64,000 bases of DNA, taken from assembly GCA_001940845.1 (NCBI GenBank), contig MSGV01000023.1, positions 404,355 to 468,354 of the forward strand, read 5' to 3'. Positions 1 to 64,000 of the stretch are shown one piece after another. Every line of letters begins with the position of its first letter. The first letter of the stretch is position 1. The DNA is from Christensenellaceae bacterium Phil7 (lineage in GTDB: Bacteria; Bacillota; Clostridia; Christensenellales; CAG-138). A program made the position numbers and the translations under genes. Below the pieces are notes generated by a model. The model was given only the letters and a program-made list of their open reading frames with translations, had not been told where the DNA came from and ran no database searches.

Positions 1-1394
1 GCAAATCTTTCATCACCATCCATTGTACGCTGAAAGCGTCTGGACAGATGCTCTCGCATTGCAAGATAGTCATCTCCATTTACCTCTTGCTTAGTTCTGA
101 ACCGTCTATACAGAGTCTTATCCGGCTTTCCATCTATGAATACAACCATAGAGCCAACGGTATCCCTTCCCTGCATATGGGAATTATCAAAGCACTCCAT
201 GCGATGCGGGAATGTATCCATGCCAACTATCTGCATCAGTTCCGTCAAAGCACCTTCTCCGCGTTCCCATTCGCGATGAGTCAACTCACGTTTTCTTTCT
301 ATCGTCTCCTGTGCATTCATTCTTGCTAATTCACCCTGTTTGAGCTTTTCCCCGCGCTGCGGCACATGGATTTTTACCTGATGACCGCATTGTTCTGTCA
401 AGCATCGAGCTATCAGCTCTTGATCCTCCGCTTCATCCATGATGATGATCTCCCTCGGGATTTGTGCCATTCCTATATAGAACTGTAATAGGAATTGAGC
501 AATTATCTCCGAAAACGATTCATCGGCAGCATTTATATTAAAGCTCTCCGCACTGATAACATTGCCGCCCCTTATAAAAAGACCATATACAACCGTTGCA
601 AGTTCGTTCCTTGCAAGCGCAAAAACATCGTAGCTATTATCCGACGCTGACGATGCTATTTGTTTTTCGGAAATGCTCTGCATAGCCCGAATTCTATCCC
701 TGTACTGCGCCGCCCTTTCGAAATCCAGCTTTTCCGAAGCCTCCGTCATTTTGCTCATCAAATCCTCAATATATGCCTTGCAATTCCCCTGAAAAAGGGC
801 TGAAACCTGATCCAGCAGCACCCTATACTCTTCCACGGAGATCTTGCCCGTACATGGGGCGCAGCATCTGCCTATATGGTACATCAAACAAGGACGCTCT
901 CCTCTGGCTATAGCTCTTCCAATATCCTTTTTGCACTGGCGGATAGGAAAGTGCTCACGCACTGCGGTTATCGATTCACGGAGCGCATAGCTGCTCAGAT
1001 ATGGACCAAAATACTTTGCGCCATCCTTCTTATATCGGCGAACGATCTCAACACGCGGATAATCCTGACGATAATCAATTCTTATATAAGGAAAATGTTT
1101 GTCATCTTTAAGCAGAATGTTATAGTACGGTTTATTCTGCTTGATGAGATTGCTTTCGAGATTCAAGGCCTCTGTTTCATTACCCACAATAACAAAATCG
1201 AAATCATCAATATTTGCAACCATTGAAGCTACCTTGGGCGGATGATTCTTAGAGGAATGAAAATATTGCCTGACGCGATTTTTGAGATTTACCGCCTTTC
1301 CGACATAGATCAATTCACCACGAGCGTTATACATTTTGTATACGCCCGGTTTATCCGGCAATAGCTTAAGTTTCGCTTCGATCCTATCATTCAT
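1..1394 (-). CDS. uvrC: Excinuclease ABC subunit C (UvrC); N-terminal ~464 aa, the 3' end lies beyond the left edge
   Basis: My own minus-strand translation starts at ATG 1394: MNDRIEAKLKLLPDKPGVYKMYNARGELIYVGKAVNLKNRVRQYF... This is the GIY-YIG module, followed by the Cys cluster CxxxxxxC and a UVR-like segment (FERAAQYRDRI). The ORF is missing from the track because it runs off the edge. Confidence 0.9.
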   Translation of the reverse strand, partial: MNDRIEAKLKLLPDKPGVYKMYNARGELIYVGKAVNLKNRVRQYFHSSKNHPPKVASMVANIDDFDFVIVGNETEALNLESNLIKQNKPYYNILLKDDKHFPYIRIDYRQDYPRVEIVRRYKKDGAKYFGPYLSSYALRESITAVREHFPIRQCKKDIGRAIARGERPCLMYHIGRCCAPCTGKISVEEYRVLLDQVSALFQGNCKAYIEDLMSKMTEASEKLDFERAAQYRDRIRAMQSISEKQIASSASDNSYDVFALARNELATVVYGLFIRGGNVISAESFNINAADESFSEIIAQFLLQFYIGMAQIPREIIIMDEAEDQELIARCLTEQCGHQVKIHVPQRGEKLKQGELARMNAQETIERKRELTHREWERGEGALTELMQIVGMDTFPHRMECFDNSHMQGRDTVGSMVVFIDGKPDKTLYRRFRTKQEVNGDDYLAMREHLSRRFQRTMDGDERF

Positions 1395-1528
1395 ACCTGC
1401 GTTCCTTTCTCCCTCAGATACATTATAAACTTTTTTACCGAAAAAGTGAACCATTTTTTATTTTGAATCGTTATATTGGCAGTGAGCACTTCAAGTGTTC
1501 ATACGAAAGTATTGGAGGTATCCAGTTC

Positions 1529-2830
1529 ATGAAAAAAATCAATCTTATCCTTCGGCTTGCCGCCATAATGCTTGCAGCATGCTTCTGCTTCGGCTGCACA
1601 TCGGGCGGTGTATCTATAACAACTCCTGATCCAAACAAACCCACTCCCGATCCGGAAAAGGTCAAGAATTTGATTACAGGTGAACAGTTCTCTTTGTCCG
1701 CCGGAAACGTCAGTAAAGCTTATATTGACTCTCTGAACTCCTTCTCAGCAAAAATGCTGCAAGAGCTTGGCAGCGATTGGACCGGTGTTGCTTCTCCTCT
1801 TTCGGTTCAGCTCGTCCTAAGTCTTCTAGCCAATGGTCTTTCCGATGAAGCTCAACAGCGGGAATTGCTCAGCGGGATCTGCTATGATGGAGAGCTCAAT
1901 GAGCTAAATGTAAGCGCAATGGCGTTCATTAACAGCCTCACCTCACCTAAAAAAGATTATTCCTCAAAGAATGCCGGCATTGCTAAGTTCACCCTGGCAA
2001 ATGCTGTATTCACCGAGGATGATCGAGAATTTAATTCCGAATTCGTTAATAATGCTTATAACTATTACGGTGCAGAACTTGGGAATATGGATTTTTCCAT
2101 TGCTGCTAATGCGATAGATGCGATAAATTCATGGGCAAGTGAAAAAACCAATGGTCTTATCGATCAGCTTATAAGCGCTATCCCGGATTCAACCCGTTCC
2201 GTGCTGCTCAATGCACTTTATTTCAATGCAGAATGGAGCAAGCCATTCACAGCATATAAGGGATCACTGGTCTTTCATGGGCTTAATGGTGATACCATGC
2301 GTACAATGCTGCGCAGTACAGGTGAATACTCTTATGGCAAATTTGCAGATGGAGAAATGCTGATCCTGCCATACAGCGGCAATGACTACAGCATGGCAAT
2401 CGTCCTCCCATCCGAAAGCCGTATACCCTCCGAATCGATGGCCGCACTCATGGGCAAATGGGATACATGTGAAATGAGGCAATGCTCTGTGACTATGCCA
2501 CAGTTAAAACTTGAAACCAACCTCGATATGCTCCCCATCCTAGCAAAAATGGGATTTGAGGATTTAACATCCGGCAATATGAGCTTCGATAGAATACTGA
2601 AGGATTCCGATCTCATAACCGATATGATCATTCATGGCGCTGCACTTAATGTCACCGAAAAGGGTACCGAAGCCGGTGCTGCCACGATTGCTGCGCTAAA
2701 CGAAGCCGCATCAGAAATAACCGATGATCCGATCGAATTCATATGTGATCGTCCCTATGCCATGGCCATATTTAATAATGAGACCGGCGCAGTCATCTTC
2801 GTTTCTGTTGTGAACGATTTGGTTTCATAA
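1529..2830 (+). CDS. Serpin-family serine protease inhibitor, predicted lipoprotein
   Basis: GGAGG lies 7-8 nt upstream of ATG 1529. The signal peptide plus lipobox reads MKKINLILRLAAIMLAACFCFG|C. The body is serpin-like, with the hinge EKGTEAGAAT and the distal motif FICDRPYAMAIF. Confidence 0.85.
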   Translation: MKKINLILRLAAIMLAACFCFGCTSGGVSITTPDPNKPTPDPEKVKNLITGEQFSLSAGNVSKAYIDSLNSFSAKMLQELGSDWTGVASPLSVQLVLSLLANGLSDEAQQRELLSGICYDGELNELNVSAMAFINSLTSPKKDYSSKNAGIAKFTLANAVFTEDDREFNSEFVNNAYNYYGAELGNMDFSIAANAIDAINSWASEKTNGLIDQLISAIPDSTRSVLLNALYFNAEWSKPFTAYKGSLVFHGLNGDTMRTMLRSTGEYSYGKFADGEMLILPYSGNDYSMAIVLPSESRIPSESMAALMGKWDTCEMRQCSVTMPQLKLETNLDMLPILAKMGFEDLTSGNMSFDRILKDSDLITDMIIHGAALNVTEKGTEAGAATIAALNEAASEITDDPIEFICDRPYAMAIFNNETGAVIFVSVVNDLVS

Positions 2831-2863
2831 CATTATCCCGCTGCTTTGCAGCTTTATATAACA

Positions 2864-2902
2864 ACTGTCATTGAGCAAGCATGCTGCTCGATGGCAGTTT
2901 TT
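2864..2902 (+). terminator. Rho-independent terminator after the serpin gene
   Basis: ACTGTCATTGAGC pairs with GCTCGATGGCAGT (13 bp, 2 G-U pairs), followed by TTTTT. Confidence 0.6.
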
Positions 2903-3064
2903 CACTAAAAAACGATATTGTTTCAATATACAGCACATCGAAGATGCTATTGATTTTATTGAATAAATAAATTATAATGAAACATTGAAAAGCATCATCA
3001 GCTTATAAATTATTACTATACCTGCCGTTTTGCTTGCAGCTTTATCGGCAGTTACGGAGGATAA

Positions 3065-4867
3065 ATGGCATTCCCTCGAGAATTGATTCGAAACTTTTGC
3101 ATTATTGCGCATATAGACCATGGGAAATCCACCCTTGCGGATAGGCTCATGGAGCTCACCGATACCGTGTCCGCGCGAGATATGGAGGAGCAGCTGCTGG
3201 ACTCCATGGATATTGAGCGAGAGCGCGGAATAACGATCAAATCCACCGCCGTGCGCATGTTCTATACCCATACCGACGGCAAGCGGTATATGCTCAATTT
3301 GATCGACACTCCCGGGCATGTGGACTTTACCTATGAGGTTAGCCGTGCGCTTGCAGCCTGTGAAGGTGCCGTTCTCATAGTTGATGCAACTCAGGGTATA
3401 GAAGCTCAGACTCTCGCTAATGTATACCTTGCTTTAGATAATGATCTTGAAATACTTCCAGTTATAAACAAAATTGATCTGCCATCTGCCGATCCTCAAA
3501 ATGCAATACATGAGATAGAGGATATCATAGGCATACCGGCAGAGGATGCTCCGCAGGTATCCGCAAAAACAGGTCTGAATGTAGAACAGTTGCTTTCGAG
3601 GATAGTTACCGACTTTCCGGCTCCCACCGGCGAGATTAAAGCACCCCTTCGTGCATTGATCTTCGATAGCTATTATGATAATTATAAGGGTGCACTAAGC
3701 TATGTGCGCATAGTTGAGGGCGTTGTTCGTGCCGGCGACAAGATACGATTTATGCACAGCGGCAACGAGTTTGAAGTAACAGAGGTTGGCGTCTTCACTC
3801 CCCGTTGGAAGCCCACCGATGAGCTTTCCGCCGGAGAAGTTGGCTATATCTCCGCTTCCATCAAATCTGTTGCAGAAACAAAGGTCGGCGATACCATAAC
3901 CCTTGTTGATAATCCTGCACCCGAGCCCTTGCAAGGTTATAAACATGCAAGCCCGATGGTATTCTGCGGCATTTATCCGGCAGACGGTGCCGAATATGAA
4001 AATCTGCGCGATGCGCTTGAAAAGCTCATTCTTAACGATGCATCCATATCATATGAACCGGAAACCTCCCAAGCTCTTGGCTATGGTTTCCGCTGCGGTT
4101 TTCTTGGACTACTTCATATGGAAATAGCTCAGGAGCGGCTTGAGCGCGAATTCGATCTCAATCTTGTCACGACTGCACCGAGTGTTGTATATCGAGTTGT
4201 GACAATGGATGGAAGCGAACATTGGATCGATAATCCTAGTAACCTTCCCGATCCATCTCAGATCGAACGCATGGAAGAACCTATGTGCAAGGCGCATATT
4301 ATGACTCCACCGGAATATGTCGGAACTATAATGGAGCTATGCCAGGAAAAGCGCGGAATATTCCGCGATATGGTCTATCTTGAAGAAACCAGGGTCAAGC
4401 TCACATACAATATTCCGCTCAACGAGATAATCTTTGATTTCTTTGATAATTTAAAGAGCAGAAGCCGCGGTTATGCATCTTTTGACTATGAGATAGAGGA
4501 TTATGTGCAATCCGATCTTGTGAAGCTCGATTTTCTGCTCAATGGAGACATGTGCGATGCGCTCTCTACAATAGTGCATCGTGATAAAGCATATTCAAAG
4601 GGACGTGCGGTAGCGGAGAAGTTGCAGGAAGTCATCCCTCGGCAACAATTTGAGATTCCCATTCAAGCCGCAATCGGAGGCAAGATCATCGCCAGAGAAA
4701 CGGTGCGTGCACTTCGGAAGGATGTGCTTGCAAAATGCTATGGTGGTGACATAACGCGCAAAAAAAAGCTGCTCGAAAAGCAGAAAGAGGGTAAAAAGAG
4801 GATGCGTCAAATAGGTTCTGTTGAATTGCCGAGTGAAGCTTTCATGAGCGTCTTGAGGATAAACTGA
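3065..4867 (+). CDS. lepA: Translation elongation factor 4 (LepA)
   Basis: N-terminus [20 protein letters not shown], then DTPGHVDF and NKIDL GTPase motifs. The 600-aa length fits LepA. Confidence 0.97.
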
Positions 4868-6003
4868 TGGCAGGCATCTACGTTCATATCCCGTTTTGTA
4901 AGCGCAAATGTAAATACTGTGATTTTGTAAGTCTTGCAGGTGTGCACGATTATTCCGCATATGCTGCGGCATTAATAAGCGAAATAAGACTGTATAAACC
5001 CCTCGTTGAAGGTCGTATCTTTGATACCATTTTCATCGGCGGCGGTACTCCGAGTCTGCTTCCCATCGAGCTTGTTTGCGCTATTGTTGATGAGTTGAGG
5101 TCATGCTTCGATATTGTGAAAAGCCCCGAGTTTACCATCGAAGCCAATCCTGAATCACTGACTTTTGAAAAATTGAATGTCTATCGAAACCTTGGAATTA
5201 ATAGGCTTTCTATCGGACTGCAAAGCGGTGATGATGATGTACTGCGCGCCATCGGAAGGATTCATGATAAGGCTGCATTTATCAATGCCTTTGATGCCGC
5301 AAGAGCCGCTGGTTTTAATAATATCAATGTAGATCTAATGCATGGTCTGCCAGGTCAAAGTACCAGTTCTTATCTTGACAGCATTCGTTTGGCCTGTAAA
5401 CTGGAATGCGAGCATATATCTTCATACTCGCTGATCTTAGAAGAGCATACACAGCTCTACTCAGATGTCATAAACGGAAAAATCACTCTGCCGGATGAAG
5501 ATACAGCAGCCGAAATGGAAGATTCTGGATTTATGCTGATGAATGAATTCGGCTATATGCGGTACGAGATCAGCAATTTTTCAAAACCCGGCTATGAATG
5601 CAAGCATAATCTAAACTATTGGGATAATGGGGAATATCTCGGTTTAGGGCTCAATGCTCATTCGGCCATGCATTTCTCAAATCGTTGGGTTCGCTGGGCA
5701 AATGAAGCTTCGCTTTCTTCATATATAATCAAGGCTGCAAACGGAAAGCTGCCTGTTGAAACGACAGAGGAGATCGACCGTGATGAGGAGATGTTTGAAA
5801 CAATAATGGTTGGTCTACGCAAGACTGCCGGAATCAGCCGTCGCTCCTTCGTCGAACGCTTTGGCATCGATCCGGTCGAACATTATGCTTCGGCAATATC
5901 TGAGGCAATTCTCGATGGATTCATGGAGGTCTCTGATGATTATATCCGTCTTTCCAATCGGGGATTGGATTTTCAAAACGAAGTTCTTCTCAAGTTTATG
6001 TAA
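4867..6003 (+). CDS. hemW: Radical SAM heme chaperone HemW / HemN-like protein
   Basis: CxxxCxxC radical SAM motif (PFCKRKCKYCDF) and a HemN C-terminal-like region. The start overlaps the lepA stop (TGATG). Confidence 0.9.
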   Translation: MAGIYVHIPFCKRKCKYCDFVSLAGVHDYSAYAAALISEIRLYKPLVEGRIFDTIFIGGGTPSLLPIELVCAIVDELRSCFDIVKSPEFTIEANPESLTFEKLNVYRNLGINRLSIGLQSGDDDVLRAIGRIHDKAAFINAFDAARAAGFNNINVDLMHGLPGQSTSSYLDSIRLACKLECEHISSYSLILEEHTQLYSDVINGKITLPDEDTAAEMEDSGFMLMNEFGYMRYEISNFSKPGYECKHNLNYWDNGEYLGLGLNAHSAMHFSNRWVRWANEASLSSYIIKAANGKLPVETTEEIDRDEEMFETIMVGLRKTAGISRRSFVERFGIDPVEHYASAISEAILDGFMEVSDDYIRLSNRGLDFQNEVLLKFM

Positions 6004-6160
6004 AATTTCATATCGAAATATTGACTGCAGCGGATTAAATCCGGTCTGCGGCAGTCAATTTAGCGGCTATTATCAACTACTAATGGTTGCGATCGTTACG
6101 ATCATTGCTTCTCTCCGTATAAAGAATCATTGAGTCATAATGCATAAATGGCTATCATGC

Positions 6161-6189
6161 TTGACAACCAACGCAACATTTGGTATCAT
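6161..6189 (+). promoter_or_regulatory. Sigma-A-type promoter upstream of proS
   Basis: TTGACA (6161-6166), 17-nt spacer, TATCAT (6184-6189), with TG two nt upstream of the -10. Confidence 0.55.
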
Positions 6190-6356
6190 TTGATAAGATT
6201 ACATCCGGTGTATCCATGCTCACTATTTCCATGAATTCCAGTTCTTTTTGAGCTGAATGCATCTCCCCCGCTCAATGCTTTGGCGCAAATGAATCAAAAT
6301 GCACCCTGCAGAGCTTCGGGTTTGGATGAAGCTTATCTGAAAGGCGATATATTTCA

Positions 6357-8102
6357 ATGAAAATGAGTCAATTACTGGGTCTGCGCTTTAAAGAGACCCC
6401 TGCGGACTGCCAGATAGCCAGCCAGATACTTATGCTGCGCGGCGGATATATTAAAGGCGTGGGCAATGGCATATATTCACTATTCACCCCCACTAAGCGT
6501 ATAACTCAAAAAATAGAAGCGATCCTGCGTGATGAAATGGATCGCATTGGCGGCCAGGAGGTCATGTTCCCTGTTACACTACCTGCGGATCTTTGGAAGG
6601 AATCCGGCAGATTTGAAAGCGTTGGCAGCGAACTGCTCCGCTTCAAAGACAGAAGCGGCAATGATATGATTCTTGGTATGACTCACGAAGAGGCTGCGGT
6701 ACATCTTGCCCGTAATACGGCTCAATCATATGCAGACTATCCCTTCATGATTTATCAGATCCAGACAAAGTTCAGGGATGAGCCACGAGCAAGGGGCGGT
6801 TTGATCCGTGTCAGGGAATTCACCATGAAAGATGCCTATTCATTCCACACCTCTCAAGAAGATCTGGAAAATTATTATAAGGAATGCTATGATGCCTATC
6901 ATCGCATCTTCGCCCGTGTTGGCATACCGGAGGTATTCGCCGTTAAATCAGATTCCGGAATGATGGGCGGTAAAGTTGCGCATGAGTTTATGCTTCCAAC
7001 GGAGATTGGCGAGGATACACTCGTAATCTGCGATGAATGCGATTATCGTTCAAATATGGAGGTCGCTCCCTGCATAGTCGAAAATGAGGTTGCTCCCGAT
7101 GCTGAGCTCGAAATGGTTTCCACCCCCGATACCAAAACAATAGACGAGCTTTGTGAGCTTCTCAAAATAACTCCCAAGCAGACCTGCAAGGCTGTGCTCT
7201 ACCGTAAAGAAATCGACGATTCACTTGTTGTCATCTTCATTCGCGGGGATCTTGAAGTCAACGAGATCAAACTCCGCAACTATCTGAAGAGCGAAATTCG
7301 TCCTGAAAACGCTGATGAGCATGAATCCGATATTACCTATGGATTCATTGGACCAGTTGGATTCAATGCCAAGGCATCGATCATTTTTGATCGCTCGCTG
7401 ATCGGCACTCATAATCTGGTTACCGGTGCTAATAAAACCGATTTTCATTATATTGGGTTCACCCCAGAACGCGACATTCCTTCGCCCATCGACTTCATTG
7501 ATGTCGCTAAGACCTATGATGGTGCTATATGCCCGATCTGCGGCAAGAAATCCATAAAAACCATTAGGGGCATCGAGGTCGGTAATATCTTTCAGCTTGG
7601 CACCAAGTATACCGATACAATGAACATGCGTTATTCCGATAAGAATGGAGAAATGCAAACTCCCATCATGGGATGCTATGGCATTGGTATTGGTAGGCTT
7701 GCCGCTTCGGTATGTGAAGCACGCAGGGATGATTACGGTCCAATTTGGCCCATATCCATTGCCCCTTGGCAGGTGCATATCTGCGCTCTGCGCAGCGACA
7801 ATCCACTCGTTGCAGAAACTGCCAATCGGGTGTATTCCGAACTGCTGGCAAAGGGTGTCGAAGTGCTGTTTGATGACCGTCCCGTCAGTGCCGGCTTCAT
7901 GTTTTCCGATGCCGACTTGCTTGGAGTTCCCATCAGGATAACTATCAGCCCAAAGACCTGCTCACGCGGAGTTGCAGAGGTATCCCTCAGGGATAAATCA
8001 TTTAAGCAGGATATGCAGCTTGACACTCTCACCGATGATATTCGCAATATGGTCGATGAACTGTTGAGCAAGTTCAGTCATGAAGCCGTTATGACACGCT
8101 GA
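6357..8102 (+). CDS. proS: Proline--tRNA ligase (bacterial type with editing insertion)
   Basis: 581 aa. Class II aaRS motifs and a ProRS-typical N-terminus (MKMSQLLGLRFKETPADCQIASQILMLRGGYI). Confidence 0.97.
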   Translation: MKMSQLLGLRFKETPADCQIASQILMLRGGYIKGVGNGIYSLFTPTKRITQKIEAILRDEMDRIGGQEVMFPVTLPADLWKESGRFESVGSELLRFKDRSGNDMILGMTHEEAAVHLARNTAQSYADYPFMIYQIQTKFRDEPRARGGLIRVREFTMKDAYSFHTSQEDLENYYKECYDAYHRIFARVGIPEVFAVKSDSGMMGGKVAHEFMLPTEIGEDTLVICDECDYRSNMEVAPCIVENEVAPDAELEMVSTPDTKTIDELCELLKITPKQTCKAVLYRKEIDDSLVVIFIRGDLEVNEIKLRNYLKSEIRPENADEHESDITYGFIGPVGFNAKASIIFDRSLIGTHNLVTGANKTDFHYIGFTPERDIPSPIDFIDVAKTYDGAICPICGKKSIKTIRGIEVGNIFQLGTKYTDTMNMRYSDKNGEMQTPIMGCYGIGIGRLAASVCEARRDDYGPIWPISIAPWQVHICALRSDNPLVAETANRVYSELLAKGVEVLFDDRPVSAGFMFSDADLLGVPIRITISPKTCSRGVAEVSLRDKSFKQDMQLDTLTDDIRNMVDELLSKFSHEAVMTR

Positions 8103-8149
8103 GTCTTTGTATTAAATTTGCAGCGATTCGCTTTGTAGGAGGGTGAATT

Positions 8150-8551
8150 ATGATAAGAATCGGAATAAATGGCATAAAAGAAACGATCGTTACCGAGGAA
8201 ACGACCGCTAAACATATGCTAAGCGGTCAGATGCCTGTCTACGCAACCCCATCTTTGGTTGCTTTCGTTGAATATACCTGTTCCGAAAGCGTCCAGTCAT
8301 ATCTTGAGGCTGGCACAGGAACAGTCGGAACCAGGGTTGATATAAAGCATATTGCTGCATCACCTATTGGCGCAAATATTCGATGCGAAAGCGAACTCAT
8401 AGATTTTGAAGGAAGAAAGTTGAGCTTCGCATTCAAAGTCTTTGATGATTTTGAGCAAGTCGCCGAGGGGAGGCATGAACGCTTCATCATCGATGAAGCC
8501 AGATTCATGAGCAAAATAAATGCAAAAATATCCAAATTGCAAAACCGCTAA
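8150..8551 (+). CDS. Hotdog-fold thioesterase family protein
   Basis: 133 aa with a pattern like small acyl-CoA thioesterases (VYATPSLVAFVEYTC...GTRVDIKHIAASPIG). Confidence 0.75.
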   Translation: MIRIGINGIKETIVTEETTAKHMLSGQMPVYATPSLVAFVEYTCSESVQSYLEAGTGTVGTRVDIKHIAASPIGANIRCESELIDFEGRKLSFAFKVFDDFEQVAEGRHERFIIDEARFMSKINAKISKLQNR

Positions 8552-8570
8552 TGTTTTAAACTGATTTTGA

Positions 8571-8603
8571 ATCGAACGCAGCATTTTTCTGCGTTCGATT
8601 TTA
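8571..8603 (+). terminator. Rho-independent terminator
   Basis: 11-bp perfect stem ATCGAACGCAG/CTGCGTTCGAT, 7-nt loop, then TTTTAT. Confidence 0.8.
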
Positions 8604-8952
8604 TAAATCAATTAAAGTTGATAAAAATGAAATCACATATCCAACTATCATTTGACCCGCCCCATGCATCGCTTAAATTTTTCTATTTCCCCTTACGCCT
8701 TACTGAATTAATCCCCTGCTCAAAGTTTTAAAACTTTGAGCAATGCTGAAACAAGGTGTTCAAAAATAAAACTCAGCACTGTAAATCCTTTTCTTTCTCC
8801 TGAAATGTTAAAAATCAGATTTAACAATATTATATAAACCTATCTATATGATTCAGATGCTGCGCGCAAAAGCAAATAAAAATCTGCCATAAACGAATTG
8901 TCACATTTACAGCAGATTATTTATTCAAATACAATTCTATTGGAGACTCCGA

Positions 8953-10200
8953 TTAACCAACCTCAGGATAGAGCGGGTATTTTTCGGTGAGCTTTGCAAC
9001 CTCAGCTTTTACCTCTTCAATCGCCTCTTCTCCCTTAAAGACGATCTTCGCTATCAATCCGGCTATGATCCTCATATCATCTTCCTTAAATCCGCGTGTA
9101 GTCAAGGCGGGGGTTCCTATACGGATACCGGAGGTAACGAACGGACTGCGTGTTTCAAACGGAATCGTGTTTTTATTAACGGTTATATTTGCACTATCAA
9201 GAAGGTTTTCGACCTCCTTACCGGTTCGTCCGCTTGCATTAAGATCAACAAGCATCAAATGATTGTCGGTACCACCCGACACGATCCTAAGCCCTGCATT
9301 CTGAAGCTCTTCTGCCAGCACCTTTGCATTTCTGATCACCTGCGCCTGATATTCCTTGAATTCAGGCTGAAGTGCTTCATGGAAGCAAGCCGCCTTAGCT
9401 GCGATAGTATGCATGAGAGGACCGCCCTGAGTTCCGGGGAAAATGCCCTTATCTATTGCCTTTGCATACTCTTCCTTGCAAAGGATTATTCCTCCGCGAG
9501 GGCCTCTAAGGGTCTTATGGGTGGTGCTTGTAACTACATCAGCATATTCAACGGGATTCATATGCAGACCAGCAGCAACGAGACCCGCAATATGTGCCAT
9601 ATCCACCATGAAGATCGCGCCAACCTCACGGGCAATATCCGCAAGTATGTCAAAACGAATAGCTCTTGGATATGCGCTTGCACCGGCCACGATCAGCTTT
9701 GGGTTACATTCCTTTGCTATTTGGCGAACCTCATCATAATCAATCATCTCGTCTTTTTGGCTTACACCATATGGCACGATGTTAAAATATTTACCGCTCA
9801 TATTTACGGGACTGCCATGCGTAAGATGGCCGCCATGATTGAGATTCATTCCCATGATGGTATCGCCCGGATTAAGCAGTGCAAAATATACCGAAAGGTT
9901 TGCCTGTGCTCCGGAATGGGGCTGAACATTTGCATGATCGGCTCCAAATAGCTTCTTCAAACGTTCGCGTGCAAGGTCTTCAACCTTATCTACACACTCA
10001 CAACCACCATAATAACGCTTTCCGGGATAACCCTCAGCATATTTATTGGTAAGATGGCTTCCCATTGCCGCCATAACGGTCTCACTAACAAAATTCTCGG
10101 ATGCAATGAGTTCAAGATGGCTGCGCTGGCGAGCAAGCTCATCCTCCATATATCCACAAAGCTCGGGATCGTGAGCACGAATCAAATCAAACTGGATCAT
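8953..10200 (-). CDS. glyA: Serine hydroxymethyltransferase
   Basis: SHMT signature ([12 protein letters not shown]). I chose the start at ATG 10200 because GGAGG lies 5 nt upstream. Confidence 0.97.
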
Positions 10201-10294
10201 GATAACCTCCAAAGGATTAAATTACCTGTGGAGTATTATAATACAAAAATCCATAATCAGCAACACAAAAACAATAATATAATAAGTTCGATGG

Positions 10295-10954
10295 TCAAAC
10301 TTGCATTCTATCGCATTTATTCTTTACAATCTGTGCAGCATACTCCCACGCTATACGCTCAATTTCTGTAAAATTGCCACTTTCGATGAGACTACGGCGA
10401 AATAGCCCTGAGCTTATTCCAAATGCGCAGGCTCCTGCTTCATGAAAAGCAGCAATATTATCGAGAGTTATCCCAGCAACAGCTGCAAGTTTGATATGTG
10501 AAAGCGGAGCACGAATTGCTTTAAAGTATTCAATGCCCAGTTCTCCCGCCGGGAAGAGCTTCACTATATCAGCTCCCGCCAAATGAGCCTCCATTATCTC
10601 CGATGGTGTCATCGCTCCTGGTACGGAAACAAGCCCTAAAGATTTTGTTCTTCTGATTATTCCTGCATCGGTATTTGGTGAAACAACATAGCTTGCACCT
10701 GCCTCATATGCAAATGCCAGCTGCTCTTCTGTCAATACCGTTCCTGCGCCTATAGCTGAATCCGGGAATTCCACCCTAAGCATACGGATAGCTTCTGCGG
10801 TTCTCTCCATGCTTCCATTCTGTTCAAAGGTTACTTCAAATGCGCGTATTCCCGACTTGTGCATTGCATTTACTGCATTTATTAACCCTTCTCCATAGAA
10901 CCCTCGTGCGATCGCAATAATGCCCGTATCCAGTATTGTGTCTAATGTATTCAT
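10295..10954 (-). CDS. eda: 2-dehydro-3-deoxyphosphogluconate / 4-hydroxy-2-oxoglutarate aldolase
   Basis: 219 aa KDPG-aldolase-like sequence (GIIAIARG..., IRAFEVTF, GAGTVL, VKLFPA). Confidence 0.85.
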   Translation of the reverse strand: MNTLDTILDTGIIAIARGFYGEGLINAVNAMHKSGIRAFEVTFEQNGSMERTAEAIRMLRVEFPDSAIGAGTVLTEEQLAFAYEAGASYVVSPNTDAGIIRRTKSLGLVSVPGAMTPSEIMEAHLAGADIVKLFPAGELGIEYFKAIRAPLSHIKLAAVAGITLDNIAAFHEAGACAFGISSGLFRRSLIESGNFTEIERIAWEYAAQIVKNKCDRMQV

Positions 10955-10976
10955 ATTCCCTCGCTAAATTTTTGAA

Positions 10977-11438
10977 TTATACGAGCCCAAGAAATGAATT
11001 TTGCCTTAAACCCTCATAAACAGCAATTGCGACAGAATTGGATAGATTTAGAGAGCGTAAATTTTTGCGCATAGGAATGCGAACACAATCCCCCCATCTC
11101 CTTTTTATAATATCTTGCCCAAGTCCTGCTGTTTCCTTTCCAAATACAAGAAAATCTCCTGGGCAAAATTTTACATCCGAATAATTTCGCTCTGCATGAG
11201 TGGTAAACAAAAAGAATTTCGAATCCGGGTATGCAGCTTCAACCTCATCAAAGCTATCATAATAGTGGATTTGAAGTTCATCCCAATAATCGAGCCCTGC
11301 GCGCTTAAGGTATCTGTCGTCCACGGAAAAACCGAGTGGGCGCACCAGATGCAGTGCACAGCCAGTAACAGCACAGGTTCGAGAAATATTACCCGTATTC
11401 TGAGGAATCTCGGGCTGGACAAGTACGATGTTAAACAT
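10977..11438 (-). CDS. trmL: tRNA (cytidine/uridine-34 2'-O)-methyltransferase, SpoU family
   Basis: MFNIVLVQPEIPQNTGNISRTCAVTG...LHLVRPLGF...YLKRAGLDYW is typical of TrmL. Confidence 0.9.
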   Translation of the reverse strand: MFNIVLVQPEIPQNTGNISRTCAVTGCALHLVRPLGFSVDDRYLKRAGLDYWDELQIHYYDSFDEVEAAYPDSKFFLFTTHAERNYSDVKFCPGDFLVFGKETAGLGQDIIKRRWGDCVRIPMRKNLRSLNLSNSVAIAVYEGLRQNSFLGLV

Positions 11439-11533
11439 GGTTATATTTTAACAGGACTTGACAAAATATCAAGAGCAACTTGCAAACTATATAAAAATTT
11501 TTCTGTGTATCATTATCGTAAAAACTTAGAATA

Positions 11534-13264
11534 TCACAATTCCAATTCCGCTATCGTCGCTGCAACAACAGCTGCCCGATCAAATTCCATTTCAATTTTT
11601 CTGCGTCCGGCAATTCCCATTCGCATTCTTTTTTTATTATCAAGTTCCAGAAAAGCATCCATGGCATCATGAAGAGAATTTTCATCTTTTGCCTTTACCA
11701 AGAAACCTGATTCTCTATCATTTACTGCTTCTCGGCAACCGGGTATATCGCTCGTTATCAAAGGCCGGCCTATCGCTGCGGCCTCCAGCAGAACATTGCT
11801 CATTCCCTCATGATAACTGGGCAGCACAACACAATCCGCAGCCTGATAAAAGGGAATTGGATTCTGCTGAAACCCGTGGAACACGGCAATGCCTTCGTTT
11901 TCCATACTTTTAATAGCCGCTTCATACTCTTCCTCAAAGAATCCGACAAGATCCAGCACAAAGTGCTTCCCTTCAGCAAAAAGTCTGCGTGCGGAGGCAA
12001 AAAGCTCATCAATACCCTTCTCGCGCATTATCCTTCCCAAATACAGGAAATGTACACACTCATTATTCGGATATTCACTCAATGCAAACCTATCAAGATT
12101 TACTCCGGCTCCCTTCAAAACGACCTGCCGACCAACATCGACGATCCCAAGCTCTCTAAACCTGGCAGCATTTGATTCATTTTCAAAAAATACCTTCGTA
12201 ACCCCTGAAAATGCAATCCTATACATTATAGTCACTAACCGAGCAAGTTTTTTCTCTTGAAATGCTGTACCAAGTCCCTGAACATTGGCAAAATACGGAA
12301 CTTTCAGCTTTTTACAGGCAATACCTGCATATATGTTTGGCTTTATCGAATATGTAACAACAAAATTTGGAGCCTCATTTTTTATGATTTTTCTATATTT
12401 TTTCATAAGTTTGAAATCTTTAAGCGGATTCTGCCCTCTTCGCTCAATGTCTATATTTATCAGCTGAATTCCGAGTGCTTCAAAATCAGCCTCATGCCCC
12501 ACAAACGGCGTGACAACAACAAGCTCATGCGCAGCCAGCAGACCTTCCATTAACTCATGACGAAATTGCCAAAGCATATAAGAATGATTCGTTATCATCA
12601 TTATTTTATTTTTTTTATTTATGTGCAATGCCCCTGTTCCGCCTTCGACAACTCCATCACTTTTTAAAACAGCTAAAAAAGTTTTAAAAAAGCACTTACA
12701 ATCCAAAGCGAATCCAAAATTCTCAACATAGTAACCATCAAGCTGAACTTTTTCCTCAAGATCTAACTCATCCCGACCATGAATCTGCGCCCAACCCGTT
12801 AACCCTGGCTTAACATCATTTGCATGATACTCATCGCGAGCAGCTATAAGATCGTATTGATTCCACAATGCCGGACGCGGACCAATCATGGACATATCTC
12901 CAACCAATATATTGAAAAGCTGAGGAAGCTCATCAAGGGAAGTTTTGCGCAGAATCCTTCCAATCTTAGTTATGTATCTATTTGGATCTTTGAGCAAATG
13001 CGTCGGCGTATCATGCGGAGTATCCATACGCATACTGCGAAATTTATATAGCTTAAATTGCTTTTTATTGAGCCCAACACGCAGTTGGCTGAAAAAAACA
13101 GGAGCCTTGATACCATCCTCCAGCTTTATTGCAATTATAATAACCAGAAACAGCGGTAATAGAATTATGAGCCCCAATGCCGCAAGAGTAGTATCAATTA
13201 TTTCCTTTATCGTACAGTATGCATCATGCTTTTTCATAGATGCAATTTTTGTATTTTCAGGCAT
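11534..13264 (-). CDS. Fusion protein: small monotopic phosphoglycosyltransferase (PglC/WbaP C-terminal-like) plus GT4 glycosyltransferase
   Basis: N-terminal ~210 aa: re-entrant helix, KFRSM, LDELPQL, GPRP, GLTGWAQ. C-terminal ~365 aa: GT-B/GT4 fold with the EX7E region (HEGMSNVLLEAAAIG). ATG 13264 has GGAGG 5 nt upstream. Confidence 0.85.
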   Translation of the reverse strand: MPENTKIASMKKHDAYCTIKEIIDTTLAALGLIILLPLFLVIIIAIKLEDGIKAPVFFSQLRVGLNKKQFKLYKFRSMRMDTPHDTPTHLLKDPNRYITKIGRILRKTSLDELPQLFNILVGDMSMIGPRPALWNQYDLIAARDEYHANDVKPGLTGWAQIHGRDELDLEEKVQLDGYYVENFGFALDCKCFFKTFLAVLKSDGVVEGGTGALHINKKNKIMMITNHSYMLWQFRHELMEGLLAAHELVVVTPFVGHEADFEALGIQLINIDIERRGQNPLKDFKLMKKYRKIIKNEAPNFVVTYSIKPNIYAGIACKKLKVPYFANVQGLGTAFQEKKLARLVTIMYRIAFSGVTKVFFENESNAARFRELGIVDVGRQVVLKGAGVNLDRFALSEYPNNECVHFLYLGRIMREKGIDELFASARRLFAEGKHFVLDLVGFFEEEYEAAIKSMENEGIAVFHGFQQNPIPFYQAADCVVLPSYHEGMSNVLLEAAAIGRPLITSDIPGCREAVNDRESGFLVKAKDENSLHDAMDAFLELDNKKRMRMGIAGRRKIEMEFDRAAVVAATIAELEL

Positions 13265-13403
13265 GCCGGCCTCCAAAATTGAATCCTGCTATGGATATGG
13301 AAAATCAATTCAACATTCATCAGACCCACAGCTTATTAATTATAGCACAAATTATTCAATATGTATATGGTAAATGTAAAATCCATGTATAGAATAATGA
13401 TAA

Positions 13404-13441
13404 TAAATCAAAATCCCCTAAGCACACACGGCCTTGGGGAT
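13404..13441 (-). terminator. Rho-independent terminator of the decarboxylase operon
   Basis: Minus-strand hairpin ATCCCCAAGG...CTTAGGGGAT followed by TTTTGATTT. Confidence 0.7.
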
Positions 13442-13465
13442 CAAACACCAGTTATTCTTCCATCG

Positions 13466-14932
13466 CTAGAGCGGCATTCCTTCCGTTAAATCCTCAACAT
13501 AGATAGTACGAACCGAGTCAGCTTTATCAGCATTCCTTTCCAACCGATTCGATTGCGCTGTCTGCTGTCTACCCACTTCTTCCGCCTCCCTATCAGCTTT
13601 ACGCCTTGCGAAGAAATCAAGAGCTACCTTGGGGAACAGTGCATAGCTGAGCACATCTTCCTCCTGCTCCGCCAAATCACCAAGCTCATTCCTATAGTTT
13701 TCAAGCTCCGGCTCAAGCAGATCTGCCGGACGACAGGTTATAACCGACTCATCTCCTATAGCCTTCCTGCGCACCTCTTCATTGACCTCTCCCGGAAGCC
13801 TTCCGTATTCGCCATGTAAAAGTCCCTTGGATTCTTTTGAAAACATCTTATAGCGTTCACCGGCTATAACGTTGAGCACCGCCTGCGCTCCAACTATCTG
13901 GCTTGTTGGCGTCACCAGCGGAGGGTACCCAAAATCCTTGCGTACACGCGGTACCTCTTCAAGAACCTGATAATACTTATCCTCTGCATTGGCTTGCTTG
14001 AGCTGAGAAATGAGATTCGAAAGCATTCCTCCCGGCACCTGATATATCAACGTGTTTGTATCCACGGACAATACCTTAGGATCAAGGAATCCATCCCTTT
14101 TCAGTCTATCTGCCACCGGGCGGAAAAGCTTTGCGGCCTCACTCAATCTCGCAAGATCAAGCCCGGTATCGTATTGCGTGCCCTTTAATGCAGCTACAAG
14201 GCTCTCCGTTGCAGGCTGACTTGTTCCATTACCGAGCGGCGAGAGTGCTGTATCCACTATATCAACTCCTGCAAAAGCAGCCATAAGCAGCGTCATATCT
14301 CCCGTTCCGGTCGTGTTATGGGTATGCAGATGGATAGGAACATTCACCTCGGCTTTCAGCCGTTTTATAAGCTCATATGCCGGCAAAGGCAATAGCAGGT
14401 TAGCCATATCCTTGATACAAATGGAATCTGCACCCATCTGGACGAGCTCTTTTGCCAGCTTTACAAAATAATCCTCGCTATGCACCGGGCTTATAGTGTA
14501 GCTTATTGCGGGCTCACAATGGCCGCCATATTTTTTCGTGAACTTAATTGCGGATTCAAGATTACGAATGTCATTGAGTGCATCAAATATTCTTATGACA
14601 TCAATCCCATTTTCAATGGCCTTTCGACAAAATTGCTCCACAACATCATCCGCATAATGCTTATAGCCAAGAATATTCTGTCCGCGAAACAGCATTTGAA
14701 GCCGCGTATTCGGAAGATGCTTTTTAAGTATTCGCAATCTTTCCCAAGGGTCCTCATTGAGGAATCTGAGACAAGCATCGAATGTCGCTCCTCCCCAGCA
14801 TTCAAGGGACCAGTACCCCATGCTGTCAAGCAGCTCGCAGGCAGGCAGCATTTCATCGGTACGCATGCGAGTCGCCGCCTGAGATTGATGCGCATCTCGA
14901 AGAATCGTATCAGTTATATAGAGTTTACTCAT
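13466..14932 (-). CDS. Oxaloacetate decarboxylase alpha-type carboxyltransferase subunit (5S/PycB-like, no fused biotin domain)
   Basis: N-terminus ITDTILRDAHQSQAATRMRT..ECWGGATFD is typical of the carboxyltransferase TIM barrel. 488 aa. Confidence 0.9.
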   Translation of the reverse strand: MSKLYITDTILRDAHQSQAATRMRTDEMLPACELLDSMGYWSLECWGGATFDACLRFLNEDPWERLRILKKHLPNTRLQMLFRGQNILGYKHYADDVVEQFCRKAIENGIDVIRIFDALNDIRNLESAIKFTKKYGGHCEPAISYTISPVHSEDYFVKLAKELVQMGADSICIKDMANLLLPLPAYELIKRLKAEVNVPIHLHTHNTTGTGDMTLLMAAFAGVDIVDTALSPLGNGTSQPATESLVAALKGTQYDTGLDLARLSEAAKLFRPVADRLKRDGFLDPKVLSVDTNTLIYQVPGGMLSNLISQLKQANAEDKYYQVLEEVPRVRKDFGYPPLVTPTSQIVGAQAVLNVIAGERYKMFSKESKGLLHGEYGRLPGEVNEEVRRKAIGDESVITCRPADLLEPELENYRNELGDLAEQEEDVLSYALFPKVALDFFARRKADREAEEVGRQQTAQSNRLERNADKADSVRTIYVEDLTEGMPL

Positions 14933-14982
14933 TAAAAACCTCCTAAATGATTAGGATAACTATGTGAGCCAGTATAGTCACA

Positions 14983-16170
14983 TCAGCCGAACAGTGACAG
15001 GAAGACGCCCGCAGCGATCGCAGAACCGATAACTCCGGCGACATTTGGTCCCATCGCATGCATCAGGAGAAAGTTTCCTGGATTTTCCTTTTGACCTTCA
15101 ATCTGAGCAACACGCGCCGCCATCGGAACCGCCGATACACCCGCTGAGCCAATCAGCGGATTTATCTTGCCGCCCGATATCCAGTTCATCAGCTTTGCAA
15201 ACAGCACACCGCCGCATGTACCTATTATGAATGCACAGATACCCATTGCAAGTATGCCCAGGGTTTCCAGATTGAGGAATGCATCTGCTGTTGCCGTCGC
15301 TCCAACACTGATTCCAAGAAAAATGGTAACGATATTGCATAGCTCATTTTGAGCAGTCTTGGATAATCTATCCGTAACTCCGCATTCGCGAAGCAAATTG
15401 CCCAACATCAGCATGCCTACCAATGCAGCTGCCGAGGGCACCAATAACGCAACAAAAATGGTTACAACGATCGGAAACACAATGCGCTCCGTCTTATTCA
15501 CAGGTCGAAGCTGCTCCATAACTATCGAGCGTTCCTTCTTCGTTGTCAGCATTCGCATAAACGGGGGCTGAATGAAGGGAACAAGTGCCATGTATGAATA
15601 TGCTGCAATAGCGATAGGGCCAAGCTTATCCGGAGCCAGCTTTGATGTCACATAGATAGCAGTCGGCCCATCAGCTCCGCCTATGATTCCAATTGCCGCT
15701 GCCAATCCATCGCTAAAGTTAAAAATATATTTTGCGCCGATGAAAGCCGCAAAAATACCCAGCTGCGCGGCGGCACCAAGAAGCAAGCTCTTGGGATTGG
15801 CTATCAACGGCCCAAAGTCCGTCATCGCACCGACTCCCAAAAAGATCAATGATGGATAAATCCCAAGCTTGACGCCAAGGTATAAATAGTCTATCAAACC
15901 GCCGGAAGCAGTCAGCAGCTTCCAGTTTATGTGTCCGCCCTCAAATATAAATGCATGAAACATTCCCGAATTCGGAATATTTGTAAGCAGCATACCGAAT
16001 GCGATCGGCAGCAGCAAGAGCGGCTCAAATCTCTTTACTATGGCCAGATAGAGCAGGAAGCAGGCAATGAGGATCATCACCATATATTTCCACGCTCCGG
16101 GCTGGGTGAAAAAAGCATGGAAGCCCGTTCCCTCCCAGAAGGCCTTTAATGCTTCAATAACAGCTTCCAT
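14983..16170 (-). CDS. Na+-translocating decarboxylase beta subunit (OadB/GcdB/MmdB family)
   Basis: 395-aa polytopic membrane protein with family-typical segments ([27 protein letters not shown]). Confidence 0.92.
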
Positions 16171-16175
16171 AGAAT

Positions 16176-16544
16176 TTATACATATGCAATGAGTGCTTCG
16201 CCTGAGTTTACAACAGTACCCTTGCCGACATTAACCGAAACTACCCTTCCATCCGTAGGTGCCATGATTTCATTTTCCATCTTCATCGCTTCAAGCACGA
16301 TGAGAACTTGACCACTGCGGAAAGTATCACCTGGCTTTACATTGACTGATAATATTGAGCCCGGCATTGGAGCATTTATCGTTTTTTCACTTCCTGCCGG
16401 AGTTGATACTTTTTTATTGTGGTTCGAAGCTCCATTTGCAGCTTTTGAAGGCATGTCAGACTCCGAGGAAGCACTTCCCGCAGTCACCTCTTCCACTTCA
16501 ACTTCATAGCTTGTGCCATTCACATTAACGATAAACTTACGCAT
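16176..16544 (-). CDS. Biotin carboxyl carrier subunit
   Basis: Biotinyl-lysine motif EAMKMENEI in a 122-aa protein with an Ala/Ser/Pro-rich linker. Confidence 0.9.
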
Positions 16545-16619
16545 CCTGACCTCCTAATGATTGAAATATGTATTTTTTGCTATGCTTACCTTGCAGGTCT
16601 GCATGTTATGAAAAAGCAT

Positions 16620-17051
16620 TCATCCCAGCCTCTTTATAGAGGTTATACGAAATGAATTGCTATCCACACCTGAACTTTCCGAAATAGCGGCAGCAATCGC
16701 CGCTATGATCTCGCGGCGATCATTGTTATCCGACAAATTTTTTACATCCGATATTCTTCGTATGGATGTGATCCTGATATTATCAGCATTCATGACCTCT
16801 CCAATCGCAGCTGAGACTGCGGCAATCAGATTATGACGCTCATCCCTTGACATCGGAGCATGGCTCCCCGTATTCGGCGATGAAGACGGCAAAATATCCA
16901 CCGTCGGCTTTGCCCCTGCACCCTTCTTCCTGCCTATTTTAACAAACAAGAAAGAACATAGAAGCGTCATGAGCTTAACTATGAACACGATACATATCAG
17001 ACCGATAAAAACTATCATCATGCCGATAAAAAGTACTATAAGAGGATTCAT
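16620..17051 (-). CDS. OadG-like small membrane subunit of the Na+ decarboxylase
   Basis: N-terminal TM helix (PLIVLFIGMMIVFIGLICIVFIV). Two copies of an IAA(V/I)xAAI...RITSI(R/K)R motif. First gene of the operon. ATG 17051 preferred over TTG 17057. Confidence 0.7.
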   Translation of the reverse strand: MNPLIVLFIGMMIVFIGLICIVFIVKLMTLLCSFLFVKIGRKKGAGAKPTVDILPSSSPNTGSHAPMSRDERHNLIAAVSAAIGEVMNADNIRITSIRRISDVKNLSDNNDRREIIAAIAAAISESSGVDSNSFRITSIKRLG

Positions 17052-17370
17052 AACCAACCTTTCCCGATCAAGCCTCAGCCAAAATCGTTCAAATTGTGCT
17101 GTTCAGCAGGGAGTTCTATCAACATTTCCTTCCTCCCCACATTAGTCATTATACCACGTTATCCCCCTATTTTCCTCTGCCCAAATAATATTTTATTTCT
17201 TTTGTTCTGCCACCTTCGTATATCTTTATGTTCTCAATAATCTATATTGAAACAAATGCCTGCTCAAGCATTTTTTCTTTTGGCTGACTGATGTACCTGT
17301 TTGATATCAATAAACTGCACCGATTTGATTCTCAAAACCTCACATATGCCTGTATATTTGTTTTTATTCG

Positions 17371-17399
17371 TTTACTTCATGAATTAATTATGTTATAAT
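17371..17399 (+). promoter_or_regulatory. Sigma-A-type promoter upstream of tig
   Basis: TTTACT (17371-76), 17-nt spacer, TGtTATAAT extended -10 (TATAAT 17394-99). Confidence 0.5.
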
Positions 17400-17514
17400 A
17401 CCACGATGTGGACTTTTCTACGGATTCTACCAAGGAACTGCATCCATTGATTACAAAAATCGATGAGACTTTTAACGATTCGGTCCATCGGTTTGATATA
17501 AATTGGAGGAATAT

Positions 17515-18864
17515 ATGTCAGAACTCATTCGCGTTGAAGACGGAAAGTTCAAATTCGAGCTTCAGATTTCTGCTGAAGATTATGTAAAGGCACTCGATAG
17601 CTGCTACCATAGGGTTGGGTCCAAATATCAGATGCCGGGCTTTCGCAAGGGCAAGACTCCGCGCCGAGTTATAGAGAATGCCTATGGCCATGACACATTT
17701 TGGGACAAAGAGTTTGATGAGTTGATACAGCAGGCCTGCTCCGAAGCGTTTCAAGAGCACAGCATCATTCCGGAGCTTCAGCCCAATGTCACCATTACAG
17801 ATGCATCTGAGCAGGATGGCGTTCGTTTTACCGCTGAGGTCGTTGTTCATCCGACCGTTGAACTGGGACAGTACAAGGGTATAGAAGTACCTCGAATTGA
17901 GTATACTGTTACGGACGAGGATGTTGAAAAAGAGATCAAAAACAGGCTTGAGGCAGCAGCTCGTACAATAAGCGTCGATCGTCCTGTTCAGGATGGTGAT
18001 ACAACCCGCATTGATTTTGCAGGTTTCTTGGGCGATGAACAGTTTGAGGGCGGAACGGCAGAAAACTATGAACTCAAGATCGGGTCGCACACATTTATTC
18101 CCGGTTTTGAAGAGCAGATGATAGGTATGGTCAAGGAGGAAGAGCGCGATATAAACGTTACCTTCCCAGAGGATTATCAGGCCGAGAATCTAGCAGGCAA
18201 GCCCGTCATTTTCAAGGTCAAGGTTCATGATATCAATTACACTGAAGTTCCCATGCTCGATGATGATTTCGTTCAGGACACTTCAGAATTTTCAACCGTT
18301 GCCGAATATAAAGATGGAGTACGCGGCGAACTGGAAAAAAAGGCCGTTCTCGATGCCCGCCTTCAGTTTGAGAATGCCGCAATGCAGACTGCTATCGATA
18401 ATGCCGAGGTGCAGATCCATGCCGATATCGTAGAGGCTGAGATCGATATGCAGGTTCGTAGGTTTGAACAGCAGCTCGGCATGTATAATCTTGATCTTCC
18501 CGGATATCTTGACTATGCCGGAATTACAATGGAAACTCTCCGCGAGGAGTACAGGAGCGGTGCTCTTTCTTCATTAAAAGGTCAGTATGTCATAAGTGCA
18601 ATAATTGAAGCTGAAAAGATTGAGCCCACCGAAGAAAACTATGTGCAGACCGTACGCAGATACAATCAGCAGAACGCTGCATGGGATGATGATAAGGTGA
18701 AGGAAGAGCTTGAAAAGAATCGCAGTAAATATGTCTCCGGCGCCTATTTTGAAGCAGTACTTGCGCTTGTCGCAGGCTCCGCGATCGAGATCGAACCAAA
18801 GCATGAATGCGATTGCGGCTGCGATCATGACCACGAGCATGTGCACGACTGTGAGAATGCATAA
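17515..18864 (+). CDS. tig: Trigger factor with a Cys/His-rich C-terminal tail
   Basis: GGAGG 5 nt upstream of ATG 17515. FKBP-type PPIase core (GFRKGK...[12 protein letters not shown]). The tail reads [21 protein letters not shown]. Confidence 0.95.
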
Positions 18865-18914
18865 GCTCTATTCTGAATAAATTATTTAAGATTAGCATCG
18901 AAGAGGAGGTCAGC

Positions 18915-19502
18915 ATGAGCAGCTTAATTCCTATGGTAGTCGAACAGACTAACAAGGGCGAACGTTCGTACGATATATATTCAAGGCTATTGAAGGATCG
19001 CATCATCTTTCTGGGTTCCGAAATCAATGACGATGAGGCGAATCTGGTAGTTGCACAAATGCTGTTCCTGGAAGCCGATGATCCGGATAAGGATATCTAT
19101 CTCTACATAAATAGTCCCGGAGGTGTTATCAGTGCAGGTCTTGCCATATACGATACGATGCAGTACATTCATTGTGAGGTAAACACGATCTGTATAGGCA
19201 TGGCTGCATCCATGGGTGCATTCCTGCTCGCAGCAGGTGCAAAGGGAAAGCGTAAAGCTTTGCCTAACAGCGAGATAATGATCCACCAGCCTTCCGGCGG
19301 TGCAAGCGGGCAGGCCAGTGACGTCAAAATACATGCCGAGCACATCATCCAAACTCGCAGAAAGCTGAACGAGATCCTTGCAGCACGTACCGGCAGAAGC
19401 ATTGAACAGATTGCGATAGATACGGAGCGCGATAATTTCCTCAGCGCGGATGAAGCACTGGAATACGGTTTGATCGATGAGATCATCCCGCCCAGAAGAT
19501 GA
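18915..19502 (+). CDS. clpP: ATP-dependent Clp protease proteolytic subunit
   Basis: [18 protein letters not shown]..., catalytic Ser context [14 protein letters not shown]. Confidence 0.97.
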
Positions 19503-19524
19503 AAAGGAGGAGTTATCGGATTCT

Positions 19525-20778
19525 ATGGCGATACATAACGATAATTTAAAGATATGTTCCTTTTGCGGAAGGTTTCAGGATGAGGTAGATCGTCTTTTTG
19601 CCGCTCCTTCCGGCGACATTTTCATTTGCAATAACTGTGTTGAACTCTGCTATGAGATGCTGGGCAGCGTGCAGCAAGAAGCGGATGCAAGCCTTGATTC
19701 AATGGCATTGCCAAAACCAATGGAAATCACCCGCACTCTTGATGACTATGTAATCGGTCAGGAACACGCAAAAAAAGCCCTTGCAGTTGCTGTTTATAAT
19801 CACTATAAACGCATTACTGCGCCCCAGACCGAAACTGAAGCAGAGCTTGGCAAGAGCAATATTCTCATGCTGGGACCCACCGGCTGCGGCAAGACCCTCC
19901 TTGCAGAAACCCTTGCCAGAATGCTTGATGTGCCTTTTGCGGTTGCTGATGCAACTTCGCTTACCGAAGCAGGTTATGTCGGAGAGGATGTCGAAAACAT
20001 CCTGCTAAAGCTCCTGCAATCTGCAAATTATGATATTGAACGCGCTGAACGGGGTATCATCTATATTGATGAGATCGATAAAATTGCTCGAAAGGGTGAA
20101 AATGTATCGATCACACGCGATGTTTCCGGAGAGGGTGTTCAGCAGGCATTGCTGAAAATCCTTGAAGGGACCATAGCTTCCGTCCCTCCACAGGGCGGGC
20201 GCAAACATCCTCATCAGGAGTTCATCCAGATCAATACCGCAAACATTCTTTTCATTTGCGGAGGTGCATTTGCCGGAATCGAAGATATCATTTCCAGACG
20301 TACCGGTAAAAAGAATCTTGGTTTTGGCGCAGACGTCCAGTCCAATCTCCAGCGCGATGTTGGCGATGTTTTAAAGGATATTTTACCGGAAGATCTGCTG
20401 AAATTCGGACTCATTCCCGAGTTTGTCGGCCGCGTTCCGATAATTGTGACGCTCGAGCAGCTTTCCGAGGATGCACTGATAAATATATTGACCCAACCCA
20501 AGAATGCTCTGGTTAAGCAATATACACGTTTATTTGAGATGGATGGAGTGCATCTAGAGTTTACCGATGATGCATTGAGCGAGATTGCAAAGCTTACCAT
20601 CGCACGAAACACAGGAGCACGAGGACTGCGGGCGATCATTGAAGATATCATGCTGCCCATCATGTATGAGTTGCCCTCGAGGGATGATATTGACCGTGTA
20701 ATTATAACCAAGGATACGGTTCTGAAAAAGGGAGAGCCCACTTATGTATATAGAGCGGAATGCTTGCCATGCGGCTAA
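19525..20778 (+). CDS. clpX: ATP-dependent Clp protease ATP-binding subunit ClpX
   Basis: Zinc-ribbon CSFCGR...CNNC, Walker A GPTGCGKT, Walker [10 protein letters not shown]. Confidence 0.97.
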
Positions 20779-20857
20779 GCATTATTGATGAATACGGGGG
20801 GCTGTATAACAGTCCCCTATTCGTACATTATAGGATAAAGGATTTTAGGTGAAAAGT

Positions 20858-21610
20858 ATGAAGTTTATTCGAGCAAGCTATCATAACAAAGCTTTCTATG
20901 CTGTGTTAGACGGCGAATTTGTACTGCCGCTTAACGGCACCCCTTATGGAGTGATCGAATATACTGGAGAATGGCTGCGAGCAGCCGATGTCCGGCTGCT
21001 TGCCCCTGCGGAACCAAGTAAAATCGTTGCTGTTGGAAAAAACTACAGAGAACATGCGGCTGAAATGAATGAGGGCTTTCCCGATGAGCCTCTGCTGTTC
21101 CTTAAACCCAATACCTGTATTATTGCAAATGGCGATGACATCATTTATCCAACGATCAGCAAACGTCTTGATTACGAAGGCGAGCTAGGTGTCGTTATCG
21201 GGAAACGTGCTCATGCCGTCAAGAGCGGACATGCTAAGGATTTCATATTCGGTTATACATGCTTGAATGATGTTACCGCAAGAGATATTCAAAAATCCGA
21301 CCCACAATGGACCCGCGGCAAGAGTTTTGATACATTTTGTCCCATAGGACCTCATATCGAAACCTCACTGGATGGAATGAACGCGGCGATTCGTACACGC
21401 TTAAACGGAGAGATTCGGCAGGAATCCAATACATGCATGATGACTCACGGCATAGATAAGCTAATATGCTATATCAGTGAATGTATGACATTGCTGCCCG
21501 GGGACATCATCGCCACCGGAACGCCTGCAGGAATAGGCAGTATGCAGCGAGGAGATGTTGTCGAGGTAGAAATAGGAGGGATAGGCGTACTTCGTAATCG
21601 TATCGTCTAG
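20858..21610 (+). CDS. Fumarylacetoacetate hydrolase (FAH) family protein
   Basis: FAH motifs GKNYREHAAEM, DYEGELGVVIGK, TARDIQ. AGGTGA RBS before ATG 20858. Confidence 0.85.
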   Translation: MKFIRASYHNKAFYAVLDGEFVLPLNGTPYGVIEYTGEWLRAADVRLLAPAEPSKIVAVGKNYREHAAEMNEGFPDEPLLFLKPNTCIIANGDDIIYPTISKRLDYEGELGVVIGKRAHAVKSGHAKDFIFGYTCLNDVTARDIQKSDPQWTRGKSFDTFCPIGPHIETSLDGMNAAIRTRLNGEIRQESNTCMMTHGIDKLICYISECMTLLPGDIIATGTPAGIGSMQRGDVVEVEIGGIGVLRNRIV

Positions 21611-21619
21611 TTTAAAGCA

Positions 21620-23308
21620 ATGGATGGATTGACCCTTGCCGCCTCTGTTGTTGAGCTAAGGTCGCTTATTGGAGGCAGAATAGAAAAAATTCAGCAGCCC
21701 GAACGCTTTGAGCTGCTGTTTGTTGTACACGCTAATGCCGTCAGTCAAAGATTGCTGATCTCTGCATCTCCGGATAATTGCAGAATACATATTACGGAGG
21801 AAAAGCGTGCTTCGCCGATCGATGCTCCGAATTTTCTGATGCTGTTGAGGAAGCATCTTCAAAATTCCAGAATCACATCCATCGAGCAGCCAAATGCCGA
21901 TAGAATCGTTATCATCAGATTCGCTTCTTTGACGGAGCTATATGATACTACTGAATTCTGCCTCATTTGTGAAATAATGGGAAAGCATTCCAATATCATA
22001 CTTACCGATGGTAATGGTATTATTTTAGACAGCGTGCGTCGTGTTTCGGCCGACATGAGCAGTATGCGGCTTATTCTGCCAAGGCTCACATACGAATATC
22101 CGCCTACGCAGACGAAGAAAGATCCGTTTTTAGCTTCAGCAAAGGATTTTTCTGAATGCCTTTCAAAATCCGATCGTAAGGATAAAGCACTTTCCTCAGA
22201 ATTCTACGGTCTTTCACCATCGATTTCGGCTATGCTGATCGATGCTATTATTTATCGCTGCGGACTTACGGCTTATGACTCTGATGAAATTGGCAGAGAG
22301 CTCTTTCACTTTTATGAGGCTCTCAATGGTGGACAAGCTATTCCCTGCATTGCTGATTTTGGCGATCGAAATACCCTGCTGCCCTTTACACCTGCTATTG
22401 ATAGCTTTACCCGATTCAATACCATGCATGAGGCAGCGGATGAATTCTATCGGCTTCGTTCTCAGACCGAAAGTATTAAGCGCAGAACTGCATCGATTGA
22501 AAAGATACTTTCCAATAATATTCAACGGTTGGAGCGAAAAATAGAAAAATTTTCTATGGCAATAGGTGACGAAGCTGAAATCGAGTCACTGCGGCTATCC
22601 GGAGAGCTGATTACTGCCAATCTTTACCGCATTCCGGCGCATGCAAGATGTATAAAGCTAGAGAACTATCATGTTGACCCTCCGAAGCCAATGGCCATCG
22701 AACTCGATCCCATGCTCTCGGCATCCGATAACGCACAAAATTATTATAAACGTTATCGTAAAGCAAAATCAGCTATGGAAACTGCTATAATCCAGCGTGA
22801 TTCGGCTGATCAGGAGCTGGAATATCTTTGCGGTATCTCGTCCGATCTCTCCAGATGCCTGAATGAAGCCGATTTCGAGGAGATAAAAGCTGAGCTGACA
22901 TCCCAAGGCTATATAAAAGCTGCGCAAACGAAGCGAAGCAAGCCTCCAAAATCAAAACCCCATCGTTTTATTTCATCCGATGGCATAGAAATACTTGTTG
23001 GAAAAAATAATACACAAAACGATAAGCTAACATTTAAGGAAGCCCGTCCGGATAATATCTGGCTGCATACAAAGGGAATTCATGGTTCTCACGTTATAGT
23101 TTGCAGCGAGGATTCAATACCCGACAGAACGCTGTTTGAAGCTGCACAGCTTGCGGCATACTATTCACAGGCGCGGGAATCCGCTCAAGTTCCGGTCGAT
23201 TATACCAGACGAAAATTCGTAAAGAAACCCTCGGGTGCGAAACCCGGCATGGTCATCTATACGAACCAGAAAACCCTTTATGTCAATCCAGAATTGTGTC
23301 TGAAGTAA
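21620..23308 (+). CDS. rqcH: Ribosome quality control factor RqcH (NFACT / FbpA family)
   Basis: NFACT-N start MDGLTLAASVVELRSLIGGRIEKIQQP, coiled-coil middle, NFACT-R end (IWLHTKGIHGSHVIV). Confidence 0.9.
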   Translation: MDGLTLAASVVELRSLIGGRIEKIQQPERFELLFVVHANAVSQRLLISASPDNCRIHITEEKRASPIDAPNFLMLLRKHLQNSRITSIEQPNADRIVIIRFASLTELYDTTEFCLICEIMGKHSNIILTDGNGIILDSVRRVSADMSSMRLILPRLTYEYPPTQTKKDPFLASAKDFSECLSKSDRKDKALSSEFYGLSPSISAMLIDAIIYRCGLTAYDSDEIGRELFHFYEALNGGQAIPCIADFGDRNTLLPFTPAIDSFTRFNTMHEAADEFYRLRSQTESIKRRTASIEKILSNNIQRLERKIEKFSMAIGDEAEIESLRLSGELITANLYRIPAHARCIKLENYHVDPPKPMAIELDPMLSASDNAQNYYKRYRKAKSAMETAIIQRDSADQELEYLCGISSDLSRCLNEADFEEIKAELTSQGYIKAAQTKRSKPPKSKPHRFISSDGIEILVGKNNTQNDKLTFKEARPDNIWLHTKGIHGSHVIVCSEDSIPDRTLFEAAQLAAYYSQARESAQVPVDYTRRKFVKKPSGAKPGMVIYTNQKTLYVNPELCLK

Positions 23309-23321
23309 TTATGGAGGCTGT

Positions 23322-23954
23322 ATGACCATATTTATATTTATTCTAAGTGCAGCAGCGGGATGCCTTATCGGGCAATTCAACCCATCAATCATGCTCTCAA
23401 GACTCGTCTACCATAAAGATATACGAGAGCATGGAAGCGGCAATCCCGGCTTTACAAACTTTTTCCGTTTATTTGGGATACGCTGGGCATGGCTTGTATT
23501 CCTTCTGGATGCATCAAAAACAGCGATCGTCGAGTTAATATTCATGTTTGTATTCGATAAGCATTTGAATAATCCCGCGCTCGGCATTGCCTTCACCGGG
23601 CTATTTGTAACCATTGGTCATTGCTTCCCTCTCAGTTATAAGTTTCGCGGGGGAAAAGGAGCTCTATCCGCGCTGACGACGATATTTCTCTTGGATTGGC
23701 GATGCGGATTGATTGGAATTGCTGTCCTCGCCATCGTTCTGCTAACTATACGTTATATGTCGCTTGCAAGCATCTGCTCCATCAGTGTTGGAACTTTGCT
23801 GCTTCCCGCTTGGGGAACATGCTCAGGCTTTTCATGGGTATGCTGCATACTTTTGACTGCATTGATGATTTGGCGTCATAATTCAAACATTAAGCGGATC
23901 CTTGCGGGGAGCGAAAACAGATTTAGCTTCACACAACAAAAGGATGGGCAATAG
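23322..23954 (+). CDS. plsY: Glycerol-3-phosphate acyltransferase PlsY
   Basis: GSGNPGFTNFFR and FRGGKG motifs in a 210-aa multi-TM protein. Confidence 0.93.
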   Translation: MTIFIFILSAAAGCLIGQFNPSIMLSRLVYHKDIREHGSGNPGFTNFFRLFGIRWAWLVFLLDASKTAIVELIFMFVFDKHLNNPALGIAFTGLFVTIGHCFPLSYKFRGGKGALSALTTIFLLDWRCGLIGIAVLAIVLLTIRYMSLASICSISVGTLLLPAWGTCSGFSWVCCILLTALMIWRHNSNIKRILAGSENRFSFTQQKDGQ

Positions 23955-23968
23955 CAGTTATATCAATG

Positions 23969-24002
23969 AGACCGGTCGATAAAATACGGCCGGTCTGTTT
24001 TT
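23969..24002 (+). terminator. Rho-independent terminator after plsY
   Basis: AGACCGG ... CCGGTCT stem followed by GTTTTT. Confidence 0.7.
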
Positions 24003-24026
24003 AATCTTTGATTGTCGTCTGAGCAT

Positions 24027-25427
24027 TTATGCGGAAATATCCATGCCCGGATCACTATCCTCCTGACCGTTCATATCTGGATCAATTCGCTCGCTCTGTG
24101 CATCAGGGTCGATTACTCTTATAGCATTATTCTGTTCGGACGCATGCCTGCTTTCCTTAGATTCAGCATCTCCTTGGATATCATCAAGTCCCATGCATTT
24201 ATTATGATGAATGGGCTGCCACGAAGGATTTTTAAATATAGCAACTATCGCTATCGGCAGATATGTGGACATAAAAATCGGGAAAGTGAACATATACATG
24301 ATTTTTTTGATCGTCGAACAATGTATGTGTTTCCATTCCGTTATTGTTGTGATCACTCCTACGAAGAAAATCGCCGACATCATGCTGAGAAGAGTACTGA
24401 CTATTGAAGCACCAAATGCCAACCAATCCGGATGCAGAATGAATCCCATTAACGCATAGGCAAGGTTGATCACTACACATAATGCAGAAAGAATTGCCGC
24501 CGGCATTATTATCATAGCCATATCATAGCACGCAAAGCTTCCATTGAGCAATCCCTTTATCAGTCTTCCTCCATGCCTTCCGAATACCTGATAATAGCCA
24601 CGCGACCAACGGAGCCTTTGACGGTACGACTGTGCGAATGTAGTAGGCTGTTCATCAAACAGCTCTGCTTTTGAAGCAAAGCCCACCTTTTCACCATCAA
24701 TAACATTGCAGACCGTAAATTCAATATCCTCCGTCAATGTGAAGAAATTCCATTCTCCATACTTTTCAATCACTTTACGTGAAAACATGAACCCCGTACC
24801 CGAAACGGCACAGCTGGTACCAAGCTTCATCCTAGGCTCATTTAGGTATTTGGACTCCCTCATAAACCAAAGCCCATAACCGGCAGAAATCCAGTTATCC
24901 CCATAATTTTTTGAGTTTCTATAGGATGTAACTATCTCATATCCATCAGAAAACGTTCTGTTTATCTCCGTAATATAATTCGGCCTCAAAATATTATCAG
25001 CATCCAACACCAAAAAAGAATCATATGCCGGGAACTTATCCGACATAAGATTTTTAAGCATAAAGTTCAGTGCATAGCCTTTGCCAATGTTATTTAAATC
25101 GTTACGTTCAAACACCTCAGCTCCCAATGATCTTGCAATTTCTGCGGTATCATCCGTACAATTATCTGCACAGACGTAGATATCGATAAGCTCTGCCGGA
25201 TAATCTTGGCTGCGAATGCTCTCAATAAGCTTTCCAATAACGATCTTCTCATTTCTTGCTGCTATAAGTACAGCTATTCTATTTCTTTTCGACTGTTTAT
25301 GTGGTCTTTCCTTCATAAACCACGCAATCGGGATATAGGCCAACTGATACACATAGCACACATAGAACAGTATGGCTATAACAAGATTAAATATCTCTAT
25401 TATGCTCACTATTTTCCTCCGAAACAA
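24027..25427 (-). CDS. Membrane-embedded family 2 glycosyltransferase, processive synthase-like
   Basis: N-terminal TM helix, GT-A core (IAARNE, DADN), QRLRWSRG (QxxRW) motif, C-terminal TM bundle and an acidic ~50-aa tail. Confidence 0.85.
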   Translation of the reverse strand: MFRRKIVSIIEIFNLVIAILFYVCYVYQLAYIPIAWFMKERPHKQSKRNRIAVLIAARNEKIVIGKLIESIRSQDYPAELIDIYVCADNCTDDTAEIARSLGAEVFERNDLNNIGKGYALNFMLKNLMSDKFPAYDSFLVLDADNILRPNYITEINRTFSDGYEIVTSYRNSKNYGDNWISAGYGLWFMRESKYLNEPRMKLGTSCAVSGTGFMFSRKVIEKYGEWNFFTLTEDIEFTVCNVIDGEKVGFASKAELFDEQPTTFAQSYRQRLRWSRGYYQVFGRHGGRLIKGLLNGSFACYDMAMIIMPAAILSALCVVINLAYALMGFILHPDWLAFGASIVSTLLSMMSAIFFVGVITTITEWKHIHCSTIKKIMYMFTFPIFMSTYLPIAIVAIFKNPSWQPIHHNKCMGLDDIQGDAESKESRHASEQNNAIRVIDPDAQSERIDPDMNGQEDSDPGMDISA

Positions 25428-25767
25428 TGCTGCATATATTATTTCAACATGCGTCCTACATTGCCTTCAACGATAATTACGTCCATTTTTGATGAGCCGC
25501 ACAGCAGAATAATGTAATTTCCCTCTCAAACAAACATTACATACGGAGCAAGAAACAATATTCTTACCAATAAAACCGCTATACTCCCGCCGTTATTAAA
25601 GCCGCGAGCGCCGCTCATACATTTGTGATTATAGCAGGATGTTTCATGAATTACAAGTATATCGTTACATATTAGTACTTTGTTACACTTTTGTAAGGAA
25701 CTATGAATTTCTTTGCCGATAATTAATGCTTTTATTATTGCATACATATCATGCGTCCAAAGCTTGA

Positions 25768-25796
25768 TTGACAATGTACAGCCCGAGCTATATAAT
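25768..25796 (+). promoter_or_regulatory. Consensus sigma-A promoter of the cobamide cassette
   Basis: TTGACA (25768-73), exactly 17 nt, TATAAT (25791-96). GGAGG follows at about 25815 and the ATG at 25829. Confidence 0.65.
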
Positions 25797-25828
25797 TGGA
25801 ATCGTAAAATGATCGGAGGCTTAATACC

Positions 25829-26584
25829 ATGAGAAGAGATCAGCTATATATCTCAAGCATCGACCCAAATTCAGGCATACTTGCAAGGCGATATGGATTT
25901 GGCGTTGAAATTGCCGAATTCTGTACCGCATACAATATGGATGATCGATTTGAAGCTATCTCGCCGATTGTTCAGAATAAAATTGAGGGGGTCCCAATGC
26001 GTTTGCTCCACGCCCCATTCAATGAGCTGTTTCCATGTGCCATTGACCCAATGGCAAGGGAACTTGCACGCCTTCGATATATTCAGGCGATTGAACTCTC
26101 CATAAGATACGGAGCTCATAAGCTCATCATTCACGGAGGCTACAACCCAAAGATATATTTCCCAATATGGTACATACAGCAATCCATAGAGTTCTGGCAG
26201 GAATTTATTGATACGATTCCTGATGGCATAACCGTATGCCTTGAAAACGTTCTTGAGGAAACACCGGATATGCTTTTAGCTATCGTCAAAAACATAAGTA
26301 GTCCAAAGCTTAGACTTTGTTTGGACATTGGCCATGTGAATGCATATTCTAACATTCCAATTCGTGAATGGATGCGAATTTATGCCGATTATCTGAGCCA
26401 TTTTCATATTCATAATAATGACGGAGATCATGATTCTCACAGCGGCCTTCCAAATGGGAGCATTTCAATGCATAATTTCCTTGGTGAGGCGGATGCTTTG
26501 CTGCCAGCAGCAAGCTACACTCTCGAGATCCCGGATGCCGAACCATCCATACTATGGCTCAATGAATTGATCTCCGATGATTAA
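25829..26584 (+). CDS. Xylose isomerase-like / AP endonuclease 2 TIM-barrel protein; candidate CbiR-type cobamide phosphodiesterase
   Basis: 251 aa with spaced metal-ligand-like motifs LHAPF, IIHGG, CLENV, LDIGHV, HFHIHNNDGDHDSH. It sits immediately upstream of cobT-cobU-cobS-cobC. The fold-family call is fairly safe; the CbiR function is inferred. Confidence 0.55.
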   Translation: MRRDQLYISSIDPNSGILARRYGFGVEIAEFCTAYNMDDRFEAISPIVQNKIEGVPMRLLHAPFNELFPCAIDPMARELARLRYIQAIELSIRYGAHKLIIHGGYNPKIYFPIWYIQQSIEFWQEFIDTIPDGITVCLENVLEETPDMLLAIVKNISSPKLRLCLDIGHVNAYSNIPIREWMRIYADYLSHFHIHNNDGDHDSHSGLPNGSISMHNFLGEADALLPAASYTLEIPDAEPSILWLNELISDD

Positions 26585-26638
26585 AAGCCTATAGATCATC
26601 AAATGATTGAAATAATATTTAAAAAAGCAGGTGATACG

Positions 26639-27733
26639 ATGAGCATTGACAGCTTAATAAACGAAATACATCCTTTGGATGCGGAAATGATTGAACAAGC
26701 AAAAAGAAAGCAGATCCAATTGGCCAAGCCCCCAGGGAGCCTTGGTCGGTTGGAAGAATTATCCATTCAGCTTGCCGGGATCACAGGCAAACTGAATAAC
26801 AAAATCAATACAAAGCATCTTCTTGTCTTTGCTGCCGATAATGGAGTTGTTGCTGAAGGTGTATCCAGCGCCCCCCAATCGGTAACCCTACAGCAAACGA
26901 TAAACCTTACCCGCAGCAAAACAGGAGCATCCGTTCTATGCAAAAACTTTGGATGTGATATTACCGTCTGTGATGTCGGAGTGAATGCAGACATACATGA
27001 TTCGGCCGTTCTTGATTGCAAACTCGCTTACGGCACAAATAACATCGTTAATGGTGCAGCAATGACCAGAGCAGATTGTGAAAAAGCGATCCTCATAGGT
27101 GCAAATCTGGCTAAAAACACTTCGGCCGATGTTCTAGGTATAGGCGAGATGGGAATTGGAAATACGACGACCTCTTCCGCAGTATTATCTGTGCTGCTTG
27201 GGGTTGAAGCCGAACATGTTACTGGCCGCGGAGGCGGCATCACGGATAGCAGCTTCGAAAGAAAAAAACAGGTTATCCGCCATGCCATAGAAATAAACCA
27301 GCCAAATAGAGACGATGTGATAGATGTGCTTTCAAAGGTTGGAGGATATGATCTGGCTGCGATGTGCGGTGCATTCTTAGGAGCTGCTGCAACAAGAAGG
27401 CCCGTAGTCATAGATGGGTTCATTTCCTCCGTTGCTGCCCTCTGCGCATATAGGCTCAGCACTTTAGCAAAGGATTATTTCGTTCCAAGCCACGCTTCAT
27501 ATGAAATCGGGTATCGTTTGGCAATGGATGCAATGGGACTTTCCCCTATGCTTCTACTCGATATGAGGCTCGGCGAGGGCAGCGGCTGCCCTTTGACCTT
27601 TGAAATTCTATCAGCAGCTTGTGCGATAATCAACGATATGGCCACTTTTGATGAAGCCGGAATTGATGATGAATATCTGAATGAGATACGCATCGGAGAT
27701 AAATTCAGTGTTGAAGGTGCGTCTAAATGCTGA
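26639..27733 (+). CDS. cobT: Nicotinate-nucleotide--dimethylbenzimidazole phosphoribosyltransferase
   Basis: CobT motifs: KQIQLAKPPGSLGRLEEL, GEMGIGNTT, LGEGSG. Confidence 0.93.
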   Translation: MSIDSLINEIHPLDAEMIEQAKRKQIQLAKPPGSLGRLEELSIQLAGITGKLNNKINTKHLLVFAADNGVVAEGVSSAPQSVTLQQTINLTRSKTGASVLCKNFGCDITVCDVGVNADIHDSAVLDCKLAYGTNNIVNGAAMTRADCEKAILIGANLAKNTSADVLGIGEMGIGNTTTSSAVLSVLLGVEAEHVTGRGGGITDSSFERKKQVIRHAIEINQPNRDDVIDVLSKVGGYDLAAMCGAFLGAAATRRPVVIDGFISSVAALCAYRLSTLAKDYFVPSHASYEIGYRLAMDAMGLSPMLLLDMRLGEGSGCPLTFEILSAACAIINDMATFDEAGIDDEYLNEIRIGDKFSVEGASKC

Positions 27734-28269
27734 TCCTTGTTTCCGGAGGTGCTAAAAGCGGTAAATCCGATATCGCACAGAAGCTTGCCATGGGCTTGTC
27801 CGAAGGCGGCAAATGCTACTATATTGCCACCACTATTCCTTGCGATGCGGAAGATTGGAATCGAATTCAAAAACACATCAAAGATCGCGAGGGTCTTGGC
27901 TTTACTACTATGGAATGCGACAGGAATATTCTCTCCTGTCTGGAATGCTGCGATAAGAATGGAAGCTTTTTGGTGGACAGCAGCACGGCATTGCTGATGA
28001 ATGAGCTGTTTCCGGAAACCCTGGGTTATCAAATGGACGAATCAGCTATCGAAAGATGCAGGCATGAGCTCTGCCTGTTTGCCTGCTCGGTCAGGCATTG
28101 TGTTATCGTTAGCGACTTTATCTACAGCGATGCCGAACGTTATAATGAAACTACCGAAATCTATCGCAAAGGTCTTGCAGCCATAGATCGAGCGCTCGCC
28201 TCTATAGCCGATACGGTTATTGAAGTATGCTCAGGAACGATTACTCTTCAAAAAGGAGAACTCCCATGA
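27727..28269 (+). CDS. cobU: Adenosylcobinamide kinase / adenosylcobinamide-phosphate guanylyltransferase
   Basis: P-loop MLILVSGGAKSGKS and a His-containing RIQKHIKDR segment. The start overlaps the cobT stop. Confidence 0.9.
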   Translation: MLILVSGGAKSGKSDIAQKLAMGLSEGGKCYYIATTIPCDAEDWNRIQKHIKDREGLGFTTMECDRNILSCLECCDKNGSFLVDSSTALLMNELFPETLGYQMDESAIERCRHELCLFACSVRHCVIVSDFIYSDAERYNETTEIYRKGLAAIDRALASIADTVIEVCSGTITLQKGELP

Positions 28270-29009
28270 TAAAACAAATTCTTCATGCGGCTGCTATGTG
28301 TCAAAGCATGTTTTGTGCATTACCCTTTCCTTATAAGGGCTGGGACGAAAAAGCAAGGGGTTTAATGCTTGTGTTTCTTCCTCTGATCGGGCTTGAGATA
28401 GGGCTCATATGGGCCGGACTTGCTTGGCTTTTATATTTTTTATCACTTCCTAAGCTCATATGCGGCGTTATTCTCTGCGCTTATCCGTTCTTCGTGACCG
28501 GATTTCTGCATCTCGATGGCTTTATGGATGTCGTTGATGCAGTCAGATCATGGCGCAGTCTTGATCGCAAGCGCGAGATACTAAAGGATTCTCATGTCGG
28601 TTCATTTTCTGTTATAGCATGCATTCTGCTCATTACCGCTCAGTTTGCGTGCTTTGCATCGCTCAAAAGCGATGCACCAATCCAAATACTTATATTTATC
28701 CCGGTTGTCAGCCGCTGCTGCTCTGCATTTGCCGTAACAGCACTTCCCAGCATGTCCACAAGCCAATATGCTTCCGTTGAAAGAAAAAAATGGATGCTCA
28801 TGCTGCTTTCATTTACTCTGGCCATAGCTATAGCTCTTGGCTTTTTCATCTGTGGGAAATATGGTTTTGCGTTGCTCGGCTGTGTTATCGGATATGGACT
28901 TTCATTGCTGAGAGGCTATATATCGCTTGAGGGAATGAATGGTGATATATCTGGATATGCCCTCAGCATAGGAGAATTATGCTCAATATTGATATTCGTA
29001 TTGTTATAA
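28266..29009 (+). CDS. cobS: Adenosylcobinamide-GDP ribazoletransferase (cobalamin synthase)
   Basis: Polytopic membrane protein with the FLHLDGFMDVVD motif. ATGA overlap with cobU. Confidence 0.92.
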   Translation: MIKQILHAAAMCQSMFCALPFPYKGWDEKARGLMLVFLPLIGLEIGLIWAGLAWLLYFLSLPKLICGVILCAYPFFVTGFLHLDGFMDVVDAVRSWRSLDRKREILKDSHVGSFSVIACILLITAQFACFASLKSDAPIQILIFIPVVSRCCSAFAVTALPSMSTSQYASVERKKWMLMLLSFTLAIAIALGFFICGKYGFALLGCVIGYGLSLLRGYISLEGMNGDISGYALSIGELCSILIFVLL

Positions 29010-29019
29010 GGAGAAAATC

Positions 29020-29394
29020 ATGATCTTAATTATCGGCGGAGCCTATCAGGGCAAACTTGAATTCGCAAGAATGAATTTTTCACTTACCGATCAAGACATT
29101 TTCACCTGCACTGATACTGAAATAGATTTTTCAAAGCAATGTATAAATGGTCTTGAAAATTTTACCTATGCTTGCCTTAGAGCGTCTATTGACCCCATTG
29201 AATATTTCAAGAAAAATTCGGATAGTTGGAAGCAGAGCATACTGATATGCAGGGATATTTCAAGCGGAGTTGTTCCAATGAGCAGCGATATGCGTTTATG
29301 GAGGCAGCTCAATGGAAGGCTTTGCCAATATCTGAGTCAACATGCATTGAAGGTAAGTAGAATATTTTGTGGTTTGGAGCAAAGATTAAAATGA
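29020..29394 (+). CDS. Truncated CobU-like protein (degenerate P-loop, lacks the guanylyl-His region)
   Basis: N-terminus MILIIGGAYQGKL resembles CobU MLILVSGGAKSGKS. The C-terminus (SSGVVPMS...WRQLNGRLCQYL...VSRIFCG) resembles the CobU C-terminal half. AAGGAG RBS. ATGA overlap with cobC. Confidence 0.5.
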   Translation: MILIIGGAYQGKLEFARMNFSLTDQDIFTCTDTEIDFSKQCINGLENFTYACLRASIDPIEYFKKNSDSWKQSILICRDISSGVVPMSSDMRLWRQLNGRLCQYLSQHALKVSRIFCGLEQRLK

Positions 29395-29942
29395 GCAGTC
29401 TTTTCTTGATCCGTCATGGAAAAACAATTGCAAACGAGCTTGGACTTTACTGTGGGAGTACAGATCTTCCCCTTTCCGATGAAGGAAGAAAAAAGCTGGT
29501 AGAATTGAACTACAACATTTCATCTGTACGTTTTATAACAAGCGGGATGAAACGTACTGAAGAAACCCTTGAGCTGCTTTTCGGAAATATCCCGCATGAA
29601 CAAAATAAAGCATTCCGTGAGCTGAATTTTGGTAGATTTGAAATGAAAAGTTATGATGACTTGAAGGATGATGGCGATTATCAGCGCTGGATCTCCGGGG
29701 ATAATGAATTGAATGTCGCTCCGGACGGCGAAAGCGGAGCACAACTCAAAAAACGAGTTATCGAAGCTTTTGAGGCACTGTATCCTTTGACATGTGATAC
29801 AGCTATAGTGACACATGGTGGGGTTATTGCTTTGATAATGGATCGAATTTTCCCCGAAGAAAAAAAATCCCGCTATCAATGGCAGCCAAAACCCGGGCAT
29901 GGCTACGAAATTCAGGCGAATAGCTACAGACCAATTCCATAA
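29391..29942 (+). CDS. cobC: Histidine phosphatase family protein, alpha-ribazole phosphatase-like
   Basis: LIRHGKT (RHG motif), VTHGGVI; last gene of the cob cassette. Confidence 0.8.
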   Translation: MSSLFLIRHGKTIANELGLYCGSTDLPLSDEGRKKLVELNYNISSVRFITSGMKRTEETLELLFGNIPHEQNKAFRELNFGRFEMKSYDDLKDDGDYQRWISGDNELNVAPDGESGAQLKKRVIEAFEALYPLTCDTAIVTHGGVIALIMDRIFPEEKKSRYQWQPKPGHGYEIQANSYRPIP

Positions 29943-30030
29943 CTATGCATAACCGCAGAGGAGCTTTAAACCCCAATTTCATACCCAAGCTCCTCTGCTG
30001 AAAAATATGCTTTGGACTCATCCTTACATT

Positions 30031-30396
30031 TTAACCGTCACCGAACTCAGTTCTCAAGGCTCTTTCAGTAATAATAATGGATATAATAAGGATGATGCAT
30101 TGTATTGTACAGATGATCAAACCTACAACACCGATTCTATAATCCGAAGCATGAATAAATGGAATCAGCGCTAATGCTGAAGGCATCAACATTAGCCATC
30201 CCAGTTTCCACCACAGCTTTCCGCAATAATCATGAGCAAAACTCCAGGTTTCCATATTCCGCATGGAACGCGTGGTTCTATACCCAATCATTGAATGGAT
30301 CTTCTTACCCCAATGCTTCCACATCAGCCTTCCAAAAACGATCATACAAGTCGGCGTCAGCAGATTGATAAAAAGCATAAACCACCAGAACCACAT
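30031..30396 (-). CDS. SdpI/YhfL-family membrane protein
   Basis: 121-aa, 3-4 TM protein with the IGYRTTRSMRNMETW motif typical of the SdpI family. Confidence 0.7.
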   Translation of the reverse strand: MWFWWFMLFINLLTPTCMIVFGRLMWKHWGKKIHSMIGYRTTRSMRNMETWSFAHDYCGKLWWKLGWLMLMPSALALIPFIHASDYRIGVVGLIICTIQCIILIISIIITERALRTEFGDG

Positions 30397-30447
30397 CTTT
30401 ACCCTCTCTAATCATAAAAGCTCAATTTTTATTAAAATTTATCAATT

Positions 30448-30900
30448 TTATTTAAGCGTTAAACAATTAACACTTACGCTGAATGCCTCGTTTCCCGGCA
30501 TCCTCCCGCTCAAAGTTTCAGTTATCTCAAAACCGCAGGATTGATAAAGGGCCAAGGCGGCATCATTCCCCATAAGCACCTCAATAAAAACTGGCCTGTC
30601 CATGTGATCCAACGCATATTTGACAAGTTTTCTTCCAATTCCCCTTCTGCCAAATTTCGGAGCCACATAAAGCCAAGCCAGCTCGTTTTTGCTATATGCT
30701 GCAAAGCCTGCCTGCGCACCTTCGATCGCTGCAACAATCACTGTATAATCAAACAAACCTTCACGCTCTGCCGCAATTGAAAGTGGTACAAATGCATCGG
30801 ATAATCCCGCCAAATGCAGCTCATCTTTTCGCGCCTCATCATGAATACGGCATATCGCATCCCAGTCTCCATCAGCATATGTGCGAATATCAATTTTCAT
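30448..30900 (-). CDS. GNAT family N-acetyltransferase
   Basis: Acetyl-CoA binding motif RRGIGRKL in a 150-aa protein. Confidence 0.85.
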   Translation of the reverse strand: MKIDIRTYADGDWDAICRIHDEARKDELHLAGLSDAFVPLSIAAEREGLFDYTVIVAAIEGAQAGFAAYSKNELAWLYVAPKFGRRGIGRKLVKYALDHMDRPVFIEVLMGNDAALALYQSCGFEITETLSGRMPGNEAFSVSVNCLTLK

Positions 30901-31182
30901 ATTTTATCCTCATCCAATACCTACTCCTAAGACTATCCATTATTAATACAAATCCGCACGTCAAAATTATATTCGACAGGGTTTCATGGCATAATCTATA
31001 TTTATTCGAGTTTAACACATTTAATGATAAAATTCAAGATTTCGATCGGTATATTTTTACTTTTCTTAGCCAACTCGATTATAATTAATTATGCGGCTTT
31101 GTTAACAGCATTTGGCATGCTATCGATAAAGGAGCGAAGCCACGTTTGAAGTACGGCCTCAGCTCCCTTATCCTTTAAATTC

Positions 31183-31353
31183 CTATCTTATATACGGCAG
31201 TTCCACAAGCACCGTACCTACACAGATCAGCAATACTATCAATGCAATACCCAGCACTGCACCGTACCGCTTTCTTTTTGCGCAGTGCACTATATATAGA
31301 ACATCGTAAATTACTACTAAAAATGTAATAACAGGTACCAACAAACCACTCAT
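31183..31353 (-). CDS. 56-aa two-TM small membrane protein directly downstream of gerC (candidate germinant-receptor D-type subunit)
   Basis: My own translation: MSGLLVPVITFLVVIYDVLYIVHCAKRKRYGAVLGIALIVLLICVGTVLVELPYIR. The ATG lies 5 nt after the gerC stop. It is below the track's length cut-off, and the RBS is only weak. Confidence 0.45.
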   Translation of the reverse strand: MSGLLVPVITFLVVIYDVLYIVHCAKRKRYGAVLGIALIVLLICVGTVLVELPYIR

Positions 31354-31358
31354 ACTTT

Positions 31359-32588
31359 TCACTGCCTCGTAATCGCAATATATATATCCCCTAGGACGAT
31401 TTCAGCATTAAACTCAATCTCTATTTCGGGGTATATATCCTTCCAACAAAATGCTTCCCATTCCTCCACGCTATTAAATTGTTTTGAAACGTATCTGCCT
31501 ATTCCAATAGCATCGCTATTTACCTCCTGGCAATGCTTTGCAACTCTTTCAAGTTCGCTTTCAAAATAATCAGTCACCATCTTTTTGCCTTTTTCTTCCC
31601 ATGTTCTGCCAAGTTCTCCGGTTGGATCCTGTTCTATAGTTATGCTCAACGTCAGATTAATGTCAGCTTTTATTCCATCATCCATCTCTATCCCAATTCG
31701 ACAATCGGCAAGCTTTGTTAAAATAACATATTGCAAATCTTTATCAATATTCATCATAATGCTTCCGCTATTAAATCTTCCGGATGCAATATTCAAAATC
31801 TGAGTATCATGAGCGGAGAGCTTACTCACCATTTTCCAGCCATCAAACAGCGCTGCCCCATCCATATGCGTCTGCATTCCGCCCAGTTTATCCTTGGGAT
31901 CTTCGATAGGATTTTCTCCAGTTGAAGCAATATCCTGCTGTTTTGCATCGGTTACGATTTTATCATCCACAGCTCCATAGGTAAGGGCAACATCAAATCT
32001 CCTTCCTTCGCAGGATTCAAACAGCGTCCCGATATTCATTATCGATGTTTCACCAATTGTTCTTTCGCTCTGCAGTAAATTTTCATGAACCCTTGTAGCA
32101 TTAGCTTCATTATTTGCATTTCGCCCTCCAAGAAATTCCTTTGCAGTCCCTTCAGCAATCAATAGAATGGCAGACTGCCTAATACGCAGTTTTTCAAGAG
32201 ACATCTCAAAAAAATCCTGCATTTTTCCACTTTCTGCAATCTTTTTTCCAAAAACAAATGCATATGTTCTTGCAAAACTCAAATCAAATGCCAGTCTTCT
32301 ATAGAGAGTATTGATGGCTTCAAATATCGTATCCCCCTGCTCCGATAGCAGTATGACCCCGCCCGGTCCCATATTCTGCTCTGCACCCGCAAGCTCACGC
32401 TGGAGTTCAAGCGTAATCTCATATTTCTTTTTTTCGCCCTCATCCACACCTATGGTAAGCACATAACCATATTTTTCAAGACTGATTGGGTTCATGCATG
32501 CGGTCATTGGCATAAGAAGAGAGAGACACAAAACCAATGTTAAAATAACTTTAGACGCCTTTTGCATAATTTTTCTCCGTATTTTCAT
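31359..32588 (-). CDS. Spore germination protein, Ger(x)C lipoprotein family
   Basis: Lipobox LLMPMTA|C, GerAC-like body, overlaps the preceding B-subunit gene. Confidence 0.9.
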   Translation of the reverse strand: MKIRRKIMQKASKVILTLVLCLSLLMPMTACMNPISLEKYGYVLTIGVDEGEKKKYEITLELQRELAGAEQNMGPGGVILLSEQGDTIFEAINTLYRRLAFDLSFARTYAFVFGKKIAESGKMQDFFEMSLEKLRIRQSAILLIAEGTAKEFLGGRNANNEANATRVHENLLQSERTIGETSIMNIGTLFESCEGRRFDVALTYGAVDDKIVTDAKQQDIASTGENPIEDPKDKLGGMQTHMDGAALFDGWKMVSKLSAHDTQILNIASGRFNSGSIMMNIDKDLQYVILTKLADCRIGIEMDDGIKADINLTLSITIEQDPTGELGRTWEEKGKKMVTDYFESELERVAKHCQEVNSDAIGIGRYVSKQFNSVEEWEAFCWKDIYPEIEIEFNAEIVLGDIYIAITRQ

Positions 32589-33678
32589 TACGCTTAAACA
32601 ATGAAATCAGGCTGGAAACAATCAGCGGTACAGCAAAAACTGCACCTCCTGCGGAAATCCAAAGATGTGATAACCATTCATTCTTTGATAACACACCTCC
32701 AAACTCCATCAAAACAAAAATACCCGTCAATAAGCCTACCGGCACGACGACCGGACGGATATCCCTGATTCCAAAGCTTCTTGAAAAGAGTGCTGAGCCT
32801 GCATAAATATAAAATGCACCTGTAAGCATGGAGCCATTCATCCAGAATATCTGCGCTATCTTATCCAACCTCATAATGTTTCCTTCATCTATGCTGATAT
32901 GGTTTATCCTGCATAGAGGCATAACCAATTTTTGCAGCTCACTATATGTAAAAACCATGCCCAATAAAAGCTGAATTACCGCACAGATTGCTGCCGAGAT
33001 CAGGCCTGCATAGATTCCAACATTCCGCATATTCTTATGTCCATTCAGACCTTTACAGCATATGAGAAGTGCTGTAAACGCTGGTAAAAATGCAACTGTT
33101 TCTGAAAGCGAAAGCTGCATTCCCTGTTTCAGCCCACAGCCTAAAATCGGATATAGCCTGTAACTCTCATATTCACCTGCTGCGGCCAATACTGTTGCCA
33201 ATGTAACCACTAACAGCAATATAAAATAGCATTTAGCAGTCCTCCCAAGGGTTTCAAGCCCCATCCAGGCAATTATTATAATGCTGGGCAGCATAAAAAC
33301 AAGGATCATACGGTAAGTCACGCCGCTGAAAAATAGGCCATGCATTACCTGAACAAAGCGGGCAAGAGGATCGTATGCAGCGAAAGCAAACCCAAGCATT
33401 AGTATGGTCGAAATCACACTGCGCCCTACCTTTCCGCATGTATCCTCCAGCATTTCTGACAGCTCTTCATATCCCGAACGCTTCATGCATGCTGAAACCA
33501 GCAGAAATACCAATAATGATAATATTGCCGCAATTGCCAGCGTCACATAGCTTACATTTCCATTCGAATATGTAAAGTCGGGATCAAGGGTGAATAATCC
33601 GACCACACACATTGAAATCGCAGCAAGACACAGCCCCTCCTGTTTTCCTATTCTTCCTTCTCTAAGATTCATAAACAA
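32551..33678 (-). CDS. Spore germination protein, Ger(x)B (APC-transporter-like) subunit
   Basis: 375-aa ~10-TM protein between the A and C subunit genes. Confidence 0.9.
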   Translation of the reverse strand: MFMNLREGRIGKQEGLCLAAISMCVVGLFTLDPDFTYSNGNVSYVTLAIAAILSLLVFLLVSACMKRSGYEELSEMLEDTCGKVGRSVISTILMLGFAFAAYDPLARFVQVMHGLFFSGVTYRMILVFMLPSIIIIAWMGLETLGRTAKCYFILLLVVTLATVLAAAGEYESYRLYPILGCGLKQGMQLSLSETVAFLPAFTALLICCKGLNGHKNMRNVGIYAGLISAAICAVIQLLLGMVFTYSELQKLVMPLCRINHISIDEGNIMRLDKIAQIFWMNGSMLTGAFYIYAGSALFSRSFGIRDIRPVVVPVGLLTGIFVLMEFGGVLSKNEWLSHLWISAGGAVFAVPLIVSSLISLFKRNENTEKNYAKGV

Positions 33679-33697
33679 AGCTCCCTAAATAAATGAT

Positions 33698-35302
33698 TTA
33701 TTCGTTCGTAGATCTTTTTGGCAGGGTATCGCAAGCAGCATTTATATAATCCTCCGAACGATGATTCATCTTTATGCTGCCGCGCAATATCAGCGGACGT
33801 TTTGAATAGGTCTTTGGGGCATATGGTGCGAGGAACGGCACGCCAAATGATTTCAAGCTGGCCAGATATGCTATAAATAGCATAAATGCTGCTGAAAGCC
33901 CCAATAACCCCCCCATCCATGCTGCTATCATAAATGCAATGCGGAAATATGATGCAGCAAGCTGAGTTGAATAATCCGGTATGCAGAAATTTCCGAGCCC
34001 GGACAGTGCAACAATTATCAAAACCATAGAACTGGCTATATTCGCAGCAACGGCCGCCTGACCAACAATCAATCCGCCAATTATGCCTATCGCCTGACCG
34101 ATGCTGCCAGGTACACGCATACCAGCTTCGCGTATAAGCTGAAATACGGCCAGAATCAGCAGCATCTCTATACCAAGAGGTTCAAATACGGTTTTTCTTG
34201 ACTGCACTATTGTGCTTAGCACCTCGGTTGACAGCAAACCCTGATGAAAAAGCGCAAGAGCAAGAAAATACCCCGGCAGCAATATCGATATTGCTGCGCC
34301 AATATAGCGTACCAGCCTCATTATCGAGCCCACAGGCTTTCTTAGATATATATCTTCAGACGAGCTCATCAATGTCGAAAATGTTATGGGCACTATTACA
34401 GCAAACGGAGTTCCATCTGCCAGGACCGCAACTCCTCCACGCATAATATAATTTGCAGTTCGATCCGGCCGCTCCGTTGCAAGAGATTGAGGTATGGGCG
34501 AATTAGGAGAATCCTCTATAAGCTGCTCTATAATACCAGTACTGAATACCATTCGTATATTAATTCTCGCAAGCCTCTTTTTAACCTCGTCGATCAAACT
34601 TCTATCTGCAACGCCATCTCTATATATTATTGCAATTGATGTATTGTTATCGCCTCCAGACAATCGAGTTTCGACAACCAAATCATCCGATCGAATTATT
34701 CGGCGGACTAGCGTTATGTTCGTTCGAAGGCTTTCATTAAAACCCTCTTTCGGACCCCTGACCACTTTCTCGTTTTCTGCTCCTGATATGCTGCGCTTCT
34801 CATATCCTCGAGATTCAAGAATAATGGCCATTGGCTCACCATTAAGAAAAAGTGCAGTCTGTCCCTCCATTATTGCAAGCTTTATATCGATCAAATTGGT
34901 CTCCCTATGCATTTCAGCAATCTCGATGCAGCATTCGGACAGCATATCAAGGTCAGGACATACCGATTCGTTTAGACCCAAAATTGGTTTAATTATGTAC
35001 TCGCTTATAGTGTTTGCGCTTGCCATCCCATTCATATGAACGAGCAGTATGTTTTTACTTCCCGCACGTAGCTTCGTAAATATAACGTCCTTATTTATAT
35101 CAGTGCGGAATATCTTTTTAAGTTCCTTTTCAACCTCCTCAATCGAGCTCGGGCATGCCCTAGCAGCTTCCTCTCCCTGTGCATATATATCATTCCACCC
35201 GAACATCTTTTGGGGATCGCCTTTCTCGCGCTCAAGAAGTTCATAGCGTGTATCAGGTTTATCAAATGCAAGTTTTTCACTTATTTTTTTGAAAAAAGAC
35301 AT
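33698..35302 (-). CDS. Spore germination protein, Ger(x)A subunit
   Basis: GerA-family soluble N-domain plus C-terminal TM bundle (RPDRTANYIMRGGVAVLADGTPFAVIVP). GGGAGAG RBS before ATG 35302. Confidence 0.92.
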   Translation of the reverse strand: MSFFKKISEKLAFDKPDTRYELLEREKGDPQKMFGWNDIYAQGEEAARACPSSIEEVEKELKKIFRTDINKDVIFTKLRAGSKNILLVHMNGMASANTISEYIIKPILGLNESVCPDLDMLSECCIEIAEMHRETNLIDIKLAIMEGQTALFLNGEPMAIILESRGYEKRSISGAENEKVVRGPKEGFNESLRTNITLVRRIIRSDDLVVETRLSGGDNNTSIAIIYRDGVADRSLIDEVKKRLARINIRMVFSTGIIEQLIEDSPNSPIPQSLATERPDRTANYIMRGGVAVLADGTPFAVIVPITFSTLMSSSEDIYLRKPVGSIMRLVRYIGAAISILLPGYFLALALFHQGLLSTEVLSTIVQSRKTVFEPLGIEMLLILAVFQLIREAGMRVPGSIGQAIGIIGGLIVGQAAVAANIASSMVLIIVALSGLGNFCIPDYSTQLAASYFRIAFMIAAWMGGLLGLSAAFMLFIAYLASLKSFGVPFLAPYAPKTYSKRPLILRGSIKMNHRSEDYINAACDTLPKRSTNE

Positions 35303-35504
35303 TTTTATCTCTCCCATCGTTTATTCCTTCGAGCATAAAGCCCGAAGGCTTTTCGGTTATTTAGTATTATTTACCCTTTAAGCTATTTTCATTCTACAAT
35401 AAAACCGCACAAACGAAGCTATCGGCATTTGAAATATTCAGTCATTTTTATATGGTCAACTCACATATGATTAATTGAAAGCTGGCTGAAAGGAATTAAC
35501 TAAA

Positions 35505-36353
35505 ATGAAAGTATTTGTGGTGACAAAGAAGAATCTGCTTATAGCGGCTGCGATCGTCATCGTGATCATAGCGGCTGCGATTATTGCAATCGTAAGCGGC
35601 GGCACTGATCCAACCATCAGCATGAATAATACACCCGCTCCCAGTCATTCCACCTCAGGGATGCAGGATGTTGAGAACTATGAGGTTGCAGTATTTGCGG
35701 GCCTTATGAAGGAGCTTCCAGTCTATAGCGTCTCCCGCGATGATAAAAAAATCGCTTTGACCATCGATGCCGCTTGGGCTGATGATAAGACCGATTTCAT
35801 ACTGGAAACTCTTGAAAAGTACGATATAAAAGCTACCTTTTTCCTATGCGGTTTCTGGGCAAAGGAATACCCCGATATGGTAAAGCGAATCAATGATGCC
35901 GGCCATGAAATCGGAAATCATTCTGCAAGCCATCCCCATATGAATAAGCTGAGTTCTGACCAAATTTTGGCTGAACTAAAGGAATACGATGATTTCCTTG
36001 AATCCATCATAAATAAGCGCTCCAAGCTTTTCCGGGCACCCTATGGTGAATATAATGATAATGTGATCAAGACGGTACGCGGTGCAGGATATGAGGTCAT
36101 TCAATGGGATATCGATACTATTGACTGGAAAGAGGAGCGGAGCGCAGATACTATATTGGACTGGGTGCTGCCCAAATTAAAGCCAGGTTCCATTATATTA
36201 TCACATAATAATGGCTTCAAGATCGAACAATACCTTCCAACGCTCATTGAAACAGCTATCTCACAGGGCTATGAATTCGTAACCATCAGCGAACTTCTGC
36301 TTGAAGGAAACACTATAATAGATGTGAACGGAGTCCAGAAGCCCGCAGAATAA
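35505..36353 (+). CDS. Membrane-anchored CE4 polysaccharide deacetylase (PdaB-like sporulation type)
   Basis: N-terminal TM helix and a NodB domain with a variant first motif (LTIDAAWADD) and HSASHPHM. Confidence 0.8.
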   Translation: MKVFVVTKKNLLIAAAIVIVIIAAAIIAIVSGGTDPTISMNNTPAPSHSTSGMQDVENYEVAVFAGLMKELPVYSVSRDDKKIALTIDAAWADDKTDFILETLEKYDIKATFFLCGFWAKEYPDMVKRINDAGHEIGNHSASHPHMNKLSSDQILAELKEYDDFLESIINKRSKLFRAPYGEYNDNVIKTVRGAGYEVIQWDIDTIDWKEERSADTILDWVLPKLKPGSIILSHNNGFKIEQYLPTLIETAISQGYEFVTISELLLEGNTIIDVNGVQKPAE

Positions 36354-36380
36354 TATATACGTTTCGCAAAATCTTCATGC

Positions 36381-36434
36381 AAAACCGACTGGTCATATGA
36401 TCGTTCATCATATGACCAGCCGGGCTCTCTTTTA
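36381..36434. terminator. Bidirectional terminator between convergent genes
   Basis: 13-bp perfect stem CTGGTCATATGAT/ATCATATGACCAG with a 5-nt loop, flanked by AAAA upstream and TCTCTTTT downstream. Confidence 0.75.
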
Positions 36435-36450
36435 AATAACTAGATTTTAT

Positions 36451-37929
36451 TTAAGTATGGCATCTTCCGCTTTTTTCGGTACAGCTTCTAATCCTTGCGG
36501 CAAGTTCGGCACTCGCCTCACCTTCAAGTAATCTCCACCGCCAGTTTCCTTTTCGTGTACCGGGCGTATTTATTCGGCTGCCATAAGTCAATCCCAAATA
36601 ATCCTGCATCTGAGCTATAAAAATGCAAGCCCGTGAATTCATACCCGCTCGTATCATCCCCCAGTCATATCCCTCTGCTTTCTTCAACCCCAAATACTTC
36701 TTTGAGAATTCAAGTTCATGTTTACAAGCAATTTTCCGCCAAAGCTTTAATGGAGGATTATCATGCGTCCCCGTATAACATACGGAGTTTTTTTTCTGGT
36801 TTATCGGTAAATATGGATTCCTTTCGTCACCTCCAAATGCAAATTCCATCACGTTCATTCCGGGAAAACCGGAATAATCCAGAAGCATCCTGACCTCATT
36901 GGTTATAACACCCAAATCTTCGGCAATAAACTCCAGGTTTGGAAAATCATTTTTGACAAAGTCTATAAAGCTCTCTCCCGGACCTTTAACCCAAAACCCA
37001 TCTCTGGCCGTCTTCATTCCATAAGGTACTGCCCAAAAACTCTCCAAACCACGAAAATGGTCGATTCTTATAATATCGTACAGCAGCTCCGCCCTTTTTA
37101 GCCGATTCTTCCACCACGTGAATCCATTCAGCTTCATATGCTGCCAATCATATATCGGGTTGCCCCATAGCTGCCCATTTTTTGAAAAATAATCCGGCGG
37201 AACTCCGGAAACAAGCTGCGGACTGCCATTCGGCCCAAGCAAAAATTCTTCTCTATTTGCCCATACATCAGCCGAGTCAAATGCAACATAGATTGGAATA
37301 TCGCCAATTATCTTTATTCCTTTACTATTTGCATATAATTTTATTGCCTCCCATTGCCGAAAGAAAAGAAACTGAATAAATGCTAAAATATCGATTTCAT
37401 CTTTAAATCGCGCGCCATCATCGCCTATAATGCTCAATTCATGTAATCTGGCTCGTTCATCCTCCCATTTTGTCCATATTTCCATATTATAATGTTGTTT
37501 TAAAGCCATAAAGCTACAATAATCTTGAAGCCATACATTTTCTTTTTTGAATAGATCAAATTCCGCATTGCCTCGGCCACGTTCGGCTGCAAGCTTCAGA
37601 AGACCAAACCTTTTATCATATAGCTTTCCATAATCAACACGGCGTGGATCAGTACCAAAATTGACGGAATTCACCTCGGAGTTTTTCAGCAAACCCTCCT
37701 CTACCAAAAGATCCAAATCGATAAAATAAGGGTTGCCTGCAAATGCTGAAAAGCAGCAATATGGTGAATCTCCACAGCCCGTCGGATTCAATGGGAGTAT
37801 CTGCCAATAGCTCTGTCCGGCCATTGCAAGAAAATCGATAAAATCGCGCGCCGCCTCACCCAAACTGCCTATACCATACTTACTAGGCAGTGAAAATATT
37901 GGCAAAAGAATACCTGCACCACGCTGCAT
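36451..37929 (-). CDS. malQ: 4-alpha-glucanotransferase (amylomaltase)
   Basis: MQRGAGILLPIFSLPS...GIGSLG start; GH77 motifs (RIDHFRG, AEDLG, GTHDN). Confidence 0.93.
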   Translation of the reverse strand: MQRGAGILLPIFSLPSKYGIGSLGEAARDFIDFLAMAGQSYWQILPLNPTGCGDSPYCCFSAFAGNPYFIDLDLLVEEGLLKNSEVNSVNFGTDPRRVDYGKLYDKRFGLLKLAAERGRGNAEFDLFKKENVWLQDYCSFMALKQHYNMEIWTKWEDERARLHELSIIGDDGARFKDEIDILAFIQFLFFRQWEAIKLYANSKGIKIIGDIPIYVAFDSADVWANREEFLLGPNGSPQLVSGVPPDYFSKNGQLWGNPIYDWQHMKLNGFTWWKNRLKRAELLYDIIRIDHFRGLESFWAVPYGMKTARDGFWVKGPGESFIDFVKNDFPNLEFIAEDLGVITNEVRMLLDYSGFPGMNVMEFAFGGDERNPYLPINQKKNSVCYTGTHDNPPLKLWRKIACKHELEFSKKYLGLKKAEGYDWGMIRAGMNSRACIFIAQMQDYLGLTYGSRINTPGTRKGNWRWRLLEGEASAELAARIRSCTEKSGRCHT

Positions 37930-37941
37930 TATCTTATCCTT

Positions 37942-38403
37942 TCAGTTACAACACTTTTTCATCAGATAATTGGTCATCTTTACGCCATTGCGCTCGACGA
38001 TCTGGGAATAAATCGCTTTATACCCTCTATTTTCAAAGAATGGCTTAGCAGTTATCGATGCATGTGTGGTAAAAATCTTACTATCCGAATCTCCTTCCAA
38101 CGCATCACAGATTGCCGTTGCGATTCCCTGCCCCTGAAAATTACAGTGTACATACAACCTATCCAAATAGCCATCCTCAGCCATATCTGCAAATCCGACA
38201 ATACATTCATCCGTAACGGCAACCAATGTACGGTGCTTCAAAAATTTTTCATTCCAGCTATCCATATCCGGTTTTCCATCCGCCCATGCGTCAAGCTGCT
38301 CCGATGAATAATCCCGGGCATTTATGCTATGCACCGTATTATAAAATAACGCTGCAAGCTCCGCACAATACTCGGAACGATAATTTCTGAGCACAAATTC
38401 CAT
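37942..38403 (-). CDS. GNAT family N-acetyltransferase
   Basis: FQGQGIATAI acetyl-CoA motif; 153 aa. Confidence 0.85.
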   Translation of the reverse strand: MEFVLRNYRSEYCAELAALFYNTVHSINARDYSSEQLDAWADGKPDMDSWNEKFLKHRTLVAVTDECIVGFADMAEDGYLDRLYVHCNFQGQGIATAICDALEGDSDSKIFTTHASITAKPFFENRGYKAIYSQIVERNGVKMTNYLMKKCCN

Positions 38404-38406
38404 ATA

Positions 38407-38979
38407 TTACTCCTTCACACCATTAGCTTCGATATCTCGACCGGAAGCAGGCGTTAGATTCACCTTTTCCTTGATAAAAGCAATGATGCGCTGCTTCTCC
38501 TCTTCATTATCAAATGCGCTCATTGGAATAATATAAACAATCGAGCCGTCAAAATATAAGTATATGCCATTATTCGTAACTGCAATTGCTTGAATACCCG
38601 CATACAGACATTTACATTCATCGAAACGTGTTTTTAACAAATAATAATCATCCTCAAATCGAATAATGCATTCTTTTGAGGCTGTTAAATTACCGCTCTG
38701 TATTTGTCGCTCAAGTTGTTTACGTATTGATCTGAGAAAAATGCGTTTAGTGAAAAATAAGTTATAAACCGCAAAAACCAGAACGCATATACCAGGAATA
38801 TAAAATTTAATGGTTAAGCCATATAACCAATACAGGCAAAATATTAACACCGCGTACAATAAGCCATTACGTATGCGAAAGTTCTTCATGTTCTTCTTGC
38901 CCTGCGGTGATTCGGTACCATTAAACGCTAAGAAATCAAATCGGTCCTGTTCATCGATAATGTATTTTAGTTCATACAT
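38407..38979 (-). CDS. YcxB-like membrane protein
   Basis: Two central TM helices and a C-terminal YcxB-like beta region. GGAGGG RBS 6 nt before ATG 38979. Confidence 0.55.
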   Translation of the reverse strand: MYELKYIIDEQDRFDFLAFNGTESPQGKKNMKNFRIRNGLLYAVLIFCLYWLYGLTIKFYIPGICVLVFAVYNLFFTKRIFLRSIRKQLERQIQSGNLTASKECIIRFEDDYYLLKTRFDECKCLYAGIQAIAVTNNGIYLYFDGSIVYIIPMSAFDNEEEKQRIIAFIKEKVNLTPASGRDIEANGVKE

Positions 38980-39151
38980 AACAATCCCTCCAATTGCATT
39001 TTTCATTGATATTATACACTGTTACGCGAATAAACGCAAGCAGTTTATACGGAGTCCTGATTGCTGAAATGGTATCAAAGAGATAAAAGCGATCAACTAA
39101 CATTTTATCTTTTAAAATAAGTTAAATTTACTCATGTGCACATACCTCCTA

Positions 39152-39180
39152 TTGACAGATTCAGTATTTAAAGTTAAAAT
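39152..39180 (+). promoter_or_regulatory. Sigma-A promoter positioned for a leaderless ksgA mRNA
   Basis: TTGACA (39152-57), 17 nt, TAAAAT (39175-80). The ksgA ATG begins 7 nt after the -10, and there is no SD sequence. Confidence 0.5.
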
Positions 39181-39186
39181 CCATTT

Positions 39187-40005
39187 ATGCTTAATTCCAA
39201 AGAAATCATCCTGCAATCAGGACTAAATCCAAACAAGGCGCTTGGTCAGAATTTTCTTATAGATAGCGCCGCGATCGAGCGTATCATATCCCTAAGCCAA
39301 TGCAGCGGAATGCCTGTACTCGAGATTGGTCCAGGGCTCGGTGCGCTTACAAGCGAACTGATAAATCATGCATCCAAGGTGATCGCCATAGAAATTGATG
39401 GACGAATGGTTGAGCTTTTATCGAAAAATCTCGCAGCCACTAACCTCAATATAATACATGCTGATTTCATGAAGTATCCCCTTTCTGAACTTGCTCATAC
39501 GTTTGGAGATGAGCAATGCATTGTTGTCGGGAATCTTCCGTATTATATCACATCTCCCATTTGTCAAAGACTAATGGATAGTTCGCTGAACGTGAGCCGC
39601 ATGGTGCTTATGATGCAGTCTGAAGCAGCTGACCGCTTCATGGCAAAGCCCGGGGATAAGAACTATGTACCTATATCCGTTATAGCTCAACAGTTATATA
39701 ACATATCGATCGGTCTGAAGCTATCTCCGGCCTCCTATTTTCCTTCCCCCGAAGTGAACTCAACGGTTTTGCTCTTTGAACGCAGCTCACGAAGCTTTCC
39801 TGCTAATTTCGTGCGCATCGTAAAAGCTGCATTTGCCATGAGAAGAAAAACCATTTATAACAATTTGTTAAGCCTTTCAGATAAGCATACGACGAGTAAA
39901 CTCCTTGAGAAGGCTAACATTTCTCATGAAATACGTGCTGAAGCTTTAAGCCCGGAAGAATTCTTCGCTCTGGCCATCGAATATGACGAAATCATTGCAA
40001 AATAG
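39187..40005 (+). CDS. rsmA: 16S rRNA (adenine1518/1519-N6)-dimethyltransferase
   Basis: KALGQNFLID, VLEIGPGLGALT SAM motif, GNLPYYITSPI. Confidence 0.93.
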   Translation: MLNSKEIILQSGLNPNKALGQNFLIDSAAIERIISLSQCSGMPVLEIGPGLGALTSELINHASKVIAIEIDGRMVELLSKNLAATNLNIIHADFMKYPLSELAHTFGDEQCIVVGNLPYYITSPICQRLMDSSLNVSRMVLMMQSEAADRFMAKPGDKNYVPISVIAQQLYNISIGLKLSPASYFPSPEVNSTVLLFERSSRSFPANFVRIVKAAFAMRRKTIYNNLLSLSDKHTTSKLLEKANISHEIRAEALSPEEFFALAIEYDEIIAK

Positions 40006-40098
40006 CTGTTTTCAATATATTTTCGTTATTTTCGATTTGGTTGTATTGAATATTATCGTTTTTTGTGTTATTATGTCATCATCTCGGAGGTAAAAGCA

Positions 40099-40527
40099 AT
40101 GCAAAAAACGAACAATAACATACCATTTGATGCTTCCAATGCAGGGGCTTCAAAAACCATTATACCACTGGGCGCATTTGGCTCCATTGTGGAAGCTGCG
40201 AAAACGCCTTCCGAGTTGCTTATATTCATGGGTTTCTGCCCTGACCAGCTCGGCTTTGCCTATCTTTCCTACGGCGTTGCTCTCGTATATGAAAGCCGCA
40301 AGAACTATTATTCTGATAAATTAGATGTGCTTAGTGCAATAACAAGCAGGTTTAACGTCAGCAAATCGCGAGCAGTCGATAATATGCAGCATGCAATTTC
40401 AGGCGCATGGAATGGAGCTTTTGGTTCTCAGCTTCGCGCGAGCTTCCCAACCACAGTCTGCAATCAGCCCAAACCTATGGACTTTATATGCGGAGCAGCT
40501 ACATTTCTCACTGACAAGGTCAAATGA
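40099..40527 (+). CDS. Stand-alone Spo0A C-terminal (effector/DNA-binding) domain-like protein
   Basis: Aligns by eye to B. subtilis Spo0A residues ~155-260 (G..YL..A...VY, FNVSKSRAVDNMQHAISGAWN vs [20 protein letters not shown], KP...FI). No receiver domain. GGAGG RBS present. Confidence 0.65.
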   Translation: MQKTNNNIPFDASNAGASKTIIPLGAFGSIVEAAKTPSELLIFMGFCPDQLGFAYLSYGVALVYESRKNYYSDKLDVLSAITSRFNVSKSRAVDNMQHAISGAWNGAFGSQLRASFPTTVCNQPKPMDFICGAATFLTDKVK

Positions 40528-40916
40528 ACGGCTATTATTGCAGTAAGACTTGCTAATTGAAAATTTTTCATATGATTGCGTGTAGCTTGAATCTACCCGC
40601 AATCTCTTGTTTGTATGCGCCCTTTTTCATTACTGCAAATCCGTTCTTGTCTTCCACTCTGCTGATTTCGATAGGAATGGTACAGTCACCATGCAGGATG
40701 CGACCAATATAGGTTATGCTGCGCCCGGTCTCAGATAATTTAAGAAAAAACAAAGATTGAGCCACCAGAAACAGCTCATGCTGCCAATTCTATATTGGGC
40801 TTTCTCTATCACGGCAGTGTCCATTCCCAGCACATTTTTAGTAACGATAATTACTCTTCATTTTAGAAGGAACAGCGATATAAAAAACAAGCTATCCCAC
40901 CGCAATAGATTAGAAC

Positions 40917-40947
40917 GTAAAAACAAGAGCAGGATGCGCTGCTCTTG
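40917..40947 (-). terminator. Rho-independent terminator of the CE4 lipoprotein gene
   Basis: Minus strand CAAGAGCAG cgcatc CTGCTCTTG followed by TTTTTAC. Confidence 0.65.
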
Positions 40948-40999
40948 TAAAAAACACTTTATGGAATAACAGATTCGTCGCCCGATATACCCGGCAGAA

Positions 41000-41953
41000 T
41001 TAACCTCCAAACCCAATTGAAGCATCCAATGAATCCAGAGTATCGAAGGTATATCCAGCTTCAATAAGCTTATCGATCATTTGCGGTATCAACTCTATGC
41101 TTTCCTGGCAGGTATCATGAGCAAGAAATATGAGTGGTTTACCTGCCGAAATAGCATTCTTCAAGGATTGCTCAAATGATTGCATCATGTATTCCTTCAT
41201 TGGCAGATGATCCTTATTTCCAGCAGGCCATCGATCATTATCTCCAAAGAACCAATCGTAGTATCTATATCCCTCAGAATCAAGTGCGGTCATTATCTTA
41301 GTTCGCACCCATTTAGGCAGATATGATGTGTTGCTTCCCCCCGGAAAGCGAACGATTTTACATTCAGGAATGCATCCCGTTGCGTTCTCTACAGCCGTCT
41401 CCCACTGATGAACATCATCCATAAAAGCATCAGCCGATGCGTATATGCTCTGATATTCATGGGTATAGGTATGGCAGGCAATCAGATGGCCACGATGCAT
41501 CGCATCCCGAACTACTTCCGGATGCCTGTCCACATAATAGCCAACGGTAAAAAAAGTCGCTTTGATGCCATATCCATCTAGAATATCCAGCAGTTGCTCC
41601 GTGCATTTGGGCGATGGACCATCATCAAAAGTAAGATATACGACCTTATCAACACCTCCAGTCGTCGGCTCTGCGGTTGGTTCTGCGGTGTAATGAGGAG
41701 GAGTACTGGGCGGAGTCATTGTTGCAACCGAAGTTGACGGCTCCTCCGTTGCTGATGGTGTGCTTTCAGGTGAAGTCGTTTCCGGATCATCCGTCCTTAA
41801 AGCCGTTTCCTTTGGAATTACGGAAGCCGTGATCGAATTGAACGGAGTGTCGTACCCACCGTTTATGTCAACATCAACGACTCCACCTGCGCAGCCTGCT
41901 GCAATAAGACAAATACAGATCAAAGCTTGCATAATAATCACAAATCTTTTCAT
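41000..41953 (-). CDS. Secreted/lipoprotein CE4 polysaccharide deacetylase
   Basis: Start at ATG 41953 (GGAG RBS). Lipobox LIAAG|C, Pro/Thr/Ser-rich linker, canonical NodB motifs TFDDGPSP and HTYTH. Confidence 0.85.
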   Translation of the reverse strand: MKRFVIIMQALICICLIAAGCAGGVVDVDINGGYDTPFNSITASVIPKETALRTDDPETTSPESTPSATEEPSTSVATMTPPSTPPHYTAEPTAEPTTGGVDKVVYLTFDDGPSPKCTEQLLDILDGYGIKATFFTVGYYVDRHPEVVRDAMHRGHLIACHTYTHEYQSIYASADAFMDDVHQWETAVENATGCIPECKIVRFPGGSNTSYLPKWVRTKIMTALDSEGYRYYDWFFGDNDRWPAGNKDHLPMKEYMMQSFEQSLKNAISAGKPLIFLAHDTCQESIELIPQMIDKLIEAGYTFDTLDSLDASIGFGG

Positions 41954-42184
41954 ATTACTCCGGTTTCCTTTCAAAATAACCTTCTTGTGTGCCGTGCATT
42001 TTTGATATGAAGACCGCATCGCCTTCATATTCTCTATTAGTATGATAGCATCTGCATATTCAAAATCAAGGCAATTAATGTTAAAAAAATGTGGCATTTT
42101 TGTTGCATTTTTAACAAATTTCGCACATTTTTTTATTTACGCTTCACAATATTTTTATATATTTTTTCTTTAATTTTAAGCAAA

Positions 42185-42217
42185 GAACCCTGCCTATCTT
42201 TTGATAAAGCAAGGTTC
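42185..42217 (-). terminator. Putative terminator after the VTC-DUF4956 pair
   Basis: GAACCTTGC...GCAGGGTTC stem (1 mismatch) followed by TTTGCTT on the minus strand. The U-tract is weak. Confidence 0.4.
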
Positions 42218-42243
42218 AAAACATTATTGATAATAATTTACTG

Positions 42244-42939
42244 CTAAATCAGCTCACCATTACTATTTAAGCCGGGAATTGAACAAGAAATCTCGAGATT
42301 GCCATTATATATGCGGAGTTCATCTATGAATTCCTTTTCACTTATCCCATTGCGGAGAGTAATTCTATAATGCAGGTTGTATAAGCTTCCCATATTCGTT
42401 GTTTTAACACGAATCAGCTCATGCTTTACGGTATACTTTTCAAATATAGGCTGAAAAATATCATCATAACTCAAGCTCTCCGGTATTGTGATTTTAAGCT
42501 CGCGATCGCCCGTTTTCAATTCACCCAGTTTCGTAAAAGAGATTATAATATTAACGAGACAAACAATGATCGTGAGTACGATAGAAATCCCAATATATCC
42601 CATACCCGTAGCAAGACCAACCGCCATTGCAAGAAATATGCTTGTAATATCACGCGCAGAAGCCGGTGCCGAACGGAAGCGAACAAGGCTGAATGCCCCT
42701 GCCACCGCAATTCCGGCTCCCAATTGACCATTCACCAATGCAATTATAGTCTGTACTATTACGGGTAAAAGCACCAAAGAAACCGTAAGACTTTTGGTAT
42801 ATCTATTCCTGAAGGTATTGCATAATGCAATTACGAGTCCAAGAATGAGTGAGACGACCATGCAAATCAGATATCCAGATATGGTAAGCGTATCAGTTGT
42901 TGAGAATACGCTAGTAAAAATAGTAGCATCAAATAGCAT
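42244..42939 (-). CDS. DUF4956-like membrane protein
   Basis: Four N-terminal TM helices plus a ~90-aa soluble C-domain. GGAGG 7 nt before ATG 42939. Overlaps the upstream VTC gene by 11 nt. Confidence 0.7.
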   Translation of the reverse strand: MLFDATIFTSVFSTTDTLTISGYLICMVVSLILGLVIALCNTFRNRYTKSLTVSLVLLPVIVQTIIALVNGQLGAGIAVAGAFSLVRFRSAPASARDITSIFLAMAVGLATGMGYIGISIVLTIIVCLVNIIISFTKLGELKTGDRELKITIPESLSYDDIFQPIFEKYTVKHELIRVKTTNMGSLYNLHYRITLRNGISEKEFIDELRIYNGNLEISCSIPGLNSNGELI

Positions 42940-43699
42940 TGTTTTTCCTCCAATCATCAGAAAGCTGAATATTTACAGAATTATGTCCGCTTTCAAGCTT
43001 TCTTCGTAGTTCTTTAGCGTATGCCGTGCCATACTTAGAAAAGGAAGATGGGTAGACTTCGTTTTCATTCAGCAAATGAGTCATCCAAAGCGGCATTGCA
43101 GATGCCGTTTTAACTTCCATAACATAATTACCTGATGGCAACAATGTTTTTCCATAACTTCCATGCCTGAGATCGAGATCCTCGATTCTGTAACGAATGT
43201 TTGCATCAATGGTCAACCTAAGATTCTCATCAATCTTATCCACTAATGCGAGCCGATCGCAGAAAACCGCGTATGCAGGGCGAATTCCCTTATAAAACTG
43301 TAGGAAATAAGCTATTTCCCTACCAATTTGTGCATCTTTTCCAGATGGCACAGGGCCCGTCCCATCCAAAAAAGCAACTGCAGATGCATGCTCCATCTGA
43401 ATTCTGCGCTTATATACAATTCCCTTGTATTTTTTCTTAAGCTCGACAAAGGCCTCGCCATGATCATCCGGAGTATGATAGCAGCGAAGTCTTAGCTTTT
43501 CCTTGTATACCGGCTTTTCAATGGAGCTGCGGATAATTCGATTATCTGGAGTATCGTAGTAAAGACTGCTGACGGTACTCCTTCCAAACATATCCAGCTT
43601 CATGTGTTCCCACATGATCGGCATGATGGCAGAATGCTGTTTTTCCGTAAGCACGTATTTTTTCTCTATTCGAGTAAAAATGTTGTTGCTTCTAGCCAT
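42929..43699 (-). CDS. VTC-domain / triphosphate tunnel metalloenzyme (polyphosphate polymerase-like) protein
   Basis: TTM beta-strand signatures with alternating charged residues: RIEKKYVL, SLYYDTPD, EKLRLRCY, FVELKKKYKGIVYKRR, YVMEVK. Confidence 0.75.
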   Translation of the reverse strand: MARSNNIFTRIEKKYVLTEKQHSAIMPIMWEHMKLDMFGRSTVSSLYYDTPDNRIIRSSIEKPVYKEKLRLRCYHTPDDHGEAFVELKKKYKGIVYKRRIQMEHASAVAFLDGTGPVPSGKDAQIGREIAYFLQFYKGIRPAYAVFCDRLALVDKIDENLRLTIDANIRYRIEDLDLRHGSYGKTLLPSGNYVMEVKTASAMPLWMTHLLNENEVYPSSFSKYGTAYAKELRRKLESGHNSVNIQLSDDWRKNNAI

Positions 43700-43841
43700 T
43701 ATTTCCTCCTGCCCTCAAACATTCATCGTGCATTATACCATGAAAGCTTCATTTCTTAAATACTTTTACGTCAAATTCCGCCAAATATATAATATTCGTT
43801 GATGAGTGTGGTTCAGCTGGTCCATTCAGAAAGCTTTTATT

Positions 43842-44774
43842 TTAAACAAACTTGCAGATATAATCTGCAAGATTGCCATACATAACCTTATAAATTTCCT
43901 CATCATTCAATCCAATATCATACAATCCATTTGCTATATTTGGCAGATATCGGCTATCCTCCAAGCCATCCGGGCACCTATCCATACCATCAAAATCCGA
44001 TCCTATGGCGCAGCAATCGATCCCGCCAACTTCAATTATGTGCTCTATATGCCGCAAAACATCACTTATGCTGCATGTCTTTTTATCAGTCAATTGTTTA
44101 TAATAGAAATTCACACCAATGACTCCGCCCATTTCTGCAATTGCCTTGATATGTGCATCCTGCATACAGCGCGGATGATCACGCAAAACTCGCGCATTGG
44201 TATGCGATGAAAAAACGGGCTGAGTTGTTCTCTCCAAGACATCATCTATGCCGACATCTCCAAGGTGAGCGAGGTCGATCGCCATACCTATCCTGTTCAT
44301 TTCATCAATTATTTCTTTTCCAAGCTTACTAAGCCCACGACGACTTCTCTTTGTTGCCGGATAAGCCAAGGAATTAACGTCATTCCAGGTTAACGTCATA
44401 GCACGCACGCCAAGCTTATAAAGCATACGAAGGTTTTCGGCAGATCCCTCAATTGCTTCACCGCCCTCTATGGTTAGCACGGTAGCAATTTTATCACTGT
44501 CAGGACTGAAATCTTTACTGAGCGGAACGAACACGGGATTTGATTCAAGCATCCGATAATACGCATCAATCATATTTATGCATTGACTCAATGGGTTTTG
44601 CTTCAAAAGAATATCAATCCATGCTGCAAAGAATTGAAGCTTAACATTGCCCTCTACCATCCTTGGCAGCGTCATCGTCTGTTTGCCTATAGGTTGTTTT
44701 ATATCATAGCAATTATTCTGCATGCCATAGAGAAAATCACAATGTGCATCAGCACAAGGAAACTTTTTTTTCAT
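43842..44774 (-). CDS. Membrane dipeptidase (peptidase M19 family)
   Basis: DAHCDFLYG, LTWNDVN, DLAHLGD, SSHTNAR motifs. AAAGGAG RBS before ATG 44774. Confidence 0.88.
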   Translation of the reverse strand: MKKKFPCADAHCDFLYGMQNNCYDIKQPIGKQTMTLPRMVEGNVKLQFFAAWIDILLKQNPLSQCINMIDAYYRMLESNPVFVPLSKDFSPDSDKIATVLTIEGGEAIEGSAENLRMLYKLGVRAMTLTWNDVNSLAYPATKRSRRGLSKLGKEIIDEMNRIGMAIDLAHLGDVGIDDVLERTTQPVFSSHTNARVLRDHPRCMQDAHIKAIAEMGGVIGVNFYYKQLTDKKTCSISDVLRHIEHIIEVGGIDCCAIGSDFDGMDRCPDGLEDSRYLPNIANGLYDIGLNDEEIYKVMYGNLADYICKFV

Positions 44775-44920
44775 CTTCGTACTCCTTTCATTCCCGATGT
44801 TGAACTTATGTTCAGCATCAATAATTATAACATACTTTCCCAAGTTATTCATTTAAATGTTAAGAATACATTCTTGGACGTAGAGCCAATAACACTCAAA
44901 CCTTTGCTATCTATAATTTA

Positions 44921-44948
44921 ATGCAGCAATGAACAAACATCGCTGCAT
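44921..44948 (-). terminator. Putative terminator after glyQS
   Basis: ATGCAGC...GCTGCAT 7-bp stem; the following U-tract is poor. Confidence 0.35.
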
Positions 44949-44998
44949 CAAAATCAAAAGACATCTATTAAATTTTTATTAAGTTTTTAATGTTCGCA

Positions 44999-46405
44999 TC
45001 AGAATACAAGCTTATCCTCGATATATTGCCTAAGCTTATCAATAGAAATACGAACCTGCTCCATTGTGTCACGATCGCGCACAGTGACCGTATTAACTGT
45101 ATCCCCTTCCATGGTTTCAAAGTCAACGGTAATACAAATAGGCGTACCAATCTCATCCTGACGGCGATATCGCTTACCTATAGCACCTGCCTCATCATAA
45201 TCAACCATAAAATACTTGGAAAGCTCCGCATGAAGTTCACGAGCCTTCTCGCCCAGCTTCTTTTGTAGAGGAAGAACAGCGGCCTTGTACGGAGAAAGTG
45301 CCGGATGCAGATGAAGAACATTGCGTGTATCACCGTTTTCAAGCTGCTCCTCGTCATATGCATCGCAAAGGAATGCAAGCGCCATACGACCTGCACCAAC
45401 AGATGGTTCAATGCAATAAGGAACATACTTTGCATTGGTAAATGGATCCATATACTCCATGCTCTTCCCGCTCTGTGCGGCATGTGCTTTCAGATCATAA
45501 TCCGTCCTGCTTGCAATGCCCCAAAGCTCACCCCAGCCAAATGGGAAGCGATATTCAATATCGGTAGTGCCGTTCGAGTAATGGCTGAGCTCCTCTTGCT
45601 CATGCTCGCGCTTCCTGAGATTATCCTCGGAAAGATTCAACCCGCGCAGAAAATCATAGCAATAGCTGCGCCAATACTCATACCAATCCAGCTCTGTTCC
45701 CGGCTCACAGAAGAACTCAAGCTCCATCTGCTCGAATTCCCTTGTGCGGAAGATGAAGTTGCCCGGGGTTATCTCATTACGGAAAGATTTTCCGATTTGC
45801 GCAATACCAAACGGTATCTTCTTACGCATACTGCGCTGCACGTTTTGGAAGTTAACAAATATACCCTGTGCCGTTTCCGGACGAAGATAGATCTCATTTG
45901 CCGTTGTCTCATTGACACCCTGGAATGTTTTGAACATCATATTAAATTTTCTGATGCTCGTAAAATCGGCCTTTCCACATTCTGGGCAGACTATACCTTT
46001 TTCTCTGATATACTGTTCCATGCGATCATTATCCCATCCATCCGGATGAATGTCCTCGATCCCATGCTCCTCAGCATAATCCTCGATCAGCTTATCAGCG
46101 CGAAATCTTGCCTTACAAGCACGGCAATCCATCAGAGGATCATTGAAATTCCCCACATGACCGCTTGCAACCCAAACCTCAGGGTTCATCAAAATTGCAC
46201 AGTCCATACCCACATTATACGGGCTCTCCTGCACAAACTTACGCCACCATGCATTCTTGATATTATTCAAGAAAAGCACTCCGAGAGGACCATAATCCCA
46301 ACAATTGGCAAGTCCTCCATAAATCTCAGACCCTGCAAAAATGTAGCCCCGGTTTTTACACAGAGCTACAATCTTATCCATAGAAAATTCTTTTTTCATA
46401 AGCAA
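44999..46405 (-). CDS. glyQS: Glycine--tRNA ligase (dimeric GlyQS type)
   Basis: [31 protein letters not shown] is typical of alpha2 GlyRS. The start is ambiguous (46405, 46399 or 46381) and lacks a clear SD. Confidence 0.93.
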
Positions 46406-46422
46406 TGCTTTCTAAAGGATGA

Positions 46423-46614
46423 TTAGACGTTACGCTGAACCTTACCGGAACGCAGGCAACGAGTGCAGACATTCATCTTCTTGGGAGTACCATCGACGAT
46501 GACGTTAACACGCTGTACGTTGGGAGCCCAGATACGCCTGGTCTTCCTGTTGGAATGGCTTACGAGATTTCCGCTCATTGCGCCTTTTCCGCATACTTCA
46601 CAAAACTTACCCAT
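46423..46614 (-). CDS. rpmB: 50S ribosomal protein L28
   Basis: MGKFCEVCGKGAMSGNLVSHSNRKTRRIWAPNVQ; 63 aa. Confidence 0.95.
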   Translation of the reverse strand: MGKFCEVCGKGAMSGNLVSHSNRKTRRIWAPNVQRVNVIVDGTPKKMNVCTRCLRSGKVQRNV

Positions 46615-46790
46615 TTGTTACACCTCCTTGCCGAATCAGCAGTATATTTCCCTGTACAGGCATAAAAATACACTGACCGAAAATCAAACAATGATATTCT
46701 ATCACTAATGGAAGTTATTTGCAAGCTTTTTTTGCTGCATTGACATATATATTCATCCTCATTTTTAAGCCGATTCATGCAAGCATCATA

Positions 46791-46819
46791 TTGACATATG
46801 CGCTGCCCGGTACTATAGT
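46791..46819 (+). promoter_or_regulatory. Sigma-A-type promoter upstream of the glycosylase gene
   Basis: TTGACA (46791-96), 17 nt, TATAGT (46814-19). Bracketed by a 9-bp inverted repeat CATATGCGC/GCGCATATG. Confidence 0.45.
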
Positions 46820-46896
46820 TTATAAAGCGCATATGCCAAGTGATGCAAGCCTGCATTTATTTGATAATATGCAGTATATTCTAAAGGAGATTAAAA

Positions 46897-47400
46897 ATGA
46901 TTCCCGCAACACAGCACCATCCCTTTGAGCCCTTATTTGATGAAAAATCCTCCATACTGATCCTAGGCTCGTTTCCTTCAATAAAGTCGCGTGAAACTGG
47001 GTTTTATTACGGTCACCCACAGAATAGGTTTTGGCGTGTTATTGCATCGCTTTTTTCCGCGCCATTACCACACACGGTCGATGAAAAGCGTGCACTCCTA
47101 TCATCATCCCATATTGCACTTTGGGACAGCATTGCTTCATGTACTATTAGCGGTTCATCCGACAGCAGCATTAAAAATGCTATCCCAAACGATATAAGCA
47201 TGATCCTTTCCGCTGCTCCGATACGCAGCATTTTTTGTAACGGCCAGGCTTCATTTAGATGCTATAATCGTTATATATTTCCTTGCATCGATATTCCTGC
47301 CACATGTCTCCCTTCCACCAGCGCAGCCAACGCTTCCTGGTCTTTTGAACGACTGATAGAAGCTTGGAAGATCATATATATCCAGTCGAAACATGATTAA
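46897..47400 (+). CDS. DNA-deoxyinosine (hypoxanthine) glycosylase, UDG superfamily
   Basis: LILGSFPS...GFYYGHPQNRFWRV and PSTSAAN motifs are typical of family-6 HDG-like proteins. Confidence 0.75.
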   Translation: MIPATQHHPFEPLFDEKSSILILGSFPSIKSRETGFYYGHPQNRFWRVIASLFSAPLPHTVDEKRALLSSSHIALWDSIASCTISGSSDSSIKNAIPNDISMILSAAPIRSIFCNGQASFRCYNRYIFPCIDIPATCLPSTSAANASWSFERLIEAWKIIYIQSKHD

Positions 47401-47447
47401 GTATCATATATCAATGAAAGCTTTATCATTAGCACCTATCTTCATCT

Positions 47448-48914
47448 TTACAGCTCAATTATTTTGGTTGCTATTCTATCGCAGAATGCTTTATCATGTT
47501 CTACAAATAGAATGGTCGGTTGAAAATCCAGCAGCAGATTTTCTATCTGTATGCGTGATATAACATCGATATAATTCATCGGCTCATCCCAAACATACAG
47601 ATGCGCTCGTTCACAGAGGCTTCCGGCTATCAGGACTTTTTTCTTTTGCCCACCGCTGAAATCCTTGATATCCTTCTCAAACTGAACCCTTGAGAAATTA
47701 AGCTTTCGAAGTATCGTCATAAACAAGCTTTCATCTATACCACGGCTTTGAGCATAGCCACTTAAGCTTCCGGCCAGTGCGCCGGTATCCTGCGGAACAT
47801 AGGAAATACTCAGTTGACTTCCTCGAATAAAACTTCCCTTAAATGGAATTCTCTCACCGCAAATCAATTTTAGGATGCTTGATTTGCCGGAGCCGTTCCT
47901 TCCGCGCAAAGCGATCCTGTCTCCCGGTTCTATTGTAAAGCTTACCCCGCTGCATACCTCCTTTCTATCATACTCAATACTAACACCTTTAAGCTCAATA
48001 TATCGTCGGCTGTGATAATCCAGGTTATGGATTTTCAATTTTTCACTTCTCTCAATATTTTTAAGCAGTTTGGATTTTTCTTCTATTGCATCCTTCCTTC
48101 GCTTTTCTATCGCTTTTGAACGCTTCATCAGCTTTGCAGACTTTGCACCGACCGCGCCCCTGTCACATGGGCCTCCACCGATCTTGGTCGCTTCCAGTCT
48201 GTCAGACCATTCTGCGTTCCTGGCCGCCGCTGCTCCAAGGTGTGCAATCTGATCCATCAGTTTCTCGTTCTCGGCAAGCTCAAAAGCATCTTGCCGCGCT
48301 TTGTTCTCCAGCCAGGTTGAAAAGTTGCCCTTCGTCACGGTTATATTCGCATTGTTAATCGAAAGGATATGATCCACGCATCCATCAAGGAATGCTCTAT
48401 CGTGGCTCACAAGAATAAAACCGCTCTTTCCGTTCAAATAACGGCTGACCAGCTCACGGCCTGCAAGATCCAGATGGTTTGTAGGTTCGTCAATGAGTAG
48501 GAAATTGTTTTCACTCATAAACATGATTGCAAGCAATAGCTTCGTCTGTTCACCATTAGACAGCGTGATAAACGGTCTATATAGACAGTCCTCCTGAATA
48601 GCCAATGCATTAAGCTCTCTTCTAAGCTTCCAATACTCGTAATTGGGATAAATGCTTTCAAGAACTTCAAGCGTTATCATGCTTTTATCCGGAACATCAT
48701 ACGGGAAATAGGTAAAGCTCGTATTGGTTTCAATGCTTCCGCTATAATGATACTTTCCAAGCAAAAGATTTAAGAAGGTTGTCTTTCCCCTTCCATTCCT
48801 CCCAGTGAATCCAAGCTTCCAATCAGTATCTATCCGGAAGCTCACATCCTCAAAAATATTATCGTAACTTCCCTCGTATGAAAATGTTAGGTTAGAAATA
48901 TTTATCTGTGACAT
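47448..48914 (-). CDS. ABC-F ATPase of the Lsa/ARE ribosome-protection type
   Basis: Two ABC cassettes (GRNGRGKTT, GRNGSGKSS; LSNGEQTK, FSGGQKKK) with no TM domain and a charged interdomain linker. The N-terminus resembles Lsa-type proteins. 488 aa. Confidence 0.85.
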   Translation of the reverse strand: MSQINISNLTFSYEGSYDNIFEDVSFRIDTDWKLGFTGRNGRGKTTFLNLLLGKYHYSGSIETNTSFTYFPYDVPDKSMITLEVLESIYPNYEYWKLRRELNALAIQEDCLYRPFITLSNGEQTKLLLAIMFMSENNFLLIDEPTNHLDLAGRELVSRYLNGKSGFILVSHDRAFLDGCVDHILSINNANITVTKGNFSTWLENKARQDAFELAENEKLMDQIAHLGAAAARNAEWSDRLEATKIGGGPCDRGAVGAKSAKLMKRSKAIEKRRKDAIEEKSKLLKNIERSEKLKIHNLDYHSRRYIELKGVSIEYDRKEVCSGVSFTIEPGDRIALRGRNGSGKSSILKLICGERIPFKGSFIRGSQLSISYVPQDTGALAGSLSGYAQSRGIDESLFMTILRKLNFSRVQFEKDIKDFSGGQKKKVLIAGSLCERAHLYVWDEPMNYIDVISRIQIENLLLDFQPTILFVEHDKAFCDRIATKIIEL

Positions 48915-49184
48915 TTAGTGCCCTCCAAGAATATAAAATTGGCTGCAAGAAAGCATTTCCTCACAACCAACAAATAGCATAAAGCCAAACACAGAGCACA
49001 TTATGCAATAGTCATTAGAAATAAGTTGATGTACTTTCTTGCCGAGGCACAACAAAACTCACCACATACAGCGGTTCAACATCGCTTTCCGTTATGCCAT
49101 TTATTCTCAGCAAGAGAACTTGTACATCTTCTCATCCCCAATCCTATTTTTTAGTATTATATCATAGCATTATTCAAAATGCAA
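48915..49184 (-). promoter_or_regulatory. Promoter plus ~235-nt leader with a 6-codon uORF (candidate ribosome-mediated attenuator) for the ABC-F gene
   Basis: Minus strand: TTGCAT (49184-79), 17 nt, TGaTATAAT (-10 at 49161-56). uORF ATGTACAAGTTCTCTTGCTGA (49127-49107, MYKFSC) has GGGGA 7 nt upstream. There are three mutually complementary segments (see findings). Confidence 0.4.
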
Positions 49185-49251
49185 CCACTTTATCTCTTTC
49201 AATTCCAAACGCATTTAAGCGGCTGGTTTATTAAAGCCCCTTCAAAATTTA

Positions 49252-49280
49252 TTGACAATATCAGCAAACTAAATTAAAAT
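49252..49280 (+). promoter_or_regulatory. Sigma-A-type promoter of glsA
   Basis: TTGACA (49252-57), 17 nt, TAAAAT (49275-80). Confidence 0.55.
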
Positions 49281-49309
49281 GCGGTTAGCTAACCAAGAGG
49301 AGAAAATTT

Positions 49310-50227
49310 ATGGAAGAATTGCTCGAACAATTATTGGAGGAATGCAGAAGCTATACCCAGAATGGACATTTAGCATCCTACATACCGGAATTGGCCAAGG
49401 CTGATCCTAATGATTTTGGCGTATATATTTTAAATAGTGATGGCAAGCATGCGTGTGCAGGCGATTTTGGCAAATGTTTCACTATACAAAGCATTATAAA
49501 GCCCATACTGCTTTTACTGGCACTTATGGATAATGGGGTTGATGCAGTACGCAGCAGAGTAGGCGTTGAAGCTACCGGAAAGCCATTTGATGCTATAAAT
49601 GTCACCGATCAATCCCTATTGAGCGATCATATAAACCCCATGGTCAATATGGGTGCCATTGCGCTTTGCAATCTGGTTAAAGGCAATGATTACAACGAAA
49701 AATTTAACCGCTTACTCTCCCTGACCAGAACTCTTGCCTGCAACCCTAAGATAGATATCAATGAATCCGTTTATCACTCAGAAAAGCAAACCGGCAACAA
49801 AAACCGTGCGCTTGCGTATATGCTCAAATCGTATGGTATGATAACCGATGAAGTCGAAGATGTTCTGGATCTATATTTTAAAGCATGTTCAATCTCTGTC
49901 AACAGCAAGGATCTTGCATATATCGGTTTTGCCCTATCGAACAGAGGTAAGATTGCGGATGGTTACAAACGTATATTCAGTTATGACTACGCCCACTATG
50001 TGAACGCCATACTTATGACCTGCGGAATGTATGATGGTTCCGGAGATTTTGCGATAAATGTTGGTGTACCTGCCAAGAGCGGCGTCGGCGGGGGTATTAT
50101 GGCCATTGTGCCAACCCGAATGGGCATTGGAATCTATTCTCCCGGACTTGATGATAAGGGTAACAGCGTCGCTGGAATAAAACTGCTTGAAAGGCTCAGC
50201 AATGCGCTATTCCTCAGCATATTTTAG
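49310..50227 (+). CDS. glsA: Glutaminase A
   Basis: YIPELAKADPNDFG, FTIQSIIKP (Ser-x-x-Lys), PAKSGVGGGI motifs. Confidence 0.93.
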   Translation: MEELLEQLLEECRSYTQNGHLASYIPELAKADPNDFGVYILNSDGKHACAGDFGKCFTIQSIIKPILLLLALMDNGVDAVRSRVGVEATGKPFDAINVTDQSLLSDHINPMVNMGAIALCNLVKGNDYNEKFNRLLSLTRTLACNPKIDINESVYHSEKQTGNKNRALAYMLKSYGMITDEVEDVLDLYFKACSISVNSKDLAYIGFALSNRGKIADGYKRIFSYDYAHYVNAILMTCGMYDGSGDFAINVGVPAKSGVGGGIMAIVPTRMGIGIYSPGLDDKGNSVAGIKLLERLSNALFLSIF

Positions 50228-50281
50228 AATTCAAACTCTCTAAGCCATAGTTTCCGCATTTCATATCAATCATGGGGCTAT

Positions 50282-50319
50282 AAAAAAGTCGCCGCAAGCG
50301 ATATGCATCTTGCGGCGAC
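50282..50319 (-). terminator. Rho-independent terminator downstream of tRNA-Arg
   Basis: 11-bp perfect stem GTCGCCGCAAG/CTTGCGGCGAC followed on the minus strand by TTTTTTA. Confidence 0.75.
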
Positions 50320-50320
50320 G

Positions 50321-50397
50321 TGGCGTACCCGATGGGATTCGAACCCATGACCTTCAGAGTCGGAGTCTGACACTCTATCCAGCTGAGCTACGGGTAC
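50321..50397 (-). tRNA. tRNA-Arg (anticodon CCG), CCA encoded
   Basis: Minus strand reads GTACCCG TA GCTC AGCTGGATA GAGT G TCAGA CTCCGAC TCTGA AGGTC ATGGG TTCGAAT CCCAT CGGGTAC GCCA. Cloverleaf with a 7-bp acceptor stem, a GTTCGAATC T-loop and anticodon loop CT-CCG-AC. Confidence 0.9.
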
Positions 50398-50675
50398 ATG
50401 AACATAACTATTATAACACCAATCCGCTCAATAATCAATATTGAGCAGCATTTATTTCCAAATATAACATTAATCCGAATTTTAAATGCATATGTCGCTC
50501 GTATTATACATTTAATGCGCTCACCCTTTCTTTAAAGTTAAAACCGCATAGATGCATTTCCCCGCAAGGAGCGCATTTACACCCTTTTCCATTTTTCACA
50601 ATGGACAGTAAATCAAAAATGTACTATAATTATTGTGGTTACTAAGTAAACTCTTTTTCGAAAGGAAGATTGAAT

Positions 50676-51842
50676 ATGAATAAGCGGGTAATTCTTATCG
50701 TTCTTGACAGTGTTGGGATAGGAGCACTGCCGGATGCGATGGATTTTGGTGACGTAGGCGCGCACACTCTCGGTAATATCAATTCCGTTCGTCCCATGTG
50801 GCTTCCAAATCTTATCAAACTTGGACTCGGAAATATTGCGGGCTCGCGCCTTCCGTATAATCCCAATAATCATGGAGCATTCGGCAGGCTTATGGAGACC
50901 ACCCATGCCAAGGATACTACAAGCGGTCATTGGGAGATGATGGGACTTCCAATGAAGATTCCCTTTAGAACCTATCCAAATGGTTTCCCAAAAGAAATAA
51001 TGGATAAATTTGAATCAATGATCGGAAGAGGGACTCTCGGCAATAAGGCTGCATCTGGAACTGCAATCATAAATGAGCTTGGCGATGAGCATGTCTCAAG
51101 CGGAAAGCCGATCGTTTATACCTCGGCTGACAGTGTATTCCAAATAGCAGCCCATGAACTGGTCATCCCACTTTCCGAGCTTTATTGCATGTGTGAAAAA
51201 GCCCGCAATCTGCTTATCGGTGATAATCTTGTAGGAAGAGTCATAGCCAGACCATTCCTTGGAAGCAGCAGAAACTATTATCGTACCGAGAATAGACGTG
51301 ACTTTGCGCTTGCACCTATGCATGATACCGTTCTCGATATGCTCGTAAACGATGGGAAATCAGTTATAGGGATAGGAAAGATAGAAGATATCTTTGCACA
51401 TCGCGGGCTTAGCATTGTCGATCATACAAAGAACAATCCGGACGGAATTGAAGCTACCATACATTACATCAGAGAAGGTATGGGAGATTTAATATTTACA
51501 AATCTGGTGGATTTCGATATGCTATATGGGCACCGCAACGACATCGAAGGGTATGCCGAATCATTGGAAGCTTTTGACCGCAGGCTTCCTGAAATAATCT
51601 CCGCCATGCGGGATGATGATATTCTTATGATAACTGCGGATCATGGCTGTGACCCATGCCATCCCGGCACCGATCACACACGCGAATACATACCACTTAT
51701 CGTATATGGAAAGCATGTGCTCCCTATAGATCTCGGTACAAGAAATACATTTGCGGATATAGGTGCTGCGGTATTGGACTACCTCACTGGCAAAATTATT
51801 AATACCGGAACATCCTTTTTAAGGCTCTTATACACAGAATAG
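50676..51842 (+). CDS. deoB: Phosphopentomutase
   Basis: RVILIVLDSVGIGALPDA, TSGHWEMMG, ADHGCDP motifs. AAAGGAAG RBS 7 nt before ATG 50676. Confidence 0.93.
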   Translation: MNKRVILIVLDSVGIGALPDAMDFGDVGAHTLGNINSVRPMWLPNLIKLGLGNIAGSRLPYNPNNHGAFGRLMETTHAKDTTSGHWEMMGLPMKIPFRTYPNGFPKEIMDKFESMIGRGTLGNKAASGTAIINELGDEHVSSGKPIVYTSADSVFQIAAHELVIPLSELYCMCEKARNLLIGDNLVGRVIARPFLGSSRNYYRTENRRDFALAPMHDTVLDMLVNDGKSVIGIGKIEDIFAHRGLSIVDHTKNNPDGIEATIHYIREGMGDLIFTNLVDFDMLYGHRNDIEGYAESLEAFDRRLPEIISAMRDDDILMITADHGCDPCHPGTDHTREYIPLIVYGKHVLPIDLGTRNTFADIGAAVLDYLTGKIINTGTSFLRLLYTE

Positions 51843-51944
51843 CTTTCAAATTCACATTAATATTGTGCGTTTAAGTCCGCTTTTGCCGAATTAAACACCT
51901 TCAAAGCGAATATAATTTACAAAATTCGCCTCGGAGGTGTTTTT

Positions 51945-53093
51945 ATGCACAAAATAACCTGTTTGCTGCTATCCATCTTTATGATGCTATTGCCTGTATC
52001 TATAAGCGAAGCTCATGCGGATACGGTTTCTCCAATCGATGTCTCTAATGTGAAGTCTGCGCTTCTGATCGAAGCAATTTCTGCCAAACCCTTGTTTGAA
52101 TACAATTCAAGTGAAAAAATGCCCGTTGCAGGACTTGCCCGCCTACCTGCACTGCTCGTAATTTGTGAAGCTTTTGATTCGGGCGCGATCGCATCAGATA
52201 CGGTCGTTTCCGTAAACGGTAAAGCTGCATCCATAAAAGGAGCAACCGCTTTCCTTTCCGAAGGCGAACAAATAAATGCTGATGAATTGCTTCGTGCCGC
52301 AATAATGATAAATGCCGGGGATGCCATACACGCGCTTGCCTCAAAGGCTTACGGCAGCGAAAATGCTGCAGCCGATAAAATAAATGCGCGGCTTGCTGAA
52401 TTGGGAGTATCAGCGCAATACAGCGATATAATTGGCAGCGACATCATGCTGTCCGCTCTTGACCTTGCAAATATAGGGCGTGCGCTCCTTCAATGCAATA
52501 GTTTCACGGAAAATTCGTCGCTATATTATGAAAGTCTCGAACATACGACCGGCGCGAAGGCCACCGAGCTTGCAAATCCGAACAAACTCATTAAGCAATA
52601 TTCCGGCTGCCTTGGGATAGCAACCGGATCATCACAGGATGCAGGCTATTGCGGTCTATTTGCTGCCGAACGCGGAAATACAAAATATCTGGCAGTCAGC
52701 CTTGGCGCAGCAAATTCATCGGACAGATTTGTTTCAGGTATAGAAATGCTTGATTATGGGTTTGCAAATTATAGAAGTACAAAGGTTATTTCAGCAGGCG
52801 ATACGGTTGATACCATTGAAATTTCAGGTTCCATCTCGACCGAACTAATAATCATATCTGAAACCGATCTCAGTCTGCTGCTGAGCACCGGCGATCCAAA
52901 ATATATACCTGAAAGTGAATATGAGCCCATTATTTCCGCACCGGTAAATGAGGGTCAGGTTATAGGAAAGATCAAATACATGAATTCTGCCGGTGAACTT
53001 CTGGGAGAGGTAAATCTCATTGCGGGCTGCACAATTGAAAAGGCAGGGTTTATGGATTATTTTGGATTAATATTGAAACAATGGATTGATTAG
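51945..53093 (+). CDS. Secreted PBP5/DacB-like D,D-carboxypeptidase homologue with all catalytic motifs substituted (predicted pseudoenzyme)
   Basis: Signal peptide ...SISEAHA|DT. S11-family fold by alignment to E. coli PBP5. SxxK is replaced by GLAR (PVAGLARL), SGN by NAG(D), and KTG by ATG (GIATGSS). Confidence 0.75.
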   Translation: MHKITCLLLSIFMMLLPVSISEAHADTVSPIDVSNVKSALLIEAISAKPLFEYNSSEKMPVAGLARLPALLVICEAFDSGAIASDTVVSVNGKAASIKGATAFLSEGEQINADELLRAAIMINAGDAIHALASKAYGSENAAADKINARLAELGVSAQYSDIIGSDIMLSALDLANIGRALLQCNSFTENSSLYYESLEHTTGAKATELANPNKLIKQYSGCLGIATGSSQDAGYCGLFAAERGNTKYLAVSLGAANSSDRFVSGIEMLDYGFANYRSTKVISAGDTVDTIEISGSISTELIIISETDLSLLLSTGDPKYIPESEYEPIISAPVNEGQVIGKIKYMNSAGELLGEVNLIAGCTIEKAGFMDYFGLILKQWID

Positions 53094-53368
53094 ACTTTTC
53101 TTTTCCGGCAAAGCCTTCTCGATCAAAATACACAGCGTTATTCTGTGCCCTATATGGAAACGTGATATCGTTTTATCCCATTCATGGTTTTCATGGTTCA
53201 GATGCCCCAAACTCGCTTTGAAAAATCAGAACCACCGCTGAATGGTAGGCTTACAGCATTCAGCATGTTGCGAAATCAATCCAGGTATGATAAAATAGAT
53301 TTGATAAATATCTGAGAAAGGGCTTGCCTGGTCATCATCAGATGTAAAAGGCAAGGAATGGGAACTAA

Positions 53369-54064
53369 ATGAGGTATATCCTTAACGGAGGAGACATACA
53401 AAGCTTTATCGAATCGCTGTTCTATACGATTCCAGCAGTACTTATTGCATTGACTTTTCACGAGTTTGCTCATGCATATGTCGCTTATCGTAACGGTGAT
53501 CCAACGGCAAGAGACCTTGGCAGAATGACTCTCAATCCATTTGCGCATATAGACACCGTTGGATTGCTTTGCATGATAGTCTGTGGATTCGGCTGGGCAA
53601 AACCCGTACCTGTCAACCCGGGAAATTATCATAGCTATCGCAAAGGTGAAATTACCGTCTCTCTTGCCGGCGTAACAATGAATCTTATTCTTGCGATAAT
53701 TGGTGCATTTGCTGCTGTAACCACAGCAATAATTGCAATGAGGAGCAATCCATATTCTATATCGCCTGTCGCAGAAAAGATCTATAACTTTTGCTATTAT
53801 TTTATGTTTTTGAATTGTTCGCTGTGCGTTTTTAATCTTATCCCCATTTATCCATTGGATGGTTATCATGTTTTTGAGGTTTTGCTCGGCAATCGTATCA
53901 GCACCAATACGCTTGTATTCATGCATAAATATGGATACTATATTTTGATTGGTCTCATTATTGTCTTTGACGTGATAGATTTTTCCCCCATTGGTATCGC
54001 CGTAAATGCCATAAGCGACTGGCTGCTTAATCTGGCTGCATTTATCATCAATATCTTTGCATAG
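53369..54064 (+). CDS. Site-2 protease (M50) family membrane metalloprotease, YwhC-like
   Basis: HEFAHA zinc motif in the first TM region, NPFAHID, and LIPIYPLDG (second motif); 231 aa multi-TM. Confidence 0.8.
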   Translation: MRYILNGGDIQSFIESLFYTIPAVLIALTFHEFAHAYVAYRNGDPTARDLGRMTLNPFAHIDTVGLLCMIVCGFGWAKPVPVNPGNYHSYRKGEITVSLAGVTMNLILAIIGAFAAVTTAIIAMRSNPYSISPVAEKIYNFCYYFMFLNCSLCVFNLIPIYPLDGYHVFEVLLGNRISTNTLVFMHKYGYYILIGLIIVFDVIDFSPIGIAVNAISDWLLNLAAFIINIFA

Positions 54065-54074
54065 TGCAGAAGCG

Positions 54075-54836
54075 ATGGAATACAGAGTTCATCTGAAGCA
54101 ATTCAGCGGCCCACTTGATCTATTGCTGCATCTGATAGAAAAGGCGGAAATGGATATAAAGGACATTTATGTTTCCGATATAACCTCCGAATTTCTGAAC
54201 TATTTAAATGAACTTGATGAGCTCAATATGGAACAGGCCAGCTCCTTTCTGACCGTTGCTGCAACCCTGGTGTATATGAAATCTCGTTCGCTATTCCCTC
54301 CTCCGCCAAAGGACGAAGACGATGAGGAAGACCCTGGCGAGCAGCTCATACGGCAGCTCCGCGAATATAAATCTTTTAAAGAGGCTTCGGAAACGATGCG
54401 GGTTCTTGCGCATGAAGCAGCTCGCATGTACGGAAAGCCTCCCGAAGAATTCCCCGTCCCGCCGCGGGAGATAATATTAAAGGATACCACGGCTCAAAAG
54501 CTTTTTTATGCGATGCTTGCAGCATTGAACCGCGAGCTGAAGCCTGAAATAAGTGAGCACACACATGAGGTAACCGCCGATAAATTCACCATCCGATCCT
54601 GTTCGAGAAAAGTTCGCGATATTCTAATCGCTAATAATGGGATCGCTACATTCGATGAGCTTATCGACAATGCCCCCAGGATGGAGATCATTGTAACCTT
54701 CATATCATTGCTCGAAATGATCTCCGGAGGCGAAATTCGATTAGAGCAGGATGGCTATTGCGGCCGCATTGCAATATACGCTATAAAGCTCATAAAGAAT
54801 GATGATAGCATTGCTTATGCGGATGAGCACGAATAG
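54075..54836 (+). CDS. scpA: Segregation and condensation protein A
   Basis: FSGPLDLLLHLIEKAEMDIKDIYVSDIT is the classic ScpA N-terminus. Confidence 0.9.
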   Translation: MEYRVHLKQFSGPLDLLLHLIEKAEMDIKDIYVSDITSEFLNYLNELDELNMEQASSFLTVAATLVYMKSRSLFPPPPKDEDDEEDPGEQLIRQLREYKSFKEASETMRVLAHEAARMYGKPPEEFPVPPREIILKDTTAQKLFYAMLAALNRELKPEISEHTHEVTADKFTIRSCSRKVRDILIANNGIATFDELIDNAPRMEIIVTFISLLEMISGGEIRLEQDGYCGRIAIYAIKLIKNDDSIAYADEHE

Positions 54837-54895
54837 CATCAGAACAACTATGCTAATAGAAGAATTCACATTTTATATGCGTGGAAAGGAGCCCT

Positions 54896-55465
54896 ATGGA
54901 ACGAGCTGAGCTCATGGGAGCTATCGAAAGTATTCTATATGTTTCCGGTGAACCTATAAGCTTTGTTGAGCTCCAACGAGTGCTCGAAGTCGGTGAGGAA
55001 GATATACGTTCTGCTATTGATGAAATGACAGAGACGATGAAGCGCGAGCGGAGAGGTTTTTTTCCGTTTATAACGGAGGATACAGTTCAGTTCATCACCA
55101 ACCCCGATTATCAGGCATGGCTTATAAAATATCTCGCACCGCCCGAAGAGCGTACGCTAAGTGATTCACTCATGGAAACATTATCCGTGATTGCCTATCG
55201 TCAGCCGGTTACTCGAGCAGATATTGAAGCCATACGCGGCGTCAGATGCGAATATGCTGTCTCCCAATTGCTCAAACAGGGCTTTATTCATGAAGTCGGT
55301 AGAAAGGAATGCATTGGAAGACCAATGATGTTTGGCACGACTGACGCATTCTTGCGAAGGTTCGGTCTGCATTCCTTATCCGACTTGCCGCCGCTGCCTG
55401 TTTCAGAACCGGAAATAGGATCTGATGCTGCATCAAATCCTGATATATGTGTAAGGCAATTTTAA
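54896..55465 (+). CDS. scpB: Segregation and condensation protein B
   Basis: AIESILYVSGEPI..., LETLSVIAYRQPVTRADIEAIRGV winged-helix motifs. AAAGGAG RBS. Confidence 0.9.
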   Translation: MERAELMGAIESILYVSGEPISFVELQRVLEVGEEDIRSAIDEMTETMKRERRGFFPFITEDTVQFITNPDYQAWLIKYLAPPEERTLSDSLMETLSVIAYRQPVTRADIEAIRGVRCEYAVSQLLKQGFIHEVGRKECIGRPMMFGTTDAFLRRFGLHSLSDLPPLPVSEPEIGSDAASNPDICVRQF

Positions 55466-55565
55466 AATATGCTTGAAAAAGTGCGCGTTTTATTGTAAAA
55501 TACGCTTAACTTTTAAATTTAACTAAGGGCTTTTGCCTTTGGTATGATATAACGGAGGTAATAAT

Positions 55566-55919
55566 ATGGCTGCTATTATCAAAAACGAGCTCGGCACCAT
55601 AACCATTGGTGAGGATTTGATCGCCAACATAGTCGGTGCTGCTGCAAGCGAAAACTATGGTATTGTAGGCATGAACAGCAACAGCGCCGGGGATGCCTGG
55701 TTACAGCTCATTGGAAGTGACAACCTCAAGCGTGGAGTTTCTGTTACAATAAACGAGGATAACTCCGTCAATATTGAGCTCCATGTGACGCTCATGTATG
55801 GCGTTTCCTTCCCTGCTGTTGCAAAGAATACCATCAGCAGTGTTAAATATTATGTTGAGGATATGACCGGGCTTAAGGTCAACACCGTAAATATTTTCGT
55901 TGATGCCGTAAGGGTCTGA
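55566..55919 (+). CDS. Asp23/Gls24 family envelope stress protein
   Basis: 117 aa with the Asp23 pattern (LGTITIGEDLIANIVGAAASENYGIVGM). Confidence 0.88.
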   Translation: MAAIIKNELGTITIGEDLIANIVGAAASENYGIVGMNSNSAGDAWLQLIGSDNLKRGVSVTINEDNSVNIELHVTLMYGVSFPAVAKNTISSVKYYVEDMTGLKVNTVNIFVDAVRV

Positions 55920-55956
55920 TCATCAGCCCTTGGTCATAGGTTAAGAGGTAAAAACT

Positions 55957-57597
55957 GTGTCAATACGTACAATAGATTGTGAATTATTTCAAGAGATGCT
56001 TTTCGATGGAGCGGCTTTGCTCGAAAAGAATAAGCAGACGATTGATTCACTGAATGTGTTTCCCGTACCCGATGGGGACACCGGGACTAATATGTCCATG
56101 ACCATGCAGCGCGCCATTGCAGAGATCCGTCAAACCAAACCAACGACAGTTGAAGGAGTAGCGGCTGCACTTTCCATGGGCGCATTGAAGGGTGCAAGGG
56201 GCAATTCCGGAGTTATTCTTTCTCAGATTTTCCGCGGTTTTTCTAAGGCATTGAAGGGCGCAAAAGCAGAAGTTGATGCACAAATGCTTGCAAACGCCCT
56301 CACTGTAGGCACCGAGGCTGCCTACAAAGCGGTTATGAAGCCAAGGGAAGGCACGATACTAACTGTTTCAAGACTGATGAGTGAAGCAGTCAATGAAGCC
56401 GCAGCAGCAGGAAAAGGGGCTTATGAGATAGTTGACGTGATGCTCGAAAGCGGCGAAGCTGCTCTGAAAAAGACCCCCGATTTGCTGCCCGTTCTCAAAG
56501 AGGCCGGAGTCGTTGATTCTGGCGGCATGGGACTTTTAACGATCTATCGTGGTTTTAAGATGGCTCTCGATGGTGAGGAAATCGATGAGAATATGACCAT
56601 TCTTTTCGATCTCAATTCCGAATCCGATGAAACCGACAAAATAGCGGATGATCACAGCAATATAACCTTTGGATACTGTACCGAATTCTTTATCATCCAT
56701 CCGGAGAGCGATGTGGATGAGCACCAGGTTGAGATTTTCCGAGAAAAGCTCGAAAAGATTGGAGATTCCATAGTCGTTGTTAGCGATGAAAGCATGATAA
56801 AGGTGCATGTTCATTCCAATGCCCCCGGAAAGGTGCTCCAACTCGCATTGAAGCTCGGTGAGATAGATAAGATCAAGATAGAGAATATGCGCGAGCAAAA
56901 TCGTGAGCTGGCGGCAAAGCTGAAGGCTAACGAAAAGGAATTGGGGATTGTTGCCGTCAGTGTTGGCAGCGGTATTGATGAGGCATTCAAGAGCCTTGGC
57001 GCAAACCAGCTCATTTCAGGCGGACAAACGATGAATCCAAGCATAGATGTCATTGCGCAGGCAATTAAAAGGGCGAATGCACGCAATGTATTTGTTCTAC
57101 CCAATAATTCGAATATTATTTTAGCGGCTCAGCAAGCTGCGGAGATTTCCGAATGCAACGTTATAGTTATACCATCAAAATCCATCGTTCAGGGCATCAC
57201 CGCGCTCATGTCCTTTAATCCTGAAGCAGACGTGAATACTAACAGGGATGCTATGCAGGAAGCCCTTGGGAATGTAGTCTCAGGGTCAGTCACCTTTGCG
57301 GTTCGCGATACCACTTACGAGGGCAGAACCATCGCTACGAATGATATCATAGGTATGATGGAGGGCAAGATCTGCGCAGTTGGCAAGGATATAGCTTCTA
57401 CTACCGCTGAACTCATTGAGCTGATGCTTGCAAAGCGCAATGGTGATGGCGTCGTCACCCTTTACTATGGTGCCGATACCCCGGTTGAGAATGCAGAAGC
57501 ACTTGCGGAGCAGCTTTCCGAAAAGTATCCTGATGCAGAATTTATAGTACAGGAGGGCGATCAACCCCTCTACTACTATTATCTTTCCGTTGAATAA
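55957..57597 (+). CDS. yloV: DAK2 domain-containing protein YloV
   Basis: DhaL-like N-domain (VFPVPDGDTGTNM) plus YloV C-domain. Conserved asp23-yloV-recG order. GTG start with AAGAGG RBS. Confidence 0.9.
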   Translation: MSIRTIDCELFQEMLFDGAALLEKNKQTIDSLNVFPVPDGDTGTNMSMTMQRAIAEIRQTKPTTVEGVAAALSMGALKGARGNSGVILSQIFRGFSKALKGAKAEVDAQMLANALTVGTEAAYKAVMKPREGTILTVSRLMSEAVNEAAAAGKGAYEIVDVMLESGEAALKKTPDLLPVLKEAGVVDSGGMGLLTIYRGFKMALDGEEIDENMTILFDLNSESDETDKIADDHSNITFGYCTEFFIIHPESDVDEHQVEIFREKLEKIGDSIVVVSDESMIKVHVHSNAPGKVLQLALKLGEIDKIKIENMREQNRELAAKLKANEKELGIVAVSVGSGIDEAFKSLGANQLISGGQTMNPSIDVIAQAIKRANARNVFVLPNNSNIILAAQQAAEISECNVIVIPSKSIVQGITALMSFNPEADVNTNRDAMQEALGNVVSGSVTFAVRDTTYEGRTIATNDIIGMMEGKICAVGKDIASTTAELIELMLAKRNGDGVVTLYYGADTPVENAEALAEQLSEKYPDAEFIVQEGDQPLYYYYLSVE

Positions 57598-57627
57598 TAT
57601 AATTGCCTAGGGAAAGCAATATAAATT

Positions 57628-59640
57628 ATGCTTAATGAAGCACTGACTTCAATTAAAGGAATTGGCCCCGGACGAGCCGAAAGGTTTGCCTCTTTGGGGC
57701 TTTTTTCGATACTTGATTTGATCCATTTTTTTCCGCGTGATTATCACGATTTTTCAAAAGCTACGAATATTTCGGAACTCAACGAGGAAGAATATGTGGC
57801 TGTACGCATACTTTTTATTGGCAAACCAAAGACGATTCGAACTTCAAGTGGACTTCGCATCACAACGGTATCCATAGGTGATGCCACGGGCAACCTACAG
57901 GCAATTTGGTTCAATCAACCTTATGTGGCCACAAGCATTCCGCTTGAGCCGCATGGCTATGCGCTGGGCAGAGTGGATAAGCGGCATGGAACTAAGCTTC
58001 TTGCACCATTTTTTATAGATACCCTTCCTGGTATCCAGCCCATCTATCCCCTCAAACGAGGTCTTAATCAAAATATGATCAGAAATGCCGTGCGTACCGC
58101 CTTGGTTTGCGGTCTTGATGAAATTGAGGATGATCTGGGTGATAGCCTGTGTTATGAATTCAACCTTATCGATATACATAGTGCGCTTTCAAGCATTCAT
58201 TTTCCCAGTGATCCGGTTTCCCTTGAAAAGGCAAAGCATCGGCTTGCATTCGAAAGTGCTTTAAAATTTACACTCATGCTGGAGTTAGCCCGGTTCGAAC
58301 GCAGTAATTCTAAAGGAATTGCCTTTGATATCGATTCTTCCATAGAAGAATTCGTATCCATGCTTCCGTTCAAGCCAACAGAGGCACAATTAAAGGTAAT
58401 GCACGAGGTAAGCCATGATATGTCCAGTCCTTCATCAATGAATAGGCTTGTACAGGGTGATGTAGGCTCCGGAAAAACCATTATTGCGCTATACGCAATG
58501 TTTGTCGCATTAAAAAATGGCTGTCAGTCCGTTTTAATGGTACCCACCGAAATTCTCGCTGAGCAGCATTTTAAGCTTCTTAAGCAATTCTTTGGAAATA
58601 AAGCAGCACTTATTACCGGTTCTATCAGTGCCGTCAAACGAAGAGAACTACTGTGCGATATACAGAATGGCAGAATTATGGCGATTACTGGAACGCATGC
58701 ACTGATTGAAAACAAGGTTGAATTTCAGAACCTTGGGCTTGTAATAACCGATGAACAGCACCGTTTCGGCGTCAGCCAGCGTGCAAGATTGAGCAAAAAG
58801 GCGCATAACCCCGATGTTATGATAATGAGTGCAACCCCAATCCCGCGTACACTCTCATTGCTTTTATACGGAGATTTGGACGTTTCCCTTGTGGATGGTA
58901 TGCCCCCCGGCAGAAAACCCGTCACAACTCGCTTGGTGCCGCAGAATAAGCGCATAGCCATGTATCGCTATATTGAGAAAGAAATACAAACCCGCCGCAT
59001 ACAAGCCTATGTTGTATGCCCTATGATAGAGGATAATGAATCGCTTGCCGAAGTGAATTCAGCAGAAAACGTATTTAATGAGCTTAGTGATAATCTGGCA
59101 ATAAAAGCTGCACTGATTCACGGCAGAATGCGCCCCTCTGAGAAGGATGTGATAATGTCCGATTTTCGGGATGGCAAGATAGATCTGCTCGTTTCAACGA
59201 CCGTTATCGAGGTTGGGGTTGATGTTCCCAACGCAAGGATCATCGTGATCGAATCGGCAGAGCGGTTTGGGCTTGCCCAGCTTCACCAGCTTCGTGGGCG
59301 CGTAGGCAGAAGCAGTGGTGAGAGCTTTTGTTTTCTTATTTCCGGATCTGATTCAAAGGCCTCAAAAGAAAGGCTTAAAACCCTCATAGCCACCAATGAT
59401 GGTTTTAAAATTGCAGAAAAGGATTTGGAACTGCGCGGTCCAGGTGACTTCTTGGGTACTAGACAGAGCGGTCTGGCCGGACTTGGTGCGCCCTTCATAT
59501 CAACCTATATGACTACATTGGTAGAAGCTCGCAATGCTGCAAAAAAGCTCATCACGCTCAAAAACGATGATTCTATAAGGCTTCAATCCATTGTAAGGGA
59601 GGCTTACGCAGATTTATTTGAAAATATAGTCATTAATTAA
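57628..59640 (+). CDS. recG: ATP-dependent DNA helicase RecG
   Basis: Wedge domain plus SF2 helicase motifs (GDVGSGKT, DEQHRFG, SATPIPRT, QLHQLRGRVGR). Confidence 0.95.
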   Translation: MLNEALTSIKGIGPGRAERFASLGLFSILDLIHFFPRDYHDFSKATNISELNEEEYVAVRILFIGKPKTIRTSSGLRITTVSIGDATGNLQAIWFNQPYVATSIPLEPHGYALGRVDKRHGTKLLAPFFIDTLPGIQPIYPLKRGLNQNMIRNAVRTALVCGLDEIEDDLGDSLCYEFNLIDIHSALSSIHFPSDPVSLEKAKHRLAFESALKFTLMLELARFERSNSKGIAFDIDSSIEEFVSMLPFKPTEAQLKVMHEVSHDMSSPSSMNRLVQGDVGSGKTIIALYAMFVALKNGCQSVLMVPTEILAEQHFKLLKQFFGNKAALITGSISAVKRRELLCDIQNGRIMAITGTHALIENKVEFQNLGLVITDEQHRFGVSQRARLSKKAHNPDVMIMSATPIPRTLSLLLYGDLDVSLVDGMPPGRKPVTTRLVPQNKRIAMYRYIEKEIQTRRIQAYVVCPMIEDNESLAEVNSAENVFNELSDNLAIKAALIHGRMRPSEKDVIMSDFRDGKIDLLVSTTVIEVGVDVPNARIIVIESAERFGLAQLHQLRGRVGRSSGESFCFLISGSDSKASKERLKTLIATNDGFKIAEKDLELRGPGDFLGTRQSGLAGLGAPFISTYMTTLVEARNAAKKLITLKNDDSIRLQSIVREAYADLFENIVIN

Positions 59641-59860
59641 TAAATCATTTATTTCGGTGCTGCCATCCATTCATTCGACAGCTTTTTATCCTATTTTTAA
59701 AAATTCCAAAAAATTCTTGTTATAACTTTATGTTTTGCGGAGAAATTAAGAACAACACCGCGAGAGCAGAATCAAAAAGCTCAAATCGCAGTGATAAGCC
59801 GTAGACTCAATGGTTACTGAGTAGAAAAACCATGGGTCGCGGCACGAAGGAGGTGAAAAC

Positions 59861-60064
59861 ATGTCCGGTCGAAATAGAAGGATACTCGTTCCCGAAGCTA
59901 AAGCCGCAATGGAGCAGTTCAAGCAGGAAATTGCAAGTTCAATGAATATTGAGCTGCAGGATGGGTACAACGGAGATATTTCCGCCCGCGATGCAGGCAG
60001 AATTGGCGGTCAGATGGTCAAGCGCATGATCTCCTATGCAGAAGACAATCTGAAGAATAATTAA
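59861..60064 (+). CDS. Alpha/beta-type small acid-soluble spore protein
   Basis: KQEIASSMNI...GDISARDAGRIGGQMVKRMI SASP signature; GGAGG RBS. Confidence 0.93.
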   Translation: MSGRNRRILVPEAKAAMEQFKQEIASSMNIELQDGYNGDISARDAGRIGGQMVKRMISYAEDNLKNN

Positions 60065-60135
60065 TTTTGTCGTATCAGTTTTGCCATTGGAAGCGCAGAC
60101 TTCCAAATGGACACTATAAGAAAGGAGCAAATAAG

Positions 60136-60333
60136 ATGAATAATTCCAGCAATTCCAGGGAAACAAAGCAGAGGCTTTCTTCCTTCAAGAATGAGGTTGC
60201 AGATTCCATGAATATCAACCTCCAGCAGGGCTACAATGGCGATATTTCTGCCCGCGATGCAGGTCGTATCGGTGGCCAGATGGTTAAGCGCATGATCGAA
60301 TACGCTGAGCAGCATATGAATGGTCAGAACTAA
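60136..60333 (+). CDS. Alpha/beta-type small acid-soluble spore protein (paralogue)
   Basis: KNEVADSMNI...GDISARDAGRIGGQMVKRMI. AAAGGAG RBS before ATG 60136. Confidence 0.92.
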   Translation: MNNSSNSRETKQRLSSFKNEVADSMNINLQQGYNGDISARDAGRIGGQMVKRMIEYAEQHMNGQN

Positions 60334-60354
60334 GCATCAGCTTAATTCTATCGA

Positions 60355-60387
60355 AAGCCACCGGAATCTCGGTGGCTTATTCCTTTT
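60355..60387 (+). terminator. Rho-independent terminator after the SASP pair
   Basis: AAGCCACCG gaatct CGGTGGCTT followed by ATTCCTTTT. Confidence 0.75.
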
Positions 60388-60566
60388 ATGGAAGATTAAG
60401 TTAACACATACAGGTACTCGTCCGATAAATCTATTCATTTACAGCTATAATCGATCAATGCTTCTATTTTCGTTTGTTATGAATATGCTTGAATATGGCT
60501 TCAAGCTCAAGGAACCACTTCAACCATATTGGTGATTCCTTAACAAACGACCGCCGGAGGATTACA

Positions 60567-61196
60567 ATGTCGGAAACCAATAATTACATCTATGTTTCTG
60601 GGGTGATCTCTTCCCCACCCGAATTCAGTCATTCGATATACGGAGAGAAATTTTATAGATTGTTTTTGAATATCAAAAGGCTCAGCGAAGTTGAAGATCG
60701 AATTCCCGTAACCATAAGTGAACGCATTATGCCCGATGCTGCAAGAGGAATCGGAGCTCATTTCAGTATCATCGGACAGATACGATCTTATAATCAAAAA
60801 ACGGCTAATGGAAGCAAGCTGCTGATAACCGTCTTTGCAAAAGAAATCATCCACGATATGAGTTCAGATAGAGATACAGATTGCAATGAATGCGAACTGA
60901 CCGGTTTTATCTGCAAGCCTGTTATTTATAGAACCACTCCATTCTCCCGGGAGATAAGCGATGTGCTGCTTGCCGTCAACAGGAATTATGGAAAATCAGA
61001 TTATCTGCCATGCATTGCATGGGGCAGAAATGCCCGCTACCTGAAGAAGCTTACCGTGGGCAATGAGTTATCCATAACCGGAAGGCTCCAAAGCAGAGAT
61101 TACCGAAAGCTGCTGGATAATGGACAAATGGAAAATAGAACCGCATACGAGATAAGTTGTTCAAGCATAGAATTAATTGAAACAGATTTCCTATAA
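60567..61196 (+). CDS. Tandem OB-fold, SSB/PriB-like protein
   Basis: Two repeats of an SSB-like pattern (N.IYVSG.I...PEFSH..YGEKFY.....KRLS...D.IPV and CELTGFICK.PIYR.....REISDVLLAVNR......DYLPCIAWG). GGAGG RBS before ATG 60567. Confidence 0.55.
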   Translation: MSETNNYIYVSGVISSPPEFSHSIYGEKFYRLFLNIKRLSEVEDRIPVTISERIMPDAARGIGAHFSIIGQIRSYNQKTANGSKLLITVFAKEIIHDMSSDRDTDCNECELTGFICKPVIYRTTPFSREISDVLLAVNRNYGKSDYLPCIAWGRNARYLKKLTVGNELSITGRLQSRDYRKLLDNGQMENRTAYEISCSSIELIETDFL

Positions 61197-61228
61197 CTGG
61201 GAAGCCTCATATCGGCTGGCACAGGAGA

Positions 61229-61378
61229 ATGGTAATTCAATATACATGCGATAGTATCATTATGGTCGGAAGAGAAATGTCTGCAACGCGAGTGATGAGA
61301 AATCTTGCAAAGTTCATTGAAGAGAAACTAGGGCTGAAATTAAACCAACTCATTGGAGGTTTGATAAACTACTTCTAG
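61229..61378 (+). pseudogene. Relic of a group II intron reverse transcriptase/maturase (5'-truncated, internally deleted)
   Basis: In-frame translation MVIQYTCDSIIMVGREMSATRVMRNLAKFIEEKLGLKLNQLIGGLINYF. It matches the RT-5 to RT-7 consensus (RYADDfvilvrS..eAervm..l..Fle.kLgLklN) with YADD decayed to YTCD. It then jumps straight to an RGWxNYF-like motif. Confidence 0.55.
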
Positions 61379-61455
61379 AGATTAATCTCAACGTTAAATT
61401 ACTACACTATGGGTATGTTACTTGTTAGGTTGATTGAACCGCATGCAGATTATGT

Positions 61456-61497
61456 GAGCAGGAGAAATTTCCTCGTATGAGGAAATTTCTCCTGCTC
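61456..61497. repeat. 19-bp perfect inverted repeat with a 4-nt loop
   Basis: GAGCAGGAGAAATTTCCTC gtat GAGGAAATTTCTCCTGCTC. There is no adjacent U-tract on either strand. Confidence 0.9.
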
Positions 61498-61549
61498 GAT
61501 CACTAATTTAATGCTATTTTGGTAAAATCAGTCACATCAATGACTGGTC

Positions 61550-62308
61550 TTAACTTAAATTTACTTTTTCATATTTTAATTCTCTAATTTCATCAAGAGT
61601 TAGTACCTTAGTACCATTAATAACAATAATCGCATCTCCACCTTCAAATTTAACATCGTCCTTAGAATCAAACTGGTAAACAGAGTAGTAAGCGTCTCCC
61701 CAGTTGTATTGGATTAACTTGTTATCCAATGTAATAATTCTAAACTCTGATGCATCTCCATAATACATTTTACCATTTTCGACAAATAGTGATGTTCCAT
61801 CTTCTCTCACATAGAAAAGCATAAATTGGGTATCATAACGATTTTCCCAGGTGGCCATCAAAAATACTCCACCTTCGACATTTCTTGCAACCATTATAAA
61901 CTTTGTTTCAAGAAGTGATTCCGGAACTTCCCATTCTTGTATTAGTCCTTTTCCTCTTCCCCAATGTTGAAGTACAGCTTTCCCTTCTTTATTTCTATTC
62001 AAACACCACTGGGAAACATTCTCCTTAAGTTCTTCTCCATAGCGGCAAGGTCCCACAATTTCCACATCAGTGGGTATTATGCCAATAGGGTCTATAACCC
62101 AATTTTCTGGCAATGGTGTTGCCGTAGGCTCGGGCGTAGGAGTAATTTCAGGGGTTACCGCAAAAGTAGCAGTTATCTCAGCACTAGGTTTAGCCGTTTC
62201 CAGGTATGCTGATGGCTTTTTCTCATCATCCTTCGCACATCCTGTCATACTGATAATTGTACCCAGAACCAGTCCAACCGTTATTGCAAGCATTGCATTC
62301 CGTTTCAT
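61550..62308 (-). CDS. Hypothetical lipoprotein
   Basis: GGAGG RBS. Signal/lipobox MKRNAMLAITVGLVLGTIISMTG|C, Pro/Thr/Glu-rich linker, ~170-aa beta-rich domain of unknown function. Confidence 0.7.
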   Translation of the reverse strand: MKRNAMLAITVGLVLGTIISMTGCAKDDEKKPSAYLETAKPSAEITATFAVTPEITPTPEPTATPLPENWVIDPIGIIPTDVEIVGPCRYGEELKENVSQWCLNRNKEGKAVLQHWGRGKGLIQEWEVPESLLETKFIMVARNVEGGVFLMATWENRYDTQFMLFYVREDGTSLFVENGKMYYGDASEFRIITLDNKLIQYNWGDAYYSVYQFDSKDDVKFEGGDAIIVINGTKVLTLDEIRELKYEKVNLS

Positions 62309-62475
62309 TTTGTTTTCCTCCTGGCCCTTGGCCAATAATCTCATATAATCCGAATACTGTCCGAATACTTTTTAACTATAGCACATTTCTCGTTTTATGT
62401 CAAATAAATGAAGTTAGTTTTCTTTAAATTCAAATTATATTTTTTCATTTCAACAAATTTTTTCTTCAAAGTTTT

Positions 62476-62679
62476 TTGTATTTTCAAATTTTGAAGCAAG
62501 CAAAGCAGGCTCTAGAAAATGAAGGCTATGCCTTGGAGGTTATCATCTTTGATGACTACATACTCCCGAACAAAGCTTTGAGCGAAACAAACTATTTCCA
62601 GCATACCCATTATCTTAATAGCTATAATACTTCCAACAATACCGATCTAGTATCCGCTGCCCTTATACACTATGAATAA
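62476..62679 (+). pseudogene. Fragment of a MetQ/NlpA-family methionine-binding lipoprotein gene
   Basis: ILKQAKQALENEGYALEVIIFDDYILPNKAL...NYFQHTHYLNSYN...DLVSAALIHYE matches the central part of MetQ (FxDYxxPNxAL...ANYFQHxPYL). It lacks the signal peptide and the C-terminal half, and has no ATG or RBS. Confidence 0.5.
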
Positions 62680-62776
62680 TTCGGGCTATACGGCAACGGG
62701 TTTTATTCGTTTTTTATTTGCCGCTCCCCAGAGGGAGCAGCGTAGTTCCGATCAGAGCAACGCCGCCGCCAGCCAT

Positions 62777-62808
62777 GTTTCAATCCACGCTCCGATAAAT
62801 TGAGCGAC
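62777..62808 (-). repeat. Solitary 32-nt sequence resembling a type I-C CRISPR repeat
   Basis: Minus strand GTCGCTCAATTTATCGGAGCGTGGATTGAAAC. The GTCGC 5' end and GCGTGGATTGAAAC 3' handle match the I-C repeat class as I recall it. There is no second direct copy in the window, so this is not an array. Confidence 0.4.
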
Positions 62809-63053
62809 TCACTAATAACATATCAGCAGAATTTCATCGTCCTATTGCAATTCAAATTCCCCTTCACAGGGAACAAAGATTACAATAACTTTATGAGATC
62901 ATTATAGCATACAGGCATCGGTGTATTGACGTAAAAATGTATAAAATTAACACAAAATCGCAATATATTTTTAAAGTATTGTTGAAAACATTGATATAAA
63001 TGTTGTATACTGAAATTATCTTATTAAAACGTAGAAAGTTGGCGAGGTTTAAT

Positions 63054-63833
63054 ATGGAGAATTGGATTCTTATTATCATAATTGCAATAGGTGTTTTTTG
63101 CACACTGAAGGTAGCCGAAAAGCAAAATGCCAAGAAACAAAAGCAGCTTATTGACAGCTATGAAAAATCCGAATACTTTTTACAGACGCACATACCGTAT
63201 AGGATGATGATTTCCGACCGCGGCAGATTGGGCGAATACCTCATATATTCAGATTTGAAATTACTTTGTGACTATAAGAGGTTTTTGTTCAATTTATATG
63301 TACAAAAACCAAATGGAGAAACAACTGAGATTGATGTGGTTATGCTTCACGAAACGGGCATATATGTATTCGAGTCCAAAAATTTTAGTGGTTGGATCTT
63401 CGGCAACGAAAATCACATGTATTGGACGCAATCGTTGTCGCTGAGCCGCGGCAGAACGGAAAAGCATAGATTCTTTAACCCAATCAAGCAGAATATGGGG
63501 CATGTCAAATGGCTTAGTGCATTTTTAAATGATCCATCTCTATCATTTTATCCATTCGTTGTTTTTGGCGATGATTGTACTTTAAAAGATGTTACCCTTA
63601 CTCAAAGCGAACAAAGGGTCGTGTGTTTAAACAGTTTGTTTCAATCGGTAAAATCATGTTTTGATGATTCTACGCCCAGAATGCCAAAGGAAAAAATAGA
63701 TGAACTATACGATAAGCTGTATCCGCTGACACAGGCCGATGATGCAGCCAAGCAAAACCATATCGATAACATAAACCAGATTTACGGACAACCCTCGGCA
63801 TACCCAGAATACCAAGACGCCAGCAACTTCTAA
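63054..63833 (+). CDS. Membrane-anchored NERD (nuclease-related) domain protein
   Basis: N-terminal TM helix (WILIIIIAIGVFCTL). NERD pattern RGRLGEYLIYSDL...EIDVVMLHETGIYVFESKNFSGWIFG...W. Confidence 0.8.
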   Translation: MENWILIIIIAIGVFCTLKVAEKQNAKKQKQLIDSYEKSEYFLQTHIPYRMMISDRGRLGEYLIYSDLKLLCDYKRFLFNLYVQKPNGETTEIDVVMLHETGIYVFESKNFSGWIFGNENHMYWTQSLSLSRGRTEKHRFFNPIKQNMGHVKWLSAFLNDPSLSFYPFVVFGDDCTLKDVTLTQSEQRVVCLNSLFQSVKSCFDDSTPRMPKEKIDELYDKLYPLTQADDAAKQNHIDNINQIYGQPSAYPEYQDASNF

Positions 63834-64000
63834 TCAAGCGATCTGGCGCACGCGCATCATCGCATAGCAGCACAGCTTTGACACTATGATGTGATCTATC
63901 AGCGTTATGCCGAATGTGGCGAGATAGCAGAGCAAATAGCGCGTTGACACAACATCAGACATAGATGGTATGCAGCTTCCGGATGGGTGGTTATGTACAA
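63834..64000 (-). CDS. RadC-like JAB domain protein, C-terminal 54 aa only (the 5' end lies beyond the right edge)
   Basis: My own translation: VHNHPSGSCIPSMSDVVSTRYLLCYLATFGITLIDHIIVSK... This carries the HNHPSG...PS..D JAMM motif. Its stop codon abuts the NERD gene stop codon. Confidence 0.75.
   Translation of the reverse strand, partial: VHNHPSGSCIPSMSDVVSTRYLLCYLATFGITLIDHIIVSKLCCYAMMRVRQIA

Follow-up and report, generated by a model that had tools for sequence, protein, structure and literature searches.

The synthesis of polyphosphate in bacteria is attributed to PPK1 and PPK2. In yeast, the VTC complex (PDB 3G3Q, 3G3R, 7YTJ and 8I6V) associates a soluble tunnel enzyme, the polymerase Vtc4, with dedicated membrane components (Vtc1/2/3) of the three-helix VTC/DUF202 type. 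Related hydrolytic enzymes and cyclases (E. coli YgiF, Arabidopsis TTM3, CthTTM, thiamine triphosphatase and the CyaB cyclase) have an eight-stranded tunnel, a triphosphate site and an invariant metal-binding glutamate. The hydrolases bind a second metal through three glutamates that Vtc4 lacks (Martinez et al., 2015). AtTTM3 has kept a Vtc4-like tunnel centre, yet it makes no polyphosphate, and the lysine equivalent to Lys458 of Vtc4 is dispensable in this enzyme.

Bacterial genes for VTC-domain proteins are found next to genes for DUF4956 membrane proteins. The module occurs very widely and has been described in print (2010, 2020, 2025), and the pair described here is a further member of this uncharacterised kind. 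In the NELoc-2 region of Clostridium perfringens, a pathogenicity-associated region in a different genus from the bacterium studied here, a VTC gene is followed by a gene for a cytoplasmic-membrane protein of about 222–226 residues, possibly a DUF4956 protein and annotated there as 'tubulin/FtsZ-like'; the arrangement is duplicated and lies beside CotH (Lepp, 2010, PMC2879425). Gram-positive pel loci include cotH, polyphosphate polymerase and DUF4956 accessory genes (Whitfield, 2020, PMC7112168), as in SIR_1592-1594 of Streptococcus intermedius (PMC12345266). The VTC knock-out in S. intermedius is the sole published one of a bacterial VTC gene, and it had no reported effect on aggregation or Pel (PMC12345266). 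In 10% artificial sputum medium, strains lacking the DUF4956 gene or the gene for the secreted CotH lost more than 50% of their aggregation; their Pel levels were altered too, with a rise in the DUF4956 mutant (PMC12345266). DUF4956 is described in the pel-locus papers as an MgtC-like transmembrane domain with an intracellular ACT domain, and the 2025 authors found the three genes together at Pel loci only (PMC12345266).

The VTC protein is named 'polyphosphate polymerase domain-containing protein' by NCBI. No assay of any bacterial VTC protein was found in the literature searched, and no function is assigned there to the pair. The initial annotation was thus right to call the pair functionally unassigned, but the pair itself had already been noted in print (PMC7112168, PMC12345266, PMC2879425) and named by NCBI.

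Organization of the locus

The analysed window is a 64,000-nucleotide stretch of the genome of Christensenellaceae bacterium Phil7, a gut bacterium of the class Clostridia. The gene for the cytoplasmic 256-residue VTC-domain protein (P0001) occupies positions 42929..43699 on the minus strand, and an open reading frame check in the window confirmed that it is read from 43699 to 42929. A promoter-like site (TTAAGA-16-TATAAT, with an extended -10 TG; 43732..43759, minus strand) lies about 33 nt upstream of its start codon; it scored 10 of 12 matches in a consensus scan and is a pattern match only, such sites being no commoner in the region than in shuffled sequence.

The longest open reading frame of the second gene starts at 42957 and would overlap the VTC gene by 29 nt. 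The ATG at 42939 is preferred as the start, because a GGAGGA ribosome-binding site, read from the sequence inside the 3' end of the VTC gene (42946..42951, minus strand), lies 6 nt upstream of it, and because this start agrees with the homologues, in which the alignment begins at about residue 13 of the long form and lengths are about 222–231 residues. The DUF4956 gene (42244..42939, minus strand) then encodes a 231-residue membrane protein (P0002) and overlaps the stop codon of the VTC gene by 11 nt, the overlap given in the initial annotation. A terminator-like hairpin followed by UUUGCUU was found by RNA folding 27 nt past the DUF4956 stop codon (42185..42217, minus strand). The fold of 42243..42140 on this strand has an energy of -21.1 kcal/mol (z -2.98 against shuffles); a simple terminator scan did not list the hairpin because its loop exceeds the length allowed by the scan rule.

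The neighbours of the pair in the window are genes for an M19 dipeptidase and a CE4 deacetylase (Pfam). No gene for an exported CotH or Cthe_2159 protein adjoins it there, and it stands alone. Unlike the pel-locus accessory genes, in which the same two families lie side by side and are tied to a secreted CotH kinase, the pair adjoins neither cotH nor pel genes. The CotH and Cthe_2159 genes of the host genome are located on other contigs; they encode three exported CotH proteins and one Cthe_2159 lipoprotein, all with signal or lipoprotein N-termini and two with dockerins.

The VTC-domain protein

P0001 is a Vtc4-type triphosphate tunnel enzyme, nearest to the yeast polymerase by both profile and fold. 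It matches Pfam VTC (PF09359) with an E-value of 4.9e-41 and 141.2 bits, well above the curated cut-off of 23, over profile positions 2–233 of 235. All of the motifs on which the initial assignment to this family rested are present: RIEKKY (residues 10–15), YYDT (47–50), KLRLRCY (68–74), FVELKKKYKGIVYKRR (84–99) and MEVK (194–197). The VTC domain is the only one that Pfam finds in the 256 residues, with no SPX domain, and P0001 is a free-standing protein, unlike the yeast domain, which is part of a membrane subunit. NCBIfam has no model for P0001 or P0002.

The AlphaFold2 model of P0001 (pLDDT 92.4) has as its best Foldseek matches the yeast Vtc4 structures 3g3r and 3g3q (TM 0.72–0.73, E 6e-14 to about 1e-13), whereas hydrolytic tunnel enzymes and cyclases reach a TM of 0.50 or less among the matches listed. 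A PDB search with the single sequence gave no match; the family profile matched only Vtc4, Vtc2 and Vtc3 chains in the PDB, Vtc4 being the best (E 4e-11).

All of the catalytic and phosphate-binding residues of Vtc4 that could be mapped are kept. In the profile alignment, K200, R264, R266, R361, R373, E426, S457 and K458 of Vtc4 correspond to K14, R70, R72, R149, R161, E195, S221 and K222 of P0001, E195 being the metal-binding glutamate common to tunnel enzymes. These eight residues are invariant in 100 relatives, down to 18% identity, as are R10, E12, E86, K88, K90, K97, D165 and K197. The mappable positions of the second-metal acidic patch of the hydrolases are R10, E12 and K197 in P0001, two of the three being basic, as in Vtc4. 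E12, which corresponds to the second glutamate of the classical ExExK motif, is invariant in the family and replaced by Thr198 in Vtc4, so the chemistry may differ from that of the yeast enzyme. Polymerase chemistry in P0001 has slightly less than an even chance of being correct.

The DUF4956 membrane protein

P0002 matches DUF4956 (PF16316; E 5.3e-14, 52.7 bits, curated cut-off 30.6) and no other Pfam family, as the initial annotation had supposed in calling it DUF4956-like. The family is large, with 3949 representatives at an E-value of 0.001 or better. A four-helix protein with a soluble C-terminal domain had been proposed; the C-domain is present and ACT-like, but the model (pLDDT 89.9) has five membrane helices. 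Both basic loops and the C-domain lie on one side of the membrane, according to the positive-inside rule as read on the model. The arginine-rich VRFRS loop is conserved in the family (G81, R87, R89 and S90 are invariant), as is the RxRNGNL end.

Profile comparison indicates that DUF4956 is a remote homologue of MgtC/SapB (PF02308 / PF21770, with the MgtC_SapB_C domain; PDB 2LQJ) along its whole length. The two families align by hhalign with a probability of 96.6% (E 6e-10, 196 columns; reversed control 0.7%), and each half of DUF4956 matches MgtC collinearly (P 6e-5 and 2e-4). Proteins of both families have about 220–240 residues, with a helical membrane domain and an ACT-like C-domain, and the C-domain of P0002 aligns with ACT domains and with the MgtC C-domain 2lqj at Z 7.8–8.8 (2lqj, Z 7.8). 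The relationship lies below Pfam detection: no Pfam MgtC match was obtained for P0002 or elsewhere in the host genome, and one longer DUF4956 relative has a sub-threshold match (E 6e-4). DUF4956 also differs from MgtC in its own VRFRS and RxRNGNL motifs, and in its constant pairing with a VTC gene, a feature that MgtC lacks. The characterised members of the MgtC/SapB family are, to our knowledge, membrane regulators and not channels.

Searches of the PDB with the P0002 sequence and with the DUF4956 profile gave no match. When the P0002 model was searched with Foldseek and VIA-align, the C-domain gave generic ACT/ferredoxin-like matches only and the membrane part nothing convincing. Neither Pfam nor the Foldseek and VIA-align matches listed showed any likeness to the membrane domain of yeast VTC, although the absence of a structural match does not exclude one. 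The analogy with VTC drawn in the initial annotation therefore holds for a tunnel enzyme with a dedicated membrane partner, but the partner is related to MgtC/SapB and not visibly to the eukaryotic membrane domain. The five-helix monomer model has no evident pore.

Pairing of the two genes

The VTC and DUF4956 genes are paired far beyond chance, which bears out the initial annotation in treating them as coupled. Of 80 loci from other species, 79 have DUF4956 as the next gene after VTC on the same strand; among 57 called pairs, 45 show an overlap, whose commonest length is 8 nt. Among 250 sampled genomes of the class, which are related to each other and so not independent, 125 have VTC; 122 of these also have DUF4956, and no genome has DUF4956 without VTC. 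This strict one-to-one pairing, together with the overlap of the genes, suggests a stoichiometric complex.

Natural fusions of the two proteins were considered as evidence of contact and set aside: the membrane part of P0124 is frame-shifted, P0135 and P0273 join truncated halves, and the three look like assembly or deletion artefacts. A search of a plasmid collection for examples from double-membraned bacteria returned four matches, all from Gram-positive genera.

Association with exported proteins and with PPK1

Co-occurrence with CotH kinases, raised in the initial annotation, is borne out, CotH being found in 88 of the 125 VTC-positive genomes and in 8 of the 125 VTC-negative ones. The corresponding figures for Cthe_2159 beta-helix proteins are 77 and 11, and 118 of the 125 VTC-positive genomes have one or both. 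The Cthe_2159 gene directly follows DUF4956 in 53 of 80 loci; 44 of 54 proteins encoded in this position have a hydrophobic N-terminal segment, and the printed examples have a lipobox-like cysteine. The arrangement with CotH, limited to Pel loci in the 2025 account (PMC12345266), is widespread in the sampled loci, and pel genes are not among the recurrent neighbours. Three apparent fusions of VTC with Cthe_2159 were found: P0125 has a full VTC domain, whereas P0146 and P0157 contain only about 100 residues of it and were discounted. A two-component system of the OmpR/PhoB type adjoins the pair in 39 of 80 loci; none could be assigned to PhoR/PhoB, every match being below the cut-off.

PPK1 was not found in 72 of the 125 VTC-positive genomes of the class sample, and the Vtc4-like enzyme could therefore be their main polyphosphate synthase. 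The pair is nevertheless somewhat commoner alongside PPK1 (53 of 78 PPK1-positive genomes) than in its absence (72 of 172 PPK1-negative genomes). The Phil7 genome has another candidate polyphosphate synthase besides the pair, a canonical PPK1 encoded beside PPX.

Proposed function and alternatives

We propose, with a probability of roughly 0.4, that the pair is a membrane-docked Vtc4-type polymerase serving partners outside the cytoplasm, possibly through polyphosphate export. The two genes would form a small operon of their own encoding a two-subunit membrane-associated enzyme complex, in which P0001 most likely extends a polyphosphate chain with the terminal phosphate of ATP, in the manner of yeast Vtc4. 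DUF4956, a five-helix MgtC-like protein, would have its N-terminus on the outer side and its ACT-like domain in the cytoplasm, and would most likely dock P0001 at the membrane through this domain and the cytoplasmic VRFRS loop. The proteins served would be exported CotH kinases and Cthe_2159 beta-helix lipoproteins, most likely by passing to the outer face either polyphosphate or phosphate obtained from it. Translocation of the chain through or along DUF4956 is in itself a distinctly unlikely step. Slightly less probable again is the fullest version, a second, VTC-type route of bacterial polyphosphate metabolism in which the chain is polymerised from ATP at the membrane and passed outside by an oligomer of the MgtC-like DUF4956, where exported CotH kinases and Cthe_2159 lipoproteins would use it as a source of phosphoryl groups or energy, or bind it as a polyanion. 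We know of no CotH-fold kinase that uses polyphosphate. The S. intermedius phenotypes of the DUF4956 and CotH mutants favour the proposal of a membrane-docked polymerase, and the lack of a reported one for VTC counts against it, as do the kinship of DUF4956 with MgtC/SapB and the isolated position of the pair in the window.

The homology of DUF4956 with MgtC/SapB over its whole length lends itself to another reading, in which nothing is exported. DUF4956 would be, like MgtC, a small membrane regulator that binds another membrane machine, for example an exopolysaccharide synthase, a phosphate transporter or the ATP synthase, and its ACT-like domain, a fold typical of ligand sensing, would sense what the tunnel enzyme makes or consumes (short polyphosphate, PPPi or a nucleotide), so that envelope processes would be tuned to the phosphate or energy state of the cell. 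The effects of the DUF4956 deletion in S. intermedius, with none reported for VTC, suit a regulator better than a conduit, and the frequent OmpR/PhoB-type neighbours fit as well. We nonetheless regard this as rather unlikely: nothing in the MgtC consensus corresponds to the conserved VRFRS loop when the two are aligned by hhalign, one-to-one pairing and gene overlap argue for a stoichiometric complex, and a pure regulator would leave unexplained why exported CotH or Cthe_2159 proteins are almost always present and why Cthe_2159 lies in the same operon. This tie to exported lipoproteins at the level of the operon, seen in 53 of 80 loci, is hard to ascribe to ecology alone, and this weighs against a membrane-anchored synthase making polyphosphate for internal use, as a cytoplasmic store or chaperone, with DUF4956 as a mere anchor or activator and the association with CotH and Cthe_2159 an indirect result of shared regulation or ecology. 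An internal synthase would draw on the same catalytic evidence as the exporting polymerase and would suit a membrane protein without an evident pore, and the 72 carriers in which PPK1 was not found would need another synthase. The pair is, however, commoner with PPK1 than without it, and so is not a replacement, and Phil7 itself has PPK1 and PPX; this account appears improbable.

Doubt also attaches to the chemistry. P0001 may be a tripolyphosphatase, an NTPase, a cyclase or a phosphotransferase with a non-phosphate acceptor such as a lipid or glycan, and not a processive polymerase. Hydrolases make up most of the triphosphate tunnel enzymes characterised so far, and AtTTM3 illustrates how a Vtc4-like tunnel centre can be kept by an enzyme that makes no polyphosphate; the invariant E12, absent from Vtc4, points the same way, as does the cysteine of P0001 at the position of Y359 of Vtc4, though 91% of the family have tyrosine there. 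This is quite unlikely to be the better description, however, as two of the three glutamates of the second, catalytic metal site are replaced by invariant arginine and lysine, the equivalent of the catalytic Lys458, dispensable in the hydrolase AtTTM3, is invariant as K222, and fold and profile group P0001 with Vtc4 and not with the CYTH hydrolases.

Significance

The window contributes one further, minimal example of the module, a bare pair without its usual neighbours. A Vtc4-like enzyme whose active site is intact is encoded in half of the 250 genomes sampled in the class. Export of polyphosphate by VTC and DUF4956, if true, would explain how kinase chemistry can take place on the ATP-free outer side of the cell. 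Should the enzyme prove to be a polymerase, a sizeable fraction of the anaerobes of the gut would make polyphosphate by an unstudied route, and its tight link to exported kinases and lipoproteins would point to the use of polyphosphate at the cell surface.

Identity and predicted chemistry of the VTC-domain protein

The first gene of the pair (43699..42929, reverse strand) encodes P0001, a 256-residue protein that matches the Pfam VTC domain (PF09359) with an E value of 4.9e-41, the whole domain being covered; its partner matches DUF4956 (PF16316) with an E value of 5.3e-14, as the initial annotation had anticipated for both profiles. NCBIfam has no model for either protein, but NCBI names members of the P0001 family 'polyphosphate polymerase domain-containing protein', and over 8000 clusters (90% identity) match P0001. 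The proposed likeness to triphosphate tunnel enzymes and Vtc4, the catalytic polymerase subunit of the yeast VTC complex, was borne out: when searched against the PDB, a profile built from 67 relatives matched chains of yeast Vtc4, Vtc2 and Vtc3 alone (best E value 4e-11), and the best Foldseek matches to the AlphaFold2 model (pLDDT 92.4) were the Vtc4 polymerase domain (TM 0.72–0.73, E value 6e-14), with hydrolytic tunnel enzymes and cyclases ranking lower (TM 0.50 or less).

In the HMMER alignment, Vtc4 residues K200, R264, R266, R361, R373, E426, S457 and K458 correspond to K14, R70, R72, R149, R161, E195, S221 and K222 of P0001, respectively. All are invariant in 100 sequences with identities as low as 18%, as are R10, E12, Y47, D49, E86, K88, K90, K97, T163, D165 and K197, which marks an enzyme under strong constraint. 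Vtc4 Y359 is replaced by Cys in P0001, whereas 91% of the family has Tyr. In hydrolytic tunnel enzymes, a second, catalytic metal is held by three glutamates (both of ExExK and the second of ExE); this site is absent from Vtc4, in which Lys458 is catalytic, whereas this lysine is dispensable in a hydrolase (Martinez et al., 2015). P0001 has R10, E12 and K197 at the three positions; R10 and K197 are basic, as in Vtc4, whereas the glutamate E12 is retained where Vtc4 has Thr. These residues would favour polymerase-type chemistry without settling it. Polyphosphate synthesis is the likeliest chemistry of this putative enzyme, at slightly under even odds. No enzyme assay of any bacterial VTC member was found in the literature searched.

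Organization of the gene pair

The longest form of the DUF4956 open reading frame starts at 42957, but the start was taken as the ATG at 42939, because GGAGGA lies 6 nt upstream and because homologues are about 222–231 residues long and align with the long form from around its 13th residue. The resulting gene (42939 to 42244, reverse strand) encodes 231 residues and overlaps the VTC gene by 11 nt, confirming the overlap first described. Consensus matching placed a promoter-like site with an extended −10 element some 33 nt before the VTC gene, and 27 nt past the DUF4956 gene the RNA fold shows a strong hairpin (z −2.98) with a U-rich run after it, all on the same strand; from these signals, the pair appears to form a bicistronic unit of its own.

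The flanking genes, identified by domain matches, are also on the reverse strand. An M19 membrane dipeptidase gene (43842–44852) lies directly upstream, and the order M19-VTC-DUF4956 is common to the window and its closest relatives (loci L009, L011, L016 and L020); this synteny is lineage-limited, with no obvious functional link. Just downstream (41000–42097) lies the gene for a membrane-anchored CE4 polysaccharide deacetylase of 365 residues, which has a hydrophobic stretch at the N-terminus and a linker rich in Thr, Pro and Ser. The top NCBIfam matches of this protein are peptidoglycan GlcNAc deacetylases, all far under cut-off, and it is not kept in the closest related loci. A deacetylase is also present in Gram-positive pel loci with VTC/DUF4956.

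The membrane partner

Five long helices, rather than the four transmembrane segments initially annotated, and a beta-alpha-beta-beta-alpha-beta C-domain make up the DUF4956 model (pLDDT 89.9). The basic loops RNRYTK (after helix 1) and VRFRS...RD (after helix 3) lie on the same side of the model as the C-domain, so the positive-inside rule predicts an outside N-terminus and a cytoplasmic C-domain. The family signature consists of a near-invariant loop (G81, F83, R87, F88, R89, S90) and a conserved RxRNGNL end. Structure searches matched the C-domain to ACT domains and the MgtC C-domain (Z about 8) and found no convincing solved relative of the membrane part. A profile-profile comparison with 24 MgtC proteins of the same class gave a probability of 96.6% (E value 6e-10, 196 collinear columns), against 0.7% for a reversed-sequence control; each half of DUF4956 separately matched MgtC, and MgtC clusters were nearest in a language-model atlas, at lead-level scores only. 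The profile match, its control and the ACT-like C-domain identify DUF4956 as a remote MgtC/SapB relative.

Genomic company across Clostridia

VTC was present in 125 of 250 Clostridia genomes and DUF4956 in 122, every one of them VTC-positive; the three exceptions include one partial and one weak VTC match. DUF4956 lies directly downstream of VTC in 79 of 80 loci from other species, and among 57 called pairs, 45 have overlapping genes (most commonly by 8 nt), so the two genes are indeed co-conserved. A Cthe_2159 beta-helix protein of about 600 residues directly follows DUF4956 in 53 of the 80 loci, and an OmpR-type response regulator and histidine kinase adjoin the pair in 39. A hydrophobic N-terminal segment was found in 44 of 54 Cthe_2159 neighbours, and those shown as examples have a lipobox-like Cys. 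Co-occurrence with the exported CotH kinases, which the initial annotation had proposed checking, also held: CotH was found in 88 of 125 VTC-positive and 8 of 125 VTC-negative genomes, and Cthe_2159 in 77 and 11, respectively, with one or both in 118 VTC-positive genomes, although these counts overstate independence because the sampled genomes are related. Many genomes have two or three separate pairs (e.g. G165, G239, G032, G056 and G215), some adjoining CotH and others Cthe_2159, which suggests that the modules are paralogous and have distinct extracytoplasmic partners. Of the 125 carriers, 53 had PPK1, as did 25 of the 125 non-carriers; the pair is no simple substitute for PPK1, although none was found in the majority of carriers.

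A 729-residue metagenome protein (P0125) has a full VTC domain fused straight to a Cthe_2159 domain, lacking an intervening DUF4956. If real, the protein would have the two domains on the same side of the membrane, at odds with the lipoprotein signals seen in other Cthe_2159 neighbours; coming from a single 3.7-kb contig, it may reflect a deletion or an assembly artefact.

In the 2.2-Mb genome studied here, the window pair stands alone, with no adjoining CotH or Cthe_2159. Elsewhere the genome encodes a single Cthe_2159 lipoprotein and, on contigs C43, C10 and C8 (loci L092–L094), three large exported CotH proteins with signal or lipoprotein N-termini. One of the three has a lipobox and four lamin-tail domains; the other two carry C-terminal dockerins, which suggest display on a cellulosome-like scaffold. 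PPK1 adjoins PPX, and a search for PPK2 in this genome found none.

Role of the pair

The best-supported reading is that of a Vtc4-type enzyme that would be docked at the membrane, one-to-one with the DUF4956 protein, and would work for extracytoplasmic proteins. The initial parallel with yeast VTC stands for the enzyme and for the coupled, co-conserved genes, but not for the membrane partner, which is related to MgtC/SapB and showed no likeness to the VTC channel among the Pfam, Foldseek and VIA-align matches listed. Three points counsel caution over export: channel activity is not known for MgtC relatives, the DUF4956 model shows no pore, and the sole VTC knock-out was silent. Movement of the product through or along DUF4956 is, therefore, possible but not likely. 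The main rival is an MgtC-style regulator sensing phosphate or energy state and tuning envelope processes, with which the MgtC kinship is consistent. A purely internal polyphosphate synthase is possible; the partners often encoded beside the pair in related loci are, for their part, predicted to be exported. A hydrolase or other transferase is also possible; two of the three second-metal-site positions, basic as in Vtc4, point the other way, and the retained E12 points towards it.

VTC-domain genes with membrane-protein neighbours and cotH were described in C. perfringens NELoc-2 (Lepp et al., 2010; PMC2879425), and the pel loci of Gram-positive bacteria were reported to have cotH, a polyphosphate polymerase gene, DUF4956 and DUF4832 as accessory genes (Whitfield et al., 2020; PMC7112168). 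In a 2025 study, each gene was deleted in S. intermedius (PMC12345266). Without the DUF4956 gene or the secreted CotH gene, aggregation in 10% artificial sputum medium fell by more than 50% and Pel levels were altered, and no change was reported for the VTC mutant; to these authors, too, the DUF4956 protein is MgtC-like, and its ACT domain lies inside the cell. A DUF4956 gene adjoins a DUF2490 gene in a B. thetaiotaomicron transcriptome table. Among fungi, the combination of CotH and Cthe_2159 domains has been reported only in anaerobic gut fungi, Cthe_2159 being traced to transfer from rumen Clostridiales (PMC6712302); the bacterial VTC pair is found with these same two partners. VTC-DUF4956 is a known and widespread module, to which the window adds one more member, in minimal form.
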